Shown here: positions 1-64,000 of the stretch, piece by piece
Layout of the letters: the number at the start of each line of letters is the position of its first letter
Numbering within the stretch: position 1 is the first letter of the stretch
NCBI RefSeq assembly: GCF_058153355.1
Contig: NZ_CM177019.1
Direction: 5' to 3' (one strand)
Length of the DNA stretch: 64,000 nt
Position numbers and translations under genes: made by a program
Notes under the pieces: model-generated
Databases searched by the model: none
What the model was told of the DNA's origin: nothing
What the model saw: only the letters and a program-made list of their open reading frames with translations

Positions 1-390
1 CAGAATCTGAAAGTTGCCATCTTCGAGAAAGGCACCACTACCAACCTTATCGGTGGTAACACGGCCATTGCGCTTAATAAAACATATGTGGCCAAACTGT
101 ACTCGGATGAAAACCAGAACGATAAATACGACGCAGGTACGGATATGGACGTTACCGCTAACTATGACTTTGCATGGGTCTTTAACGGTAACAGTAAACA
201 ACTCCGTGCTGCAGGCGGTATTGCTAATGCCAGCTTCGATAACAATGACATTGTTATCCCGCAAACTAACGAAGAAGCAAGAACCAGCCTTAACGGTAGT
301 GACCGTAATGGTAAGAGTGGTCTTGCGATCCCAGCAAACGGCGACGGCGTTCAGGGCTATACGCTGTCAATTATTTACAAACACCACTAA
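1..390 (+). CDS. 3' end of an ORF whose start lies upstream of the window; tentatively an intimin/invasin-family (SinH/SinI-like) accessory surface protein
   Basis: Frame 1 is open from base 1 to the TAA at 388-390 (..NLKVAIFEKGTTTNLIGGNTAIALNK..SIIYKHH). Product guess rests only on position beside the RatA-like gene at the xseA locus. Confidence 0.4.
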   Translation, partial: QNLKVAIFEKGTTTNLIGGNTAIALNKTYVAKLYSDENQNDKYDAGTDMDVTANYDFAWVFNGNSKQLRAAGGIANASFDNNDIVIPQTNEEARTSLNGSDRNGKSGLAIPANGDGVQGYTLSIIYKHH

Positions 391-499
391 TGCGCACGAC
401 TGCATTCCCGTAGGGGAATGCTGTTTTCCGCCTGTTTTGCTTAGCGACGCGTTAAGCAAAACAGGTTGATGTTTTGTTTATCATGTTGGAGTTTTCTAC

Positions 500-3400
500 A
501 TGTCGGTATGTCTGAAACCAGGGAAAATCATTATGCTTCTGGGCATGTTGGCAGCGTTTATGCTGTCTGACTTTGCACGAGCAGGGGTGGAATGGCAGAC
601 ATATCCTGATTCTACAGGCGAGTTTAACGGAACCGTTCCTTTTGCCGACAGCGCCAGCGTACCCGTCTATCAGGGCAGTGTTCAGCTTAATCCTGGCGAA
701 TCTCATGATGTCGGGTTTTCTGCTAAACCGAATGAATTTAGCGTTGACGATGACGCCGCTAACCTGATTGTTGCTAATCCTCAGGACAATGAAGGCGACC
801 AGTTTTCCACACCACCTGCGCTGCGCTGGGAAAATCAAACACCCCCTACCGTCAGCCTGGTGTGGGCCGATGCCGCCACGCCCGATGTACCCCTTAACCC
901 ACAACCCATTGCTAACCGTAGCTTTTGTGCTCAGGGGCTCGCCGGACGCTCGCTGGTGGCCTGGCCGCAGATTGATGCGCAGCAAACCCTCCCACTGCTC
1001 TACCTGTTGACCTCGACCGGCTATCCCTATGCGGGGACGGTGGCGCTGGTGGACCAGAAAGTGACCCTGAACATCGCGCCCGCGCAGGGCGATTTAATCT
1101 CGGTGAGCGCCAGCGGTTATAACGAAACGATCGCGGCGGCAAAAACCACCGTTGGCGACACCATCACGCTCACCGTCACCACTAAAGATTGTCAGGGCAA
1201 CGTCGCGGGTAATATTCCGTTTATTATCAAACGTAAAGATGCTGAAAATCGCCAGGGGGCAGTGAATAATAGTGCGCCAGTGGTACTGGATAGCACCGAG
1301 TTAACGACGACGGCTACCGAATACCATGGCACCTCTGATGCCAACGGCACGGCCACCATCACGGTGAGCCAACCGAACGGCCCTGGCGTCAAAACGCCAC
1401 TGGTGGTCAGCATTTCCGGCATTGCGCAAACCAGCGAAACCGCGGTGATTTTTACGGTGCTCACCAGCCCGGACGCGGCGCAGGCTACGATGTGGGGCCA
1501 TATGGCGGAAACGGTAGAAGCGCACGGTTACACCTTCAGTCGACCAAAGCTGGCGGCAGAAGTCAGCAATGAAAGCGCCACGGTCGTCGATCACAACGAA
1601 ACCTGGTCCACCTTCACCTGGAGCGGCGCAGATAACCACTGCACCGTGCTGCCCGGCATGCGCCACTTCGGCGCGCTGGCGACCGTTATCCCCACATCGG
1701 TGCAGACAGTCCTTGGCTGGCCGATGCAGGGGGATTATTACTGGTCATCGCTGGCGGGCACCACCGGGCAGCACCATGCGGCGGATGTCTCTAACCGTGG
1801 TGAAACGCAAAAGCCGGATAGCACCCCGTTTCTTGTAAGCTGCGTGGATAAACCCGCGCCTGATGTCGAGCCGAAAATCGTCCTTACGCCCGAAAACTAT
1901 GATGATACGGCACAGGCGATGAAATCGCAGGTGGGCGAAGACGCCACGATGCGTCTGACGATCACCGACAATAAAAATAACGATCAACCACTGGCGTATT
2001 ACTACTTCTCGCTGCATCTGGATGACGGCGTTAACCGCAAAAATCAAACCGATTCCGCCTGGGAAGCCCATCCGGTGCAGATTACTGGTGGTTCGAATTT
2101 GCAACAGGTTGATGCTCACACCTATGAAGGCATGACCGATGTCAACGGTCAGGCTTCGCTAACCCTGAGTCAGCCCGACGGCGCAGGCGTGAAAACCCAT
2201 ATCACGGCGAAAATGCGCAGCAATTTTACGGCTACAGATGCCAAAGACGTGATTTTTACTGTGATCACCAGCCCGGACAGCGACAAGGCGCGGATGTGGG
2301 GCCATATGCGCGGCATTGTTGTATCTGGCAGTCTGTTCAAACGCCCAGTGCTGGCGGATGAAACTGAGCATGAACTGGGATCGGTGCGGGAAAATAACGA
2401 AGACTGGGCGCTGTTCGATCAAGACACCAGTATGCAGGCTGAATGCGGCGTCGGCCATACGCCAAGTCAGAGTGGGCTGGAAAGCCTTTTTTCAGCCCAT
2501 CCCGGTAACGCGATTGGCACTGAGTATGGCTGGCCCACCGCACAACAGAACTACCTAAGCGCGGTGGAGCAAGCCACGCATTCATCGGTGAATTTGGCGA
2601 ACGGAAACGTCGACAGCTACCCCGGCTTTAAGCGAAATTACCTCTCCTGTTCGGGCAATGAGATGGTCGCGAAGGTTGAAGTGAGCACCGATCACGATGT
2701 CACCCCTGGCAGCAAAGCGCAGGCCAAAGTGGGAGACACCGTCGTGATGACCGTGCGTACGGTTAACGCGCTCAATAATACCCCCGTTCCCTTTACTGCC
2801 TTCACCATCACTAAAGGCATGGGGTATAACCGAGCGGGGCTGGTGAGCGGGTTTGATGACCCGAGCAGCGGCGCAATCTCGATGAATGGCACGCAATACG
2901 GCACATCGCAGCCGTCGATGGTTTATACGGGTACGACAGATGCACAAGGCGTGGCAACGGTCGAAATAGAGCAACCACAAGGCGTCGGGCTAAGAACGGC
3001 GCTGAGCGTAACGCCGGTAAATTCCTACCTGCCGAATACCGTTAATTACAGCGTTATTTTCACCACCCCAACCAGCCCGGACGTTATTGGCGCGCAGATG
3101 TGGGGCCATATGGATGAAACGATTACTGTTGATTCATTAACCTTTACCCGGCCTAAGCTGGCAGCAGAAATCGCCAGTCCGGATGGCACACTAACGGAAA
3201 AAAACGAAGTCTGGGCGCGCGTTAGCCAGGCCAGTACGGCCATTACCAGTAAAGGCGGTTGCGGAGCCAATATGCTGCCGCGTCGCTCACAGCTCAGTGC
3301 GCTCTATGACGCTAATAACGGCAATGCGGTGCAAACCACACACGGCTGGCCGACGCAGCGTCAGCCCTACTGGAGCAGTTCCCCCGCGGATGTAACGCCG

Positions 3401-6400
3401 CACTATTACACCATTGCCCTGGATAACGGCGCACAGGCTATCGGCGGCGATACGCCGGTTTACGTCAGTTGCCTGACGACGGCGAACAAACCTGCCAGCA
3501 GCATTACGCTGGATGTGGTTGATAACGCACAGTGGGCTGCCGGAAATAACGCGGCGAAGCTGAAAAAAGGCGAAACGCTACGGGTTAAGGTAACGGTAAA
3601 AGATGCGCAGGGTAATCCGCTCACGGATATGCCATTTAAACTGAGTCGCGGAGACGGTTATACCCGCACGGGCGAAAAACATATTGCCGGTAGTGGCGAT
3701 GCGCTGGTGGCACCGGTGGTGATTAACAGTGGGCTGGCGGATGAAACGACGTTGAACGACACCGCGGGATTTTATACTGCCATGACCGGTAGCGACGGCA
3801 GCAAAATCCTCAATATTACCCGCCCGGATACTCACGGCACCAAAACGGCGCTGACGGCGACGTTGTATTCCGATGCAACAAAAAAAGACAGCCTGGATAC
3901 GATCTTTACTGTGGTCACCAGCCCGGATAGTAGCAAAGCGAAAATGTGGGGGCATATGCCGGAAACGGTGACGGCTGCGGACGGTACGGTATTTAAACGC
4001 CCGCTGTTGTTGAAGGAACTGGCCTATCAGACTGGGCGAACATCGACGTCTGAAGACAATGAAAACTGGGCGTTGTTTAACATTAATTATGCGAGTTCTT
4101 CCACGACGTATAGTGGCTGTGGAACCAACTATATTCCGACTCAAGCCGGTCTGACGTCACTGTTTGCTAATAATGCGGGCAACACCATGAAAACCGTGCA
4201 GGGCTGGCCGGTGGCAACACGCTATTTGTCCAACACGTCCGACAACGGCAGCATGGAGCAGCGTAACTACAAGGCGGTAGATCTCAGCAATGGCACGAGT
4301 GCGGCAGTGTCATCAACGGCGCTGCAACTGCTGACCTGCCAGACCACGCCGGTAACCACGGTGGGCCAAATTCTGCTGGAAGCGGCAGATCCGGCGACGC
4401 TGGATACCACCTATAACGTGGTAAAAGCGAAAAAAGGCGAAGAATCCGTGGTGCGCGTCACCACCAAAGATACGCAAGGCAACCTGGTGGGCAATACGGC
4501 ATTTATCCTGACGCGTGCCAACAGCGTGAGTCGGGCTAACGCATCAGCAACCGCGAGCGTGGGCGCGCTGACGGTGACGGATGCTTGGGGAAATACGCGA
4601 AATAATTTCCAGTCGACGAGTGAAACGATTTACGGCGTGACTGGTGCAGACGGGTCAACGACATTTACCCTGAAACAGGATAACAGTACCGGGTTAAGAA
4701 CCGATCTCACGGCAAAACTGGATACGTCCAGCAGCGTCAAGGCGACGCTACCGGTGGTCTTTACTGTCGTGACCAGCCCGGATTCGCCAAAAGCGAATTT
4801 TTGGGGACATATGGCCGAAACGGTGATGGCCTCCGACGGTACAATCTATAAACGACCACTGTTGTTGAAAGAGCTGAGTAACACCAGTGGTCGAAATTCT
4901 ACGGCTGAAAACGGTGAAGATTGGGCAAGATTCACCTGGACTCAGTCGGCTGACACCAGCATGAATGGGTGTGGTACAGATTATATGCCGACGCTGGATG
5001 GACTGAAGTCTTTGTATGACGCCAATAGCGGTAATGTGATGAGTACGGTGCAGGGATGGCCGGTAAAAACGACCTATCTCACCAATACCCCGAGTGATAC
5101 GCAAACAGGGAGCCGTTACTACAATGTGGTGCAACTGAATACTGGTGCAGTCTCACAAATCTCGACGAACACAGTCGTGCTACAAACCTGCCGCACAACG
5201 CCGTTGACGGCTGCTAGCCAGATTACGCTGGAGGCCTCAGACCCCGCGCAATTTGTCAGCATTGACAGTACGCTTAGCGCGATCAAAGTGCAGAAAGGCG
5301 ATAGCGTGTCGATCCGCATTTCGACTAAAGATGCACAGGGGAATTTAGTCGGCAATACGCCGTTTGCCCTGAAACACGCTAACCCGGTCAATCGCCAAAA
5401 TGTGGCGTCAACATCGCAGAAAGTGTCGGTCACGACTGCGTCGGGTACGACGGTGGATACCACTGCATCGACCATTCTGTATGGCGTGACCGGGCCAGAC
5501 GGAACCACCACGATGACACTCCGACAGGATGCGTCTACTGGACTCAAAACCGACTTTTATGCTCTGTTGAACGATACCGGCGTGTCGTCGAACACCTTGC
5601 CAGTGATCTTCACCGTCGTCACCAGCCCGGATACACCGCTGGCGGCCAACTGGGGGCATATGGCAGAAACCTTTACCAGCAGCAAGGGAGTCACCTTCAA
5701 ACGGCCTTTCCTCAAAGCTGAACTTTCTGGTGGTACGGCGGTAACGACCAATAATGAAGTCTGGTCGCGCCTGACAGCAACGGAGAAAACGGATGCCAGC
5801 AAGGCTGGGTGTGATGAGAGTTATCAACCGCTGATGACTGACATGCAGGGGTTGTATGCGGATTACCCTAACAACCAGTTGGGCACGGTGCTCGGCTTGC
5901 CGACTTCCGCCGGGTATATGTGGGCCTACGACATGATGACGGTTTCTGGCAGCAGCTGGAGCAACCAGGCATATTCGCTCGTTAATGGTCAGACAGTTCA
6001 GGCATCGTCCAGTTATACGGCGGTAGTGATGTGCCTGGTGGAACCGCATACCGTTCCGGCGATGATAGAGATCACTTCAACAGCACAGGATGCGGCAAAA
6101 ACGGTCAGCAATGGTGGTCGACCGAGCGCCGTAGCGAAGAAAGGTGAGACGATTCCGCTGACGGTGACCGTACGTGATAGCACCGGGAATCCGGTACCCT
6201 ACGCCGACTTTACCCTCACGCGTGGAACGACGCTGGATCGCTCGAAAGCAACCGTTAACTCGAGTGCGGACGATCTTACCGTGAAGTCATTGATACCCGC
6301 GAACAGTGACGCTGGGCTGACGGCAAATGGGGCAAAAGTGCTCAGAACAACGGGCAGTGATGGCACAGCCACCTTTGAAGTGAGCCAGAATGCCACGACA

Positions 6401-8590
6401 GGACTGGCGACCCCCATAACCGTCACGCTGGCGCGTGATGTAACCAAAACCGCCACGCTGGATGTTATCTACACGGTGATAACCAGCCCGGACTCACCGA
6501 GCGCGAAATTCTGGGGGCACATGCCGGACACCTTTACCAGTTCGGCAGGCGTCACCTTCAGACGACCGCTGCTGAAAGCCGAAGCGACTTCAGGGTCATC
6601 GATTAGCACTAACGGCAATGGTGAAGTGTGGTCGTATATGAGCAACGTTCAAAATTTAACATCGACAGATTGTCCGCTGGAGAATCAACCGCGCAGTAAT
6701 GAATTGTTGGATTTGTATAATGATCATCCCAACGGCGCGATAATGACTGACCTGGGGCTGCCGATATATGCAGGCAAGTGGTGGGCTTATGATATGGTCA
6801 TGCCGGATTTATATACGTGGCAGTATCAGACGGTCAGCCTGAGCGCAGGAGATATCGCGAAGAGCTCGGCAAGCAACGCGCTGATGCTTTGCCTGACGAA
6901 GCCGCATCCGGCAGGCGTCAGCGTAATGTTGACGTCATCCGCAATGGATAACGCCAGAACCCTCAGTAATGGCGGGCGACCCAGCGCGTCAGTGAAAAAA
7001 GGTAACCCACTGCCAATTGTGGTGACGGTCAAAGATCGTGATGGCAACCCGCTGGCGGGAGAGGCCGTGACGCTCAGGCGTGGTTCAGCGATGAGTCGTT
7101 CAGGAGCAGGAGTGGGCACGCCGGCAAATGCAATGACGTTGACAGAATTGACACCTGTGTCGGCGGAGTTTTCTCTGGCCGCACACGATACGCAATGGCA
7201 AGGTTTCACCGGCAGTGATGGTACGGCCACTTTCAATGTTGAACAGCCTGAGACCATCGGCCTGGCCATTTCGTTCACCGCTATACTGGCGCGAGATGTA
7301 GCAACTACCAGCGTCCTTGATGCGATCTTTACCGTCGTTACCAGCCCGGATTCCGCAATGGCGACCTACTGGGGCCATATGCCGGATACGGTAACGGCGG
7401 AAAACGGCGTGGTCTTTGAACGGCCTAAATTGTTGAAAGAGCTGCCGTCGAGCGCCGGAGTCAGTCAGGTGACGGATAACAATGAAGTGTGGCCGTTGTT
7501 TAAGGCAACGCAAAGGGAAGATAGCAGCCTCAGTCCTTGTGAAGCGGCACGTCGGCCATTGAGCGATGATTTATTATCGCTCTACGCGCGCTATCCGGGG
7601 AACACGCTGACGACTCAAATCGGCTGGTCTACGAAGTATGCATGGTGGGCACTGGATAACAAGCAGGGGAATGCCCTGGTTGTCAGTCTGAATAATGGTT
7701 TTGAGTCGTCGACGGCGAGTACGGGGTATCAGGGATGTCTGGTCAATCCCCGCGCGACCGTCTCCAGCGTCACGCTGACATCGACGGCGCTGGATGCCAC
7801 TACGCAGGCAGCGAAGGTAAAAAAAGGTGAAGCCGTGCCCCTCGTTGTTACCGTAAAAGACAACGCCGGGAAGCCGGTACCGAATGTCGCTTTCACCTTA
7901 AAACGTGGTGATGCCATGCCACGTAACAGCGGGGCGACGTTGTACGGTGATGTTGCGGCGATGGATGATATGACGGTACAACCTGCCAGCGGGACGGTGG
8001 TAACGCTGGCTGACAGTGGGAATACGGTCGACGGAGTGACTGGGGCGGACGGTACGGCAAGTTTTACCGTTCGTCAGGATAATACGCCAGGATATAAAAC
8101 GCCGTTGACGGTGACGCTGACGGATAACGCCACAATAACGGCGATGCTGGATACGATTTTCACCGTCGTTACCAGTCCAAATGTACCCACAGCCCATTTT
8201 TGGGGACATATGTCGGATACCACTGTGGTAAACGGTAAAACGCTACATCGTCCACAGTTGGAATCAGAACTGCCATCGGCAGCCATCATGGTGGCAACAC
8301 CGAACGTCAATAATGAGACGTGGGCACTGGCGCATACTGTTGACTCGCAAAAATGGGATATTTCGCAGCAGTGCGGCCTCCTTGATTTTGCACCGAATTA
8401 TGCGGATTTAGAGGCTCTGCACACTAACTTCAGTACTCTCGGATGGCCGTCAATGCCTAATACCCCCTATCTATCTAAAGACAGAGAGCGGTCAGGTAAG
8501 TATTACTGCGGTATGATTGAAGAGACAGGTTCTCAATCTTGCAGTATTGAGCCTACCAGCACGCCGGGATTTGCTACTTGTGTCAGGTAA
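500..8590 (+). CDS. Giant secreted repeat protein, 2696 aa, RatA/RatB-like Ig-domain repeat protein
   Basis: Single uninterrupted ORF. GGAG at 486-489 precedes the ATG at 500. N-terminus has a signal-peptide-like stretch ([17 protein letters not shown]). Nine repeats each carry the motif [13 protein letters not shown]. Confidence 0.8.
1100..8400 (+). repeat. Nine tandem, divergent ~800-860-bp coding repeats inside the giant ORF
   Basis: The motif accagcccggac (TSPD) recurs near 1463, 2267, 3071, 3917, 4772, 5621, 6482, 7340 and 8171. Each is preceded by a KKGE..V.VT.KD..GN block and followed by a NE.W..CG..GWP..YW block. Confidence 0.8.
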
Positions 8591-8628
8591 AAAAAACAGA
8601 GCCAGCACGACGATGCTGGCGCGTTTTA
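8591..8628. terminator. Bidirectional intrinsic terminator between the convergent giant ORF and xseA
   Basis: Stem gccagc/gctggc (8601-8620) has an A-run on one side (8589-8597) and gcgtttt on the other. Confidence 0.6.
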
Positions 8629-8634
8629 TCTGAT

Positions 8635-10041
<1,407 letters not shown>

Positions 10042-10124
10042 TTATTCAGTCGATAGTAACCCGCCCTCCGGGGATAGCAAGCATTTTTTGCAAAAAGGGG
10101 TAGATGCAATCGGTTACGCTCTGT

Positions 10125-10130
10125 ATAATG
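10125..10130 (+). promoter_or_regulatory. Candidate -10 hexamer (TATAAT) of the guaBA promoter
   Basis: Perfect TATAAT lies 43 bp upstream of the guaB start, with TAGATG 17 bp further upstream as a weak -35. Confidence 0.35.
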
Positions 10131-10172
10131 CCGCGGCAATATTTATTAACCACTCTGGTCGAGATATTGCCC

Positions 10173-11639
10173 ATGCTACGTATCGCTAAAGAAGCTCTGA
10201 CGTTTGACGACGTTCTCCTCGTTCCTGCACATTCTACCGTTCTGCCGAATACCGCTGACCTCAGCACCCAGCTGACGAAAACTATTCGTCTGAATATCCC
10301 TATGCTCTCCGCAGCAATGGATACCGTAACGGAAGCGCGCCTGGCTATCGCCCTGGCTCAGGAAGGCGGTATCGGCTTTATCCACAAAAACATGTCCATT
10401 GAACGCCAGGCTGAAGAAGTTCGCCGCGTGAAAAAACACGAATCTGGCGTGGTAACCGATCCGCAGACTGTTCTGCCAACCACGACGCTGCGCGAAGTGA
10501 AAGAGCTGACCGAGCGTAACGGTTTTGCAGGCTATCCGGTTGTGACCGAAGAAAACGAACTGGTCGGCATTATCACCGGTCGTGACGTGCGTTTTGTTAC
10601 CGATCTGAACCAGCCGGTTAGCGTTTACATGACGCCGAAAGAGCGTCTGGTAACCGTGCGTGAAGGCGAAGCCCGTGAAGTGGTGCTGGCAAAAATGCAC
10701 GAAAAACGCGTTGAAAAAGCGCTGGTGGTTGATGATGAATTCCACCTGATCGGCATGATCACTGTGAAGGACTTCCAGAAAGCGGAACGTAAACCGAACG
10801 CCTGTAAAGACGAACAAGGCCGTCTGCGTGTAGGTGCAGCGGTTGGCGCAGGTGCGGGTAACGAAGAGCGTGTTGATGCGCTGGTTGCCGCAGGCGTTGA
10901 CGTTCTGCTGATCGACTCCTCTCACGGTCACTCTGAAGGCGTTCTGCAGCGTATCCGTGAAACTCGCGCTAAATATCCTGACCTGCAAATCATCGGCGGC
11001 AACGTGGCAACAGCTGCAGGTGCCCGCGCGCTGGCAGAAGCCGGTTGCAGTGCCGTTAAAGTGGGTATCGGCCCAGGTTCTATTTGTACTACCCGCATTG
11101 TTACTGGCGTCGGTGTACCGCAGATCACTGCCGTTGCTGACGCAGTAGAAGCCCTGGAAGGCACCGGGATTCCGGTTATCGCTGACGGTGGTATTCGTTT
11201 CTCTGGCGATATCGCCAAAGCTATCGCTGCTGGTGCAAGCGCGGTGATGGTAGGTTCCATGCTGGCGGGTACTGAAGAATCCCCAGGTGAAATCGAGCTC
11301 TACCAGGGCCGTTCTTACAAGTCTTACCGTGGGATGGGCTCTCTGGGCGCGATGTCCAAAGGTTCTTCTGACCGTTACTTCCAGAGCGACAACGCTGCCG
11401 ACAAACTGGTGCCGGAAGGTATCGAAGGCCGTGTAGCCTACAAAGGTCGTCTGAAAGAGATCATTCACCAGCAGATGGGCGGCCTGCGCTCCTGTATGGG
11501 CCTGACCGGCTGTGGTACTATCGACGAACTGCGTACTAAAGCGGAGTTTGTACGTATCAGCGGTGCGGGCATTCAGGAAAGCCACGTTCACGACGTGACC
11601 ATTACTAAAGAGTCCCCGAACTACCGTCTGGGCTCCTGA
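10173..11639 (+). CDS. guaB: IMP dehydrogenase
   Basis: Start placed at [21 protein letters not shown], internal to the 511-aa track ORF, giving 488 aa. CBS and IMPDH catalytic motifs ([11 protein letters not shown]) are present. Confidence 0.95.
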
Positions 11640-11707
11640 TTCTCTTCGCCCGACTTCATGTCGGGCGATTTATATTATCTGTTTCACTTGCCTCGGAATA
11701 AGCGTCA

Positions 11708-13285
11708 ATGACGGAAAACATTCATAAGCATCGCATCCTCATTCTGGACTTCGGTTCTCAGTACACCCAACTGGTTGCGCGCCGCGTGCGTGAACTGGGT
11801 GTTTACTGCGAACTGTGGGCGTGGGATGTGACAGAAGCACAAATTCGTGACTTCAATCCAAGCGGCATTATTCTTTCCGGCGGCCCGGAAAGCACCACCG
11901 AAGAAAACAGCCCGCGTGCGCCGCAGTATGTCTTTGAAGCAGGCGTACCGGTATTCGGCGTTTGCTATGGTATGCAGACCATGGCAATGCAGTTGGGTGG
12001 TCATGTTGAAGCCTCTAACGAACGTGAATTTGGCTATGCGCAGGTTGAAGTCGTAAACGACAGCGCCCTGGTTCGCGGTATCGAAGATGCTCTGACAGCA
12101 GACGGTAAACCTCTGCTCGATGTCTGGATGAGCCACGGCGATAAAGTTACCGCTATCCCGTCCGACTTCATCACCGTAGCCAGCACCGAAAGCTGCCCGT
12201 TCGCCATCATGGCAAATGAAGAAAAACGCTTCTATGGCGTACAGTTCCACCCGGAAGTGACTCACACCCGCCAGGGGATGCGCATGCTGGAGCGTTTTGT
12301 GCGTGATATCTGCCAGTGTGAAGCCCTGTGGACGCCAGCGAAAATTATCGACGATGCAGTAGCCCGTATCCGCGAGCAGGTAGGCGACGATAAAGTGATC
12401 CTCGGCCTCTCTGGTGGCGTGGATTCCTCCGTGACTGCAATGCTGCTGCACCGCGCAATCGGCAAAAACCTGACTTGCGTATTCGTCGACAACGGCCTGC
12501 TGCGTCTCAACGAAGCAGAGCAGGTTCTGGATATGTTTGGCGATCACTTTGGTCTGAACATTGTTCACGTTCCGGCAGAAGATCGCTTCTTGTCAGCGCT
12601 GGCTGGTGAAAACGATCCGGAAGCAAAACGTAAAATCATTGGTCGCGTTTTCGTTGAAGTATTCGATGAAGAAGCGCTGAAACTGGAAGATGTGAAGTGG
12701 CTGGCGCAGGGTACTATCTACCCTGATGTTATCGAATCTGCCGCGTCTGCAACCGGTAAAGCGCACGTCATCAAATCTCACCACAACGTGGGCGGCCTAC
12801 CGAAAGAGATGAAGATGGGCCTGGTTGAACCGCTGAAAGAGCTGTTCAAAGACGAAGTGCGTAAAATTGGTCTGGAGCTGGGCCTGCCGTACGACATGCT
12901 GTACCGTCACCCGTTCCCGGGACCAGGGCTTGGCGTTCGTGTGCTGGGCGAAGTGAAGAAAGAGTACTGCGACCTGCTGCGCCGTGCTGATGCCATCTTC
13001 ATTGAAGAACTGCGTAAAGCGGACCTGTACGACAAAGTTAGCCAGGCGTTTACCGTGTTCCTGCCGGTACGTTCTGTTGGCGTAATGGGCGATGGTCGTA
13101 AATACGACTGGGTTGTGTCTCTGCGTGCCGTCGAAACCATCGACTTTATGACCGCACACTGGGCGCATCTGCCGTACGATTTCCTTGGTCGCGTTTCCAA
13201 CCGCATTATCAATGAAGTGAACGGTATTTCCCGCGTGGTGTATGACATCAGCGGCAAGCCACCGGCGACTATTGAGTGGGAATGA
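11708..13285 (+). CDS. guaA: GMP synthase (glutamine-hydrolysing)
   Basis: 525-aa ORF beginning [40 protein letters not shown]. Confidence 0.95.
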
Positions 13286-13310
13286 TTTGATCCCTGCACT
13301 ATGAATTAGC

Positions 13311-13342
13311 AAAACCCTCTGTTACTACAGAGGGTTTTTTAT
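13311..13342. terminator. Intrinsic terminator between convergent guaA and yfgI
   Basis: Stem ccctctgt/acagaggg with a 4-nt loop, followed by tttttt and preceded by aaaa. Confidence 0.75.
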
Positions 13343-13378
13343 ACTCACGAATCATAGGATTGAAGTTACTGACATCGC

Positions 13379-13918
13379 TTAGTTAAACCAGCTGTCCGAT
13401 TTGTTCTCTTCTGCTTTGCCCACGCTTTTCATCAGATCGCGACCGCCTTCAGTCATATTCCTGTTTGCGTCAGCTTCAGATTGCACCACATCGGTTTGCG
13501 CAGCTTTGTGCTTCAGTTCCTGATCGATAAATTCGTTTTCTCGCTTAACGCGGGCTTCTTCTTTCGCCAGCGCCAGTTTTTGTTTCTGAATCTCTAAGCT
13601 GCGTAGCTCATCTTCATAACTTTGATCGCGTTTCTTGTCCGCAGTGGCTTCGGCGTCCAGTTTATCCTGACGAGCTTTCTTATTCGCCGCTGCCGTTGCC
13701 GCTCTTTTATTAGCCGCGGCCTGGGCGTTTGCGCGACGTTGCTTCTCTTGCTGGATTTCCCTGTTGCGCTCCGCGACCCATTCGTCATGCTGCCTTTGCT
13801 CTTCATTTTTACCTTGCTGTTCCGCTTCTGCGACAGCAGAGAGTTGATCCTGCAATGATGAGGCGATAGCCGGATAGCTTAAGGAGGCTAAGATGGCGCA
13901 AAGAAAAACTTTCTTCAT
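13379..13918 (-). CDS. yfgI: Uncharacterised secreted protein YfgI
   Basis: 179-aa ORF with signal peptide (MKKVFLCAILASLSYPAIA) and a charged, coiled-coil-like body; position matches K-12 yfgI. Confidence 0.8.
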   Translation of the reverse strand: MKKVFLCAILASLSYPAIASSLQDQLSAVAEAEQQGKNEEQRQHDEWVAERNREIQQEKQRRANAQAAANKRAATAAANKKARQDKLDAEATADKKRDQSYEDELRSLEIQKQKLALAKEEARVKRENEFIDQELKHKAAQTDVVQSEADANRNMTEGGRDLMKSVGKAEENKSDSWFN

Positions 13919-13933
13919 GACTCCTCCTGATTA

Positions 13934-14452
13934 TTAGCTCTTTTCAGGACATTTGGTATTTGGCTGAATACGCGTTTCGTTATACGTCGTGGTAATAACA
14001 ACGGCTAAACCTGTCGTAAACTGGCACTCTTTACCCACCTGGGTGGAGGTATACACTTTGGTGCCTTCCTTATACGTTAGAGAAACACCTTCCACTAAGG
14101 TTTTATCATTCACCATAGAACCTGCTGCCGCGCCAACAGCTCCGCCGCCAACTGCACCTGCCGTCGTTCCGGAATTGCTGCCAGACCCCACGTTGTGGCC
14201 GATAACACCGCCAGCGACTGCACCAATAAGCGCGCCGAAGGCTTGTGCGTTTCGTTTATTTTGGGAGTTGTCTACGGCAACTTTTGCGGGAAGAATGGAA
14301 ATAATATTAACGGTTTTAGTTTCTTGTTTGGTATTCAGTTGATCGGTTTGATAAACATCGGCGGCATGATCATCAGCATTTGACTGGCATCCTGCCAGAG
14401 TGAATGACGCTAACATTGCCACAGGTAGAAGACATTTTTTAAATTTCATCAC
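13934..14452 (-). CDS. yfgH: Outer-membrane lipoprotein YfgH (glycine-zipper)
   Basis: 172-aa ORF with a lipobox (LAGC) and a Gly-rich zipper (GALIGAVAGGVIGHNVG). Confidence 0.8.
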   Translation of the reverse strand: MMKFKKCLLPVAMLASFTLAGCQSNADDHAADVYQTDQLNTKQETKTVNIISILPAKVAVDNSQNKRNAQAFGALIGAVAGGVIGHNVGSGSNSGTTAGAVGGGAVGAAAGSMVNDKTLVEGVSLTYKEGTKVYTSTQVGKECQFTTGLAVVITTTYNETRIQPNTKCPEKS

Positions 14453-14762
14453 TATTCCTTGTTATACACATTACGAAAAATAAGACATTTAAGATCATCA
14501 AAAGAGGAAAGTAAATGTATTGCGTATAAAGGAATAGATTAAATTTATTAAAATTCATGTGGAAAATAATTTATAAAAATACATCATTAAAACATATGTA
14601 TTAATTTTATATTTATTTCGCAGCCAAACAGGATAAACATCAGTCAGGACAAAGACGTAAAATTTAAGATGAAAGAATATCTGCCGCTTTGATAATCCCA
14701 AAGAGCAAAAGCATCCGACAGCGAGGTGCCGTTATGTTCTGTGAAAGTGGAGAAGGTAACCG

Positions 14763-14954
14763 CTAACGTTGTACCGGTGATTCGACGGAGAGTGTGGATT
14801 GCTGAGCTTCTTTTTTGCTCTGATGGTGCTGCCATGCACCGACGGACGAGTAGATAAAACGGCCAAAGAAGAAGATAAAGCTGATGAGCAGTACGATACG
14901 GGTCATGCGACTGTTAAATCGGTGTCGTTTTCGCATACTGGTTGCCTGACTCAC
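14763..14954 (-). CDS. yfgG: Small membrane protein YfgG
   Basis: 63-aa ORF at the K-12 yfgG position, in an AT-rich intergenic tract, with one hydrophobic segment. Confidence 0.6.
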   Translation of the reverse strand: MSQATSMRKRHRFNSRMTRIVLLISFIFFFGRFIYSSVGAWQHHQSKKEAQQSTLSVESPVQR

Positions 14955-15305
14955 AAAAGGTTCCTTGAAGTATGTCCCACGCCGTGGACGGTACTTACAT
15001 TAAGGCACAACAGGACAAAATGGTCAATTCTTCGTTATGTAAAAAAGCGTCAGTGGATACATATTTTAATGTTATGGAAGTTAATTTAATTATTTACAAT
15101 GATGATGTAATAATGATGAATTAACATGATAAACGTAATAATTCATTAATCAGGGGTATTTTGTTTGATATATATCAATTGGAACTTTCATATGACACTT
15201 AGAATCAATGCTCTCTATAGTGATGAATAATCATCATTCGAAGTCAGGTGGGATGCCTGTCTGAATACACCTCCTTCAGGATGTGGGGGATTCTGCTGAG
15301 CATCT

Positions 15306-17549
15306 ATGAAACTGAATGCAACCTATATAAAAATACGTGATAAATGGTGGGGGCTTCCGCTGTTCCTGCCTTCTTTAATCTTGCCCATTTTCGCCCATAT
15401 TAATACTTTCGCGCATATTTCTTCCGGTGAGGTTTTTCTCTTTTACCTGCCTTTGGCACTGATGATCAGCATGATGATGTTTTTCAGCTGGGCGGCATTG
15501 CCAGGGATCGCCTTAGGGATTTTTGTCCGCAAATATTCAGAGCTGGGTTTTTACGAAACGCTCTCATTAACAGCTAATTTTATTATCATTATCATTCTCT
15601 GTTGGGGCGGTTACAGGGTCTTTACTCCCCGGCGTAACAACGTTTCACATGGTGATACCCGTTTAATTTCCCAGCGTATATTCTGGCAGATTGTGTTTCC
15701 TGCAACGCTGTTTCTGATACTTTTCCAGTTTGCCGCATTTGTAGGGTTACTGGCGAGTAGAGAAAATCTGGTCGGCGTCATGCCTTTTAACCTCGGGACC
15801 TTAATCAATTATCAGGCCTTACTGGTGGGCAATCTGATTGGTGTTCCGCTGTGCTACTTCATCATTCGGGTGGTGCGAAATCCGTTTTATTTACGCAGCT
15901 ATTATTCGCAATTAAAACAGCAAGTTGATGTGAAAGTCACCAAAAAAGAGTTCGCGCTCTGGCTACTGGCATTAGGTGCGTTGTTGTTGCTGTTATGCAT
16001 GCCGTTAAATGAAAAAAGCACGATTTTCAGCACCAATTATACCTTGTCATTATTGCTACCCCTGATGATGTGGGGAGCCATGCGCTATGGTTATAAGTTG
16101 ATTTCGCTGCTCTGGGCGGTCGTGCTGATGATCAGCATCCACAGCTATCAAAATTACATTCCCATTTATCCTGGCTATACCACGCAACTGACCATAACCT
16201 CCTCCAGTTATCTGGTATTCTCTTTTATTGTCAATTATATGGCTGTACTGGCAACCCGTCAGCGAGCGGTAGTCAGACGCATTCAGCGGCTTGCGTATGT
16301 GGACCCGGTGGTTCATCTGCCAAATGTTCGCGCCCTGAATCGCGCGTTGCGTGATGCCCCCTGGTCTGCGCTTTGTTATTTACGCATCCCCGGCATGGAA
16401 ATGCTGGTTAAGAACTATGGCATCATGCTACGGATTCAATACAAGCAAAAACTTTCTCACTGGCTGTCACCATTGCTGGAACCGGGTGAAGATGTTTATC
16501 AGCTTTCGGGTAACGATCTCGCGCTGCGACTGAATACAGAATCGCACCAGGAGCGCATTACCGCACTGGATAGCCATCTCAAGCAATTTCGTTTCTTTTG
16601 GGATGGAATGCCGATGCAACCGCAGATTGGCGTCAGTTACTGCTATGTACGCTCGCCGGTGAATCATATCTACCTGCTGCTGGGAGAGCTAAATACGGTT
16701 GCTGAACTCTCCATCGTGACCAACGCTCCAGAAAATATGCAGCGCCGCGGGGCTATGTATTTACAACGTGAATTGAAAGATAAAGTCGCGATGATGAATC
16801 GGCTACAGCAGGCATTGGAGCATAACCATTTTTTCCTGATGGCCCAGCCGATTACCGGTATGCGTGGTGATGTCTACCATGAAATTCTTCTGCGCATGAA
16901 AGGTGATAATGATGAACTGATCAGCCCCGACAGCTTCTTGCCGGTCGCGCACGAATTTGGTTTATCGTCGAGTATCGACATGTGGGTCATTGAGCATACG
17001 CTGCAATTTATGGCTGAAAACAGAGCGAAGATGCCCGCTCACCGTTTTGCGATTAATCTGTCGCCAACCTCGGTATGTCAGGCTCGTTTTCCCGTTGAAG
17101 TCAGTCAGCTGCTGGCTAAATATCAAATTGAAGCGTGGCAACTTATTTTTGAAGTCACCGAAAGTAATGCTCTGACCAATGTTAAGCAGGCGCAGATCAC
17201 CTTGCAGCATCTTCAGGAATTAGGCTGCCAGATTGCGATTGATGATTTCGGAACCGGCTACGCCAGCTATGCACGGCTTAAAAATGTGAATGCCGATCTG
17301 CTTAAAATTGACGGCAGTTTTATCCGCAATATTGTGTCAAATAGTCTGGATTATCAGATAGTGGCGTCGATTTGCCACCTGGCGCGAATGAAGAAAATGC
17401 TGGTAGTGGCAGAGTACGTTGAAAACGAAGAGATCCGCGAGGCGGTGCTCTCTTTGGGGATCGATTATATGCAGGGTTATCTTATTGGTAAGCCGCAACC
17501 GTTAATTGATACGCTGAATGAAATCGAACCCATTCGCGAAAGTGCCTGA
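15306..17549 (+). CDS. pdeF: Cyclic-di-GMP phosphodiesterase PdeF (YfgF): MASE1, degenerate GGDEF and EAL domains
   Basis: 747-aa ORF with a multi-TM N-terminus and a C-terminal EAL domain (EVTES.., DDFGTGYAS). Confidence 0.88.
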   Translation: MKLNATYIKIRDKWWGLPLFLPSLILPIFAHINTFAHISSGEVFLFYLPLALMISMMMFFSWAALPGIALGIFVRKYSELGFYETLSLTANFIIIIILCWGGYRVFTPRRNNVSHGDTRLISQRIFWQIVFPATLFLILFQFAAFVGLLASRENLVGVMPFNLGTLINYQALLVGNLIGVPLCYFIIRVVRNPFYLRSYYSQLKQQVDVKVTKKEFALWLLALGALLLLLCMPLNEKSTIFSTNYTLSLLLPLMMWGAMRYGYKLISLLWAVVLMISIHSYQNYIPIYPGYTTQLTITSSSYLVFSFIVNYMAVLATRQRAVVRRIQRLAYVDPVVHLPNVRALNRALRDAPWSALCYLRIPGMEMLVKNYGIMLRIQYKQKLSHWLSPLLEPGEDVYQLSGNDLALRLNTESHQERITALDSHLKQFRFFWDGMPMQPQIGVSYCYVRSPVNHIYLLLGELNTVAELSIVTNAPENMQRRGAMYLQRELKDKVAMMNRLQQALEHNHFFLMAQPITGMRGDVYHEILLRMKGDNDELISPDSFLPVAHEFGLSSSIDMWVIEHTLQFMAENRAKMPAHRFAINLSPTSVCQARFPVEVSQLLAKYQIEAWQLIFEVTESNALTNVKQAQITLQHLQELGCQIAIDDFGTGYASYARLKNVNADLLKIDGSFIRNIVSNSLDYQIVASICHLARMKKMLVVAEYVENEEIREAVLSLGIDYMQGYLIGKPQPLIDTLNEIEPIRESA

Positions 17550-17554
17550 ATAAT

Positions 17555-17581
17555 GCGGGCCGACATTTCTTGTCGGCCCGC
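17555..17581. terminator. GC-rich hairpin between convergent pdeF and ppx
   Basis: Stem gcgggccgaca/tgtcggcccgc with a 6-nt loop; no strong U-tract. Confidence 0.45.
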
Positions 17582-17587
17582 AAAGCA

Positions 17588-21200
<3,613 letters not shown>

Positions 21201-21370
21201 TACCACTTTTACTCCGTTTTATTCACGGGACACTGCCTGGATATTATGGCGAGCAATATTGGCAGATGTCCAACTATGCCAGAAAAGGGGGAAAAAAACT
21301 GCTGGAGCTTGCGATTTACAGGTGAATTGAAAAACGCCAGCGGCAGAGCTGGCGCTTTAACTACGGGGCA

Positions 21371-22008
21371 TTACTCGTCGGCAGCGTAGCCCTGCGGCGG
21401 CAGACGTTGACCATCCAGCCACGCGGCGTTTTCGTGCATTTTCAGACGACCATCGGCAAACCAGCTAATCACCAGTGGATAAATAGCGTGTTCCTGGGTT
21501 TGCACGCGGGCGGTGATGTCATCCTCCGTATCACCAGCAAATACCGGGACTTTCGCCTGTAAAATAACCGGGCCACCGTCCAGTTCATCGGTGACGAAAT
21601 GCACCGATGTACCGTGCTCTTCATCGCCATTTTCCAGCGCCTGACGATGGGTGTGTAATCCGGGATATTTCGGCAGCAGAGAAGGGTGAATATTCAGCAA
21701 ACGCCCGGCATAGTGGGAGACAAACGCCGGGCTGAGAATGCGCATAAAACCAGCCAGCACGACCACATCGGGTGCGTACATGTCGATTTCATGAATCAAC
21801 TCCCGGTCATAGGCTTCACGACTGTCAAACGCGCTGGCGATGAGCGTATGCGTTGCAATACCCGCCTGGCGGGCGCGTTCAAGGCCGAACGCGTCGGCCT
21901 TATTGCTGAAAACTGCCCGTAGGGTGCCTTTAATTTTGTTGGCTTTGCAGGCGTCAATTATTGCCTGCAAATTACTTCCGTTGCCGGAAATAAGCACCAC
22001 AATATTCA

Positions 22009-22009
<1 letters not shown>
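21371..22009 (-). CDS. purN: Phosphoribosylglycinamide formyltransferase 1
   Basis: 212-aa ORF beginning MNIVVLISGNGSNLQAIIDAC; its start overlaps the purM stop. Confidence 0.95.
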
Positions 22010-23064
<1,055 letters not shown>

Positions 23065-23111
23065 TTACTTGCGGTAGAAAAATAAAAATTCGGCGCAATT
23101 CTAACAGGGAA

Positions 23112-23125
23112 AGCAAACGTTTGCG
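23112..23125. promoter_or_regulatory. PurR operator (pur box) in the purMN control region
   Basis: Palindrome AGCAAACGTTTGCG matches the PurR consensus core GCAAACGTTTGC, about 65 bp upstream of the purM start. Confidence 0.65.
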
Positions 23126-23323
23126 AGACTGCTTTACACAACCTTTTTGCACTTCATTTTCCCAAGCGCGCGGCGAAAGAATAGCTGCACCGTGGCAAAG
23201 GAGAGTTTTTGGATGGAATAATATTCTTTCATAACCACATGAATATAAAGTAACTTTATCTAAAACCGTTATCATTTTGACTAAAGTCAACGAAAATAAT
23301 ATTGCCGCCTTGAAGAAAGGAGG

Positions 23324-23345
23324 TATAATCCGTCGATTTTTTTTG
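23324..23345 (+). promoter_or_regulatory. upp promoter -10 (TATAAT) and initially transcribed G-A-T8-G tract (UTP-sensitive reiterative transcription)
   Basis: TATAAT at 23324-23329 is followed by GATTTTTTTTG at 23335-23345, 27 bp before the upp ATG. Confidence 0.65.
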
Positions 23346-23371
23346 TGGCTGCCCCTCAAAGGAGAAAGAGT

Positions 23372-23998
23372 ATGAAGATCGTGGAAGTCAAACACCCACT
23401 CGTCAAACACAAGCTGGGACTGATGCGTGAGCAAGATATCAGCACCAAGCGCTTTCGCGAACTCGCTTCCGAAGTGGGTAGCCTGCTGACTTACGAAGCG
23501 ACCGCCGACCTCGAAACGGAAAAAGTAACTATCGAAGGCTGGAACGGCCCGGTAGAAATCGACCAGATCAAAGGTAAGAAAATTACCGTGGTGCCAATTT
23601 TACGTGCCGGTCTGGGGATGATGGACGGTGTGCTGGAAAACGTTCCGAGCGCGCGCATCAGCGTCGTCGGTATGTACCGTAATGAAGAAACGCTGGAGCC
23701 GGTACCGTACTTCCAGAAACTGGTTTCTAACATCGATGAGCGTATGGCGCTGATCGTTGACCCAATGCTGGCAACCGGTGGTTCCGTTATCGCGACCATC
23801 GACCTGCTGAAAAAAGCGGGCTGCAGCAGCATCAAAGTTCTGGTGCTGGTAGCTGCGCCAGAAGGTATCGCAGCGCTGGAAAAAGCGCACCCGGACGTCG
23901 AACTGTATACTGCATCGATTGACCAGGGACTGAACGAGCACGGATACATTATTCCGGGCCTCGGCGATGCCGGTGACAAAATCTTTGGTACGAAATAA
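23372..23998 (+). CDS. upp: Uracil phosphoribosyltransferase
   Basis: Start placed at the internal ATG ([21 protein letters not shown]) after GGAGAAAG, giving 208 aa. Confidence 0.95.
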
Positions 23999-24012
23999 AG
24001 AATAAAAATTAT

Positions 24013-24043
24013 TAAAGCCGACTTTAAGAGTCGGCTTTTTTTT
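24013..24043 (+). terminator. Intrinsic terminator-like hairpin between upp and uraA
   Basis: Stem agccgact/agtcggct followed by a T8 run. Confidence 0.6.
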
Positions 24044-24083
24044 GAGTAAAGCGCCTATAACACATAATACAGAGGAATATACT

Positions 24084-25373
24084 ATGACGCGCCGTGCTAT
24101 CGGGGTGAGTGAAAGACCGCCACTTTTACAAACAATCCCGCTTAGTTTGCAACATTTGTTCGCCATGTTTGGTGCAACCGTCCTGGTGCCCGTCTTATTT
24201 CATATTAACCCGGCGACTGTACTGTTATTCAATGGTATCGGGACGCTGCTGTATCTCTTCATCTGTAAAGGGAAAATCCCGGCTTATCTTGGTTCCAGCT
24301 TTGCCTTTATTTCACCGGTATTGTTACTGTTGCCGTTAGGGTATGAAGTCGCGCTGGGCGGCTTTATTATGTGCGGCGTGCTGTTCTGCCTGGTTTCTTT
24401 TATCGTGAAGAAAGCGGGGACCGGCTGGCTGGACGTGCTGTTTCCACCTGCGGCAATGGGCGCAATCGTTGCCGTCATCGGTCTGGAGTTGGCGGGCGTA
24501 GCTGCCGGTATGGCAGGTTTACTCCCGGCTGAAGGGCAAACGCCAGACTCCAAAACCATCATCATCTCCATTACCACGCTGGCAGTCACGGTTTTAGGTT
24601 CCGTGCTGTTTCGTGGTTTCCTGGCAATTATCCCGATTTTAATTGGCGTGCTGGTGGGCTACGCGCTCTCTTTCGCAATGGGAATTGTCGATACCACGCC
24701 GATTATTAACGCCCACTGGTTTGCGCTGCCAACTCTCTATACGCCGCGCTTCGAGTGGTTTGCCATTCTGACTATTCTGCCAGCGGCGTTAGTGGTTATT
24801 GCCGAACACGTAGGGCACCTGGTAGTAACGGCTAATATCGTCAAAAAAGATCTGCTGCGCGATCCAGGTCTGCACCGTTCGATGTTTGCTAACGGCTTGT
24901 CGACCGTGATCTCCGGCTTCTTTGGCTCTACGCCAAACACCACCTACGGGGAAAACATTGGCGTGATGGCGATCACCCGTGTTTACAGTACCTGGGTTAT
25001 CGGCGGGGCGGCGATTTTCGCTATCCTGCTTTCCTGCGTCGGTAAACTGGCTGCAGCTATCCAGATGATCCCATTGCCGGTGATGGGCGGCGTTTCGCTG
25101 CTGCTTTATGGTGTTATCGGTGCTTCCGGTATTCGTGTTTTGATCGAATCGAAAGTGGATTACAACAAAGCACAGAACCTGATCCTGACTTCTGTCATTT
25201 TGATCATCGGTGTCAGTGGCGCGAAGGTAAACATCGGCGCGGCGGAGCTGAAAGGTATGGCGCTGGCGACCATCGTCGGTATCGGCTTAAGTTTGATCTT
25301 CAAACTGATTAGTGTGCTGCGCCCTGAAGAAGTGGTGCTGGACGCAGAAGACGCGGATATAACAGACAAATAA
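24084..25373 (+). CDS. uraA: Uracil:H+ symporter
   Basis: Start placed at [36 protein letters not shown] after AGAGGA, giving 429 aa. Confidence 0.93.
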
Positions 25374-25467
25374 TGTACCGACCGGGCAGTGCTGCTGCCC
25401 GGTTCAAACATCATGGGATTCTGTGGTAAACTTCTCGCGATTTTGTGAAATCCTGGTTGAGGTATCT

Positions 25468-26169
25468 CTGAACACACCGGCACAGCTCTCTTTGCCACTT
25501 TATCTTCCTGACGACGAAACCTTTGCAAGTTTCTGGCCGGGGGATAACTCCTCTTTACTGGCCGCGCTGCAAAACGTGCTGCGTCAGGAACATAGCGGTT
25601 ACATTTATCTCTGGGCACGCGAAGGCGCGGGGCGCAGTCATCTGCTGCACGCGGCTTGCGCGGAATTGTCGCAGCGTGGCGATGCGGTGGGCTATGTCCC
25701 GCTGGATAAACGCACCTGGTTTGTTCCGGAAGTGCTCGACGGTATGGAGCATTTGTCGCTGGTCTGTATCGACAACATTGAGTGTATTGCAGGCGATGAG
25801 TTGTGGGAGATGGCGATTTTCGATCTCTACAATCGAATTCTGGAATCGGGTAAAACACGGTTGTTAATCACCGGCGATCGTCCACCGCGGCAGTTGAATC
25901 TGGGATTACCGGATCTCGCGTCGCGACTCGACTGGGGGCAGATCTACAAATTGCAGCCTCTTTCTGATGAAGATAAGTTGCAGGCGCTACAGTTACGCGC
26001 GCGTTTGCGTGGTTTTGAACTGCCGGAAGATGTGGGGCGTTTCTTGCTGAAGCGGCTCGACAGAGAGATGCGCACGTTATTTATGACGTTGGATCAGTTG
26101 GATCGTGCGTCGATTACCGCGCAACGTAAGCTGACCATTCCGTTTGTGAAAGAAATTCTGAAACTGTAG
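25468..26169 (+). CDS. hda: DnaA-inactivating protein Hda (regulatory inactivation of DnaA)
   Basis: AAA+ fold protein ending ..[11 protein letters not shown]. Start assigned to the CTG at 25468 ([19 protein letters not shown]) by analogy with K-12, giving 233 aa. Confidence 0.8.
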
Positions 26170-26274
26170 ACAAGACGTTTATCGTCGGATGCGCGCCCAT
26201 TGTATTCGTAGGCCGGATAAGACGCGGCAAGCGTCGTATCCGGCAACGTGACTTAACTCGCGAAAAGGCGCATA
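26170..26274. repeat. REP/BIME-type extragenic palindromes
   Basis: Inverted GCCGGATAAGACGCG-type units (gtaggccggataagacgcggcaagcgtcgtatccggcaac). Confidence 0.6.
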
Positions 26275-26634
26275 TTAACCCACGATTTCCAGCACCTGCT
26301 CCGGTGGACGACCAATTCGCGCTTTGCCATTGGCGACCACAATCGGGCGCTCCATTAGCTTCGGATTATCCACCATTGCCTGAATCAGCGCCTCTTCGCT
26401 AAGCGAACTGTCAGCCAGGTTCAGTTCTTTATAAAGATCCTCTTTCTGGCGCATCAATTCACGAGCGCTATTCATTCCCAGCATTTTCAGCAAATCGCGC
26501 AGCGTTGCCGCATCGGCGGGTGTCTCAAGGTAGAGCACCACTTCTGGCTCCACGCCGTTTTCTTTCAGCAGGTTCAGCGTTTCCCGGCTCTTTGAACAGC
26601 GTGGGTTATGGTAGATTTTTACCTGTTTGGTCAT
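26275..26634 (-). CDS. yfgD: ArsC-family reductase YfgD
   Basis: 119-aa ORF with MTKQVKIYHNPRCSKSRETL, the ArsC/Spx CxxS motif region. Confidence 0.85.
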   Translation of the reverse strand: MTKQVKIYHNPRCSKSRETLNLLKENGVEPEVVLYLETPADAATLRDLLKMLGMNSARELMRQKEDLYKELNLADSSLSEEALIQAMVDNPKLMERPIVVANGKARIGRPPEQVLEIVG

Positions 26635-26654
26635 TGTTCTTCCTTTAATGCGAA

Positions 26655-28118
26655 TTACATCTTGGTATAAGGCTTAAAGCGTTCCTGCAGCTGGCGCAAC
26701 TGGTCGATGCGCGCATCGTAACGCGCTTGTTGCAGGCTGCCTAATTTCACCTGAGAACTGGCGCTACTCAACAAGGAAATGGCCTGATCGAGTCGCCCGG
26801 CGAGCGCATAACCTTCTGCTCGCGCTGCCAGTTCCTGATCGCGGTTATTTAGCGCGGCCTCCGCCTGTGCCAGTAAATCCCAGCCATTGCTGTCATCTTT
26901 ATTATTAAAAGTGTAGCGATTCAGAATATTGGCCGCTTCCTGTGGTTGCCCCCCTTGCAGATAAGCGTTCGCCAGGTTGAGCTGCAACACCGGATTGGTG
27001 CGCAAATCGCGGGCATTTTTCAGGCGATTGATAGCGTCATTGGCTTTGTTTTGCCCAAGATCGATATCGGTAGCCAGATCGAGATACCATGCGTTGCCAG
27101 GTTCTGCCGCCAGTAACGGTTGCAGCGTTTTACGCGCTTCGTCGTATTTATTGGCTTCCATCGCCTGTAAAGCACGACCATATTGCGCCGCTCGTTGCTG
27201 ACGAACGTTTCCTTTCGCCCATTCATCCAGCAAATCACTGGTGAGCTGATTACGTCCGGAATTATACATCCCCAGTGTGCGCGCTTTCGCCAGATAGAAA
27301 TCCTCCGACGACTGCACCACCATCGGGCGCATCTGATTAGCACGGTTACGGGCATCCGCCAGACGGCTTTCCGGCAACGGGTGAGTCAATAAAATTTCCG
27401 GCGGACGCGAGGAGTAACGCGCCTGATCGAGTAATTTTTCGAGGAAGGTTGGCATCGCCTGCGGATCGAATCCTGAGCGTTGCAGCACCTGAATACCAAT
27501 GCGGTCCGCTTCCTGTTCATTTTGCTGGGTGAAGCTGATCATCCCCTGGCGCGTTCCCGCCAGTGTACCGGTCAGCGCCGCCATCCCCGCTTGCGGACTG
27601 GCCATCGCCAGTAAAATAGAACCTAACGCGCCGACCCAGGTAAGCGGTGCGCTGCGCTGTTGATCTTCCATCGCTCGCGCCAGGTGACGTTGGGTGACGT
27701 GGGAGATTTCGTGCGCCATAACTGAAGCCAGTTGACTTTCGTTATCGGAATAACGGAACAGGGCAGAGTGCAGCACCACGTTGCCGCCAAAGAAAGCAAA
27801 GGCGTTAATTTCGTCGTTATTGATCAAAAAGAAATGGAACGGCGTCTTAACCGAATTGGCATGCGAAACCAGACGCATCCCCAGCGAATTAATGTACTGC
27901 GTTAACAACGGGTCATTAATTAACGGCGCACTGCCGCGTAATTGGCGGACATAATAGTCGCCCATCTGCATTTCCTGACCAATGGAAAGCGTGCTTCCTG
28001 CGGAGGTTCCCATATCCGGCAAGGTGTCTGCGCTATCGGCAAACGCCGGGGCTACCTGACCGATAGTCATAGCAGCAATGAGGGTAGCAACCAGGTTTTT
28101 TTTCAACTGCCTGAACAT
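26655..28118 (-). CDS. bepA: Periplasmic beta-barrel assembly-enhancing protease BepA (M48 peptidase with TPR)
   Basis: 487-aa ORF with signal peptide, [10 protein letters not shown] zinc motif and a TPR-like C-terminus. Confidence 0.9.
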
Positions 28119-28330
28119 AACCTCTGTCCTGTGTTTCTGGAGATAGTCATTTGACCGATACTGTGAAATATCGTTCCCACCGCGCCGCCTTTGAGTGTAA
28201 CGGCGAAGATTAGCCCACTCAAATGACTTTTCAGTTTCCTGAATTCGTCATAAAAAGCGAAGTCTTTTTTGTGACATTTCGATACAATTGCGGATCGCAA
28301 TCCCGCTCTTGAGGTTCAGGGAAGGTCTTT

Positions 28331-29392
28331 ATGCTCGAAATGTTGATGCAATGGTATCGCCGCCGTTTTAGCGACCCGGAAGCGATTGCCTTGCTGGTTA
28401 TTTTAGTTGCCGGATTTGGCATTATCTTTTTCTTTAGCGGCCTACTCGCACCGTTGCTGGTGGCGATTGTGCTGGCCTATTTACTGGAATGGCCAACCGT
28501 GCGCCTACAATCAATAGGCTGCTCCCGACGTTGGGCGACATCGATTGTATTGGTCGTTTTCGTCGGTATTTTGCTGCTGATGGCGTTCGTGGTAATGCCT
28601 ATCGCCTGGCAACAGGGCATCTACTTAATCCGTGATATGCCGGGGATGCTCAATAAGCTCTCTGATTTTGCCGCCACGTTGCCGCGCCGCTATCCGGCGT
28701 TAATGGATGCGGGGATTATTGATGCAATGGCCGAAAATATGCGCAGCCGGATGCTCACCATGGGCGATTCGGTGGTGAAAATTTCCCTCGCCTCGCTGGT
28801 CGGTTTGCTGACCATTGCCGTCTATCTGGTGCTGGTGCCATTGATGGTCTTCTTCCTGCTGAAAGACAAAGAGCAAATGTTGAACGCCGTTCGTCGGGTG
28901 CTGCCGCGTAACCGTGGACTGGCAGGACAGGTGTGGAAGGAGATGAATCAACAAATCACCAACTATATCCGCGGCAAAGTGCTGGAGATGATCGTGGTGG
29001 GGATTGCCACCTGGCTGGGATTCTTACTCTTCGGGCTGAACTATTCGCTGCTGCTGGCGGTGCTGGTCGGCTTCTCGGTACTTATTCCGTACATTGGTGC
29101 ATTTGTGGTGACCATTCCGGTGGTTGGCGTGGCGCTATTCCAGTTTGGTGCTGGCACGGAATTCTGGAGCTGCTTCGCGGTGTATCTGATCATTCAGGCG
29201 CTGGACGGCAACCTGTTAGTACCTGTGTTGTTCTCCGAAGCGGTTAACCTGCATCCGCTGGTCATTATTTTATCAGTAGTGATCTTCGGTGGTTTGTGGG
29301 GATTCTGGGGCGTATTCTTCGCCATTCCATTGGCGACGCTGATCAAAGCCGTGATTCACGCCTGGCCCGATGGGCAAATCGCGCAAGAATAA
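28331..29392 (+). CDS. perM: AI-2E-family permease PerM (YfgO)
   Basis: 353-aa polytopic membrane ORF at the K-12 perM position. Confidence 0.85.
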   Translation: MLEMLMQWYRRRFSDPEAIALLVILVAGFGIIFFFSGLLAPLLVAIVLAYLLEWPTVRLQSIGCSRRWATSIVLVVFVGILLLMAFVVMPIAWQQGIYLIRDMPGMLNKLSDFAATLPRRYPALMDAGIIDAMAENMRSRMLTMGDSVVKISLASLVGLLTIAVYLVLVPLMVFFLLKDKEQMLNAVRRVLPRNRGLAGQVWKEMNQQITNYIRGKVLEMIVVGIATWLGFLLFGLNYSLLLAVLVGFSVLIPYIGAFVVTIPVVGVALFQFGAGTEFWSCFAVYLIIQALDGNLLVPVLFSEAVNLHPLVIILSVVIFGGLWGFWGVFFAIPLATLIKAVIHAWPDGQIAQE

Positions 29393-29428
29393 TCTTCAGC
29401 CCGACGAACTGTTTCGCCGGGCTGATTT

Positions 29429-30277
29429 TTAGGGTTCCTGACGTAAATAAATAGCCCGATAACAAATACTCACCAGCACTGCACCGCCGATAATATTACC
29501 CAGCATCACCGGGAGCAGATTGGCGGTAATAAAATGGCTGACCGTCAGTGCCGGAAAATTGTCTGCGCTACTGTGCGCCAGTTGCCAGAAGGAGGTAGGG
29601 GCGAAATGGCGAATGGCAATGGCGAACGGAATCACAAACAAATTGGCGATACAGTGCTCAAAGCCACTGGCGACAAACAGGGTGATGGGCAAAATCATGG
29701 CGACGATTTTGTCGCATAATGAACGTCCGCAATAACTCATCCACAGCGCCAGACAAACCATCAGATTGCACATAATGCCGAGGCTGACTGATTCAGTAAA
29801 TGTATGATGCATTTTGCCCTCGGCGCAGTGTAAAACCGCGACTCCCCACATCGCGTTTTCACTCATCACCAGCCCGGAAAACCAGATTAACAAACTGAAA
29901 CAGGCAATACCTGCCAGATTACCGCAGGCCACCAGAAGTGCATTAATCAGCCATGTTCGCAAGCTAATAACGCCCCGACTTTTTGCCATCACCGTCATTA
30001 CCGACGAGGTGAACAGGCTGGTGCCGCAAACCGCCAGCAAAATAAAGCCGAGTGTAAAGCAAAGGCCACCCACCAGATGGGTTAATGCCTGTGAAGACGG
30101 GGCATCGGCGATAACGGTAAGGTAAAAAGTAAATCCGATCGCCATAAACACGCCTGCGGACATCGCCATTAAAAAGACCGACACTTTGCTGCGGACAATT
30201 TTATGGGCGGCAATCCGTTCAGCGATTGCCGCTTTTCTGGCGCTCAACTGCAAGTCGAAAGAGAGTTTGTTTCTCAT
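29429..30277 (-). CDS. focB: Formate channel FocB (FNT family)
   Basis: 282-aa membrane ORF immediately downstream of hyfR. Confidence 0.85.
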   Translation of the reverse strand: MRNKLSFDLQLSARKAAIAERIAAHKIVRSKVSVFLMAMSAGVFMAIGFTFYLTVIADAPSSQALTHLVGGLCFTLGFILLAVCGTSLFTSSVMTVMAKSRGVISLRTWLINALLVACGNLAGIACFSLLIWFSGLVMSENAMWGVAVLHCAEGKMHHTFTESVSLGIMCNLMVCLALWMSYCGRSLCDKIVAMILPITLFVASGFEHCIANLFVIPFAIAIRHFAPTSFWQLAHSSADNFPALTVSHFITANLLPVMLGNIIGGAVLVSICYRAIYLRQEP

Positions 30278-30298
30278 GCATACTCCTGCAAAAACAGA

Positions 30299-32314
30299 TT
30301 ACAACACCTCGCGAACCGAGATCCCCAGCCGCTGCATTCGTGATAGCAGCGTGGTGCGCTTCATCCCTAATCGCGTCGCCGCGCCACGGGGCCCGGCAAC
30401 AATGCCATTGGTTTCTCGCAATACCTGAACAATGCGCTGACGTTCTTCTTCGTCATTCTCTGGCGTCGTCGGGTGCAGTAACTGCGCCATTGAACTGCGA
30501 AGCGCCGAATTTTCATTTAACGTCGGCAGTAAACGGCTTTGTCGGACATTAAGATGTAAATTCAGACTGTTACCGCGAGTCAGCAGTACCGCTCGCTCAA
30601 TCACGTTTTCCAGCTCGCGCACGTTGCCCGGCCAGTCCCACGACATCAACTGGCGTAGCGCTTCTGTTGGAATGGCATCAATTGTGCGATTCATATGGCG
30701 AGCCATTTTTTGTGTAAAATGTTTTGCTAAAAGAGGGATATCTTCCGGACGGTCGCGTAGCGGCGGCAATTCCAGTGGAAAGACATTCAGGCGATAAAAG
30801 AGATCGCTGCGAAACTGGCGATCTTCTACCATTTGCCACAAATCACGGTTGGTGGCGGCAATGACTCTGACATTCACCGGGATCGTTCTACTCCCACCGA
30901 GACGCTCAATTTCCCGCTCCTGTAATACGCGTAGCAGTTTGGGCTGAAGTTCTAACGGTAGATCGCCAATTTCATCGAGAAATAACGTGCCGCCATCGGC
31001 AATTTCAAAACGACCACGATGAGTGTTAATCGCGCCAGTAAATGCCCCTTTGTCGTGACCGAATAACTCACTTTCCAGAAGACTGGCGGGGATAGCGGCG
31101 CAGTTGATTTTGACCAGCGGCTTGTCGCGTCGCGGGCTCAGTTGATGGATCGCCCTGGCGATCACCTCTTTGCCGGTTCCGGTTTCACCACAAATCAACA
31201 CCGTACTGTCGCTCTTCGCCACAATATCTACCTGCTGGAGTAAATCTTCCATTGCCTGGCTTTGGTAGATAATGTCACCGACGCCCAGATTCGAAAGGAG
31301 CTGCTCGCTAAGCTGGTGATTTTCTTGCTGTAAGCTTTCCTGCAAATCGGTCATGCTACGCCAGGCATCGGCATTGCCAACGGCAATAGCGATGCGATCG
31401 GCAATATGTTGTAGTAGCTGGCAGTTTTCCTCACTAAAGAGAGTGGGAGAGGTATGCGCCAGCAACAATGCACCCGGTGTATGGTTGCCAAAGGTGAGCG
31501 GTATAAGGAGCGCAGATTCGCAGCCGTTAGATGCAAGTAAGTGTAATAACGGGTCGCGTTGCCAGAGAAACAGATCGTCTGCACGGTGCGTCAAGGTCGG
31601 TTGTCGGGTTTGTAGCGTTTGTGTCAGCAATACACTTTCGCCAGGCATACAGCGTGGCAGACACGCACAATGTGAGGCAGAAAGATCGCTGCACCACAGG
31701 CTGAACTTCTCGTTCTTTCGATGATCGCCCAGTACCATACTGACTGAAGCCAGACCGAAAAAATGATGGATCTCACGAGCGACGTCAGCGATCAGATCGT
31801 CGAGATCAAGATGTGACAACACTGCATTGGTGATATCCACCAGTACCCGATGATGATCGCGATCTTTCTCCAGCAAACGCAGCGCCACCTGCTGTTCTTC
31901 ATCATTGAGCCATGATTGCAGAACCGGAGTGATTATGTGTGCCAGCCAGTTAAACAGTGTGCAATCCTGGGGAGTAAAACGACTGCCGTGGGTGCGAATA
32001 AAGCGTAGCTCCGCCATTCCACTACTGCCGAGAAGGACGGCGTGGCGCGAATAATCGACCATCTCGCCCTGATACTCTGTTGTTGCCGTCACATCGCTGC
32101 CATCATCATGGTAGCGATAATAGAAGTTGCTTTTGAGAACATGCAGTTCAATAAGTTGTACCGGGCTGAACGGCGGCGGCAGCGGGATGAAGGCGCGTAA
32201 TAAAGACGCCTTGCCGTGTTTCTGCGCTAACCGCTCCGCGAGCATTCCGTTTACCGCTTCAATTGTTATTCCTTGTGGCGGGGCAAACATCGCCTCGTCT
32301 GACATAGCCATCAA
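30299..32314 (-). CDS. hyfR: Sigma54-dependent transcriptional activator HyfR (FhlA-like)
   Basis: GAF N-terminus, AAA+ sigma54 module with Walker A GETGTGKE and GAFTGA, C-terminal HTH. True start may be the second Met (32311). Confidence 0.9.
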   Translation of the reverse strand: MMAMSDEAMFAPPQGITIEAVNGMLAERLAQKHGKASLLRAFIPLPPPFSPVQLIELHVLKSNFYYRYHDDGSDVTATTEYQGEMVDYSRHAVLLGSSGMAELRFIRTHGSRFTPQDCTLFNWLAHIITPVLQSWLNDEEQQVALRLLEKDRDHHRVLVDITNAVLSHLDLDDLIADVAREIHHFFGLASVSMVLGDHRKNEKFSLWCSDLSASHCACLPRCMPGESVLLTQTLQTRQPTLTHRADDLFLWQRDPLLHLLASNGCESALLIPLTFGNHTPGALLLAHTSPTLFSEENCQLLQHIADRIAIAVGNADAWRSMTDLQESLQQENHQLSEQLLSNLGVGDIIYQSQAMEDLLQQVDIVAKSDSTVLICGETGTGKEVIARAIHQLSPRRDKPLVKINCAAIPASLLESELFGHDKGAFTGAINTHRGRFEIADGGTLFLDEIGDLPLELQPKLLRVLQEREIERLGGSRTIPVNVRVIAATNRDLWQMVEDRQFRSDLFYRLNVFPLELPPLRDRPEDIPLLAKHFTQKMARHMNRTIDAIPTEALRQLMSWDWPGNVRELENVIERAVLLTRGNSLNLHLNVRQSRLLPTLNENSALRSSMAQLLHPTTPENDEEERQRIVQVLRETNGIVAGPRGAATRLGMKRTTLLSRMQRLGISVREVL

Positions 32315-32340
32315 CAGTCCTTATTAATGAGAAATCCTTC

Positions 32341-32754
32341 TCACGCAATTTTTCTGGCCATCAGATAGATGGCCGGTTCCTGCATAATTTCATCCAACAG
32401 ATGAATGAATTGAATGCTACGCGCCTGCCACACAGACGTCGCGTCATCTGCCAGTGGCGCGAATGCCCGGATCAACAGGGCGGTGTGGCTGGCGTCAATA
32501 ACAATCTCACCAAAGGTCATCACCCCCAGCATCTTACGTCGGGCTTGCTCCTCTTCGACCTGTGCAAGCCAATCTTCGTATTCCGTCTGTGGGCAGCGGA
32601 AGGCGACATTCAGACAATCAATCACGCCAACGTGATGACCGATAGCCAACGAGTAATACATTACCTGGGAGCTGTGTTCCGGCATCTCGTCGCTACTGGC
32701 GATAAATTTTTTTCGCAGCGTCCAGAAAACAATTTCCCCGCACTCCTCAGCCAT
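32341..32754 (-). CDS. hyfJ: Hydrogenase-4 component J
   Basis: 137-aa ORF at the end of the hyf gene block. Confidence 0.85.
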
Positions 32755-33505
32755 GTAACCCCCGGAGAACGCGAAAGAGTTGCTGAACGATACTATTGAG
32801 ACGCGGATCGTCGGCTTCGCGCAACCAGGTGTTAACCCGATTTCCTGTAGGATCGTCGCTTAAATGGCGCAGGAGCCGATCGCAAATTTCTCGCCCCTGA
32901 CGATAGCCCGCCAGCCGCCTCGCTTCTCGCTCAATGGCGATACGCTGTGATGGCGGGATCTGCGGCCACAGCGGTTGCATGGTCACCCCGGTGGGATCGC
33001 GATAATCCACCGCGTGAATCTTCTGTTGTAGCAAACCGAGCGCCACGGCGAAACCGTGAATGGTGGCGGCCGGTGTTGGCGGACAGCCGGGGATCCAAAC
33101 ATCAATGGGGACAATGGTGTCGCTGCCGCCCCAGACGCTGTAGAGATCGTGGAAAATACCGCCGCCGACACCGCACGCGCCGTAGGAAACACAGATTTTA
33201 TGATCGGGGGCAGACTCATATGCCCGAAGTGCAGGCATACGCATCGCCCGGGTGACTGCGCCAGTAAATAACAAAATATCGGCGTGACGAGGTGATGAAA
33301 CAACCTTAATGCCAAAGCGTTCTGCGTCGAACACTGGCGTGATGGCGGCAAAAATTTCGATTTCACAGGCGTTGCAGCCGCCACAATCCACGCGATAAAC
33401 GTAGGCCGAACGACGGATATCCTGTAGCAAATGCTGCTTCATCTTTTGCGTTTGTTCGTCCAGCGTGATGGGCTGGCTGACATGTTGCGTAAGCACTGGA
33501 CTCAT
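32747..33505 (-). CDS. hyfI: Hydrogenase-4 small subunit (NuoB-like Fe-S)
   Basis: 252-aa ORF with NuoB-type cysteine motifs ([12 protein letters not shown]). Confidence 0.9.
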
Positions 33506-34047
33506 AGCTGCTCCTTAGCCACCAGCGGTTCATCTGTGTCGTCGTTGATCAGCGTCGCGCGTTGTTTGCATTCCGGGCAGACGCTCGCTTGCGCCCACAA
33601 CATTTCGCGGTTTTGTGGTGCATTTTGTTGCTGTGCCAACAGTTCTGCAGCCAGTGCGACGGTTTTTTGCGGGGCAAACGGGCGTTCGCAACGGCTGCAA
33701 CGTTGTAGATGGAACGTCGCGCGGGTATAGAGATCGGCTTTATTGGTGACGGTCAGTTCAAAGTTATTGGTAAGCTGAATGGCTCTGGTCGGGCACACTT
33801 CTTCACAACGTCCGCAGTAAATACAACGCCCCAGATAGAGCTGCCAGGTGCGCGTATTTTGCTGGTCGTCGGTCTGGATAGTCAGCGCATTTGCCGGACA
33901 AGCACAGGCGCAGGCACCGCAGGCAATACATTGGCTGGGCATCAGGTCCGGTTTCCCGCGAAAGCCTGGGCTGACCTCCAGTGGCGCGAAGGGATATTTC
34001 ACCGTCGCGGTTTCGGCGCGCATAATAGTTTTCAGTAACTTCAGCAT
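33502..34047 (-). CDS. hyfH: Hydrogenase-4 ferredoxin-type subunit (2x[4Fe-4S])
   Basis: 181-aa ORF with two CxxCxxCxxxCP motifs. Confidence 0.9.
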
Positions 34048-34056
34048 TTTCTGTCC

Positions 34057-35772
34057 TTACTTCAGCGGCGAACGGTTACGATCAATGCCGTAGCGTTCGA
34101 TCTCTTTATACGGCACGGTTTTTGACTGGCGCTTGCGCACATCAACCAGCGTCACACGGTCGGTACAGGTGTAGCAGGGATCAAGGCTACCGATAATCAG
34201 CGGTGCGTCAGAAACGGTATTGCCGCGCAGCATGTAACGCAGCACTGGCCAGTTGGCGTAGGTGGCGGCACGACAGCGCCAGCGGAACAATTTTTGGTTA
34301 TCACCGAGCATGCTCCAGTGCACGTCTTCACCGCGTGGCGCTTCAACAAAGCCCAGCGCGAATGCGTGAGGTTTATAGCTAAAGCCTTCGGTCAGCAGTG
34401 GGGTATCCGGCATGTTGTCGAGGGCAAATTCCAGCATTGTCAGCGAATCAAACGTCTCTTTGACACGGACCATCACGCGGGAGAAGACATCGCCGCCGGT
34501 AAAGGTAAACAGCGTTTTTGGAATATTGCCGTAGTCGGCGTAGGGGTGATCAAAGCGCAAATCACGGGCAAAACCACTGCCACGGATCAGCGGCCCTACG
34601 GGGCTATAATCACGGGCGATTTGTCGGTCGAGAATGCCAATGCCCTGAGTGCGTTGTTCCATATTCGGCGTGGCAAGCAGCATCTCTACCAGCTCCGACA
34701 CGTCGGCGCGCATCTCGCGCACCAGTTTCATCGTTTGCAGACGTTGCTCTTTGAGAATATCGCGGCGAACACCACCAATCAGATTCAGACCGTAGGTTTT
34801 ACGCGACCCGGTCAGCAATTCCGCCATCGTCATCGACTTTTCCCGCACGCGGAAAAATTGCATAAAACCGGTATCAAAACCAACAAAATGGCAGGAGAGA
34901 CCAAGGTTGAGCAAATGACTATGCAGCCGTTCGACTTCCAGCAGAATCGAGCGAATAGTATGCGCTCGTTGCGGCACCTCAATCCCCAGTGCATTTTCAA
35001 CCGAGTTGGTATAGGCCACACTGTGGGCAAAACCGCAAATCCCACACACGCGGTCCGACAAGAAGGTCACTTCGTTGTAGCCCATCCGCGTTTCTGCCAG
35101 TTTCTCCATGCCGCGATGGACATAAAACAGGCGGTAATCAGCATCGACAATTTGCTCGCCATCCACAAACAAGCGGAAGTGACCTGGTTCATCGGAGGTG
35201 ATATGCAGCGGGCCAACAGGGATCACCCGCGCATCGCTGTTGCCCTCGTTGATAAACGGATACGTTTCGGTATCAGTCGTCGGTTCAGGGCGCAGTCGAT
35301 AATCCATCGCGTCTTTGCGCAGCGGATGCATATCTTCCGGCCAGTCATCGGGCAACACCAGGCGACGCTGATCCGGCAGGCCAACCGGAATCAGCCCGTA
35401 CATATCGCGAATTTCTCGCTCGCCCCAGACCGCGGCAGGGACGCGCGGTGTGACTGACGGAAACTCCCGACTGTCGGCATCGACCAGTGCCTTCACCACG
35501 ATCCAGCATTTTTCGGCCCCTTCCATTGAAAGGGCATAATAAACCGCGTAATGACCGTTAAGTGTCCGCTCGTCGTTGCCAAACAGGACCGGAAGCCAGC
35601 CATCATGTTGATAATAAAGATAATGTACAACGTCAGGCAGCAGATTTATTTTCACCGTAATGGTGACCTGTTCAGGCGTTTGTCGCTCTTCATCCAGCAC
35701 CGCGCCGGGGAACTGCGTTTTCAGGGCGGCGAGAATCGCTTCGCCACGATTTGACGATGAATTAACGTTCAC
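34057..35772 (-). CDS. hyfG: Hydrogenase-4 [NiFe] large subunit
   Basis: Start assigned to the GTG (codon 35770-35772) preceded by GGAGA ([14 protein letters not shown]). N-terminal RGxCGxCxxxH-type and C-terminal DPCxxC nickel-binding motifs. Confidence 0.9.
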
Positions 35773-37342
35773 TGTGTTTCTCCGAAACAGATGCGGTGCC
35801 TGAAGGCAAAAAATCATGCCAGGTGCTACGTTGTGCAGGCAGGTCGTGCGTCCCTGAGAGGACTATAGTGGAAGCGCCCGCCAGGATCCTGATGACAGGT
35901 TGTGGAATATGCGTTCCCATCGCCAGCATCATGACCAGCAGAATCACCATTGGCGAGGTGGTCAACCAGCCAAGTTCACCCCGGTTAACGGCCTGCGGCG
36001 GTTTCGCCATTAACACCCGCGCAGCCATCCGTACCAGGCCCGCCAGCACCAGCGTTAACAGCAATAACAGCAGGACGATAATCAACAGGTGATTACGAGC
36101 CAGTCCGGCGGTAACGGTCATAAATTCGCTAAGAAAAATGTTGAAGGGCGGCATCCCGGCCAGCGCCAGCGCACCGCCGCCAAACAGCACGGCGGTAAAT
36201 GGCATGATTTTGAGCATTCCGCAGACGACGTTGAGATCGCGCGTGCCGTACTTGAGCAGTACATTGCCGGAACCGCAGAACAGCAGCGTTTTTGCCAGAC
36301 TGTGGTTTAAGGTGTGCAGCAGCGCAGCAAAAATTCCCAGCGGCCCGCCAATGCCTAGCGCCACCGCGACCAGTCCCATGTTCTCCACGCTGGAGTACGC
36401 CAGCAGACGCTTAATGTCCCGCTGTACCAGAATGAAAAATGCCGCCACGGCAACCGACAACATGCCGAAGATGAGCAACAACCGGTTGGGGAAATCGCTG
36501 CCGATGGCCTGGCAAATAATGATGTAATAGCGAATCAGCACCAACAACGCGCAGTTCAGCAATACGGCGGAGAGCAGGGCGCTGACCGGACTCGGCGCTT
36601 CACTGTGAGCATCCGGCAGCCAGGCGTGCATGGGAAATAGCCCGGTTTTGGTGCCAAAGCCAATTAGCACAAACACAAAGGCCAACAGCATTAATGTTGG
36701 GTCAAGCAAGGACGATTGCTTAAGAACCTCGCTCCAGAATATCGCCATTTCTGCCTGCGGCATAACGCTGGCGGCGTTGGCGTATACCAGCACGGTACCG
36801 AACAGACCAAAAGCGACACCAACAGTACAAATAATGATGTACTTCCATGCAGCTTCCAGAGATGAACGCTGACCGTAAATGCCTACCAGAAACGCCGAGC
36901 TTAAGGTGGTGGCTTCGATTGCCGCCCACATCACAATCAGGTTATTGCTGGTAACAACCAGCAGCATGGTGAACAAAAACAGATGGAAGAAACCGTAGTA
37001 ATCGCACAGCGTAACGGGTGAAAGCTCGCCGTGAGCCACTTCATGACGCATGTAGCCAATCGAGTAAACACCGGTGAGAAAGCCAATCACACCAAGAATG
37101 GCGAGGAACAAACCGCCCAGACCATCAATATGAAGCCACAGTCCCGCAGCGAATATTTCTCCCGCATCAGCGGCAGTTTGGACCACCCACAGTGCCAGAA
37201 TCAGCAGCAGTGTGATCCCTAAGCTATGTAGTACTGTCACCGTGCGAGTCGCAGAGTGTTCCCGTTTCCGGCAGGCAAAACAGAGCAGCGAAAAAAGTAG
37301 CGGCGTGAGCAGGAGTAAAGCGAACATCACAGAATAACTCAT
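35762..37342 (-). CDS. hyfF: Hydrogenase-4 membrane subunit F (NuoN/antiporter-like)
   Basis: 526-aa polytopic ORF. Confidence 0.88.
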
Positions 37343-37346
37343 CTCA

Positions 37347-37997
37347 TTATCCCTTCAGCGCGGTCAAGTTGTTCACGTCCAGCGTGCCGTGGGTACGCCA
37401 TATTTTTCTTGCCAGTAACACCATCACAATGACGGCGAAGATGGCGTCGGTAGCGATACCAATTTCCACCAGTTCCGGTGCACGCCAGGCAAGAAGCGCC
37501 AGCACCAGATGGGAGCCGTTTTCCATCAGGCAGTAACCAAAAATTTGCCGCAGGATATTGCGCTGGCTGACAATGCACAGCAGGCCAAGTAGAAAATGAC
37601 CTAACGCCACCGCCAGCGCCGGTTTCAGCCCGGTAGCCATCGGTAGCTTCACGGGCTGAACGACAAATGCGCAAAGCAGGACAATTAATGCCGCGAGCAA
37701 TGCCATCATTGCCGGACCGAATAACGCTTTTTCCGGGAGGTTCTGGGGAATATTTCGTGCAGCGTAAATCATGATTAACGGTACCATCAGTACTTTGGTG
37801 ATAAAGGCGCTGGCGGACCAGATCAGCAGTTGCTCTGCGGCGAACAGGCACGAGAGGGTGGCGAAAATAGACACCAGCACCAGCGACTGGCAGGCGTAAA
37901 ATCCGCATGACAGGCGATAGCTTTTGACACTAATCACAAACAGCGATGTCAGCATCATCAGTCCCGCCAGATTATTTACGATCATAGAACCGGTCAT
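37347..37997 (-). CDS. hyfE: Hydrogenase-4 membrane subunit E
   Basis: 216-aa hydrophobic ORF. Confidence 0.85.
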
Positions 37998-38008
37998 TCA
38001 TCATCTCC

Positions 38009-39448
38009 TTACTGCAACCAGGTCGCGGCGAATACGCTGGAAATCAGCGACATCACAATCAGTACAATCAACACCAGGCGCATTGATCCTGGCAGCGGTG
38101 CGGCATCGGCGACGGCTTCGCTCGGTTTGCCAGGCACGATGCGACCAAACCAGCGAATAAACCAGGCGAAACTGGCGACCGATTCAATCATCAGCAGAAT
38201 CATGGCGGGCAGCAGGATCCAGTACTCCTCTGACAACGAAAAACCGGCAGCAAACAGTGGGAATTTACTGAAGAAGCCGTTGAACGGCGGCACGCCAGTA
38301 ATCGCCAGCGCGGCCACGCAGAAACCCACGCCAGGCAACGGCAGGGTGTGCAATACGCCACGCAGACGCGGCAACAAGCGCGTGCCGCAGCTGTAACTCA
38401 GCGCACCTGCTACAAGGAAAAACAGGCTTTTAGCGAACGCGTGGTTGACGATGTAGGCGATGCTGCCCTCCAGTGCCAGCCGCGAGCCGAAGATGGAGAG
38501 CGACAAGCCGAAGAACATCCAGCCAAGTTGAGTGATGGTCGACCAGGCCAGCAACCGCTTCATATCCTGCTGCGGCAAATACATCAGGAGGCCGTAAAGA
38601 ATGGTGACCAGTGCCATGACCATGCCAATGCCGCCAATCACATGCGGGATATTGCCGCCGTCGATAATGGCGCGGGCAAAAATGTAAACGCCCACTTTCA
38701 CCATCGATGCGGCGTGGAGATAGGCGCTGATCGGTGTTGGCGCTTCCATTGCATCCGGTAGCCACGCTTGCATCGGTAGCTGGGCCGATTTTCCCCACGC
38801 GGCAAACAGGATGCCGCCATAAACCAGATAACGTGCGTCGCCGTGTAACTCGCTCATCGCGCTAAGCGCAAACGTTCCGGTCTGCAAAAACAGCGTGGCG
38901 GCGGCAAGATACAACCCCAGCGAACCGATATGAGTGATAAGTAACGCTTTTAGTGCTGAACGTTGCGCTTTATCGCTCTGGTAATAACTGATCAACGCCC
39001 AGGAGCAGCCGCCCGTAATTTCAAAAAACAACAACTGACCGAGCAGCGTCGAGGAGAGTACCAGTCCCGCCATCGCGCCGATAAAAACCAGCAAAAATGC
39101 GTAATAACGATTCGTGCCGTTATGCGGGTGTTCGCGATTTTTATCCGTCAGATAACCCGTGGAGTAGATCGTGACCAGCAAACCGAGGAACACCACCACA
39201 AACAGAATCAGCGTACTCACGCGATCAATGACCAGGCCAAACAACGCCACATCCCCCACGTTGACCAACGTCAACGTGACGGCAACTTTATCGGCCTGAT
39301 AAAACGCGGAGATCAGCGACAACATGCACAGCGTGGTCAGCGCGGCGAACAAAATCCCCCATTCGGCGGCCCGACGTTGTGGCGAAAACGAAACGACCAG
39401 TGCGCCGATAAAAGGCAGCAATAACGTCGTCAGAGCAAGATTTTCCAT
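38009..39448 (-). CDS. hyfD: Hydrogenase-4 membrane subunit D (antiporter-like)
   Basis: 479-aa polytopic ORF. Confidence 0.88.
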   Translation of the reverse strand: MENLALTTLLLPFIGALVVSFSPQRRAAEWGILFAALTTLCMLSLISAFYQADKVAVTLTLVNVGDVALFGLVIDRVSTLILFVVVFLGLLVTIYSTGYLTDKNREHPHNGTNRYYAFLLVFIGAMAGLVLSSTLLGQLLFFEITGGCSWALISYYQSDKAQRSALKALLITHIGSLGLYLAAATLFLQTGTFALSAMSELHGDARYLVYGGILFAAWGKSAQLPMQAWLPDAMEAPTPISAYLHAASMVKVGVYIFARAIIDGGNIPHVIGGIGMVMALVTILYGLLMYLPQQDMKRLLAWSTITQLGWMFFGLSLSIFGSRLALEGSIAYIVNHAFAKSLFFLVAGALSYSCGTRLLPRLRGVLHTLPLPGVGFCVAALAITGVPPFNGFFSKFPLFAAGFSLSEEYWILLPAMILLMIESVASFAWFIRWFGRIVPGKPSEAVADAAPLPGSMRLVLIVLIVMSLISSVFAATWLQ

Positions 39449-39464
39449 ATTCCGTCAGTGCTCC

Positions 39465-40412
39465 TTACAGACCGGTTAACCAGAAGACCCAGGCAAGCGC
39501 AGCAAGGCTGAAGCCAAGCCAGGTCACATGGTGAATGAGTAAAAAACGCCCGCGTGCCAGCGTGTTTTCTGCGATAGAGGCCAGAACAAAAATCAGCAAA
39601 ACCTTGAGCAGCGTAACGACAAGTGAAGTCAGCAGGCAGGTGAGAGAAAGCTCTTGCGCGCGCCCAAAGGGCAGAAACAGGGCCACAAACAGTGCTGCCA
39701 TCACGACCTGTTTCAGCCCCAGCCCCAACTTCGCCAGCGCCAGCCCGGCACCGGAATATTCGGTCAGCGGGCCTTCCTGTAATTCCTGTTCTGCTTCAGC
39801 AACATCAAAGGGAATTTTTCCCATCTCAATGAAGCAGGCAAAACCACAGGCCAGTAACGCCAGTACGGTGGTTAGCGGCGAGTTCCAGCCCGTCGCCAGC
39901 GTCTTGCTGATCATCTCGATATGCGTGGAATCCGCTATCAGCGCCAATACCAGCAGTGAGAGAATGAGCATTGGTTCGACCAGAATGCCGAGCGTCAACT
40001 CGCGACTGGCACCGACTCCCGCAAACGGGCTTCCGGTATCCAGCCCGGAAAGAGCAAAGAAAAAACGAAACAGGGCAAGAAGATAGATAAGGGTGATCAG
40101 ATCGCCGCCGCCCGCAAAAGGGGAAACAGTAATAAATAGTGGTAGGGCCATCGCCAGCACCAGCATGCTGCTGATTAATACCCACGGCATCAGGCGGAAC
40201 ATCAGACCTGAAGATGTCGGCGCAACTTCCTGGCGTTTAAACAGTTTGTGGATATCGCGATAATCCTGCCAGATCCCCGGTCCGCGACGGGAGTGCATAC
40301 GCGCGCGTATCTGCCGGGAAATCCCTGTAAACAGTGGGGTTAGCGCCAGCAGAATCACGGCCTGTGCTAACGCAAAAATGATCAGATATCCGTCGCAAAG
40401 AGTTTGTCTCAT
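39465..40412 (-). CDS. hyfC: Hydrogenase-4 membrane subunit C (NuoH-like)
   Basis: Start placed at MRQTLCDGYLIIFALAQAV, internal to the track ORF. Confidence 0.85.
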   Translation of the reverse strand: MRQTLCDGYLIIFALAQAVILLALTPLFTGISRQIRARMHSRRGPGIWQDYRDIHKLFKRQEVAPTSSGLMFRLMPWVLISSMLVLAMALPLFITVSPFAGGGDLITLIYLLALFRFFFALSGLDTGSPFAGVGASRELTLGILVEPMLILSLLVLALIADSTHIEMISKTLATGWNSPLTTVLALLACGFACFIEMGKIPFDVAEAEQELQEGPLTEYSGAGLALAKLGLGLKQVVMAALFVALFLPFGRAQELSLTCLLTSLVVTLLKVLLIFVLASIAENTLARGRFLLIHHVTWLGFSLAALAWVFWLTGL

Positions 40413-40422
40413 GGTGATTTCC

Positions 40423-42441
40423 TTAGACGGCAATAGCGATTAGCAGCACAACCAGTGCGGCGACCACATACAGGCAATAGAGACGAAAGTCGCCGCTTTG
40501 CAGATGCTGTATTTCTTTGGCCAGCCGTTGGGTGGCGCTCACGATGGGGCGGAGCACCCGCTCATCCCAAAAGGGTTCTGTGCTCTGAGCCCTGGCGGTG
40601 ATGTGCGCGAGACCTTTGTTCAGCCTCAGCGTAGGGTCGAGCTGTTGTCGTAGACGAAATAGCGCAGAAAAGACCACACGCAGCGGCTGCATCACGCCAT
40701 TGCCTGACGGGGCCATCGCATTTTCCCAGCCGTAGCCGCATGCCCAGGCATCTCCTGTGCGACGAAACGCTGCGCGGCGCGAACGACACCACAGCCAGTA
40801 AAGGCCAGGCAGCAAAGGCATCGCCAGTAGTAACAGCAACAGTAATGAGGGAGTGACCTGTGTATGAAACGTGCCGGGGACAAGTGCCATTCCGCTGGCG
40901 ACAGTGACGGCAGGGGTATTGGTAAACGCATGGGCAATGTGCATTATTTTCGGTGCCAGCCAACTGGCACTAAGCGCAATTAATACGCAGAAAGCCGCGA
41001 GCAGTAACATGGCGACGATCATCGTATTTGGCACGTCCTGTGCCTCTTCAGCGTGTGTACTGCGCGGCGCACCACAGAAAGTAATGCCGTACATTTTGAC
41101 GAAGCACATTACTGCCAGCCCACCAGTGACTGCCAGCATCACCATAGCAATAGGACCCGCAAGTTGTAGCGCTACGGCTTCCACACGACTTAGTGAGAAC
41201 AGTGACTGCCAGGTGTACCATTCGCTGATAAAACCATTCAGCGGAGGAATGGCTGATATCGCGAGGCAACCAATCAGGCATGCTGCGGCTGTCCACGGCA
41301 TCCGTTTTGCCAGTGCCCCCATTTTTTCCATGTCGTGGGTATGCAAACGCGAAATAATCGCACCCGCGCCGAGAAATAGCAGCCCTTTGAACAGCGCATG
41401 GTTGAGCAGATGAAACAGTGCGCCGAGCAGTCCAACCACGGTGAGCAGCGGGTCGTGCAGTGACAGACCGACCATGGACACACCGACCGCCAGCAAAATA
41501 ATGCCGACGTTTTCGACGGTACTCCAGGCCAGCAGCCGTTTGATATCCTGTTCCGCCAGCGCATACAGCACGCCCAGGAGCGCGGAGATTGCGCCGATCG
41601 CCATCACCAGAATGCCCCACCACAGCGGCAAACCCGTTTGCGCCAGCAGATCCATCGCCACTTTCAGGATGCCGAAAATACCGATTTTGACCATTACGCC
41701 AGACATCAACGCCGAAGCGTGCGATGGTGCGGCAGGGTGAGCGCGCGGCAACCAGCTGTGCAACGGCATCATCCCGGCTTTCGCGCCAAAACCGAAGAAG
41801 GCCAGCAGGAACACCGCCGACGCCAGCCCCGGAGAAAGTGAAAGCGTGCGGAAACTGGCAAAATCGAGGTTGCCGCTTTCGCGCCACATCAGCAAGAAGG
41901 CAATCATAATCAGCACCGATCCGGCGTGGGCGATAAAAAAGTAGAGCATGCCAGCGTTGATTGACGTTTTATCCTGCCTGGCAATGACCAGAAACCAGGA
42001 AGACAGCGACATCATTTCAAACAGCACGATGAACCAAAAAGCGTTGTCCATCACCAGCAGGGCAACCATCGAGGCGATGAAAAGATTCATAAAGAAGCCC
42101 ATCGCCGCCGCGCCTTTGCCCTCGTATTCGCGCATATAAGTCAATGAATAGAGCGAACAAACCACCACCAGCAAGGAGATAACCAGCACCATAAATGCCG
42201 AGAGGCTATCCATTCGCAGGGTTAAATCGGCAAAGTCAAAAGGCGTGGCAAAACGGGCGACTAAAGTTACGCCTGCATGTAATTGCGTAATTCCGCTGAT
42301 GATGCCAATCGCGCCGCCCACCAGCGATGTGATGCCGGAAAGCTTAATAGCCAGTCTGTCCAGACCGAGTAAAAACAGCGAAGCCAGACTGGCAAACAGA
42401 TAGAGGATCAGCGACCAGGTTAATAATTGCAGGGCATCCAT
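40423..42441 (-). CDS. hyfB: Hydrogenase-4 membrane subunit B (NuoL-like)
   Basis: 672-aa polytopic ORF. Confidence 0.9.
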   Translation of the reverse strand: MDALQLLTWSLILYLFASLASLFLLGLDRLAIKLSGITSLVGGAIGIISGITQLHAGVTLVARFATPFDFADLTLRMDSLSAFMVLVISLLVVVCSLYSLTYMREYEGKGAAAMGFFMNLFIASMVALLVMDNAFWFIVLFEMMSLSSWFLVIARQDKTSINAGMLYFFIAHAGSVLIMIAFLLMWRESGNLDFASFRTLSLSPGLASAVFLLAFFGFGAKAGMMPLHSWLPRAHPAAPSHASALMSGVMVKIGIFGILKVAMDLLAQTGLPLWWGILVMAIGAISALLGVLYALAEQDIKRLLAWSTVENVGIILLAVGVSMVGLSLHDPLLTVVGLLGALFHLLNHALFKGLLFLGAGAIISRLHTHDMEKMGALAKRMPWTAAACLIGCLAISAIPPLNGFISEWYTWQSLFSLSRVEAVALQLAGPIAMVMLAVTGGLAVMCFVKMYGITFCGAPRSTHAEEAQDVPNTMIVAMLLLAAFCVLIALSASWLAPKIMHIAHAFTNTPAVTVASGMALVPGTFHTQVTPSLLLLLLLAMPLLPGLYWLWCRSRRAAFRRTGDAWACGYGWENAMAPSGNGVMQPLRVVFSALFRLRQQLDPTLRLNKGLAHITARAQSTEPFWDERVLRPIVSATQRLAKEIQHLQSGDFRLYCLYVVAALVVLLIAIAV

Positions 42442-43058
42442 TAGCGTTGCTCCTGAGTGAGGGAAAGGGGATCCTCCCCGCCATTGGCAAACCAGCTTGC
42501 GGCAAGGCGCTGTTTTTCTTTCATCTGACGTTGCAGGCTATCGTCGGTGATCAGCCGTAACGCATGATTCGGGCAAGCGCGAACGCAGGCCGGACCTTCT
42601 GGCAAGAAATCACACAGGTCGCATTTCACCGCGACGGTCTGGACACCCGGTTCCCAGCGCAGCAAAGCATGTTGGGTCGGCGCGTTTTCTTCGCCGTCTT
42701 TGAGTGAGCCGTCAGCCTGAAAAACATATTGCGCAGGGGCATTCACCGGACGGCTTCCTGAAGCGCTGATTGCGCCAAATGGGCAGACCACGGCGCAAAG
42801 CTTGCAGCCAATACAGAGGCTTTCGTTGAGTTGGATCGCATCATCTCTCTGGGAGATGGCATTGACCGGGCAGACCTGCAGGCAAGGGGCTTCCTCACAG
42901 TGATGACACACGACAGGGGCAGTGAGTGTTGACGTCTTCGCCAGGGCCAGGCGCGGGTGTTGCTGTAAACCTTGCGTTTTATGCACGTCCGAACAGGCAG
43001 CGAGACAGGTATTACATCCTGTACACCACAGTGGTTCGGCCACCACAAAGCGGTTCAT
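42441..43058 (-). CDS. hyfA: Hydrogenase-4 ferredoxin-type subunit A
   Basis: Start placed at MNRFVVAEPLWCTGCNTCLAAC; multiple 4Fe-4S Cys clusters. Confidence 0.85.
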   Translation of the reverse strand: MNRFVVAEPLWCTGCNTCLAACSDVHKTQGLQQHPRLALAKTSTLTAPVVCHHCEEAPCLQVCPVNAISQRDDAIQLNESLCIGCKLCAVVCPFGAISASGSRPVNAPAQYVFQADGSLKDGEENAPTQHALLRWEPGVQTVAVKCDLCDFLPEGPACVRACPNHALRLITDDSLQRQMKEKQRLAASWFANGGEDPLSLTQEQR

Positions 43059-43099
43059 GTCGGCTCCTTGAAAATGATATGAAACATTGCATTTCATAT

Positions 43100-43115
43100 T
43101 GCATAAAGGATGCCA
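43100..43115 (-). promoter_or_regulatory. Candidate sigma54 (-24/-12) promoter of the hyf operon
   Basis: Minus strand reads TGGCATCCTTTATGCA, with GG and GC at the consensus spacing, about 42 bp upstream of the hyfA start. Confidence 0.5.
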
Positions 43116-43310
43116 GTCTGATTAATTTAATATATTCAATAAGTTATGTGTTAACTGGATTCTGAGCGGTACAAAAATGATGGTCATTAACGTTCAGCAA
43201 TAAATGGATTCGACACCCGTGTCGCAGGGGAAAGCGAGAATGTGATCTTGATCACGAGAAGTGAGATGTGCTGACCGCAAGCGCAGCCAGCACGGAATGG
43301 AGTAAAGTAA

Positions 43311-43781
43311 TCAGGCGTGTTCTTTCAGCCAGTTCAGCACAACGTCGTGGTGATTGCTGGTTTTGAAATCGTCAAAGACATGTTCGATTTTGCCATCAGC
43401 GTCAATCAGGAAGCTGATGCGATGAATACCATCGTAGGTTTTGCCCATGAAGGACTTTTCACCCCAGACGCCGAATTGTTCGCACACCTGGTGGTCCTCA
43501 TCAGACAGGAGCGTAAAGTTAAGCAGCTCTTTTTCCGCAAAACGGGAGAGTTTTTCGGGTTTATCGGTGCTGATACCCAGCACATCAACGCCCGCTTTTT
43601 TCAATTCATCCATGTTATCGCGTAAGCTGCAGGCCTGTACGGTACAGCCGGGAGTCATGGCTTTTGGGTAAAAATAAACCAGAACACGCTGTCCCTGGAA
43701 GTCGGTCAAATTAACTTGTTCTCCGTCTTGATCCGGCAAGCTAAATTTCGGTGCGATATCACCGGCTTTCAGTGGATTCAT
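43311..43781 (-). CDS. bcp: Thiol peroxidase / bacterioferritin comigratory protein (peroxiredoxin)
   Basis: 156-aa ORF with the peroxidatic Cys motif region (FYPKAMTPGCTVQAC). Confidence 0.9.
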   Translation of the reverse strand: MNPLKAGDIAPKFSLPDQDGEQVNLTDFQGQRVLVYFYPKAMTPGCTVQACSLRDNMDELKKAGVDVLGISTDKPEKLSRFAEKELLNFTLLSDEDHQVCEQFGVWGEKSFMGKTYDGIHRISFLIDADGKIEHVFDDFKTSNHHDVVLNWLKEHA

Positions 43782-44353
43782 TACTTAACTCCATCCTGTT
43801 CATCATGTGGGGAATAATTGACGACGTTTATACTGCCTTGTGCATTGAGTTCTGTACATAGGGCTTTAAACGCTTGCTCAATATTTGCTGCATCCGCAGA
43901 GGCGGGACTGTGGGCGGTTATCTGAATATGCAACTGTACAGCCCGTTCATTTTCAGCAGGTTGCGTGCGCGACACCAGCTCCGCAATGTTCATATGGTGC
44001 GCGTCGAAAAGTGCCGTGAAGCGTTCAATTAAATGCGGGGAGTCTGCCACATCGACCTGAACCCAGACAGATGCTGGCATTGGCGGACGCGGACGCGCCG
44101 TCGTGCGCTTCATCACGATTAAAAGATCCAGTTCGGCACCTTTCAACGGTAACGTTGATTCAATCAGAGTGATGGCATTCCATGAACCGGAAAGCAGCAT
44201 GATAAACGTGAACTCTTCTCCCAGCATTGCCAGGCGACTGTCTTCGATATTACAGCCGCAACTACTGACATGACGGGTGATGGTGTTCACAATTCCAGGG
44301 CGATCGGCACCCAACGCAGTGATCACCAGATAATGTTGCGATGACAGTGTCAA
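43781..44353 (-). CDS. gcvR: Glycine cleavage system transcriptional repressor GcvR
   Basis: Tandem ACT-domain protein. Start assigned to the TTG at 44351-44353 (..TLSSQHYLVITALGADRPGIV), giving 190 aa; the track ORF extends 22 codons further upstream. Confidence 0.75.
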   Translation of the reverse strand: MTLSSQHYLVITALGADRPGIVNTITRHVSSCGCNIEDSRLAMLGEEFTFIMLLSGSWNAITLIESTLPLKGAELDLLIVMKRTTARPRPPMPASVWVQVDVADSPHLIERFTALFDAHHMNIAELVSRTQPAENERAVQLHIQITAHSPASADAANIEQAFKALCTELNAQGSINVVNYSPHDEQDGVK

Positions 44354-44498
44354 ACTGGTTATTCCTTTAAGGGGTGAGTTGTTCTTAAGGAAAGCATAAA
44401 AAAAACATGCATACAACAATCAGAACGGTTCTGTCTGCTTGCTTTTAATGCCTTACCAAACGTACCATTGAGACACTTGTTTGCACAGAGGATGGCCC

Positions 44499-45377
44499 AT
44501 GTTCACGGGAAGTATTGTCGCGATTGTTACTCCGATGGATGAAAAAGGTAATGTCTGTCGGGCTAGCTTGAAAAAACTGATTGATTATCATGTCGCCAGC
44601 GGTACTTCGGCGATCGTTTCTGTTGGCACCACTGGCGAGTCCGCTACCTTAAATCATGACGAACATGCTGATGTGGTGATGATGACGCTGGAGCTGGCTG
44701 ACGGGCGCATTCCGGTAATTGCAGGGACCGGCGCTAATGCCACTACGGAAGCCATTAGCCTGACGCAGCGTTTCAATGACAGTGGTATCGTCGGCTGTCT
44801 GACGGTAACCCCTTACTATAATCGTCCGTCGCAAGAAGGTTTGTATCAGCATTTCAAAGCCATCGCTGAACATACTGACCTGCCGCAAATTCTGTATAAT
44901 GTGCCGTCCCGTACTGGTTGCGATCTGCTCCCGGAAACGGTGGGCCGTCTGGCGAAAGTAAAAAATATTATCGGAATCAAAGAGGCTACAGGGAACTTAA
45001 CGCGTGTAAACCAGATCAAAGAGCTGGTTTCAGATGATTTTGTTCTGCTGAGCGGCGATGATGCGAGCGCGCTGGACTTCATGCAATTAGGCGGTCATGG
45101 GGTTATTTCCGTTACGGCTAACGTCGCAGCGCGTGATATGGCCCAGATGTGCAAACTGGCGGCAGAAGGGCATTTTGCCGAGGCACGCGTTATTAATCAG
45201 CGTCTGATGCCATTACACAACAAACTATTTGTCGAACCCAATCCAATCCCGGTGAAATGGGCATGTAAGGAATTGGGTCTTGTGGCGACCGATACGCTGC
45301 GCCTGCCAATGACTCCAATCACCGACAGTGGTCGTGAGACGGTCAGAGCGGCGCTTAAGCATGCCGGTTTGCTGTAA
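44499..45377 (+). CDS. dapA: 4-hydroxy-tetrahydrodipicolinate synthase
   Basis: Start placed at [19 protein letters not shown], giving 292 aa. Confidence 0.95.
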
Positions 45378-45390
45378 AGTTTAGGGAGAT

Positions 45391-46428
45391 TTGATGGCTT
45401 ACTCTGTTCAAAAGTCGCGCCTGGCAAAGGTTGCGGGTGTTTCGCTTGTTTTATTACTCGCAGCCTGTAGTTCTGACTCACGCTATAAGCGCCAGGTCAG
45501 TGGTGATGAATCCTACCTGGAAGCAGCACCGCTTGCGGAGCTTCATGCCCCGGCTGGAATGATTTTGCCGGTGACCTCCGGTGATTACGCAATCCCGGTG
45601 ACCAACGGTAGTGGTGCTGTCGGTAAGGCGCTGGACATTCGTCCGCCAGCCCAGCCGCTGGCACTGGTTTCTGGCGCGCGTACCCAGTTCACGGGCGATA
45701 CCGCTTCATTGCTGGTGGAAAATGGTCGTGGCAATACTCTGTGGCCGCAGGTAGTTAGCGTGCTGCAGGCGAAAAACTACACCATCACCCAACGTGATGA
45801 TGCGGGTCAGACGCTGACCACCGATTGGGTACAATGGAACCGTCTGGACGAAGACGAGCAGTATCGTGGTCGTTATCAAATCTCTGTTAAACCGCAAGGT
45901 TATCAGCAGGCGGTTACGGTTAAACTGCTGAACCTGGAACAGGCGGGCAAACCGGTTGCAGACGCGGCTTCCATGCAGCGTTACAGCACGGAGATGATGA
46001 ACGTTATTTCCGCCGGTCTGGATAAATCTGCCACTGACGCCGCGAACGCTGCGCAAAATCGTGCCTCCACCACTATGGACGTACAAAGTGCAGCTGATGA
46101 CACCGGTTTACCGATGCTGGTCGTACGCGGGCCGTTCAATGTGGTTTGGCAACGTCTGCCAGCGGCGCTGGAAAAAGTGGGCATGAAAGTGACCGACAGC
46201 ACCCGTTCGCAGGGCAACATGGCCGTAACTTACAAGCCGCTATCTGACAGCGACTGGCAGGAACTGGGCGCGAGCGATCCAGGCCTGGCATCCGGTGACT
46301 ATAAACTGCAGGTTGGCGATTTAGATAACCGCAGCAGCCTACAGTTCATCGATCCGAAAGGTCATACTCTGACTCAGAGTCAGAACGACGCGCTGGTAGC
46401 TGTCTTCCAGGCTGCGTTTAGCAAGTAA
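45391..46428 (+). CDS. bamC: Outer-membrane protein assembly factor BamC (lipoprotein)
   Basis: 345-aa ORF with lipobox LLLAAC. Confidence 0.9.
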
Positions 46429-46435
46429 AAATACA

Positions 46436-46462
46436 GGGCTGGAGTCATCCGGCCCTTTTTTC
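46436..46462 (+). terminator. Intrinsic terminator after dapA-bamC
   Basis: Stem gggctgga/tccggccc with loop gtca, followed by a T7 run. Confidence 0.7.
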
Positions 46463-46471
46463 TGATATGAT

Positions 46472-46487
46472 ACGCAAACGTGTGCGT
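46472..46487. promoter_or_regulatory. PurR operator (pur box) upstream of purC
   Basis: ACGCAAACGTGTGCGT is a close match to the consensus ACGCAAACGTTTTCNT. Confidence 0.55.
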
Positions 46488-46525
46488 CGGCAGAAAAATG
46501 CGATTTTAGCGGTAATTCGCACGAA

Positions 46526-46570
46526 ATTTGTTTGTCGGACGCAGGTCGGATAAGGCGTTCACGCCGCATT
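46526..46570. repeat. REP-like palindromic unit
   Basis: gtcggataaggcgttcacgccgcattcgac resembles the REP consensus (GCCGGATGCGGCGTGAACGCCTTATCCGGC) in inverse orientation, with mismatches. Confidence 0.45.
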
Positions 46571-46639
46571 CGACAAACATCTGGCACATCAGACAGCAAA
46601 AGATTTTAAAACGTTAATTCACACCCAGGAGTGATAAAG

Positions 46640-47353
46640 ATGCAAAAGCAAGCTGAGTTGTATCGTGGTAAAGCGAAAACCGTATACAGCACGGAAAACC
46701 CGGACCTGTTGGTGCTCGAATTCCGCAATGATACGTCAGCAGGGGATGGCGCGCGCATTGAGCAGTTTGATCGCAAAGGTATGGTGAACAACAAGTTCAA
46801 CTACTTCATTATGAGCAAACTGGCTGAAGCGGGTATCCCGACTCAAATGGAGCGTCTGCTCTCCGATACCGAGTGTCTGGTGAAAAAGCTGGATATGGTG
46901 CCGGTTGAGTGTGTCGTGCGTAACCGTGCTGCTGGCTCTCTGGTGAAACGTCTTGGAATCGAAGAAGGTATTGAGCTGAACCCGCCGCTGTTCGATCTGT
47001 TCCTGAAAAACGACGCCATGCACGATCCGATGGTCAACGAATCTTACTGCGAAACCTTTGGCTGGGTAAGTAAAGAGAACCTGGCGCGTATGAAAGAGCT
47101 GACCTACAAAGCGAACGACGTGCTGAAAAAACTGTTCGATGATGCTGGTCTGATTCTGGTCGACTTCAAGCTGGAGTTTGGCCTGTACAAAGGCGAAGTG
47201 GTTCTGGGCGATGAGTTCTCCCCGGACGGCAGCCGCCTGTGGGACAAAGAAACGCTGGAGAAAATGGATAAAGACCGTTTCCGCCAGAGCCTCGGTGGCC
47301 TGATCGAAGCCTATGAAGCCGTTGCCCGCCGCCTGGGTGTACAGCTGGACTGA
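46640..47353 (+). CDS. purC: SAICAR synthetase
   Basis: Start placed at [28 protein letters not shown], giving 237 aa. Confidence 0.95.
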
Positions 47354-47520
47354 TTTTTCTATTCATCATCTTGCCGTGCTGCTGGCACGGCAAGACAACC
47401 GCTCTCATAAGATGTGCATTGAACGCTCATTCCTCCGCCATTTCATCCCGCTTTCCTGTGGTAATCTTCCTCTGAACCACCTACGATCATTTCTATAATG
47501 AATATATTGTTGAGGTATCT

Positions 47521-48384
47521 ATGCGTTGGCAAGGGCGACGTGAAAGTGACAATGTTGAAGACAGGCGCAATAGCTCCGGTGGTCCGTCAATGGGCGGTCC
47601 CGGTTTCCGTCTGCCAAGCGGTAAAGGCGGGCTGATTTTACTGATAGTCGTGCTGGTTGCAGGCTACTATGGCGTTGATTTAACCGGATTGATGACCGGA
47701 CAGCCGGTTTCCCAACAACAATCAACGCGGTCAATTAGCCCTAATGAAGACGAAGCCGCAAAATTCACCTCGGTGATTCTGGCAACCACCGAAGACACCT
47801 GGGGACAGCAGTTCGAGAAGATGGGTAAGACCTATCAGCAACCGAAGCTGGTCATGTACCGTGGAATGACGCGCACCGGCTGCGGGGCGGGCCAGTCCAT
47901 TATGGGACCGTTCTATTGCCCGGCGGATGGCACGGTTTATATCGATCTCTCCTTCTATGATGACATGAAAGACAAACTTGGCGCGGATGGCGATTTTGCC
48001 CAGGGGTACGTTATCGCCCATGAAGTCGGTCATCATGTGCAGAAACTGTTAGGCATCGAGCCGAAAGTTCGTCAACTGCAACAAAACGCGACGCAGGCGG
48101 AAGTAAACCGCTTATCTGTGCGTATGGAACTCCAGGCCGACTGTTTTGCCGGTGTCTGGGGGCATAGCATGCAGCAGCAAGGCGTTCTGGAAACCGGCGA
48201 TCTGGAAGAAGCGCTGAACGCGGCGCAGGCCATCGGCGATGACCGTTTACAGCAGCAAAGTCAGGGGCGAGTCGTACCAGACAGTTTCACTCATGGCACT
48301 TCTCAGCAACGCTACAGCTGGTTTAAACGTGGTTTCGACAGCGGCGATCCGGCACAATGCAATACTTTTGGTAAAAGCATTTAA
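47521..48384 (+). CDS. ypfJ: Predicted zinc metallopeptidase YpfJ
   Basis: 287-aa ORF with an N-terminal TM segment and HExxH ([10 protein letters not shown]). Confidence 0.85.
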
Positions 48385-48398
48385 CTTTCGGGGCAGGG

Positions 48399-50414
48399 AT
48401 GGCTGAACTGACTGCGCTTCACCCATTAACAGCGCAAATGAAACGTGAAGGGATCCGCCGCTTGCTGGTGTTGAGCGGGGAAGAACGTTGGTGCTTTAAC
48501 CTTGCGCTTAAGTTGAGTGATGCCTTACCTGGCGACTGGTTGTGGGTTTCGCCGCAGCCAGTCGCTGAAAACTACTGTACTCCCTCGACGCTACAAACTT
48601 TACTTGGACGCGAGTTCCGGCATGCGGTATTCGACGCCCGCCAGGGCTTTGATGCCGCTGCCTTTGCGGCACTTAGCGGAACGTTGAAAGCGGGAAGCTG
48701 GCTGGTGTTGTTACTCCCTGTATGGGAAGAGTGGGAGAACCAACCTGATGCCGACTCGCTGCGCTGGAGTGATTGCCCTGACCCTATTGCGACGCCGCAT
48801 TTTATCCGGCACCTCAAACGCGTACTTACGGCGGATCACGACGCTATCCTCTGGCGGCAAAACCAGCCGTTCACGTTGACGCATTTTATTCCCCGTACTG
48901 ACTGGCAACCCGCGACTGGCGCACCACAACCAGAACAACAGCAACTCTTACAGCAGCTACTCACCATGCCGCCGGGCGTGTCAGCGGTAACTGCTGCGCG
49001 TGGGCGCGGTAAGTCGGCGCTGGCAGGGCAACTCATTTCTCGTATTGCGGGTAGTGCGATTGTCACCGCGCCTGCAAAAGCGGCAACGGATGTACTGGCA
49101 CAATTTGCGGGCGAAAAGTTTCGCTTTATTGCGCCGGATGCGTTGTTAGCCAGCAATGAGCAAGCCGACTGGCTGGTGGTTGACGAAGCCGCGGCCATAC
49201 CTGCGCCGTTGTTGCATCAACTGGTATCGCGTTTTCCTCGAACGTTGTTAACCACTACGGTGCAGGGCTACGAAGGTACCGGACGTGGTTTTTTGCTGAA
49301 ATTTTGTGCGCGTTTCCCGCATTTACACCGTTTCGAATTGCAACAGCCGATCCGCTGGGCGCAGGGATGCCCGCTGGAAAAAGTGGTCAGCGAGGCACTG
49401 GTTTTTGACGATGAAAACTTCACTCACGAACCACAAGGTGACATCGTCATTTCCGCTTTTGAACAGACCTTATGGCGAAGCGATCCGGATACACCGTTAA
49501 AGGTATATCAGCTATTGTCTGGCGCGCACTACCGGACCTCGCCGCTGGATTTACGCCGCATGATGGATGTACCTGGGCAACATTTTTTCCAGGCGGCTTG
49601 TGAAAACGAGATCGCCGGGGCGCTGTGGCTGGTCGAGGAGGGCGGATTATCTCAAGAACTCAGCCAGGCGGTATGGGCAGGTTTTCGTCGCCCGCGGGGT
49701 AATCTGGTAGCCCAGTCGCTGGCGGCGCACGGCAGCAATCCACTGGCAGCGACATTGCGCGGACGGCGGGTCAGCAGGATAGCAGTTCATCCAGCTCGTC
49801 AGCGTGAAGGCATTGGGCAACAGCTTATTGCCCGTGCTTTAAACTATACGCATGACCTCGACTATCTTTCGGTGAGTTTTGGCTACACCGCGGAGTTATG
49901 GCGTTTCTGGCAACGCTGCGGTTTTGTGCTGGTGCGAATGGGTAATCATCGTGAAGCCAGCAGCGGTTGCTATACGGCGATGGCACTGTTACCGATGAGT
50001 GATGAGGGTAAACAGCTGGCTGAACGTGAGCATTACCGTTTACGTCGCGATGTGCATGCTCTCACGCAGTGGAATGGCGAAACGCTCCCCGTCGATCCAC
50101 GAAATGATGCCGTCCTTTCTGAGGACGACTGGCTTGAACTGGCCGGTTTTGCTTTCGCTCATCGTCCGCTATTAACGTCGTTAGGTTGCTTAACGCGTCT
50201 GCTACAAACCAGTGAACTGGCATTACCGGCGCTGCGTGGTCGTTTACAGAAAAACGCCAGTGACGCGCAGTTATGTACCACACTTAAACTTTCAGGCCGC
50301 AAGATGTTACTGGCCCGTCAGCGAGAAGAGGCCGCGCAGGCGCTGTTCGCACTTGATAATGTTCGCACTGAGCGTCTGCGCGATCGCATAACGCAATGGC
50401 AATTTTTTCACTGA
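48399..50414 (+). CDS. tmcA: tRNA(Met) cytidine acetyltransferase TmcA
   Basis: 671-aa ORF with helicase-like Walker A (ARGRGKSA) and a C-terminal GNAT region. Confidence 0.9.
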   Translation: MAELTALHPLTAQMKREGIRRLLVLSGEERWCFNLALKLSDALPGDWLWVSPQPVAENYCTPSTLQTLLGREFRHAVFDARQGFDAAAFAALSGTLKAGSWLVLLLPVWEEWENQPDADSLRWSDCPDPIATPHFIRHLKRVLTADHDAILWRQNQPFTLTHFIPRTDWQPATGAPQPEQQQLLQQLLTMPPGVSAVTAARGRGKSALAGQLISRIAGSAIVTAPAKAATDVLAQFAGEKFRFIAPDALLASNEQADWLVVDEAAAIPAPLLHQLVSRFPRTLLTTTVQGYEGTGRGFLLKFCARFPHLHRFELQQPIRWAQGCPLEKVVSEALVFDDENFTHEPQGDIVISAFEQTLWRSDPDTPLKVYQLLSGAHYRTSPLDLRRMMDVPGQHFFQAACENEIAGALWLVEEGGLSQELSQAVWAGFRRPRGNLVAQSLAAHGSNPLAATLRGRRVSRIAVHPARQREGIGQQLIARALNYTHDLDYLSVSFGYTAELWRFWQRCGFVLVRMGNHREASSGCYTAMALLPMSDEGKQLAEREHYRLRRDVHALTQWNGETLPVDPRNDAVLSEDDWLELAGFAFAHRPLLTSLGCLTRLLQTSELALPALRGRLQKNASDAQLCTTLKLSGRKMLLARQREEAAQALFALDNVRTERLRDRITQWQFFH

Positions 50415-50463
50415 CTCCTTCAATTTTCTCCCATGGTCATTGTGAGTCAGCGGCGTAAAATTA

Positions 50464-51189
50464 ATGACATCAGTTAAGGAGTTCGCCATGAAACATGACC
50501 ATTTTGTTGTTCAAAGCCCGGATAAACCTGCACAACAGTTGTTACTGCTTTTCCACGGTGTCGGGGATAACCCGGTAGCGATGGGTGAGATCGGCAGCTG
50601 GTTTGCGCCGCTGTTTCCTGATGCACTGGTGGTGAGCGTCGGTGGCGCGGAGCCGAGCGGTAATCCGGCGGGGCGTCAGTGGTTTTCGGTGCAGGGTATT
50701 ACGGAAGATAATCGCTAGGCGCGTGTGGATGCCATCATGCCGACGTTTATTGAGACGGTGCGCTACTGGCAGAAACAGAGCGGAGTAGGGGCAAACGCCA
50801 CGGCGCTAATCGGTTTCTCACAAGGCGCGATTATGGCGCTGGAGAGCATTAAAGCCGAACCGGGTCTTGCTTCGCGCGTCATTGCCTTTAACGGACGTTA
50901 TGCCAGCTTGCCGGAAACCGCGTCTACAGCCACGACAATTCACTTGATTCATGGCGGTGAAGATCCGGTTATCGATCTGGCGCATGCGGTTGCGGCGCAG
51001 GAAGCGTTAATCAGTGCAGGTGGTGATGTGACGCTGGATATTGTGGAGGATTTAGGCCATGCAATCGACAATCGCAGTATGCAATTTGCCCTGGATCACT
51101 TGCGTTATACCATTCCGAAACATTATTTCGACGAAGCGCTAAGTGGTGGCAAACCTGGCGATGATGATGTAATTGAAATGATGCAATAA
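50464..51189 (+). pseudogene. ypfH: Esterase YpfH interrupted by an in-frame amber codon (TAG at 50716-50718)
   Basis: Track ORFs 50464-50718 and 50725-51189 are in the same frame and read straight through one TAG (..GITEDNR*ARVDAIMPTF..). The intact homolog as I recall it has Gln here. Confidence 0.7.
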
Positions 51190-51256
51190 TAGCCTGGTAG
51201 ATACTGTTATGGCCTGCAAGTTTTTTTCTACCCCGGTTTCCCAGATTGCAGGCATG

Positions 51257-52560
<1,304 letters not shown>

Positions 52561-52563
52561 AGC

Positions 52564-52764
52564 TTACTTCTTCGGTTGATCCTTTTTCGGCCAGTCATCG
52601 TCATCGTCCCACTTATCGTTGAAATCACGATGCGGGGGAAGCTCCGGTTTGTTGGCGAGAAATTTCTTATGGTCGACGCGCTTGAGATCTTTAATCACGT
52701 TCAGCAGGACGCCTACCAAAAAGACAATCACCAGAATCCACCAATATTTAGCCAGCCAGTCCAT
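52564..52764 (-). CDS. ypfN: Small membrane protein YpfN (UPF0370)
   Basis: Start placed at [24 protein letters not shown], giving 66 aa. Confidence 0.8.
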
Positions 52765-52791
52765 GCTTATTTCCTCTTGCAGAACCACTCA

Positions 52792-53919
52792 TCAGGCGAC
52801 GAGCTGTTCCATGATACGTTGATACATACGGGCAAGTAGCTGCAGGTCGGCAGCGTTCACACATTCATTAATTTTATGAATAGTGGCATTGACCGGCCCG
52901 AGTTCCACCACCTGCGCCCCCATGCGGGCAATAAAGCGCCCGTCAGACGTTCCGCCTGTGGTCAGTAGCTGCGGTTTAATTTCATTATAGTGCTCAACCG
53001 CGTTAACGACCGCATCCACCAGTTTGCCGCGCGCGGTCAAAAATGGCTGCCCGGAAAGCCACCAATCCACCGTATAACGCAGTTGATGTTTTTCAAGCAG
53101 GGCAAGCACCTGCGCTTTGATCATCTCATCCGTCAGTTCGGTGCTAAAGCGGAAGTTAAACTGCACAAACAGTTCACCCGGAATAACGTTGTTACTGCCC
53201 GTTCCCGCCTGAATATTGGCAATCTGCATACTGGTCGCCGGGAAGAATTCATTACCCTGATCCCACTCAATAGCCACTAATTCATTAAGGAAAGGTGCTG
53301 CGCGATGTACCGGGTTGTCAGCCAGATGCGGGTAGGCTACATGCCCCTGCACGCCATGAATGGTGAGGTTGCAGGTTAACGATCCGCGACGACCATTTTT
53401 CACCACGTCACCAACCACTTCGATGCTCGATGGTTCGCCGACCAGGCAGTAATCGAGACGCTCATTACGCGCCATTAACGCTTCGACGACTTTTACCGTA
53501 CCGTTGTGGGCACTGGCTTCTTCATCAGAAGTGATCAGAAATGCCAGTCGGCCTGTATGGTTGGGATGTTGCGCGACAAAACGTTCTGCTGCTACCACCA
53601 TCGCCGCCAGTGAGCCTTTCATATCTGCCGCACCACGCCCGAACAACATGCCGTCACGAATGGTTGGTTCAAACGGCGGATTAATCCAACGGTCGGCGTC
53701 GCCAGGCGGTACCACGTCGGTATGTCCGGCAAAGGCTAACGTTTCGCCCTGCCCACGCCACGCCCAAAAGTTTTGCGTATCGGCAAAGTCCATGCGTTCA
53801 ACGGTAAAACCGATCGCCTGCAGACGTTCGATCATGATTGCCTGACATCCCGCATCATCAGGGCTTAAGGATGGGCGGCGAATAAGCTGCTGGGTCAGCT
53901 CAATAACCGGGCACGACAT
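52792..53919 (-). CDS. dapE: Succinyl-diaminopimelate desuccinylase
   Basis: 375-aa ORF beginning [26 protein letters not shown]. Confidence 0.95.
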
Positions 53920-53922
53920 AGA

Positions 53923-54297
<375 letters not shown>

Positions 54298-54659
54298 TTA
54301 TGAGAATAAATACTCATTTAAGGGTGAAAACATTTTGCCTGCAAATGATTATCAAGAAATATAACATTATCGAAGTATTCAAATTAACAACTATTAAATA
54401 ATATTAAACATTTTTAACGTAAACATTAAGAATATTCATCTTGTTATCTGTCTGTATTTTAACCAGAATTAAATAAGTATTAGATGCCGTATGAATATCT
54501 CGAAATGTTGCTGTGTATCACATACAAATCATCACCGCAGGACCATAGTATTTACATAAGGTTTGTCCCCCGGAGGTAGTCATCGCAGCAATCGAGTAAA
54601 TTAGCTTCACCACGGTATATTGTTTCCGTAGAATACCCATAATTATAAGAGAGGTTGTT

Positions 54660-54719
54660 ATGATTGAACGTGAACTGGGGAACTGGAAAGACTTTATCGA
54701 AGTTATGCTTCGTAAGTAA
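54660..54719 (+). CDS. ypfM: 19-aa small protein YpfM
   Basis: ATG..TAA encoding MIERELGNWKDFIEVMLRK after AGAGAGG; absent from the ORF track because of its size. Confidence 0.55.
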   Translation: MIERELGNWKDFIEVMLRK

Positions 54720-54780
54720 TTCCTGAGACAAAGTACAAACAGAAAGTACCTGCTGAACAGGTTCTTTATCGGAAAGTTGA

Positions 54781-54811
54781 AAAAGGCGACACATTGGTAT
54801 GTCGCCTTTTT
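54781..54811. terminator. Bidirectional intrinsic terminator between ypfM and acrD
   Basis: Stem ggcgac/gtcgcc flanked by aaaa and ttttt. Confidence 0.65.
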
Positions 54812-54817
54812 AATTGC

Positions 54818-57800
54818 TTATTCCGGGCGTGGCTTCAGCGGAAAGCGGCGGCGCACCAGCACAAAGAACAGCGGCACGAAGTAAATAGCCAGAATCGTGG
54901 CCGAAATCATCCCGCCCATTACGCCAGTACCCACCGCATGCTGGCCACCGGAACCGGCCCCTGTGCTGGTTGCCATTGGCAATACGTCGAAGATAAAGGC
55001 CAGAGAGGTCATCAGAATCGGACGTAAACGCTGACGGCAGGCGTGGAGCGTCGCTTCAAACAGGTCGTGACCTTTTTGGTTCATCTCGTTAGCAAATTCG
55101 ACGATCAGGATGGCGTTTTTCGCCGATAAACCAATCACCGTTAACAGGCCTACCTGAAAGTAAACGTCGTTTTCCAGCCCGCGAAGCCAGGTTGCCAGCA
55201 GCGCGCCGATAACGCCCAGCGGCACGACCAGCATTACCGAGAACGGCACCGACCAGCTTTCATACAGCGCCGCCAGACACAGGAATACCACCAGCAATGA
55301 AATGGCATACAGCGCCGGAGCCTGCGCGCCGGAGAGTCGCTCCTGATACGACATCGCCGTCCATTCCAGACCAAAGCCGCTTGGCAACTGCTTCACTAAC
55401 GATTCCATAATATCCATCGCCGTACCGGTGCTGACCCCCGGCGCGGCTTCCCCGACAATCTCTACCGCTGAATAACCGTTATAGCGTTCCAGACGCGGCG
55501 AGCCTGTTTCCCAGCGTGAGGTCGCGAAAGCAGAGAAGGGGACCATGCCACCATCTTTATTTCGTACATACCAGAGATTGATGTCATCTGGCAGCATGCG
55601 ATATGGCGCAGCGGCCTGCACATAGACTTTCTTCACGCGACCGCGATCCATAAAGTCATTCACATAGCTCGAACCCCACGCGGTTTGCAGCGTGTCGTTA
55701 ATATCGTCGATAGCAACGCCCAGCGCCTGAGCTTTACGCTGATCGATATCAATCTGCAACTGCGGACTGTCGTCGAGGCCGTTATGGCGTACACGGGTTA
55801 ACTCCGGATTTTCCGCCGCCAGAGCCAGCAACTGGTTACGTGCTGCCATCAGCGCATCGTGACCCGCACCAGCGTGGTCCTGCAACTCCATATCAAAACC
55901 CGCAGAACTGCCAAGGCCACTAATTGCTGGCGGGCTGCTGGCGATAACGCGAGCTTCTTTAATCTTATTAAATTCCTTCGTTGCACGTTCGATAATGGCA
56001 AACGAGGTGCCGGTCTTACTGTCGCGTTCGCTCCAGTCTTTCAGGCGGATAAACATTCGCGCCACGTTTTGCCCGTTACCCCCAGGGCCAGAACCAACGG
56101 TGGCAAACACCGACATGATGTTGTCTTTTTCATGGGTGAAGTAATATTTCTCGATTTGCTCAACGACTTTCAGGGTCTGTTGTTGGGTTGAACCGCTGGG
56201 CAACTGTACCGAGGTAGTAAACATGCCACGGTCTTCCAGTGGCAAGAACGACGTCGGCAAACGCAGGAACAGGAACACCATGCCGCCAAGCAGCAGGACA
56301 TAAATCACAATCCAGCGCAGGCTACGGTGGAGAATTTTTGCTACCCCTTTTTCGTAGCGTTCGGCGTTACGATTAAACATCTGGTTAAACCAGGCAAAAA
56401 AGCCTTTTTGTCCGTGATGCTCACCTTTTTTCAGCGGCTTAAGTAGCGTGGCACACAGAGCCGGAGTGAGGATCATTGCTACCAGTACTGACAGCACCAT
56501 CGCCGCAACAATGGTAATAGAAAACTGGCGATAGATAGCTCCGGTGGTGCCACCGAAGAAGGCCATTGGCACAAATACCGCCGACAGCACCATCGCAATC
56601 CCGACCAGTGCCCCCTGGATCTGCCCCATCGATTTACGTGTGGCTTCGCGAGGAGTGAGTCCTTCCTCACTCATAATACGTTCGACGTTTTCCACCACCA
56701 CGATGGCGTCATCCACCAGCAGACCGATCGCCAGCACCATCGCGAACATGGTTAAGGTGTTGACGCTGTAACCGAAGGCGTAAAGTACGGAGAAGGTTCC
56801 CATCAACACCACCGGCACGGCGATAGTTGGTATCAGCGTGGCACGGAAGTTTTGCAAGAACAGATACATAACGAGGAAAACCAGGGCGATAGCTTCCAGC
56901 AGCGTTTTCACCACGTCTTCAATGGAGGCTTTAACAAATGAGGTGGTTTCATATGCCACCTTGTATTCCAGTCCGTGTGGGAAGTACTGCGCCAGTTCGT
57001 CGAGACGATTGAGTACCAGCTCCGCTGTTGCCATTTCGTTCGCGCCGGAGGCCAGTTTTACCCCCAGCCCGGAGGCTGGCTTACCGTTGAAGCGGCTGAG
57101 ATAATCGTATTTCTCTGCCCCCATTTCCACGGTGGCGACATCGCCCAGCCTTACTTCTGAGCCGTCCTGATTCACCCGTAAGGTGATATCGCGGAACTGT
57201 TCTGGTGTTTGCAGCAGTGACTGGGCGTTAATGGTGGCGTTGAGCGCCTGCTTATCGACGGAAGGCGTACCACCAAGTTGCCCAACCGCAATCTGCGCGT
57301 TCTGTGACTCAATGGCATCAGTGACATCTTTAGCCGTCATCTGAAAACTGTTGAGTTTCGCCGGGTCCAGCCAGATACGCATTGAATATTGCGAACCATA
57401 GGCATCGATATCCCCGACGCCATTCACGCGGCTTAATGGGTCCTGAATATTACTGGCAACGTAATCGGCAATATCCTGCTTATCCATCGAACCATCGGTA
57501 GAGACGAAGGCAATGGTAAGAATGTTGGTATCGCCGGTTTTACGCACCGTCACGCCCTGATTTTGCACCGCCTGCGGCAACTTTCGCATGGCTGATTGCA
57601 GCTGGTTTTGTACTTGCTGCACTGCTTCGTCCGGATCGGTGCCCGCTTTAAAACTTAAGGTGACAGATGCCTGACCGGTGCCACTGCTTTGAGACGACAT
57701 ATACATGAGATTATCGAGGCCGGTCATATTTTGCTCGATAACCTGGGTCACGGTGTTTTCCAGCGTCTGAGCCGATGCGCCGGGGTAGTTAGCGGTTACT

Positions 57801-57931
57801 CGCACGTTAGGCGGTGCAAGATCCGGGTATTGTTCAACGGGCAATGAGAAAATCGCCAGGGTTCCTGTCAGACACAACAGGATTGCCAGCACCCAAGCAA
57901 AAATGGGGCGATCAATAAAGAAATTCGCCAT
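54818..57931 (-). CDS. acrD: RND aminoglycoside efflux pump AcrD
   Basis: 1037-aa ORF beginning [23 protein letters not shown] with 12-TM RND architecture. Confidence 0.95.
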
Positions 57932-58001
57932 TAAAAGAGGACCTCGTGTTTCTGCGTATTGTTGTTGGCATGCCTTGCTTCACTGTAGCGGCAAGGTACG
58001 G

Positions 58002-58020
58002 ACCAATCGTGGAGAAAAAA
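58002..58020 (-). promoter_or_regulatory. Candidate BaeR box upstream of acrD
   Basis: Minus strand reads TTTTTTCTCCACGATTGGT, close to the BaeR consensus TTTTTCTCCATDATTGGC, about 70 bp upstream of the acrD start. Confidence 0.5.
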
Positions 58021-58094
58021 AGGAGTTAATGTAAATTATCATGCCCTTTTATACTGAACCTTAAGTGCAAGTATTCTTTGGTCAGTAGGTGGCA

Positions 58095-59795
58095 TTACAT
58101 TAGCTGGCTTTCCTCACCCTCCGCAGAGCGAAAGCTAATACTCACTAACGTGCCGCCACCGGAAGGTTGTGAAAAAGTCAGCGTTCCACCCAGTCGTTCC
58201 GCGCGTTCGCGCATAATATTCAGACCATAGTGACCTTCGGGTTCTTTCGGTTCTCCGATGCCAATCCCGTTATCACGGATATAGACTGTGTGATTGCCGT
58301 CCGGCGCGGTGACGCAACTAACGGCTATTTCGCTGGCGTTGGCGTGCTTCATCGCATTGAGTACCGCTTCGCGAATAATTTGCAACAAATGCACCTGCAT
58401 TTGCGCATCCAGCGCCAGTGTTGGCAGACGGCAGTCGAGAGTCAGTTTTGCGCTGGTTTGATTTTGTAACGTATCCAGCATTTCCCGCAACGCGGAGGGA
58501 AGATCCGCTTGCTGCAGCGTCAGGCGGAACGTGGTCAACAGCTCGCGTAACTGTCGATAAGCATCATTCAATGCCTGGGAGAAATCGGCCATGATATTTT
58601 GTGCGGTGGCGTTATCTTCCGGTATCGAACGTTTAAGTAACGTCAACTGGATACGTAAGTAAGAAAGCACCTGGGCCAGCGAATCATGTAATTCCCGTGC
58701 GATGGTGGCACGTTCTTCCATCAACAGTAACTGCTGAAAATGCTTCTGCGCCTGATTAAAGTACAAACCGCGCCCCAGCATCGACGAAACGCTGTTAAGC
58801 AGCGGTTCTGATGATGACACGTGGCTATTTTGCCAGTGCAGTTCGCCGTAAACCGTCTCTTGCATCGTTACCGGTAAAATCTGCATCGGCAATTCGGGGT
58901 TTGGTTTCCCTTCACTAATCCGCCAGTTTTCACCGACATTCAATTCCAGATATTCAGCCGCTTCATTGTCGCGAACAATCTGCAAAATATGGCGGAAACA
59001 ATGCACATCTATCTGGCTGGTGTTCAGCGCCTGCGAACACTGATACAACACCTCCAGGCGACGCTTGGCCTCGTGGAGATCACGGGTTTTTTCTTCTACT
59101 GACGCTTCCAGCGAACGATACAATTTATGCAGCTCGCTCGACATCTGGTTAAAGGTTTTGGCCAACAGTCCCAGCTCATTGGGCAGACTGGTATCCAGCG
59201 GCGGCGAATCGAACTGGCCGTGTTCAATACGCTGACTGGCGGTAACCAGCTGATTCAGCGGGGCAACCACCTGATGGCGTATGCGGCGCAGAGTAAAAAA
59301 GACCAGCGTGAAAATACCGATGCCGCCAGTCAGGGAGATCGCCACCACCAGCAGCATTTTGCGTTCGGCGTAGTGCTGTAAAGCCAGCACGAACAGGTCT
59401 ATCTGATTAACATAATTATTAATATTGGCCTGATACCACGGCAAATCGCCCTTGCTGAGCCGATTATTCATCTCCAGCCAGTTGGCATTCAGATGCGCAT
59501 AGCGGGTTTTTACTGCCTCTGGCACATACCAGACGTTGAGATTGGTTAACACCGGTGAGTGCAGTGCCTGTTGGAACAGCTGGCGATGCGCATTGAGTTG
59601 TGGACTGCCGCTTTGCAAGTCGTAGCCTAGGCGGTAACTCTGCATACGCAACGATCCGGCAATATTGATAGCCTCAGCGTCGCGCAAACTGCTCGCCAGA
59701 GTTAGCAGTGCGATACCCGTGGAAAGAATCGACAGCAGCACAATGTAAAAAAAGGCCCGGGCCAAACTGGCCGAGACGGGGCGTTTAACAATCAC
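58095..59795 (-). CDS. narQ: Nitrate/nitrite sensor histidine kinase NarQ
   Basis: Start assigned to the internal GTG (MIVKRPVSASLARAFFYIV), giving 566 aa. HAMP and HisKA_3/HATPase regions are present. Confidence 0.9.
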   Translation of the reverse strand: MIVKRPVSASLARAFFYIVLLSILSTGIALLTLASSLRDAEAINIAGSLRMQSYRLGYDLQSGSPQLNAHRQLFQQALHSPVLTNLNVWYVPEAVKTRYAHLNANWLEMNNRLSKGDLPWYQANINNYVNQIDLFVLALQHYAERKMLLVVAISLTGGIGIFTLVFFTLRRIRHQVVAPLNQLVTASQRIEHGQFDSPPLDTSLPNELGLLAKTFNQMSSELHKLYRSLEASVEEKTRDLHEAKRRLEVLYQCSQALNTSQIDVHCFRHILQIVRDNEAAEYLELNVGENWRISEGKPNPELPMQILPVTMQETVYGELHWQNSHVSSSEPLLNSVSSMLGRGLYFNQAQKHFQQLLLMEERATIARELHDSLAQVLSYLRIQLTLLKRSIPEDNATAQNIMADFSQALNDAYRQLRELLTTFRLTLQQADLPSALREMLDTLQNQTSAKLTLDCRLPTLALDAQMQVHLLQIIREAVLNAMKHANASEIAVSCVTAPDGNHTVYIRDNGIGIGEPKEPEGHYGLNIMRERAERLGGTLTFSQPSGGGTLVSISFRSAEGEESQLM

Positions 59796-60000
59796 ACGCG
59801 TCTTCTCCACATAAAATCATTAATGTTCCAGTTTGCTGAAATGCAATTTAATCAGTGATGGGATTATTTGATCTGCCACAGTTTATAGCGAAATAGTGAC
59901 TTATTCTGGGCACATGAACATTGCCGATTCCCCTGTAAGTCGGGTAATAACAACACTCATATAAAGAATAAGGTTTTTACAACCAAAAAAGAAGGTCGTT

Positions 60001-61980
60001 ATGAATCGTTTTATTATGGCCAACAGTCAGCAATGTCTGGGTTGTCATGCTTGTGAAATCGCCTGTGTCATGGCTCACAATGATGAGCAACATGTCCTGA
60101 GCCAACACCATTTTCATCCCCGAATTACGGTTATCAAACATCAGCAGCAACGTAGTGCGGTGACCTGTCACCATTGCGAAGATGCGCCCTGCGCCCGTAG
60201 TTGCCCTAATGGCGCGATCAGCCATGTTGATGACAGCATTCAGGTCAATCAGCAAAAGTGTATTGGCTGTAAATCCTGCGTGGTAGCTTGTCCATTTGGT
60301 ACGATGCAAATCGTCCTGACACCCGTCGCGGCAGGCAAAGTTAAAGCCACGGCGCATAAATGCGACCTTTGTGCAGGTCGCGAAAGTGGTCCTGCCTGTG
60401 TCGAGAATTGTCCGGCGGACGCTCTGCAACTGGTCACTGACGCCGCACTCTCCGGCATAGCGAAATCTCGCCGCCTGCGCACCGCACGTCAGGAGCATCA
60501 ACCGTGGCATGCCAGTACTGGGGCACCAGAAATGCCGGCGATGAGTAAAGTCGAGCAAATGCAGGCAACCCCCGCGCGAGGCGAGCCGGATAAACTGGCG
60601 ATTGAAGCGCGCAAAACTGGTTTTGATGAAATTTATCTGCCATTTCGCGCCGACCAGGCACAACGGGAAGCCTCGCGTTGCCTGAAGTGCGGCGAGCACA
60701 GCGTTTGTGAATGGACCTGCCCTCTGCATAACCACATTCCGCAGTGGATAGAGCTGGTGAAAGCCGGAAATATCGACGCCGCCGTCGAGCTTTCTCACCA
60801 GACCAACACCCTGCCAGAAATTACCGGACGCGTTTGCCCGCAAGACCGTCTGTGCGAAGGAGCCTGCACCATTCGCGATGAGCACGGAGCGGTAACTATC
60901 GGCAACATCGAACGCTACATTTCGGATCAGGCGTTGGCGAAAGGTTGGCGTCCTGACTTAAGCCATGTCACCAAAGTGGATAAGCGGGTGGCGATTATCG
61001 GTGCAGGTCCGGCAGGGCTAGCCTGTGCGGATGTTCTGATCCGCAATGGCGTGGAGGTGACGGTGTACGATCGCCATCCAGAAATCGGTGGCCTGCTCAC
61101 CTTCGGCATTCCTTCTTTCAAACTGGATAAGTCCCTGCTGGCGCGTCGCCGGGAAATCTTCAGCGCGATGGGGATTCACTTCGAACTCAATTGTGAAGTG
61201 GGTAAAGATGTCTCTTTGGATTCGCTTTTGGAACAATACGACGCGGTCTTCGTTGGCGTAGGCACTTACCGTTCCATGAAAGCGGGTTTACCTAATGAAG
61301 ATGCGCCGGGCGTTTATGACGCGCTGCCATTCCTCATCGCCAACACTAAACAGGTGATGGGACTTGAAGAGTTACCTGAAGAGCCGTTTATCAATACCGC
61401 CGGACTCAATGTCGTGGTACTGGGCGGTGGCGACACCGCGATGGACTGTGTGCGTACCGCGCTGCGCCATGGCGCGAGTAACGTCACCTGTGCCTATCGT
61501 CGTGATGAAGCTAACATGCCTGGCTCGAAGAAGGAGGTGAAGAACGCCCGCGAAGAGGGGGCAAACTTCGAATTTAACGTCCAGCCGGTGGCGCTTGAGC
61601 TGAATGAGCAAGGTCATGTTTGCGGAATTCGTTTCCTGCGTACGCGTCTTGGCGAGCCGGATGCCCAGGGGCGTCGGCGTCCGGTGCCGGTGGAAGGCAG
61701 TGAGTTTGTGATGCCAGCCGATGCGGTGATCATGGCATTTGGTTTTAATCCTCATGGTATGCCGTGGCTGGAGTCGCACGGTGTAACGGTGGATAAATGG
61801 GGCCGCATCATCGCGGATGTGGAAAGCCAGTACCGTTACCAGACCACGAATCCGAAAATCTTCGCAGGTGGCGATGCCGTGCGTGGTGCGGATCTGGTGG
61901 TTACCGCAATGGCAGAAGGACGTCATGCGGCACAGGGGATCATTGACTGGCTGGGGATAAAATCAGTCAAATCTCACTAA
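60001..61980 (+). CDS. aegA: Fe-S flavin oxidoreductase AegA (GltD-like)
   Basis: 659-aa ORF with N-terminal 4Fe-4S Cys clusters and C-terminal FAD/NAD(P) motifs (GAGPAGLA, GGGDTAMD). Confidence 0.9.
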   Translation: MNRFIMANSQQCLGCHACEIACVMAHNDEQHVLSQHHFHPRITVIKHQQQRSAVTCHHCEDAPCARSCPNGAISHVDDSIQVNQQKCIGCKSCVVACPFGTMQIVLTPVAAGKVKATAHKCDLCAGRESGPACVENCPADALQLVTDAALSGIAKSRRLRTARQEHQPWHASTGAPEMPAMSKVEQMQATPARGEPDKLAIEARKTGFDEIYLPFRADQAQREASRCLKCGEHSVCEWTCPLHNHIPQWIELVKAGNIDAAVELSHQTNTLPEITGRVCPQDRLCEGACTIRDEHGAVTIGNIERYISDQALAKGWRPDLSHVTKVDKRVAIIGAGPAGLACADVLIRNGVEVTVYDRHPEIGGLLTFGIPSFKLDKSLLARRREIFSAMGIHFELNCEVGKDVSLDSLLEQYDAVFVGVGTYRSMKAGLPNEDAPGVYDALPFLIANTKQVMGLEELPEEPFINTAGLNVVVLGGGDTAMDCVRTALRHGASNVTCAYRRDEANMPGSKKEVKNAREEGANFEFNVQPVALELNEQGHVCGIRFLRTRLGEPDAQGRRRPVPVEGSEFVMPADAVIMAFGFNPHGMPWLESHGVTVDKWGRIIADVESQYRYQTTNPKIFAGGDAVRGADLVVTAMAEGRHAAQGIIDWLGIKSVKSH

Positions 61981-62047
61981 TAGCCTGCGCAGACAAATCC
62001 GGCTTCACAGCGTAAGATAATTGTTCATTTCGCGCTGTGGAGTCGGT

Positions 62048-62623
62048 ATGACGCAACAAATCACCCTCATCAAAGACAAAATTCTCTCCGATAACTATTT
62101 CACCCTGCACAACATAACTTACGATCTCACGCGAAAAGATGGCGAAGTTATCCGCCATAAACGTGAAGTTTACGATCGCGGTAATGGTGCAACGATCCTC
62201 CTGTACAACGCGAAGAAAAAGACCGTGGTTCTGATTCGTCAGTTCCGCGTCGCTACCTGGGTTAATGGCAATGAAAGCGGGCAGCTGATTGAAACCTGCG
62301 CCGGGCTGCTGGATAACGACGAACCGGAAGTGTGTATTCGTAAAGAAGCGATTGAAGAGACGGGGTATGAAGTTGGCGAAGTGCGCAAATTATTTGAACT
62401 GTATATGTCGCCAGGCGGTGTGACTGAGCTAATCCACTTTTTTATCGCCGAATACAGTGACAGCCAGCGCGCTAATGCGGGCGGTGGTGTCGAAGATGAA
62501 GATATTGAAGTGCTCGAGCTGCCGTTCAGCCAGGCGCTGGAGATGATCAAAACCGGCGAGATACGTGACGGTAAGACGATGTTATTGCTTAACTATTTGC
62601 AAACATCACATTTAATGGACTGA
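62048..62623 (+). CDS. nudK: GDP-mannose pyrophosphatase NudK (Nudix)
   Basis: Start placed at [18 protein letters not shown], giving 191 aa; Nudix box region ([21 protein letters not shown]). Confidence 0.9.
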
Positions 62624-62748
62624 AAAATAACAATAATATTTCGTTGTTTATTATTGGCTCAATCCGATAAATCCGATTGAGCCGCGCTACCTGCGCAACG
62701 AAGATACGACTTGTGCTGTTTGTTTGAACTTCTGGGGTCGTACCGTCC

Positions 62749-63792
62749 ATGCGCTATCGCATTTTCCTTCTCTTTTTTTTCGCTTTGTTGCCGACGTCTT
62801 TGGTGTGGGCGGCACCAGCGCAACGGGCATTTTCCGACTGGCAGGTCACCTGTAATAATCAAAATTTCTGTGTGGCGCGCAATACGGGCAATCATAATGG
62901 ACTGGTGATGACCCTGAGCCGCAGCGCCGGGGCGCATACCGATGCCGTTTTACGTATTGAGCGCGGCGGGTTGAAGTCGCCGGATGCGTCAGAAGGGGAG
63001 ATAGCGCCACGGCTGCTGTTAGATGGCGAGCCGTTGGCGTTAAGTGGTGACAAGTGGCGGATTTCACCATGGTTATTAGTAACCGATGATACGACAACCA
63101 TCACCGCGTTTTTGCAGATGATTCAGGAAGGGAAAGCGATCACCTTACGCGACGGCGATCAGACCATTTCACTGAGTGGCTTAAAAGCAGCGTTGTTGTT
63201 TATTGATGCCCAGCAAAAGCGCCTCGGCAGTGAAACTGCGTGGATCAAGAAAGGGGACGAACCGCCGCTCAGTGTACCGCCAGCGCCTGCGCTAAAAGAG
63301 GTCGCGGTAGTGAACCCGACGCCGACCCCACTTTCTCGTGAAGAACGTAACGATTTGCTGGATTACGGTAACTGGCGGATGAATGGTCTGCGCTGTTCGC
63401 TTGATCCGTTGCGTCGTGAAGTGAATGTGACTGCGCTGACCGACGATAAAGCATTAATGATGATTAGCTGTGAAGCAGGCGCGTATAACACCATTGATCT
63501 TGCGTGGATTGTGTCGCGTAAAAAGCCACTGGCCTCGCGCCCGGTACGGTTGCGTTTACCGTTCAACAACGGTCAGGAGACCAATGAACTGGAACTGATG
63601 AACGCAACATTCGATGAAAAATCGCGTGAACTGGTGACCTTAGCGAAAGGGCGCGGATTAAGCGATTGTGGCATTCAGGCGCGCTGGCGCTTTGACGGTC
63701 AGCGTTTTCGCCTGGTGCGTTACGCCGCAGAACCCACCTGCGATAACTGGCATGGGCCAGACGCCTGGCCCACGTTGTGGATCACCCGTTAA
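62749..63792 (+). CDS. ypfG: DUF1176-family periplasmic protein YpfG
   Basis: 347-aa ORF with signal peptide MRYRIFLLFFFALLPTSLVWA. Confidence 0.85.
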   Translation: MRYRIFLLFFFALLPTSLVWAAPAQRAFSDWQVTCNNQNFCVARNTGNHNGLVMTLSRSAGAHTDAVLRIERGGLKSPDASEGEIAPRLLLDGEPLALSGDKWRISPWLLVTDDTTTITAFLQMIQEGKAITLRDGDQTISLSGLKAALLFIDAQQKRLGSETAWIKKGDEPPLSVPPAPALKEVAVVNPTPTPLSREERNDLLDYGNWRMNGLRCSLDPLRREVNVTALTDDKALMMISCEAGAYNTIDLAWIVSRKKPLASRPVRLRLPFNNGQETNELELMNATFDEKSRELVTLAKGRGLSDCGIQARWRFDGQRFRLVRYAAEPTCDNWHGPDAWPTLWITR

Positions 63793-63799
63793 ACATAAT

Positions 63800-63850
63800 A
63801 GCGGGAACATGTCAGCCTGATAAGACGCGTCAGGCCGGATAAGACGCGGT
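63800..63850. repeat. REP palindromic units hosting the second IS621 insertion
   Basis: gcctgataagacgcgtcaggccggataagacgcgg. Confidence 0.5.
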
Positions 63851-63852
63851 AG

Positions 63853-64000
<148 letters not shown>

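Follow-up and report, generated by a model that had tools for sequence, protein, structure and literature searches.

Nonsense mutations of the lacI gene, collected by Coulondre and Miller in 1978, are said to include amber hotspots at Dcm sites. The ypfH gene examined here, which is non-essential in E. coli K-12, carries a change of the same kind: the inner C of CCAGG has become T, which converts CAG to TAG and leaves CTAGG behind. The CTAGG remnant is likewise the sequence context of a Vsr substrate, as at the Dcm amber hotspots. The locus differs from the lacI hotspots in that the ypfH mutation Q77* is a natural chromosomal allele of a wild strain, and not a selected laboratory mutant. Deamination of the Dcm-methylated C gives rise to T:G mismatches in CTWGG/CCWGG that are repaired by Vsr, and in strains without Vsr C>T changes at these sites are frequent (PMC2715241). 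In natural populations of E. coli and Salmonella the C>T rate at the inner C of CCWGG is about 8-fold that of other cytosines, according to the passage of PMC9520237 that cites Cherry 2018.

A second described system lies beside the gene. The insertion sequence IS621, whose recombinase belongs to the IS110 family and is guided by a bridge RNA, has as its natural target the sequence ATCAGGCCTAC with a CT core in REP elements (PMC11208160). Below we describe how ypfH and its neighboring IS621 copy compare with these systems, and we weigh whether the amber codon is real, how it may have arisen, and what it would mean for the YpfH protein.

Results

The ypfH gene

In the window, by which we mean the whole 64,000-nucleotide stretch of E. 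coli DNA that was analysed, ypfH encodes an Abhydrolase_2 esterase in a 233-codon frame (50488–51189, plus strand) that is broken at codon 77. Translation of 50488–51189 gave this one internal stop and no frameshifts, and the frame ended with TAA at 51187–51189. That is, two ORFs (50464 or 50488 to 50718, and 50725–51189) share one frame and are parted by the TAG at 50716–50718, just as a preliminary description of this DNA had proposed. The same description let the first ORF begin at 50464. Its frame was right but its start was not: RefSeq annotates the start of ypfH in three E. coli relatives at the position of the ATG at 50488, and the ATG at 50464 is merely the first one in the frame. A Shine-Dalgarno sequence read from the DNA, TAAGGAG (50475–50481, plus strand), lies 6 nt 5' of the ATG at 50488 and thus supports 50488 over 50464 as the ypfH start. 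A promoter and terminator scan of 50300–51300 found sites no more numerous than in shuffled sequence.

The preliminary description also regarded the remainder of the gene as a full-length esterase, and the protein comparison agreed. With Gln77 restored, YpfH matched Pfam PF02230 over residues 3–209 (model positions 1–217 of 217, E = 2e-59), and apart from Q77* it showed 100% amino-acid identity to WP_000679813.1 of the relatives. The full-length Pfam match, the GFSQG motif and the aligned Asp and His are features shared with the YpfH family and its solved homologs 5dwd and 4fhz. This allele type, with 233 codons and the ending ...MMQ, was rare (14 records at ≥99% identity). The locus order was purC-ypfJ-tmcA-ypfH followed by the convergent genes ypfN-dapE-yffB-acrD, which was the same in other E. 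coli; K-12 and its relatives have the same tmcA-ypfH locus, convergent with ypfN-dapE. Unlike YpfH of these relatives, the window's frame is broken at codon 77 and the protein could not be made. Our search of the literature on ypfH returned nothing concerning the Q77* allele.

The amber codon and its Dcm context

The preliminary description had suspected a CAG-to-TAG change at a Gln codon and had recommended an alignment with ypfH of other strains. When this alignment was run, strains 2017-02-2CC, 2020CK-00188 and C5 all carried CAG at codon 77, so that the suspected change was confirmed as a C>T transition at 50716, producing the amber codon at 50716–50718 (plus strand) in place of Gln77. In the relatives, codons 76 and 77 span CCAGG (CGC CAG GCG), and the mutated base is its inner C. 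The CTAGG at 50715–50719 (plus strand) is accordingly the remnant of a Dcm site where the relatives read CGCCAGGCG. Among the 14 ypfH codons that a transition can turn into a stop, none but codon 77 shares bases with a CCWGG site. We searched 5,404 complete RefSeq E. coli genomes with a 61-mer that had the T at 50716 in its middle; none of them matched it exactly, and the best matches all differed from it by one base.

We propose that the inner C of the Dcm site C-5mC-A-G-G in codons 76–77 was replaced by T, which would turn Gln77 (CAG) into amber (TAG), and that the likeliest cause would be a spontaneous deamination of 5-methylcytosine that evaded very-short-patch (Vsr) repair. We infer methylation as the cause of this particular C>T change on the assumption that the site was methylated, dcm and vsr themselves lying outside the 64-kb window. 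Deamination is less than certain as the cause, however, given that ordinary transitions also happen and that in public data every other Gln or Trp codon tested in ypfH has likewise mutated to a stop.

Reality of the substitution

A sequencing error was one of the options raised in the preliminary description. The T at 50716 might be a miscall in an intact ypfH, produced for example by a methylation-induced nanopore consensus error at the Dcm motif. The change does fall exactly on the Dcm-methylated base; DNA modification is reported to cause nanopore read errors (PMC11610603); and none of the 5,404 complete RefSeq genomes has T at this position. The same paper, however, gives a base accuracy of ~99% in CCWGG with the standard model, and the sequence comparisons that follow told against a miscall.

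First among these was an independent de Bruijn-graph contig from Logan (SRR28786219, 73 kb), which was identical to the window at 4737 of 4737 bases (46488–51224), the T at 50716 included. This contig ended 24 nt inside IS621, as would be expected where a k = 31 graph assembly meets repeated IS621 copies. The window's exact 150-aa downstream product was recorded once in the public protein collection, on this same contig. The SRR28786219 run may share its isolate with the window, so that its value lies in confirming the base call and does not extend to inheritance within a lineage.

We also screened the window for private changes by projecting the relatives R32_14_1F, 2017-02-2CC and 2020CK-00188 onto 62,268 of its bases. 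Of the 383 substitutions that proved private to the window, 259 were synonymous, 116 were non-synonymous and 8 lay between genes or in short ORFs; 50716 was the sole private nonsense change relative to the three relatives. There were no private frameshifts in the 62 kb outside one divergent stretch with balanced indels. The window retained 159 intact CCWGG sites, and private transitions were found at 5 of 288 Dcm-methylated positions, where all but the one at 50716 were synonymous, as real evolution predicts. This clean pattern of private changes indicates real divergence in a clean assembly and not a systematic motif error. Lastly, unrelated submitters have deposited many draft and metagenome assemblies that contain Q77*. 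We therefore consider a miscall very unlikely, and the sequencing-error option is contradicted by the contig with T and by the clean window.

The same screen bears on the mutational process. Window-private C>T changes were 3.7-fold enriched at Dcm cytosines relative to the remaining C/G positions (5/288 vs 147/31,745, Fisher P = 0.012). The four such transitions other than 50716 lie at 2980, 8713, 23165 and 59628 (CCAGG to CTAGG or CCAAG), and all are synonymous.

Recurrence of Q77* in other lineages

The exact 76-aa N-terminal product of Q77* was found on ~150 contigs from NCBI, ENA and Logan (a collection of 15 billion proteins), one of them a 5.2-Mb chromosome, and an S37N variant of this product was found on 30 further contigs. 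All 17 of the 17 Q77* loci examined had a true TAG at codon 77, and among the matches listed they represented at least 10–12 haplotypes; these haplotype counts are lower bounds, taken from the 24 longest contigs in each look-up. Over 2.8 kb of tmcA + ypfH the Q77* loci fell into 7–10 haplotype groups. The nearest CAG relatives of the TAG alleles were 0–5 nt away over these 2.8 kb (0 between loci L008 and L035, 3 between L011 and L026, and 5 between L004 and L024). The haplotypes with TAG are unrelated to one another and their nearest relatives have CAG, so the same C>T must have arisen independently many times, and we attribute this recurrence to the location of the mutated C in a Dcm site.

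The window's own allele is one more such event. The other Q77* alleles of ypfH differed from it at 30–37 of 702 positions, compared with 3 for the nearest intact allele, and its haplotype around codon 77 was that of the intact alleles L001, L003 and L043. Recombination with another TAG lineage as the source of the TAG was considered and rejected, given that the window haplotype equals that of intact alleles and that the other TAG alleles differ at variable sites nearby. Since nothing else in the window's ypfH has changed, the Q77* event appears to be private and recent.

The preliminary description had treated a stop shared by orthologs in related strains, with a downstream start annotated there, as a sign against an inactivating mutation. 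Such orthologs literally exist, and a 149-aa ORF is called after the stop in many assemblies, but they do not refute inactivation because they lie on unrelated haplotypes with CAG relatives. The same stop in other strains can thus reflect recurrent mutation instead of conservation.

Stops at other ypfH codons

Residues 1–116 were invariant among the alleles, so exact truncated products could be searched for other codons that a transition turns into a stop. The product of Q77* occurred on 150 contigs (+30 with the S37N variant). The others occurred on 50 contigs for W38*, 25 for Q64*, 34 for W65*, 44 for Q69*, 91 for W94*, 31 for Q95*, 56 for Q97*, 34 for Q112*, 32 for Q171* and 10 for Q199*. 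The comparison is therefore 150+30 against 10–91 for the ten other truncations, in counts that mix clonality with contig-end fragments. The contig counts were confounded in that the gene was simply cut by a contig end in 4/10 cases of Q64* and Q97*, 6/10 of Q69*, 3/10 of Q95* and 1/3 of Q112*, and the W94* contigs were dominated by a single clone. For this reason counts of true stops and haplotypes were used in place of raw contig counts.

Blocks whose longest contig was ≥20 kb numbered 41 for Q77* and 6 for its S37N variant, against 2 for Q64*, 3 for Q69*, 5 for Q95*, 7 for Q97* and 25 for Q112*, the Q112* blocks being mostly contig-end fragments (20 of the 24 contigs read). Each of the five other Gln codons had 2–7 true stops, on 4, 4, 6, 5 and 2 haplotypes among the matches listed. 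The difference between at least 10–12 haplotypes for Q77* and 2–6 at the other Gln codons gave a binomial P of 0.005–0.025, in a sample that is biased. Like the Dcm amber hotspots, then, Q77* recurs independently and appears, again in biased samples, to be commoner than the other ypfH nonsense sites, and the size of its excess is in line with the ~8-fold population bias that the citing passage attributes to Cherry 2018. These numbers support, but do not prove, a methylation hotspot at codon 77, for the excess comes from biased sampling. The idea that recurrence is unique to Q77* was rejected: W94*, Q97*, Q69*, Q95* and Q64* were also found on several haplotypes, and only the magnitude differs. 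The second Dcm site of ypfH (nt 603–607), at which both transitions are synonymous, was set aside as an internal control for the hotspot, since the available sequences had been preselected for stops, some of them with indels or Ns.

Other broken forms of the gene were also seen. Of two frameshift products of ypfH, one of 34 aa (...AMGK) occurred on 529 contigs, including 5.6-Mb chromosomes, and one of 121 aa on 144; Shigella dysenteriae has annotated truncated forms as well. Natural strains lose the gene by many routes, as one would expect if it is dispensable and only weakly constrained. In one strain with Q77* and S37N (L049:2750-4674), the downstream ypfH remnant was shortened to 123 aa and was followed by a gene for a 479-aa phage-type integrase (PF00589) and by more genes, which suggests that ypfH has received an integrative element at its 3' end.

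Positive selection for the loss of YpfH in some niches, beyond a mutational hotspot, could instead explain why Q77* and the other truncations recur. There are many independent inactivating alleles of ypfH, each transition-to-stop site tested is mutated, the 34-aa and 121-aa frameshift products are abundant, and certain Q77* haplotypes were sampled repeatedly. We nevertheless regard such selection as unlikely. The collection is enormous, so all neutral loss-of-function alleles of a dispensable gene are expected in it; Q77* is in no complete RefSeq genome and thus remains at low frequency; methylation alone predicts an excess of the size seen at codon 77 (~8-fold, in the citing passage); and loss of YpfH has no known phenotype.

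Consequence for the protein

The N-terminal remnant ORF (50488–50718, plus strand) encodes 76 aa (MKHDHF...EDNR), with an HG motif and no catalytic residue. The C-terminal remnant ORF (50725–51189, plus strand) could be read from GTG 50725 as 154 aa or from ATG 50737 as 150 aa. By alignment to PDB 4fhz and 5dwd, the predicted catalytic triad consists of Ser111 (50818–50820), Asp159 (50962–50964) and His191 (51058–51060), all on the plus strand: Ser111 is held in the nucleophile elbow GFSQG (GxSxG), and Asp159 and His191 align with the D and H of 4fhz and 5dwd. Because all three residues lie 3' of the stop, ypfH is predicted to be inactivated. Translation would halt after 76 residues, ahead of Ser111, Asp159 and His191, and no active esterase would be made, so that a loss of YpfH activity is what the coding sequence leads us to infer. 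Among the options of the preliminary description, the inactivated pseudogene is the one that we favor, with a single TAG upstream of the whole triad and its T confirmed in an independent contig. Since ypfN is convergent with ypfH, a polar effect is not expected.

Two readings would rescue a product from the broken gene. In one, either amber suppression by a supE-like allele of glnV/glnX in another part of the genome or appreciable natural UAG read-through still yields full-length YpfH. The remaining frame shows no damage and matches the relatives' intact protein exactly, and the residue that a supE-type suppressor would insert is Gln, as in the original. Natural isolates seldom carry suppressor alleles, however, and basal read-through at UAG codons is ~1% or less. 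ARAGORN found no tRNA genes in the 64-kb window, which therefore offers no support for a suppressor, and an undamaged downstream frame is equally expected of a very recent mutation. The allele is known only from the window and one matching contig (P0016), and the stop is not conserved by descent as it should be in a suppressed or read-through gene: it occurs in 0 of the 5,404 complete genomes, and the closest alleles read CAG. We judge continued expression of the full-length protein to be extremely unlikely.

In the other reading, translation re-initiates at GTG 50725 or ATG 50737, and fragments of 76 aa and 150–154 aa together form an active esterase. These restart codons lie 6 and 18 nt past the stop, and gene callers find a downstream ORF of 149 or 150 aa in every Q77* assembly. 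Neither codon has a good ribosome-binding site, however, and inspection of the sequence before GTG 50725 and ATG 50737 revealed none that was convincing. A restart at either would lose the first 79–83 residues of a single-domain fold, and the cut would fall inside that fold (the one Abhydrolase_2 domain, residues 3–209). The stop is also not inherited as a functional split gene would be, with 0/5,404 complete genomes carrying it and a sporadic occurrence on unrelated haplotypes. We give almost no credence to a functional split gene, and return to the inactivated gene in the Discussion.

Neighboring elements

IS621 (IS110 family) occupies 51201–52478 on the minus strand, with its transposase CDS at 52286–51306, and is absent from the relatives. 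It begins 11 bp beyond the ypfH TAA and leaves the coding sequence untouched, so the preliminary description was correct in placing the element 11 bp past the stop (51201 vs 51187–51189) and in holding that it does not disrupt ypfH. Compared with the IS621 transposase annotated in strain C5, the 326-aa transposase was identical at 323 of 327 positions, stop counted. The IS621 core AG (CT on the minus strand) was present on both sides, at 51199–51200 and 52479–52480, such that the junctions overlap by 2 bp. The reconstructed empty site reads ATCAGGCCTAC on the minus strand, inside a REP element and with the CT core at both junctions. The REP/BIME element hosting IS621 (52480–52556, no strand assigned) matched Rfam naRNA4 (RF02564) at 89 bits on the minus strand (E = 6e-16) and at 56 bits on the plus strand, and this REP-derived naRNA4 was the sole match in an Rfam scan of 50000–53000.

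The window copy shares with described IS621 insertions in REP elements an IS621-type transposase, a REP sequence split between ATCAGGC and CTAC, and the CT core on both sides, and it matches exactly the natural target of the published insertions. The IS621 insertion is a separate, normal event, unrelated to the ypfH stop.

A second IS621 copy starts within the window (63853–64000; ...GACGCGGTAG joined at the insertion boundary to ATACTGTTATGGCCTG...) and runs past the window end. Its end and orientation are those of the copy at 51201, and it lies in another REP downstream of ypfG. The two direct copies, ~12.6 kb apart, flank ypfN-dapE-yffB-acrD-narQ-aegA-nudK-ypfG and so provide a possible substrate for deletion or duplication.

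Some further differences were observed on the other side of ypfH. The purC-ypfJ interval of loci L004, L005, L006, L008, L009 and L011 (positions 223–887) contained a cassette of two genes, resembling a VapBC-type toxin-antitoxin pair, whose products are a 75/88-aa protein and a PIN-domain protein of 132 aa. The cassette was absent in L007, L010, L012 and L013, and L013 was identical to the window. Toward the start of the window, ~300 bases at 8377–8682, in the 3' end of a giant adhesin gene before xseA, were too divergent from R32_14_1F for megablast, and small balanced indels were present at 8167–8342, flanking this divergent adhesin stretch.

Discussion

The analysis showed the substitution to be real, to lie in a Dcm context and to recur in other lineages, and it placed the catalytic residues relative to the stop. 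We hold it to be highly probable that this strain carries ypfH as a recent, strain-private Q77* pseudogene that arose by a C>T change at a Dcm site, probably through deamination of 5-methylcytosine, and that the adjoining IS621 is a separate matter. The case is an ordinary nonsense pseudogene, another instance of a well-known kind, and it involves no new mechanism.

For annotation, ypfH should here be labeled as one pseudogene (Q77*) with its start at 50488; two short genes would be the wrong label. A Dcm motif is an expected spot for nanopore artefacts, and the checks used for this one can be reused elsewhere, namely the comparison with an independent assembly, the condition of the remaining Dcm sites, and the share of synonymous changes among the private ones.

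A bolder idea is that codon 77 acts across the population as a methylation-driven point at which ypfH is switched off: Dcm methylation would make this CAG the favorite path to repeated YpfH loss in E. coli lineages, a loss favored in some niches. We think this distinctly unlikely; if true, codon 77 would be a natural case of epigenetically biased adaptive gene loss. For the ordinary pseudogene that we favor, the meaning is simpler. A CAG embedded in CCAGG is the easiest route to an amber codon in Dcm-positive enterobacteria, and ypfH provides a clean natural example of this textbook rule.

Follow-up and report, generated by a model that had tools for sequence, protein, structure and literature searches.

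The reading frame at positions 54660–54719 of the 64,000-nucleotide stretch of DNA analyzed here (the window) raises the question of whether an open reading frame (ORF) of this size is a gene and, if so, what its product may do. The frame lies on the plus strand and consists of 19 codons followed by TAA. Its sequence is ATGATTGAACGTGAACTGGGGAACTGGAAAGACTTTATCGAAGTTATGCTTCGTAAGTAA (ATG ATT GAA ... AAG TAA), and direct reading and translation give the product MIERELGNWKDFIEVMLRK, so the ATG-to-TAA frame described in the original prediction is present in the window. The prediction had also remarked that the frame was missing from the program-made list of ORFs. This is the case, and the omission is a matter of length only, because the list has a minimum of 20 amino acids and the product has 19. 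Frames of comparable size are common in this DNA. On its two strands, the window holds 413 ORFs of 15–30 codons that begin with ATG, 18 of which have a Shine-Dalgarno (SD)-like motif 4–11 nt upstream; 39 ORFs have exactly 19 codons, two of them with such a motif. A 19-codon ORF alone is not beyond chance. The significance of this one derives from its identity to an annotated gene and from its conservation, not from its mere presence.

The gene and its two neighbors are located as follows.

54660–54719, plus strand: ypfM coding sequence (19 codons and TAA).
53923–54279, minus strand: yffB (ArsC-family reductase), the divergent neighbor, with its start 381 nt from the ypfM start.
54818–57931, minus strand: acrD (RND efflux permease), the convergent neighbor, an ORF of 1037 amino acids.

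Comparison with Escherichia coli K-12 MG1655 establishes the identity of the frame. All 60 nucleotides and all 19 residues are identical to those of ypfM (b4606; YP_001165325.1), and the match to YpfM that the original prediction had offered is correct. In K-12, b4606 occupies positions 2590807–2590866 of NC_000913.3 (minus strand), with acrD and yffB on either side, and is labelled "uncharacterized protein YpfM." The promoter hexamers, the SD sequence, the place of the gene, and its orientation convergent with acrD are also shared. Over 551 aligned bases, the window and K-12 differ at 12 positions: six in the 3′UTR, two in the terminator, three far upstream, and one beyond the terminator. There is no difference in the promoter, the 5′UTR, or the ORF, so the gene itself is unchanged and eight of the substitutions fall in the 3′UTR and terminator. 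In NZ_AP027764.1, a genome 100% identical to the window, RefSeq places a CDS at exactly the same bases and names it "ypfM: protein YpfM" (WP_001386977.1). The 271 bases around the ORF were found in 5424 of 5426 complete E. coli genomes, and a longer segment of 431 bases was matched in all but one of the 5426, the feature beneath it being "ypfM: protein YpfM."

The signals that surround the ORF are those of a small transcription unit.

54606–54611, plus strand: −35 hexamer (TTCACC) of the ypfM promoter, from a consensus scan.
54629–54634, plus strand: −10 hexamer (TAGAAT) of the ypfM promoter, from the same scan.
54647–54654, plus strand: SD sequence AAGAGAGG, read from the sequence, 5 nt before the ATG.
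54720–54779, plus strand: ypfM 3′UTR, poorly conserved, with a small hairpin at 54748–54762.
54780–54811, both strands: intrinsic terminator hairpin (A5-GGCGACA-loop-TGTCGCC-T5), common to the convergent genes ypfM (plus strand) and acrD (minus strand).

The promoter hexamers with their 17-nt spacer (TTCACC-17-TAGAAT, 54606–54634) agree with the consensus at nine of 12 positions and form the sole promoter-like site within 54200–54900. Identical −35 and −10 hexamers are given for ypfM in a study of RpoD by genomic SELEX (PMC3946193). From the usual promoter spacing, transcription would start at about 54641–54642, leaving a 5′UTR of about 18–19 nt. An mRNA that begins near 54641 and ends just past the hairpin at 54780–54811 would be about 175 nt long. 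The purine-rich ribosome-binding site that had been predicted upstream of the ORF corresponds to AAGAGAGG, and this motif or a near variant of it precedes the ypfM ORF in nearly all loci of the yffB-anchored comparison described below.

The terminator begins sixty nt past the ypfM stop codon and is called on the plus strand by the terminator scan. Folded on each strand in turn, the hairpin has energies of −18.9 and −18.4 kcal/mol and z-scores of −5.2 and −6.9, with none of 200 shuffled sequences as stable. The description of this element as a "bidirectional terminator" just past the ORF holds in shape, since the hairpin folds well on both strands. Because the stop codon of acrD (54818–54820) adjoins the hairpin, at a distance of 7 nt, the terminator is able to serve both ypfM and acrD. 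Rfam matches to CsrC and Ysr186 at 54780–54811 were rejected as generic terminator-hairpin similarity, with scores of 22.9 against a gathering threshold of 61 and 16.5 against 279, respectively.

Several features of the flanking DNA were observed in addition. The intergenic setting is AT-rich, as had been stated, with a GC content of 38% around the ORF and of 23%–24% at 54300–54499. The latter segment, which separates the divergent yffB and ypfM, is thus very rich in AT. H-NS is marked in the ypfM-yffB spacer in the RpoD genomic SELEX study (PMC3946193). A MarA ChIP peak has been reported in the ypfM-yffB spacer of Salmonella. On the other side of the ORF, the 3′UTR and terminator (54720–54812) form a local variation hotspot that holds eight of the 12 differences between the window and K-12 in 551 bp. 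Identity of at least 99% to the window over 54720–54812 is found in 18–20 of 5426 E. coli genomes only, and the rest show 95%–99%. The small hairpin of 5–6 bp in the 3′UTR (ACCTGCTGAACAGGT, 54748–54762) was marked as terminator-like on either strand, and K-12 has substitutions at two of its bases (T to C and A to G) that do not make up a clean compensatory pair. The ypfM intergenic region is listed in one paper among the host-informative markers of E. coli (PMC11267920).

The evidence that the frame is used as a gene comes from its conservation. A comparative scan was anchored on the neighbor YffB and not on the ypfM ORF, so that there was no selection for the ORF itself. One genome per species was taken, with 1.5 kb on each side of yffB, and each of the resulting 80 loci was searched blindly in six frames. 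The loci include Escherichia, Citrobacter, Salmonella, Klebsiella, Enterobacter, Kosakonia, Buttiauxella, Cedecea, Dickeya, Rahnella, Yersinia, and others. A YpfM-like frame upstream of and divergent from yffB was present in 70 of the 80 Enterobacterales loci, and the second-best matches per locus scored at background level. The frame is an ATG-to-stop ORF of exactly 19 codons, in the same place and orientation, at 68 of the 80 loci, nearly all with an SD motif. The remaining two of the 70 are a 22-codon version in Hafnia and a 20-codon version in Yersinia artesiana. At ten of the 80 loci, the six-frame search detected no ypfM upstream of yffB.

The 68 loci with a 19-codon ORF and the window together give 69 sequences, in which there are 53 distinct nucleotide versions and 21 protein versions. 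Column entropy at codon positions 1, 2, and 3 is 0.24, 0.23, and 0.71, so the third position is about threefold more variable. The pooled pN/pS of the ORF is 0.16, and the Jukes-Cantor dN/dS is ∼0.11. Every degenerate third codon position in ypfM is variable, which argues for constraint on the peptide and not on the RNA sequence. That selection acts on the YpfM peptide rather than on its RNA is strongly supported by this codon-level comparison.

Conservation was also compared between segments, as the mean identity to the window across the 69 Enterobacterales sequences. The values are 0.73 for the −35 hexamer, 0.43 for the promoter spacer, 0.88 for the −10 hexamer, 0.89 for the SD sequence (measured over 54648–54655), 0.90 for the ORF, and 0.28 for the 3′UTR. 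The terminator has a value of 0.71, its stem columns being at ∼0.9 and its loop variable. As judged from the alignment, this profile is that of a self-contained protein-coding gene, and ypfM is strongly supported as a free-standing, monocistronic small-protein gene. The family is represented in NCBIfam by NF033843.1 (small_YpfM; an equivalog model with a cutoff of 33 bits). The 20-residue variant from Yersinia, which was found by synteny only, scores 34.2 bits with this model, and the 22-residue variant from Hafnia scores 28.8 bits against the same cutoff. The identical 19-residue sequence carries the name YpfM from the NCBI pipeline, in which NCBIfam models are used. A Pfam scan of the 20- and 22-residue natural variants matched no family.

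The gene is said to have been first proposed by Wassarman in 2001, and reportedly its product was validated with an SPA tag by Hemm et al. in 2008. For the frame in the window, the original prediction made from its sequence had named the lack of a translated product as the observation that would count against it. The opposite has been reported, and YpfM has been seen by three forms of mass spectrometry (MS). Top-down MS detected intact YpfM, with a sequence coverage of 100% and with an N-formyl-Met form among the proteoforms; DIA detected the protein as well, and so did PRM against synthetic peptides (PMC12529367). Schmidt et al. likewise found YpfM (as given in PMC12529367). In the PRM data, every replicate from low-Mn2+ minimal medium showed YpfM, and none of the other growth conditions tested did (PMC12529367). 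That the ORF of the window is the translated ypfM gene is practically certain, and no observation speaks against it.

The transcript of ypfM has a history of its own as a small RNA, and Rfam has a family that coincides with part of it.

54699–54818, plus strand: match to Rfam RF01409 (STnc250, "Hfq binding RNA"), covering the 3′ end of the ypfM ORF, the 3′UTR, and the terminator.

The STnc250 model and the window describe the same locus, the model spanning the last ypfM codons, the 3′UTR, and the terminator. At the orthologous locus of Salmonella, the model scores 112.9 bits and extends over the final 21 nt of the ypfM ORF. The orthologous locus of Escherichia albertii scores 43.1 bits, above the gathering score of 42, and the window scores 39.4 bits (E = 4e-6), under it. 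The window falls below the gathering score because the E. coli 3′UTR has diverged and has 32 nt in place of 7 nt of the model. RF01409 does not stand as a non-coding RNA gene at this locus, its match lying within an mRNA and overlapping the 3′ end of an ORF that is under selection. The "sRNA" STnc250 of Rfam is the 3′ part of the ypfM mRNA. Indeed, STnc250 of Salmonella was equated with the ypfM small ORF and classed as a small mRNA (Sittka et al., 2008; PMC2515195). The Salmonella RNA is stable and short, runs at ∼220 nt on Northern blots, and is enriched 4-fold by coimmunoprecipitation (coIP) with Hfq (PMC2515195). The ypfM transcript is also abundant in RNA-seq of S. Typhi (PMC2704369). The association with Hfq in Salmonella suggests that the ypfM mRNA is a target of sRNA control of its translation or stability.

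Alternatively, the ypfM transcript could have a dual function, encoding YpfM and also acting on other mRNAs as a base-pairing regulatory sRNA. The match of its 3′ portion to an "Hfq binding RNA," its behavior as a stable short RNA with 4-fold enrichment in the Salmonella Hfq coIP, and an intrinsic terminator with a U-tail, which is Hfq-friendly, would all be in keeping with this. However, Hfq binding is equally expected of an mRNA that is targeted by sRNAs, and the authors who described STnc250 classed it as a small mRNA (PMC2515195). There is no conserved candidate seed outside the ORF, the 3′UTR being the least conserved segment (0.28) and differing even between the window and K-12. Within the ORF, all degenerate third positions vary, and the protein code is the only constraint that can be seen. 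A second function of the RNA is improbable on this evidence. The wider proposition, that either the transcript is a dual-function RNA with a regulator in its Hfq-bound 3′ region or YpfM is functionally tied to yffB (an ArsC/Spx-like reductase) or to the yffB-dapE operon, fares marginally better and is still unlikely.

A tie to yffB is raised by the arrangement of the genes. The order in the window is dapE (minus strand), yffB (minus), ypfM (plus), and acrD (minus), the same as in K-12 and in NZ_AP027764.1. The divergent layout of ypfM and yffB is kept in 70 of the 80 loci, and this pairing is the most persistent feature of the gene context. A YpfM-YffB tie gains support because the pairing persists where acrD is absent: two Dickeya loci (L072 and L076) and Yersinia artesiana (L083) lack acrD but have a ypfM-like ORF next to yffB. 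Past this ORF, Dickeya has a gene for a cold-shock protein and crcB. In two Erwinia species (L071 and L078), acrD and yffB are kept and ypfM is not detectable. The persistent pairing is a weak hint of a link between ypfM and yffB/dapE and is not evidence for one. If such a tie were true, the role of the 19-residue helix could be to modulate YffB specifically.

The neighborhood also yielded observations on genes other than ypfM. The yffB allele of the window differs from that of K-12 at 11 nucleotides, eight of them in seven codons with amino acid changes (94% amino acid identity), and is unusually rich in replacements. None of the complete E. coli genomes carries an allele 100% identical to it, and identity of at least 99% occurs in four of 5426 only. 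This diverged allele adjoins a ypfM promoter and ORF identical to those of K-12. Directly downstream of dapE, at 52564–52788 on the minus strand, there is a putative small ORF of 74 codons from a GTG, which contains an internal start; it has a single hydrophobic segment and a tail that is acidic and rich in Lys. It is placed where K-12 has the gene for the small membrane protein YpfN (gene order from PMC7648144) and, if a gene, would be a second small-protein gene nearby. In the E. albertii locus (L005, 3266–3346), downstream on the yffB-dapE side, there is an Rfam match to naRNA4 (nucleoid-associated ncRNA 4, a REP-derived element) of 82.1 bits.

The reading of ypfM as a protein-coding gene has to be weighed against three further explanations. 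In one, the locus produces a purely non-coding Hfq-binding sRNA and the 19-codon ORF is fortuitous. Rfam does list the locus as an sRNA, and chance short ORFs with an SD-like motif exist in the window (18 were counted). Against this, the dN/dS of ∼0.11 and the threefold excess of third-position variation are those of a coding sequence; 68 of 80 loci, from many genera, share the ATG, the frame, the stop, and the length of exactly 19 codons; the SD sequence is conserved (0.89); and the intact protein is seen by MS (PMC12529367). A non-coding sRNA or a chance ORF is ruled out by the distribution of variation over codon positions, by the retention of start, length, and stop, and by the MS data, and the probability we would leave to it is very slight.

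Equally slight is the probability that the frame is a leader peptide, a regulatory upstream ORF that acts by attenuation on a downstream gene. Its size resembles that of known leader peptides, and the small hairpin at 54748–54762 precedes the terminator. However, the same strand has no gene downstream for it to regulate, the terminator at 54780–54811 being followed directly by the 3′ end of the convergent acrD, and this layout refutes attenuation. The region from the stop codon to the terminator is unconserved, YpfM has no run of one regulatory amino acid, and a different gene, for the cold-shock protein, lies beyond the ORF in Dickeya.

The least probable explanation, to which we attach next to no weight, is that the real gene is an 80-codon antisense ORF (54552–54794, minus strand) overlapping the ypfM frame: it is the longest ORF of the intergenic region and, in 54 of 69 sequences, no stop interrupts its frame over the 60 nt, but the comparative data refute it, since its open stretch ranges from 11 to 100 codons among the loci with no ORF conserved, it crosses the unconserved 3′UTR and the terminator, the variable columns are its first codon positions (the opposite of coding selection), and it is unannotated in all genomes inspected.

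With ypfM taken as a protein-coding gene, the properties of its product become of interest. Because eight of the 19 residues are charged, with no net charge and a mean Eisenberg hydrophobicity of −0.12, YpfM is, as judged from its composition, not a membrane peptide. A small membrane protein or type I toxin was considered and rejected, the peptide having an amphipathic pattern and no hydrophobic transmembrane segment of ∼18–20 residues. The hydrophobic residues I2, L6, W9, I13, and M16 follow a 4-3-4-3 spacing, and the helical hydrophobic moment at 100 degrees is 0.546, a value reached by 2.8% of shuffled sequences (a modest p of ∼0.03, for one sequence of 19 residues). Among 23 variants, M1, E5, W9, K10, F12, I13, M16, and L17 are invariant. 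The initiator Met apart, the invariant residues lie between −75 and +85 degrees of the hydrophobic direction, that is, on the hydrophobic face or next to it. The positions that vary most (4, 15, 8, and 11) lie at −115 to −175 degrees, on the opposite face. G7 could break the helix. A profile search of the PDB returned a chance match of seven residues only (E = 1) and found no solved relative.

These properties can be combined into a model for the gene and its product. The sigma-70 promoter (TTCACC-17-TAGAAT) would drive a transcript of about 175 nt. It is strongly supported that the strong SD sequence AAGAGAGG and the ATG at 54660 direct translation of MIERELGNWKDFIEVMLRK and that transcription stops at the hairpin of 54780–54811, which the convergent acrD also uses. 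YpfM may then exist as a soluble peptide with no net charge that folds as a single amphipathic α-helix, with E5, W9, K10, F12, I13, M16, and L17 lining one face. This conserved face could dock onto a larger protein and modulate it, as other bacterial microproteins do. Drawn as it is from residue patterns, the mechanism of an amphipathic helix that binds a partner is the best supported of those considered but is put forward tentatively, as a possibility distinctly weaker than the assignment of the gene itself.

YpfM can also be compared with other small proteins of E. coli. MntS, AzuC, and MgtS (listed in PMC12529367) are, like YpfM, proteins of <50 amino acids with their own promoter, SD sequence, and terminator, which length cutoffs had left out and which tagging or MS revealed. 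By analogy with them, YpfM likely acts by binding a larger protein. YpfM, MntS, and AzuC were all detected in low-Mn2+ minimal medium (PMC12529367). In contrast to MntS, AzuC, and MgtS, YpfM is much shorter (19 amino acids) and has no transmembrane segment.

Overall, the best explanation of the locus is, with little room for doubt, the known small-protein gene ypfM of E. coli. The observation that drew attention to it was correct but ordinary, the gene being already known, annotated, and experimentally detected. As a discovery it matters little, since ypfM is annotated in K-12 (b4606), has its own NCBIfam model, and has been seen by MS. It serves instead as a clean positive control, in which a reading from sequence only recovers a genuine gene of fewer than 20 codons of the kind that ORF tracks with a length threshold drop. 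The comparative data provide a coding signature across Enterobacterales that is unusually clear for a gene of 19 codons. For work on the function of YpfM, concrete starting points are offered by the putative helix with its one conserved face and by the retained pairing with yffB.

Follow-up and report, generated by a model that had tools for sequence, protein, structure and literature searches.

What does the 19-bp sequence that lies upstream of acrD in this stretch of Escherichia coli chromosome (64 kb at its full length, hereafter the window) do, and does it bring the efflux pump AcrD under the control of the BaeSR envelope-stress system in this particular strain? BaeSR control of AcrD is textbook circuitry of envelope stress and intrinsic resistance in E. 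coli, and an acrD BaeR box in another E. coli genome is an already known, ordinary feature. We conclude that the sequence is very probably the BaeSR operator at the acrD promoter; it is orthologous to the site described in K-12. What the present analysis adds is comparative and modest: The recognizable core of the site is TTTCTCCACGnTT rather than the full 18-mer of the published consensus, and two extra conserved elements upstream of it, together with a putative -10 hexamer at a fixed distance across the Enterobacterales, refine the search for BaeR sites.

The box and the narQ-acrD spacer

On the plus strand, positions 58002..58020 read ACCAATCGTGGAGAAAAAA, and the reverse complement of this sequence is TTTTTTCTCCACGATTGGT, so that the 19-mer belongs on the minus strand (58020..58002). 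There, it has the orientation of acrD and falls inside the 163-bp intergenic spacer that separates acrD from narQ on the E. coli chromosome (Table 1). The ORF downstream of it carries the acrD annotation in essentially all of the complete E. coli records that match (5,425). The preliminary description had placed the box upstream of acrD, and this location was borne out, both by the distance of 71-89 nt from the ATG (57931) on the acrD strand and by the identity of the ORF product with K-12 AcrD.

Table 1. Coordinates of the features at the acrD locus, as positions in the window.
Feature	Coordinates	Strand	Remarks
acrD CDS, predicted regulated gene	54818..57931	-	1037 aa; 1032/1037 residues identical to K-12 AcrD
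Shine-Dalgarno sequence of acrD, GAGGT	57941..57945	-	Invariant across 54 aligned sequences; 9 nt upstream of the ATG
Putative -10 hexamer, TACAGT	57982..57987	-	TAnAGT in 70/73 sequences, exactly 28 nt after the core start
Reported BaeR box, TTTTTTCTCCACGATTGGT	58002..58020	-	-89..-71 from the ATG; about -45..-27 from the predicted transcription start
Predicted promoter-proximal half-site, TCTCCACGATT (conserved box core)	58005..58015	-	Core in 81/91 vs 0/29 loci
Whole conserved 34-bp upstream block	58005..58038	-	High information content, columns 17-50; flanks unconserved on both sides
Predicted distal half-site, ACTCC	58022..58026	-	11 bp upstream of the proximal TCTCC; beyond the core of the published 18-bp box
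TTTACA element	58030..58035	-	20 bp upstream of the proximal half-site; 69/73 sequences, fixed spacing
narQ, upstream neighbour in acrD orientation	58095..59795	-	Stop codon delimits the regulatory spacer

For BaeR, the consensus TTTTTCTCCATDATTGGC has been published (PMC3915751, PMC3799227; Nishino et al. 2005 is given as its origin in the latter). The 18-mer at 58019..58002 on the minus strand agrees with it at 16 of 18 positions, a match that is to be expected of an acrD orthologue because the K-12 acrD site is itself among the reported sites that the consensus describes, and the comparison is circular to that extent. The two mismatches are T11C, which is also found in K-12, and C18T. At up to three mismatches, this was the sole match to TTTTTCTCCATDATTGGC in the 64-kb window. 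Dinucleotide-preserving shuffles yielded an expectation of 0.01 chance matches per window at two or fewer mismatches and of 0.26 at three or fewer, and at the latter threshold at least one match appeared in 20 of 100 shuffled windows. On these numbers, the wording “near-consensus” in the preliminary description was accurate. A shorter BaeR core, TCTNCANAA, has been attributed to Yamamoto et al. 2008 (via PMC3799227); in the window, TCTCCACGA agrees with six of its seven specified bases, and the CTNCA element is present as CTCCA.

Because the consensus is T-rich and the intergenic DNA is AT-rich, and 20 of the 100 shuffles matched at up to three mismatches, we considered whether the box is a chance resemblance in T-rich intergenic DNA, such as a UP-element-like tract or the 3′ region of narQ, with no specific regulator attached to it. 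The 0.01 matches expected per window at the two mismatches actually observed speak against this reading, and so does a spacer in which neither a terminator nor a known RNA family was found. Specifically, a consensus scan of 57800..58300 for sigma-70 promoters and terminators found none, and an Rfam scan of 57700..58300 at E ≤ 1 matched no family; therefore, no known RNA element accounts for the conservation of the spacer that is described below. A tandem CpxR box of the form GTAAA-N5-GTAAA was likewise not found in the spacer (57932..58094) at two or fewer mismatches, where a single TTTAC was the only trace of one, and the closest tandem matches in the window were at 57539 and 60545, beyond the spacer.

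Conservation of the upstream block across genera

Loci for comparison were collected by scanning one genome per species for a degenerate DNA pattern that encodes the AcrD-type N-terminus, a scan that is blind to the upstream region and that yielded 120 loci, 91 from Enterobacterales and 29 of non-enterobacterial RND genes. The core TCTCCA(C/T)G, for which the chance rate is ~0.01 per locus, occurred within the 320 nt that precede the start codon in 81 of the 91 Enterobacterales loci, and in 0 of the 29 non-enterobacterial RND loci. We also observed that some Enterobacterales (Pseudocitrobacter and Rouxiella among them; loci L038, L052, L087, and others) possess second RND genes that have a like N-terminal start and no BaeR core upstream. 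Therefore, the box tracks the acrD orthologue and not the N-terminal coding pattern by which the loci were retrieved.

We aligned 73 unique sequences, anchored on the core. In the columns that were free of the search pattern, the TT before the core was invariant and the TT after CGn was nearly so (box positions 4-5 and 15-16, respectively; n = 73). The last three positions of the 19-mer, which read GGT in the window and GGC in K-12, were the least conserved across these 73 Enterobacterales sequences. Position 19 was C in 38 of them, T in 27, G in 5, and A in 3, and boxes ending in T were found in E. albertii (..TTAGT) and Citrobacter sedlakii (..TTGGT) as well as in the window. Thus, the GGC with which the published consensus ends is non-conserved.

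Upstream of the core, the alignment displayed a direct repeat of the CTCC motif with a 10-11-bp period: The starts of ACTCC and TCTCC are 11 bp apart, a spacing that was invariant in the 73 unique sequences. The distal copy reads TCTCC in 59 of them and TCTTC in 12, always at the same spacing, and ACTCC in E. coli; we infer that this distal ACTCC/TCTCC is a candidate BaeR half-site. Still farther upstream lies the TTTACA element, which may represent half of a CpxR site or else a degenerate third half-site for BaeR, and on the other side of the core follows a TAnAGT hexamer (counts in Table 1). The mutual spacing of core, distal TCTCC, TTTACA, and TAnAGT was the same in Escherichia as in Serratia, Yersinia, Erwinia, and Rahnella, with the distance to the ATG ranging from 84 to 250 nt. 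This cross-genus conservation supports a functional element. It also effectively refutes the reading of the box as a chance resemblance, which we consider vanishingly improbable, as the core is kept at fixed spacing across many genera, whereas its flanks are not.

The TTTACA element overlaps a further symmetry in some of the sequences. In the Enterobacteriaceae other than E. coli, a near-palindrome GATAAT-TTAC-ATTATC spans it (equivalent to 58030..58038 in the window), Fur-box-like at 13 of 19 positions. The left arm of this near-palindrome is missing in Serratia, Yersinia, and Erwinia, and E. coli has ATTAAC in place of ATTATC. A Fur box had come into consideration from GATAAT-N4-ATTATC in these other genera, and it was rejected: The left arm is lost outside the Enterobacteriaceae, and the best match to the Fur box GATAATGATAATCATTATC, 13/19 over the TTTACA element, does not rise above background, as a score of 13 or more was reached in 18 of the 392 segments of equal size into which the window was divided.

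In the Erwinia loci (L025, L047, L064, and L111), AATTTCTCCACGATTA aligned with the E. coli core, at about -154 to -158 from the acrD ATG. For E. amylovora, TTCTTCACGATTACTGGC has been published as the box (PMC3915751), and the alignment of these other Erwinia loci suggests that it may be registered 3 nt off. The apparent offset would arise because the published box is anchored on the non-conserved TGGC end.

Predicted promoter architecture and related operators

If the conserved TAnAGT is the -10 hexamer, as we infer from its fixed distance to the core, transcription of acrD would start near 57975 and yield a 5′ UTR of ~44 nt, with the box at the promoter position given in Table 1. The hexamer at the corresponding -35 position is ACGATT, which is very poor. 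The poor -35 and the empty sigma-70 scan fit an activator-dependent promoter, with the scan itself giving no independent promoter call.

In the published model, envelope stress (for instance by indole, Cu/Zn, flavonoids, or tungstate) activates the kinase BaeS, which phosphorylates BaeR, and BaeR~P in turn activates acrD, with an enhancement by CpxR that requires BaeR. The pump so induced, AcrD together with AcrA and TolC, exports aminoglycosides, anionic beta-lactams, detergents, and enterobactin. For the window, we propose that BaeR, which we take to be a regulator of the OmpR/PhoB family, would bind head-to-tail to the two (T/A)CTCC half-sites 11 bp apart, that is, the distal ACTCC and the proximal TCTCCACGATT. 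These half-sites would lie at about -51 to -30 from the predicted start. Bound in this manner, BaeR would cover part of the very poor -35 and bring sigma-70 polymerase to the TACAGT -10. A class II arrangement of this type, where the regulator overlaps the -35, is known for PhoB. The two CTCC half-sites at an 11-bp period are also compatible with a dimer of winged-helix response regulators that binds in tandem.

More tentatively, the acrD operator may be a larger, ~34-bp module in which TTTACA, (T/A)CTCC, and TCTCCACGnTT stand at a fixed distance to TAnAGT in all Enterobacterales, the GGC of the consensus goes unrecognized, and TTTACA docks CpxR or a second BaeR dimer. We would sooner doubt than adopt this three-element module. 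If true, however, it would explain the observation that the enhancement of acrD by CpxR depends on BaeR.

A comparison with other BaeR-type operators places the acrD site among its relatives. The boxes of mdtABCD-baeSR and spy in K-12 have TTTTTCTCC(A/C)..ATTGGC in common with the acrD box and, like acrD, a second (T/C)CTCC upstream, at 10-11 bp for mdtA and at 22 bp for spy. They differ from it at box positions 11-12, where acrD has CG, mdtA TT, and spy TA, and acrD is set apart from the mdtA and spy boxes by its conserved copy of the TTTACA element. In spy, a TACACT lies exactly 14 nt after the GGC of the box, and TACAGT lies at equal spacing in acrD. The spacing of the spy TACACT is suggestive of a BaeR-specific promoter that would lie farther upstream than the promoter-like pair TTGACG-N16-TAATCT, which is nearer to the gene, and only weaker hexamer candidates were seen at the 14-nt spacing in mdtA.

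Comparable direct-repeat operators are those of AdeR in Acinetobacter and the pho boxes of PhoB, which overlap the -35. For the related regulator DzrR, a footprint in front of an RND pump operon covers two CTCCAT direct repeats at an 11-bp spacing (PMC10052836), and the acrD locus resembles this arrangement in its CTCC(A)-type half-sites, its 11-bp period, and its location upstream of an RND efflux gene. DzrR, AdeR, and PhoB are nonetheless other proteins in other genera, the acrD locus of E. coli has a degenerate distal repeat (ACTCCTTTTTT), and the head-to-tail dimer and the overlap with the -35 are predictions.

Probable BaeSR control of acrD and the allele of this strain

In the literature, acrD is one of four reported BaeR binding sites (PMC2731931) and a member of the small core BaeSR regulon (PMC12046405, PMC4107485), and BaeR-dependent induction of acrD has been covered in K-12, Salmonella, and Erwinia (PMC12046405 and PMC4107485 among the sources). 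On exposure to indole, acrD is described as a direct target of phosphorylated BaeR (PMC10052836). CpxR enhances acrD solely when BaeR is present (PMC2731931, PMC4107485). In Erwinia amylovora, BaeR shifts a fragment from upstream of acrD in EMSA, and acrD is induced ~4-fold by BaeR (PMC4107485 among the sources). We found no mapped transcription start or footprint for acrD in the literature, in which the data of Nishino 2005, Hirakawa 2005, and Yamamoto 2008 are known to us second-hand.

At odds with the statements on direct binding is a ChIP-exo study of MG1655 under ethanol stress, which reported BaeR peaks at spy and mdtA and none at acrD. There, acrD was also missing from the BaeR iModulon, and the authors concluded that its regulation is indirect. 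Accordingly, the conserved block could be regulatory and yet carry no BaeR in vivo under ordinary induction, with the effect of BaeSR being indirect or passing through CpxR, EvgA, or another factor that reads the block; or BaeR may occupy the site in vivo weakly or under some conditions only. Control of acrD by CpxR and EvgA has indeed been reported (PMC12046405 among the sources), and the conserved block exceeds the BaeR box and includes, in the TTTACA element, a resemblance to half a CpxR site. But the core of the block is common to the spy and mdtA boxes, both of which do have BaeR ChIP peaks, and direct binding or regulation is reported in reviews and by the EMSA in Erwinia. Moreover, the CpxR effect on acrD is strictly BaeR-dependent (PMC2731931), and the spacer is without a tandem CpxR box at two or fewer mismatches. 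The ChIP-exo negative covers a single condition, and ethanol may induce too weakly for occupancy of acrD to be seen. We therefore consider regulation without BaeR occupancy to be unlikely, and retain the reading of the box as a BaeR operator.

The preliminary description had further asserted that the box puts AcrD under BaeSR control in this strain. Control by BaeSR is favored by the orthology with K-12, by the literature, and by the cross-genus conservation, with the ChIP-exo negative counting against it. The words “in this strain” fared less well, since nothing strain-specific emerged except a rare C-to-T change at the last position of the box, in a non-conserved column. The baeSR genes are absent from the 64-kb window. 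As baeS-baeR occur in 5,422 of 5,426 complete E. coli genomes, they are almost certainly present elsewhere in the genome of this strain.

Relative to K-12 MG1655, the narQ-acrD spacer aligned without gaps and showed 7 differences in 166 bases, none of which fell inside the 34-bp block from TTTACA to ACGATT; all 7 lay elsewhere. The acrD box of the window is the orthologue of the described K-12 acrD site, which reads TTTTTCTCCACGATTGGC. The two have the narQ-acrD spacer, the strand, the 18-mer start at -88, and 17 of 18 box bases in common, and they agree fully in the 34-bp conserved block and in the putative -10. They differ by two adjacent bases at the 3′ edge of the box, where K-12 has ...ATTGGCT and the window ...ATTGGTC, i.e., a T for C at the last box base and a C for T at the next.

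The K-12 45-mer that spans the box was found exactly in 5,340 of 5,425 E. coli records, and that of the window in 18, namely those records that are at least 99% identical to it across the 701 bp around the site. Both the box allele and the lineage from which the window derives are thus rare. This rarity, and the loss of the consensus match at position 18 through the change from GGCT to GGTC, would be the grounds for supposing that the allele weakens or alters the BaeR box and marks a lineage in which BaeSR controls acrD less strongly or in another way. However, conservation is lowest at positions 17-19 of the 19-mer (n = 73), a GT ending is likewise found in the boxes of Citrobacter sedlakii and E. 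albertii, and every conserved column is intact in the window box. An altered control by this allele hence strikes us as highly improbable. The difference between K-12 and the window thus falls where variation is tolerated, and both the C-to-T and the adjacent T-to-C are predicted to be neutral.

The lineage is distinctive beyond the box. Over 57700..58400 of the window, about half of all E. coli are just 90-95% identical, and identity of at least 99% was confined to 18 of 5,425 records. The closest genome examined, R32_14_1F (from a goat), differed at 92 of 10,701 positions (52700..63400).

One difference from K-12 lies in the pump itself. Codon 982 of acrD is GAC in the window and GGC in K-12 (54986..54988, minus strand), which yields G982D in AcrD; window position 54987 is T, and it is C in the nearest genome. 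Gly982 was invariant in the other RND proteins of full length that the collected loci encode (65 of 65), non-enterobacterial ones included. The 45-mer of the window at codon 982 occurred in 0 of 5,426 complete E. coli genomes, the 18 closest of which differed from it by exactly one base, and in the closest genome examined this base was position 54987. G982D is either a private change or a sequencing error. If real, it could impair the pump whatever its regulation, possibly to the point of inactivation, and could weigh more on the phenotype than the acrD promoter does.
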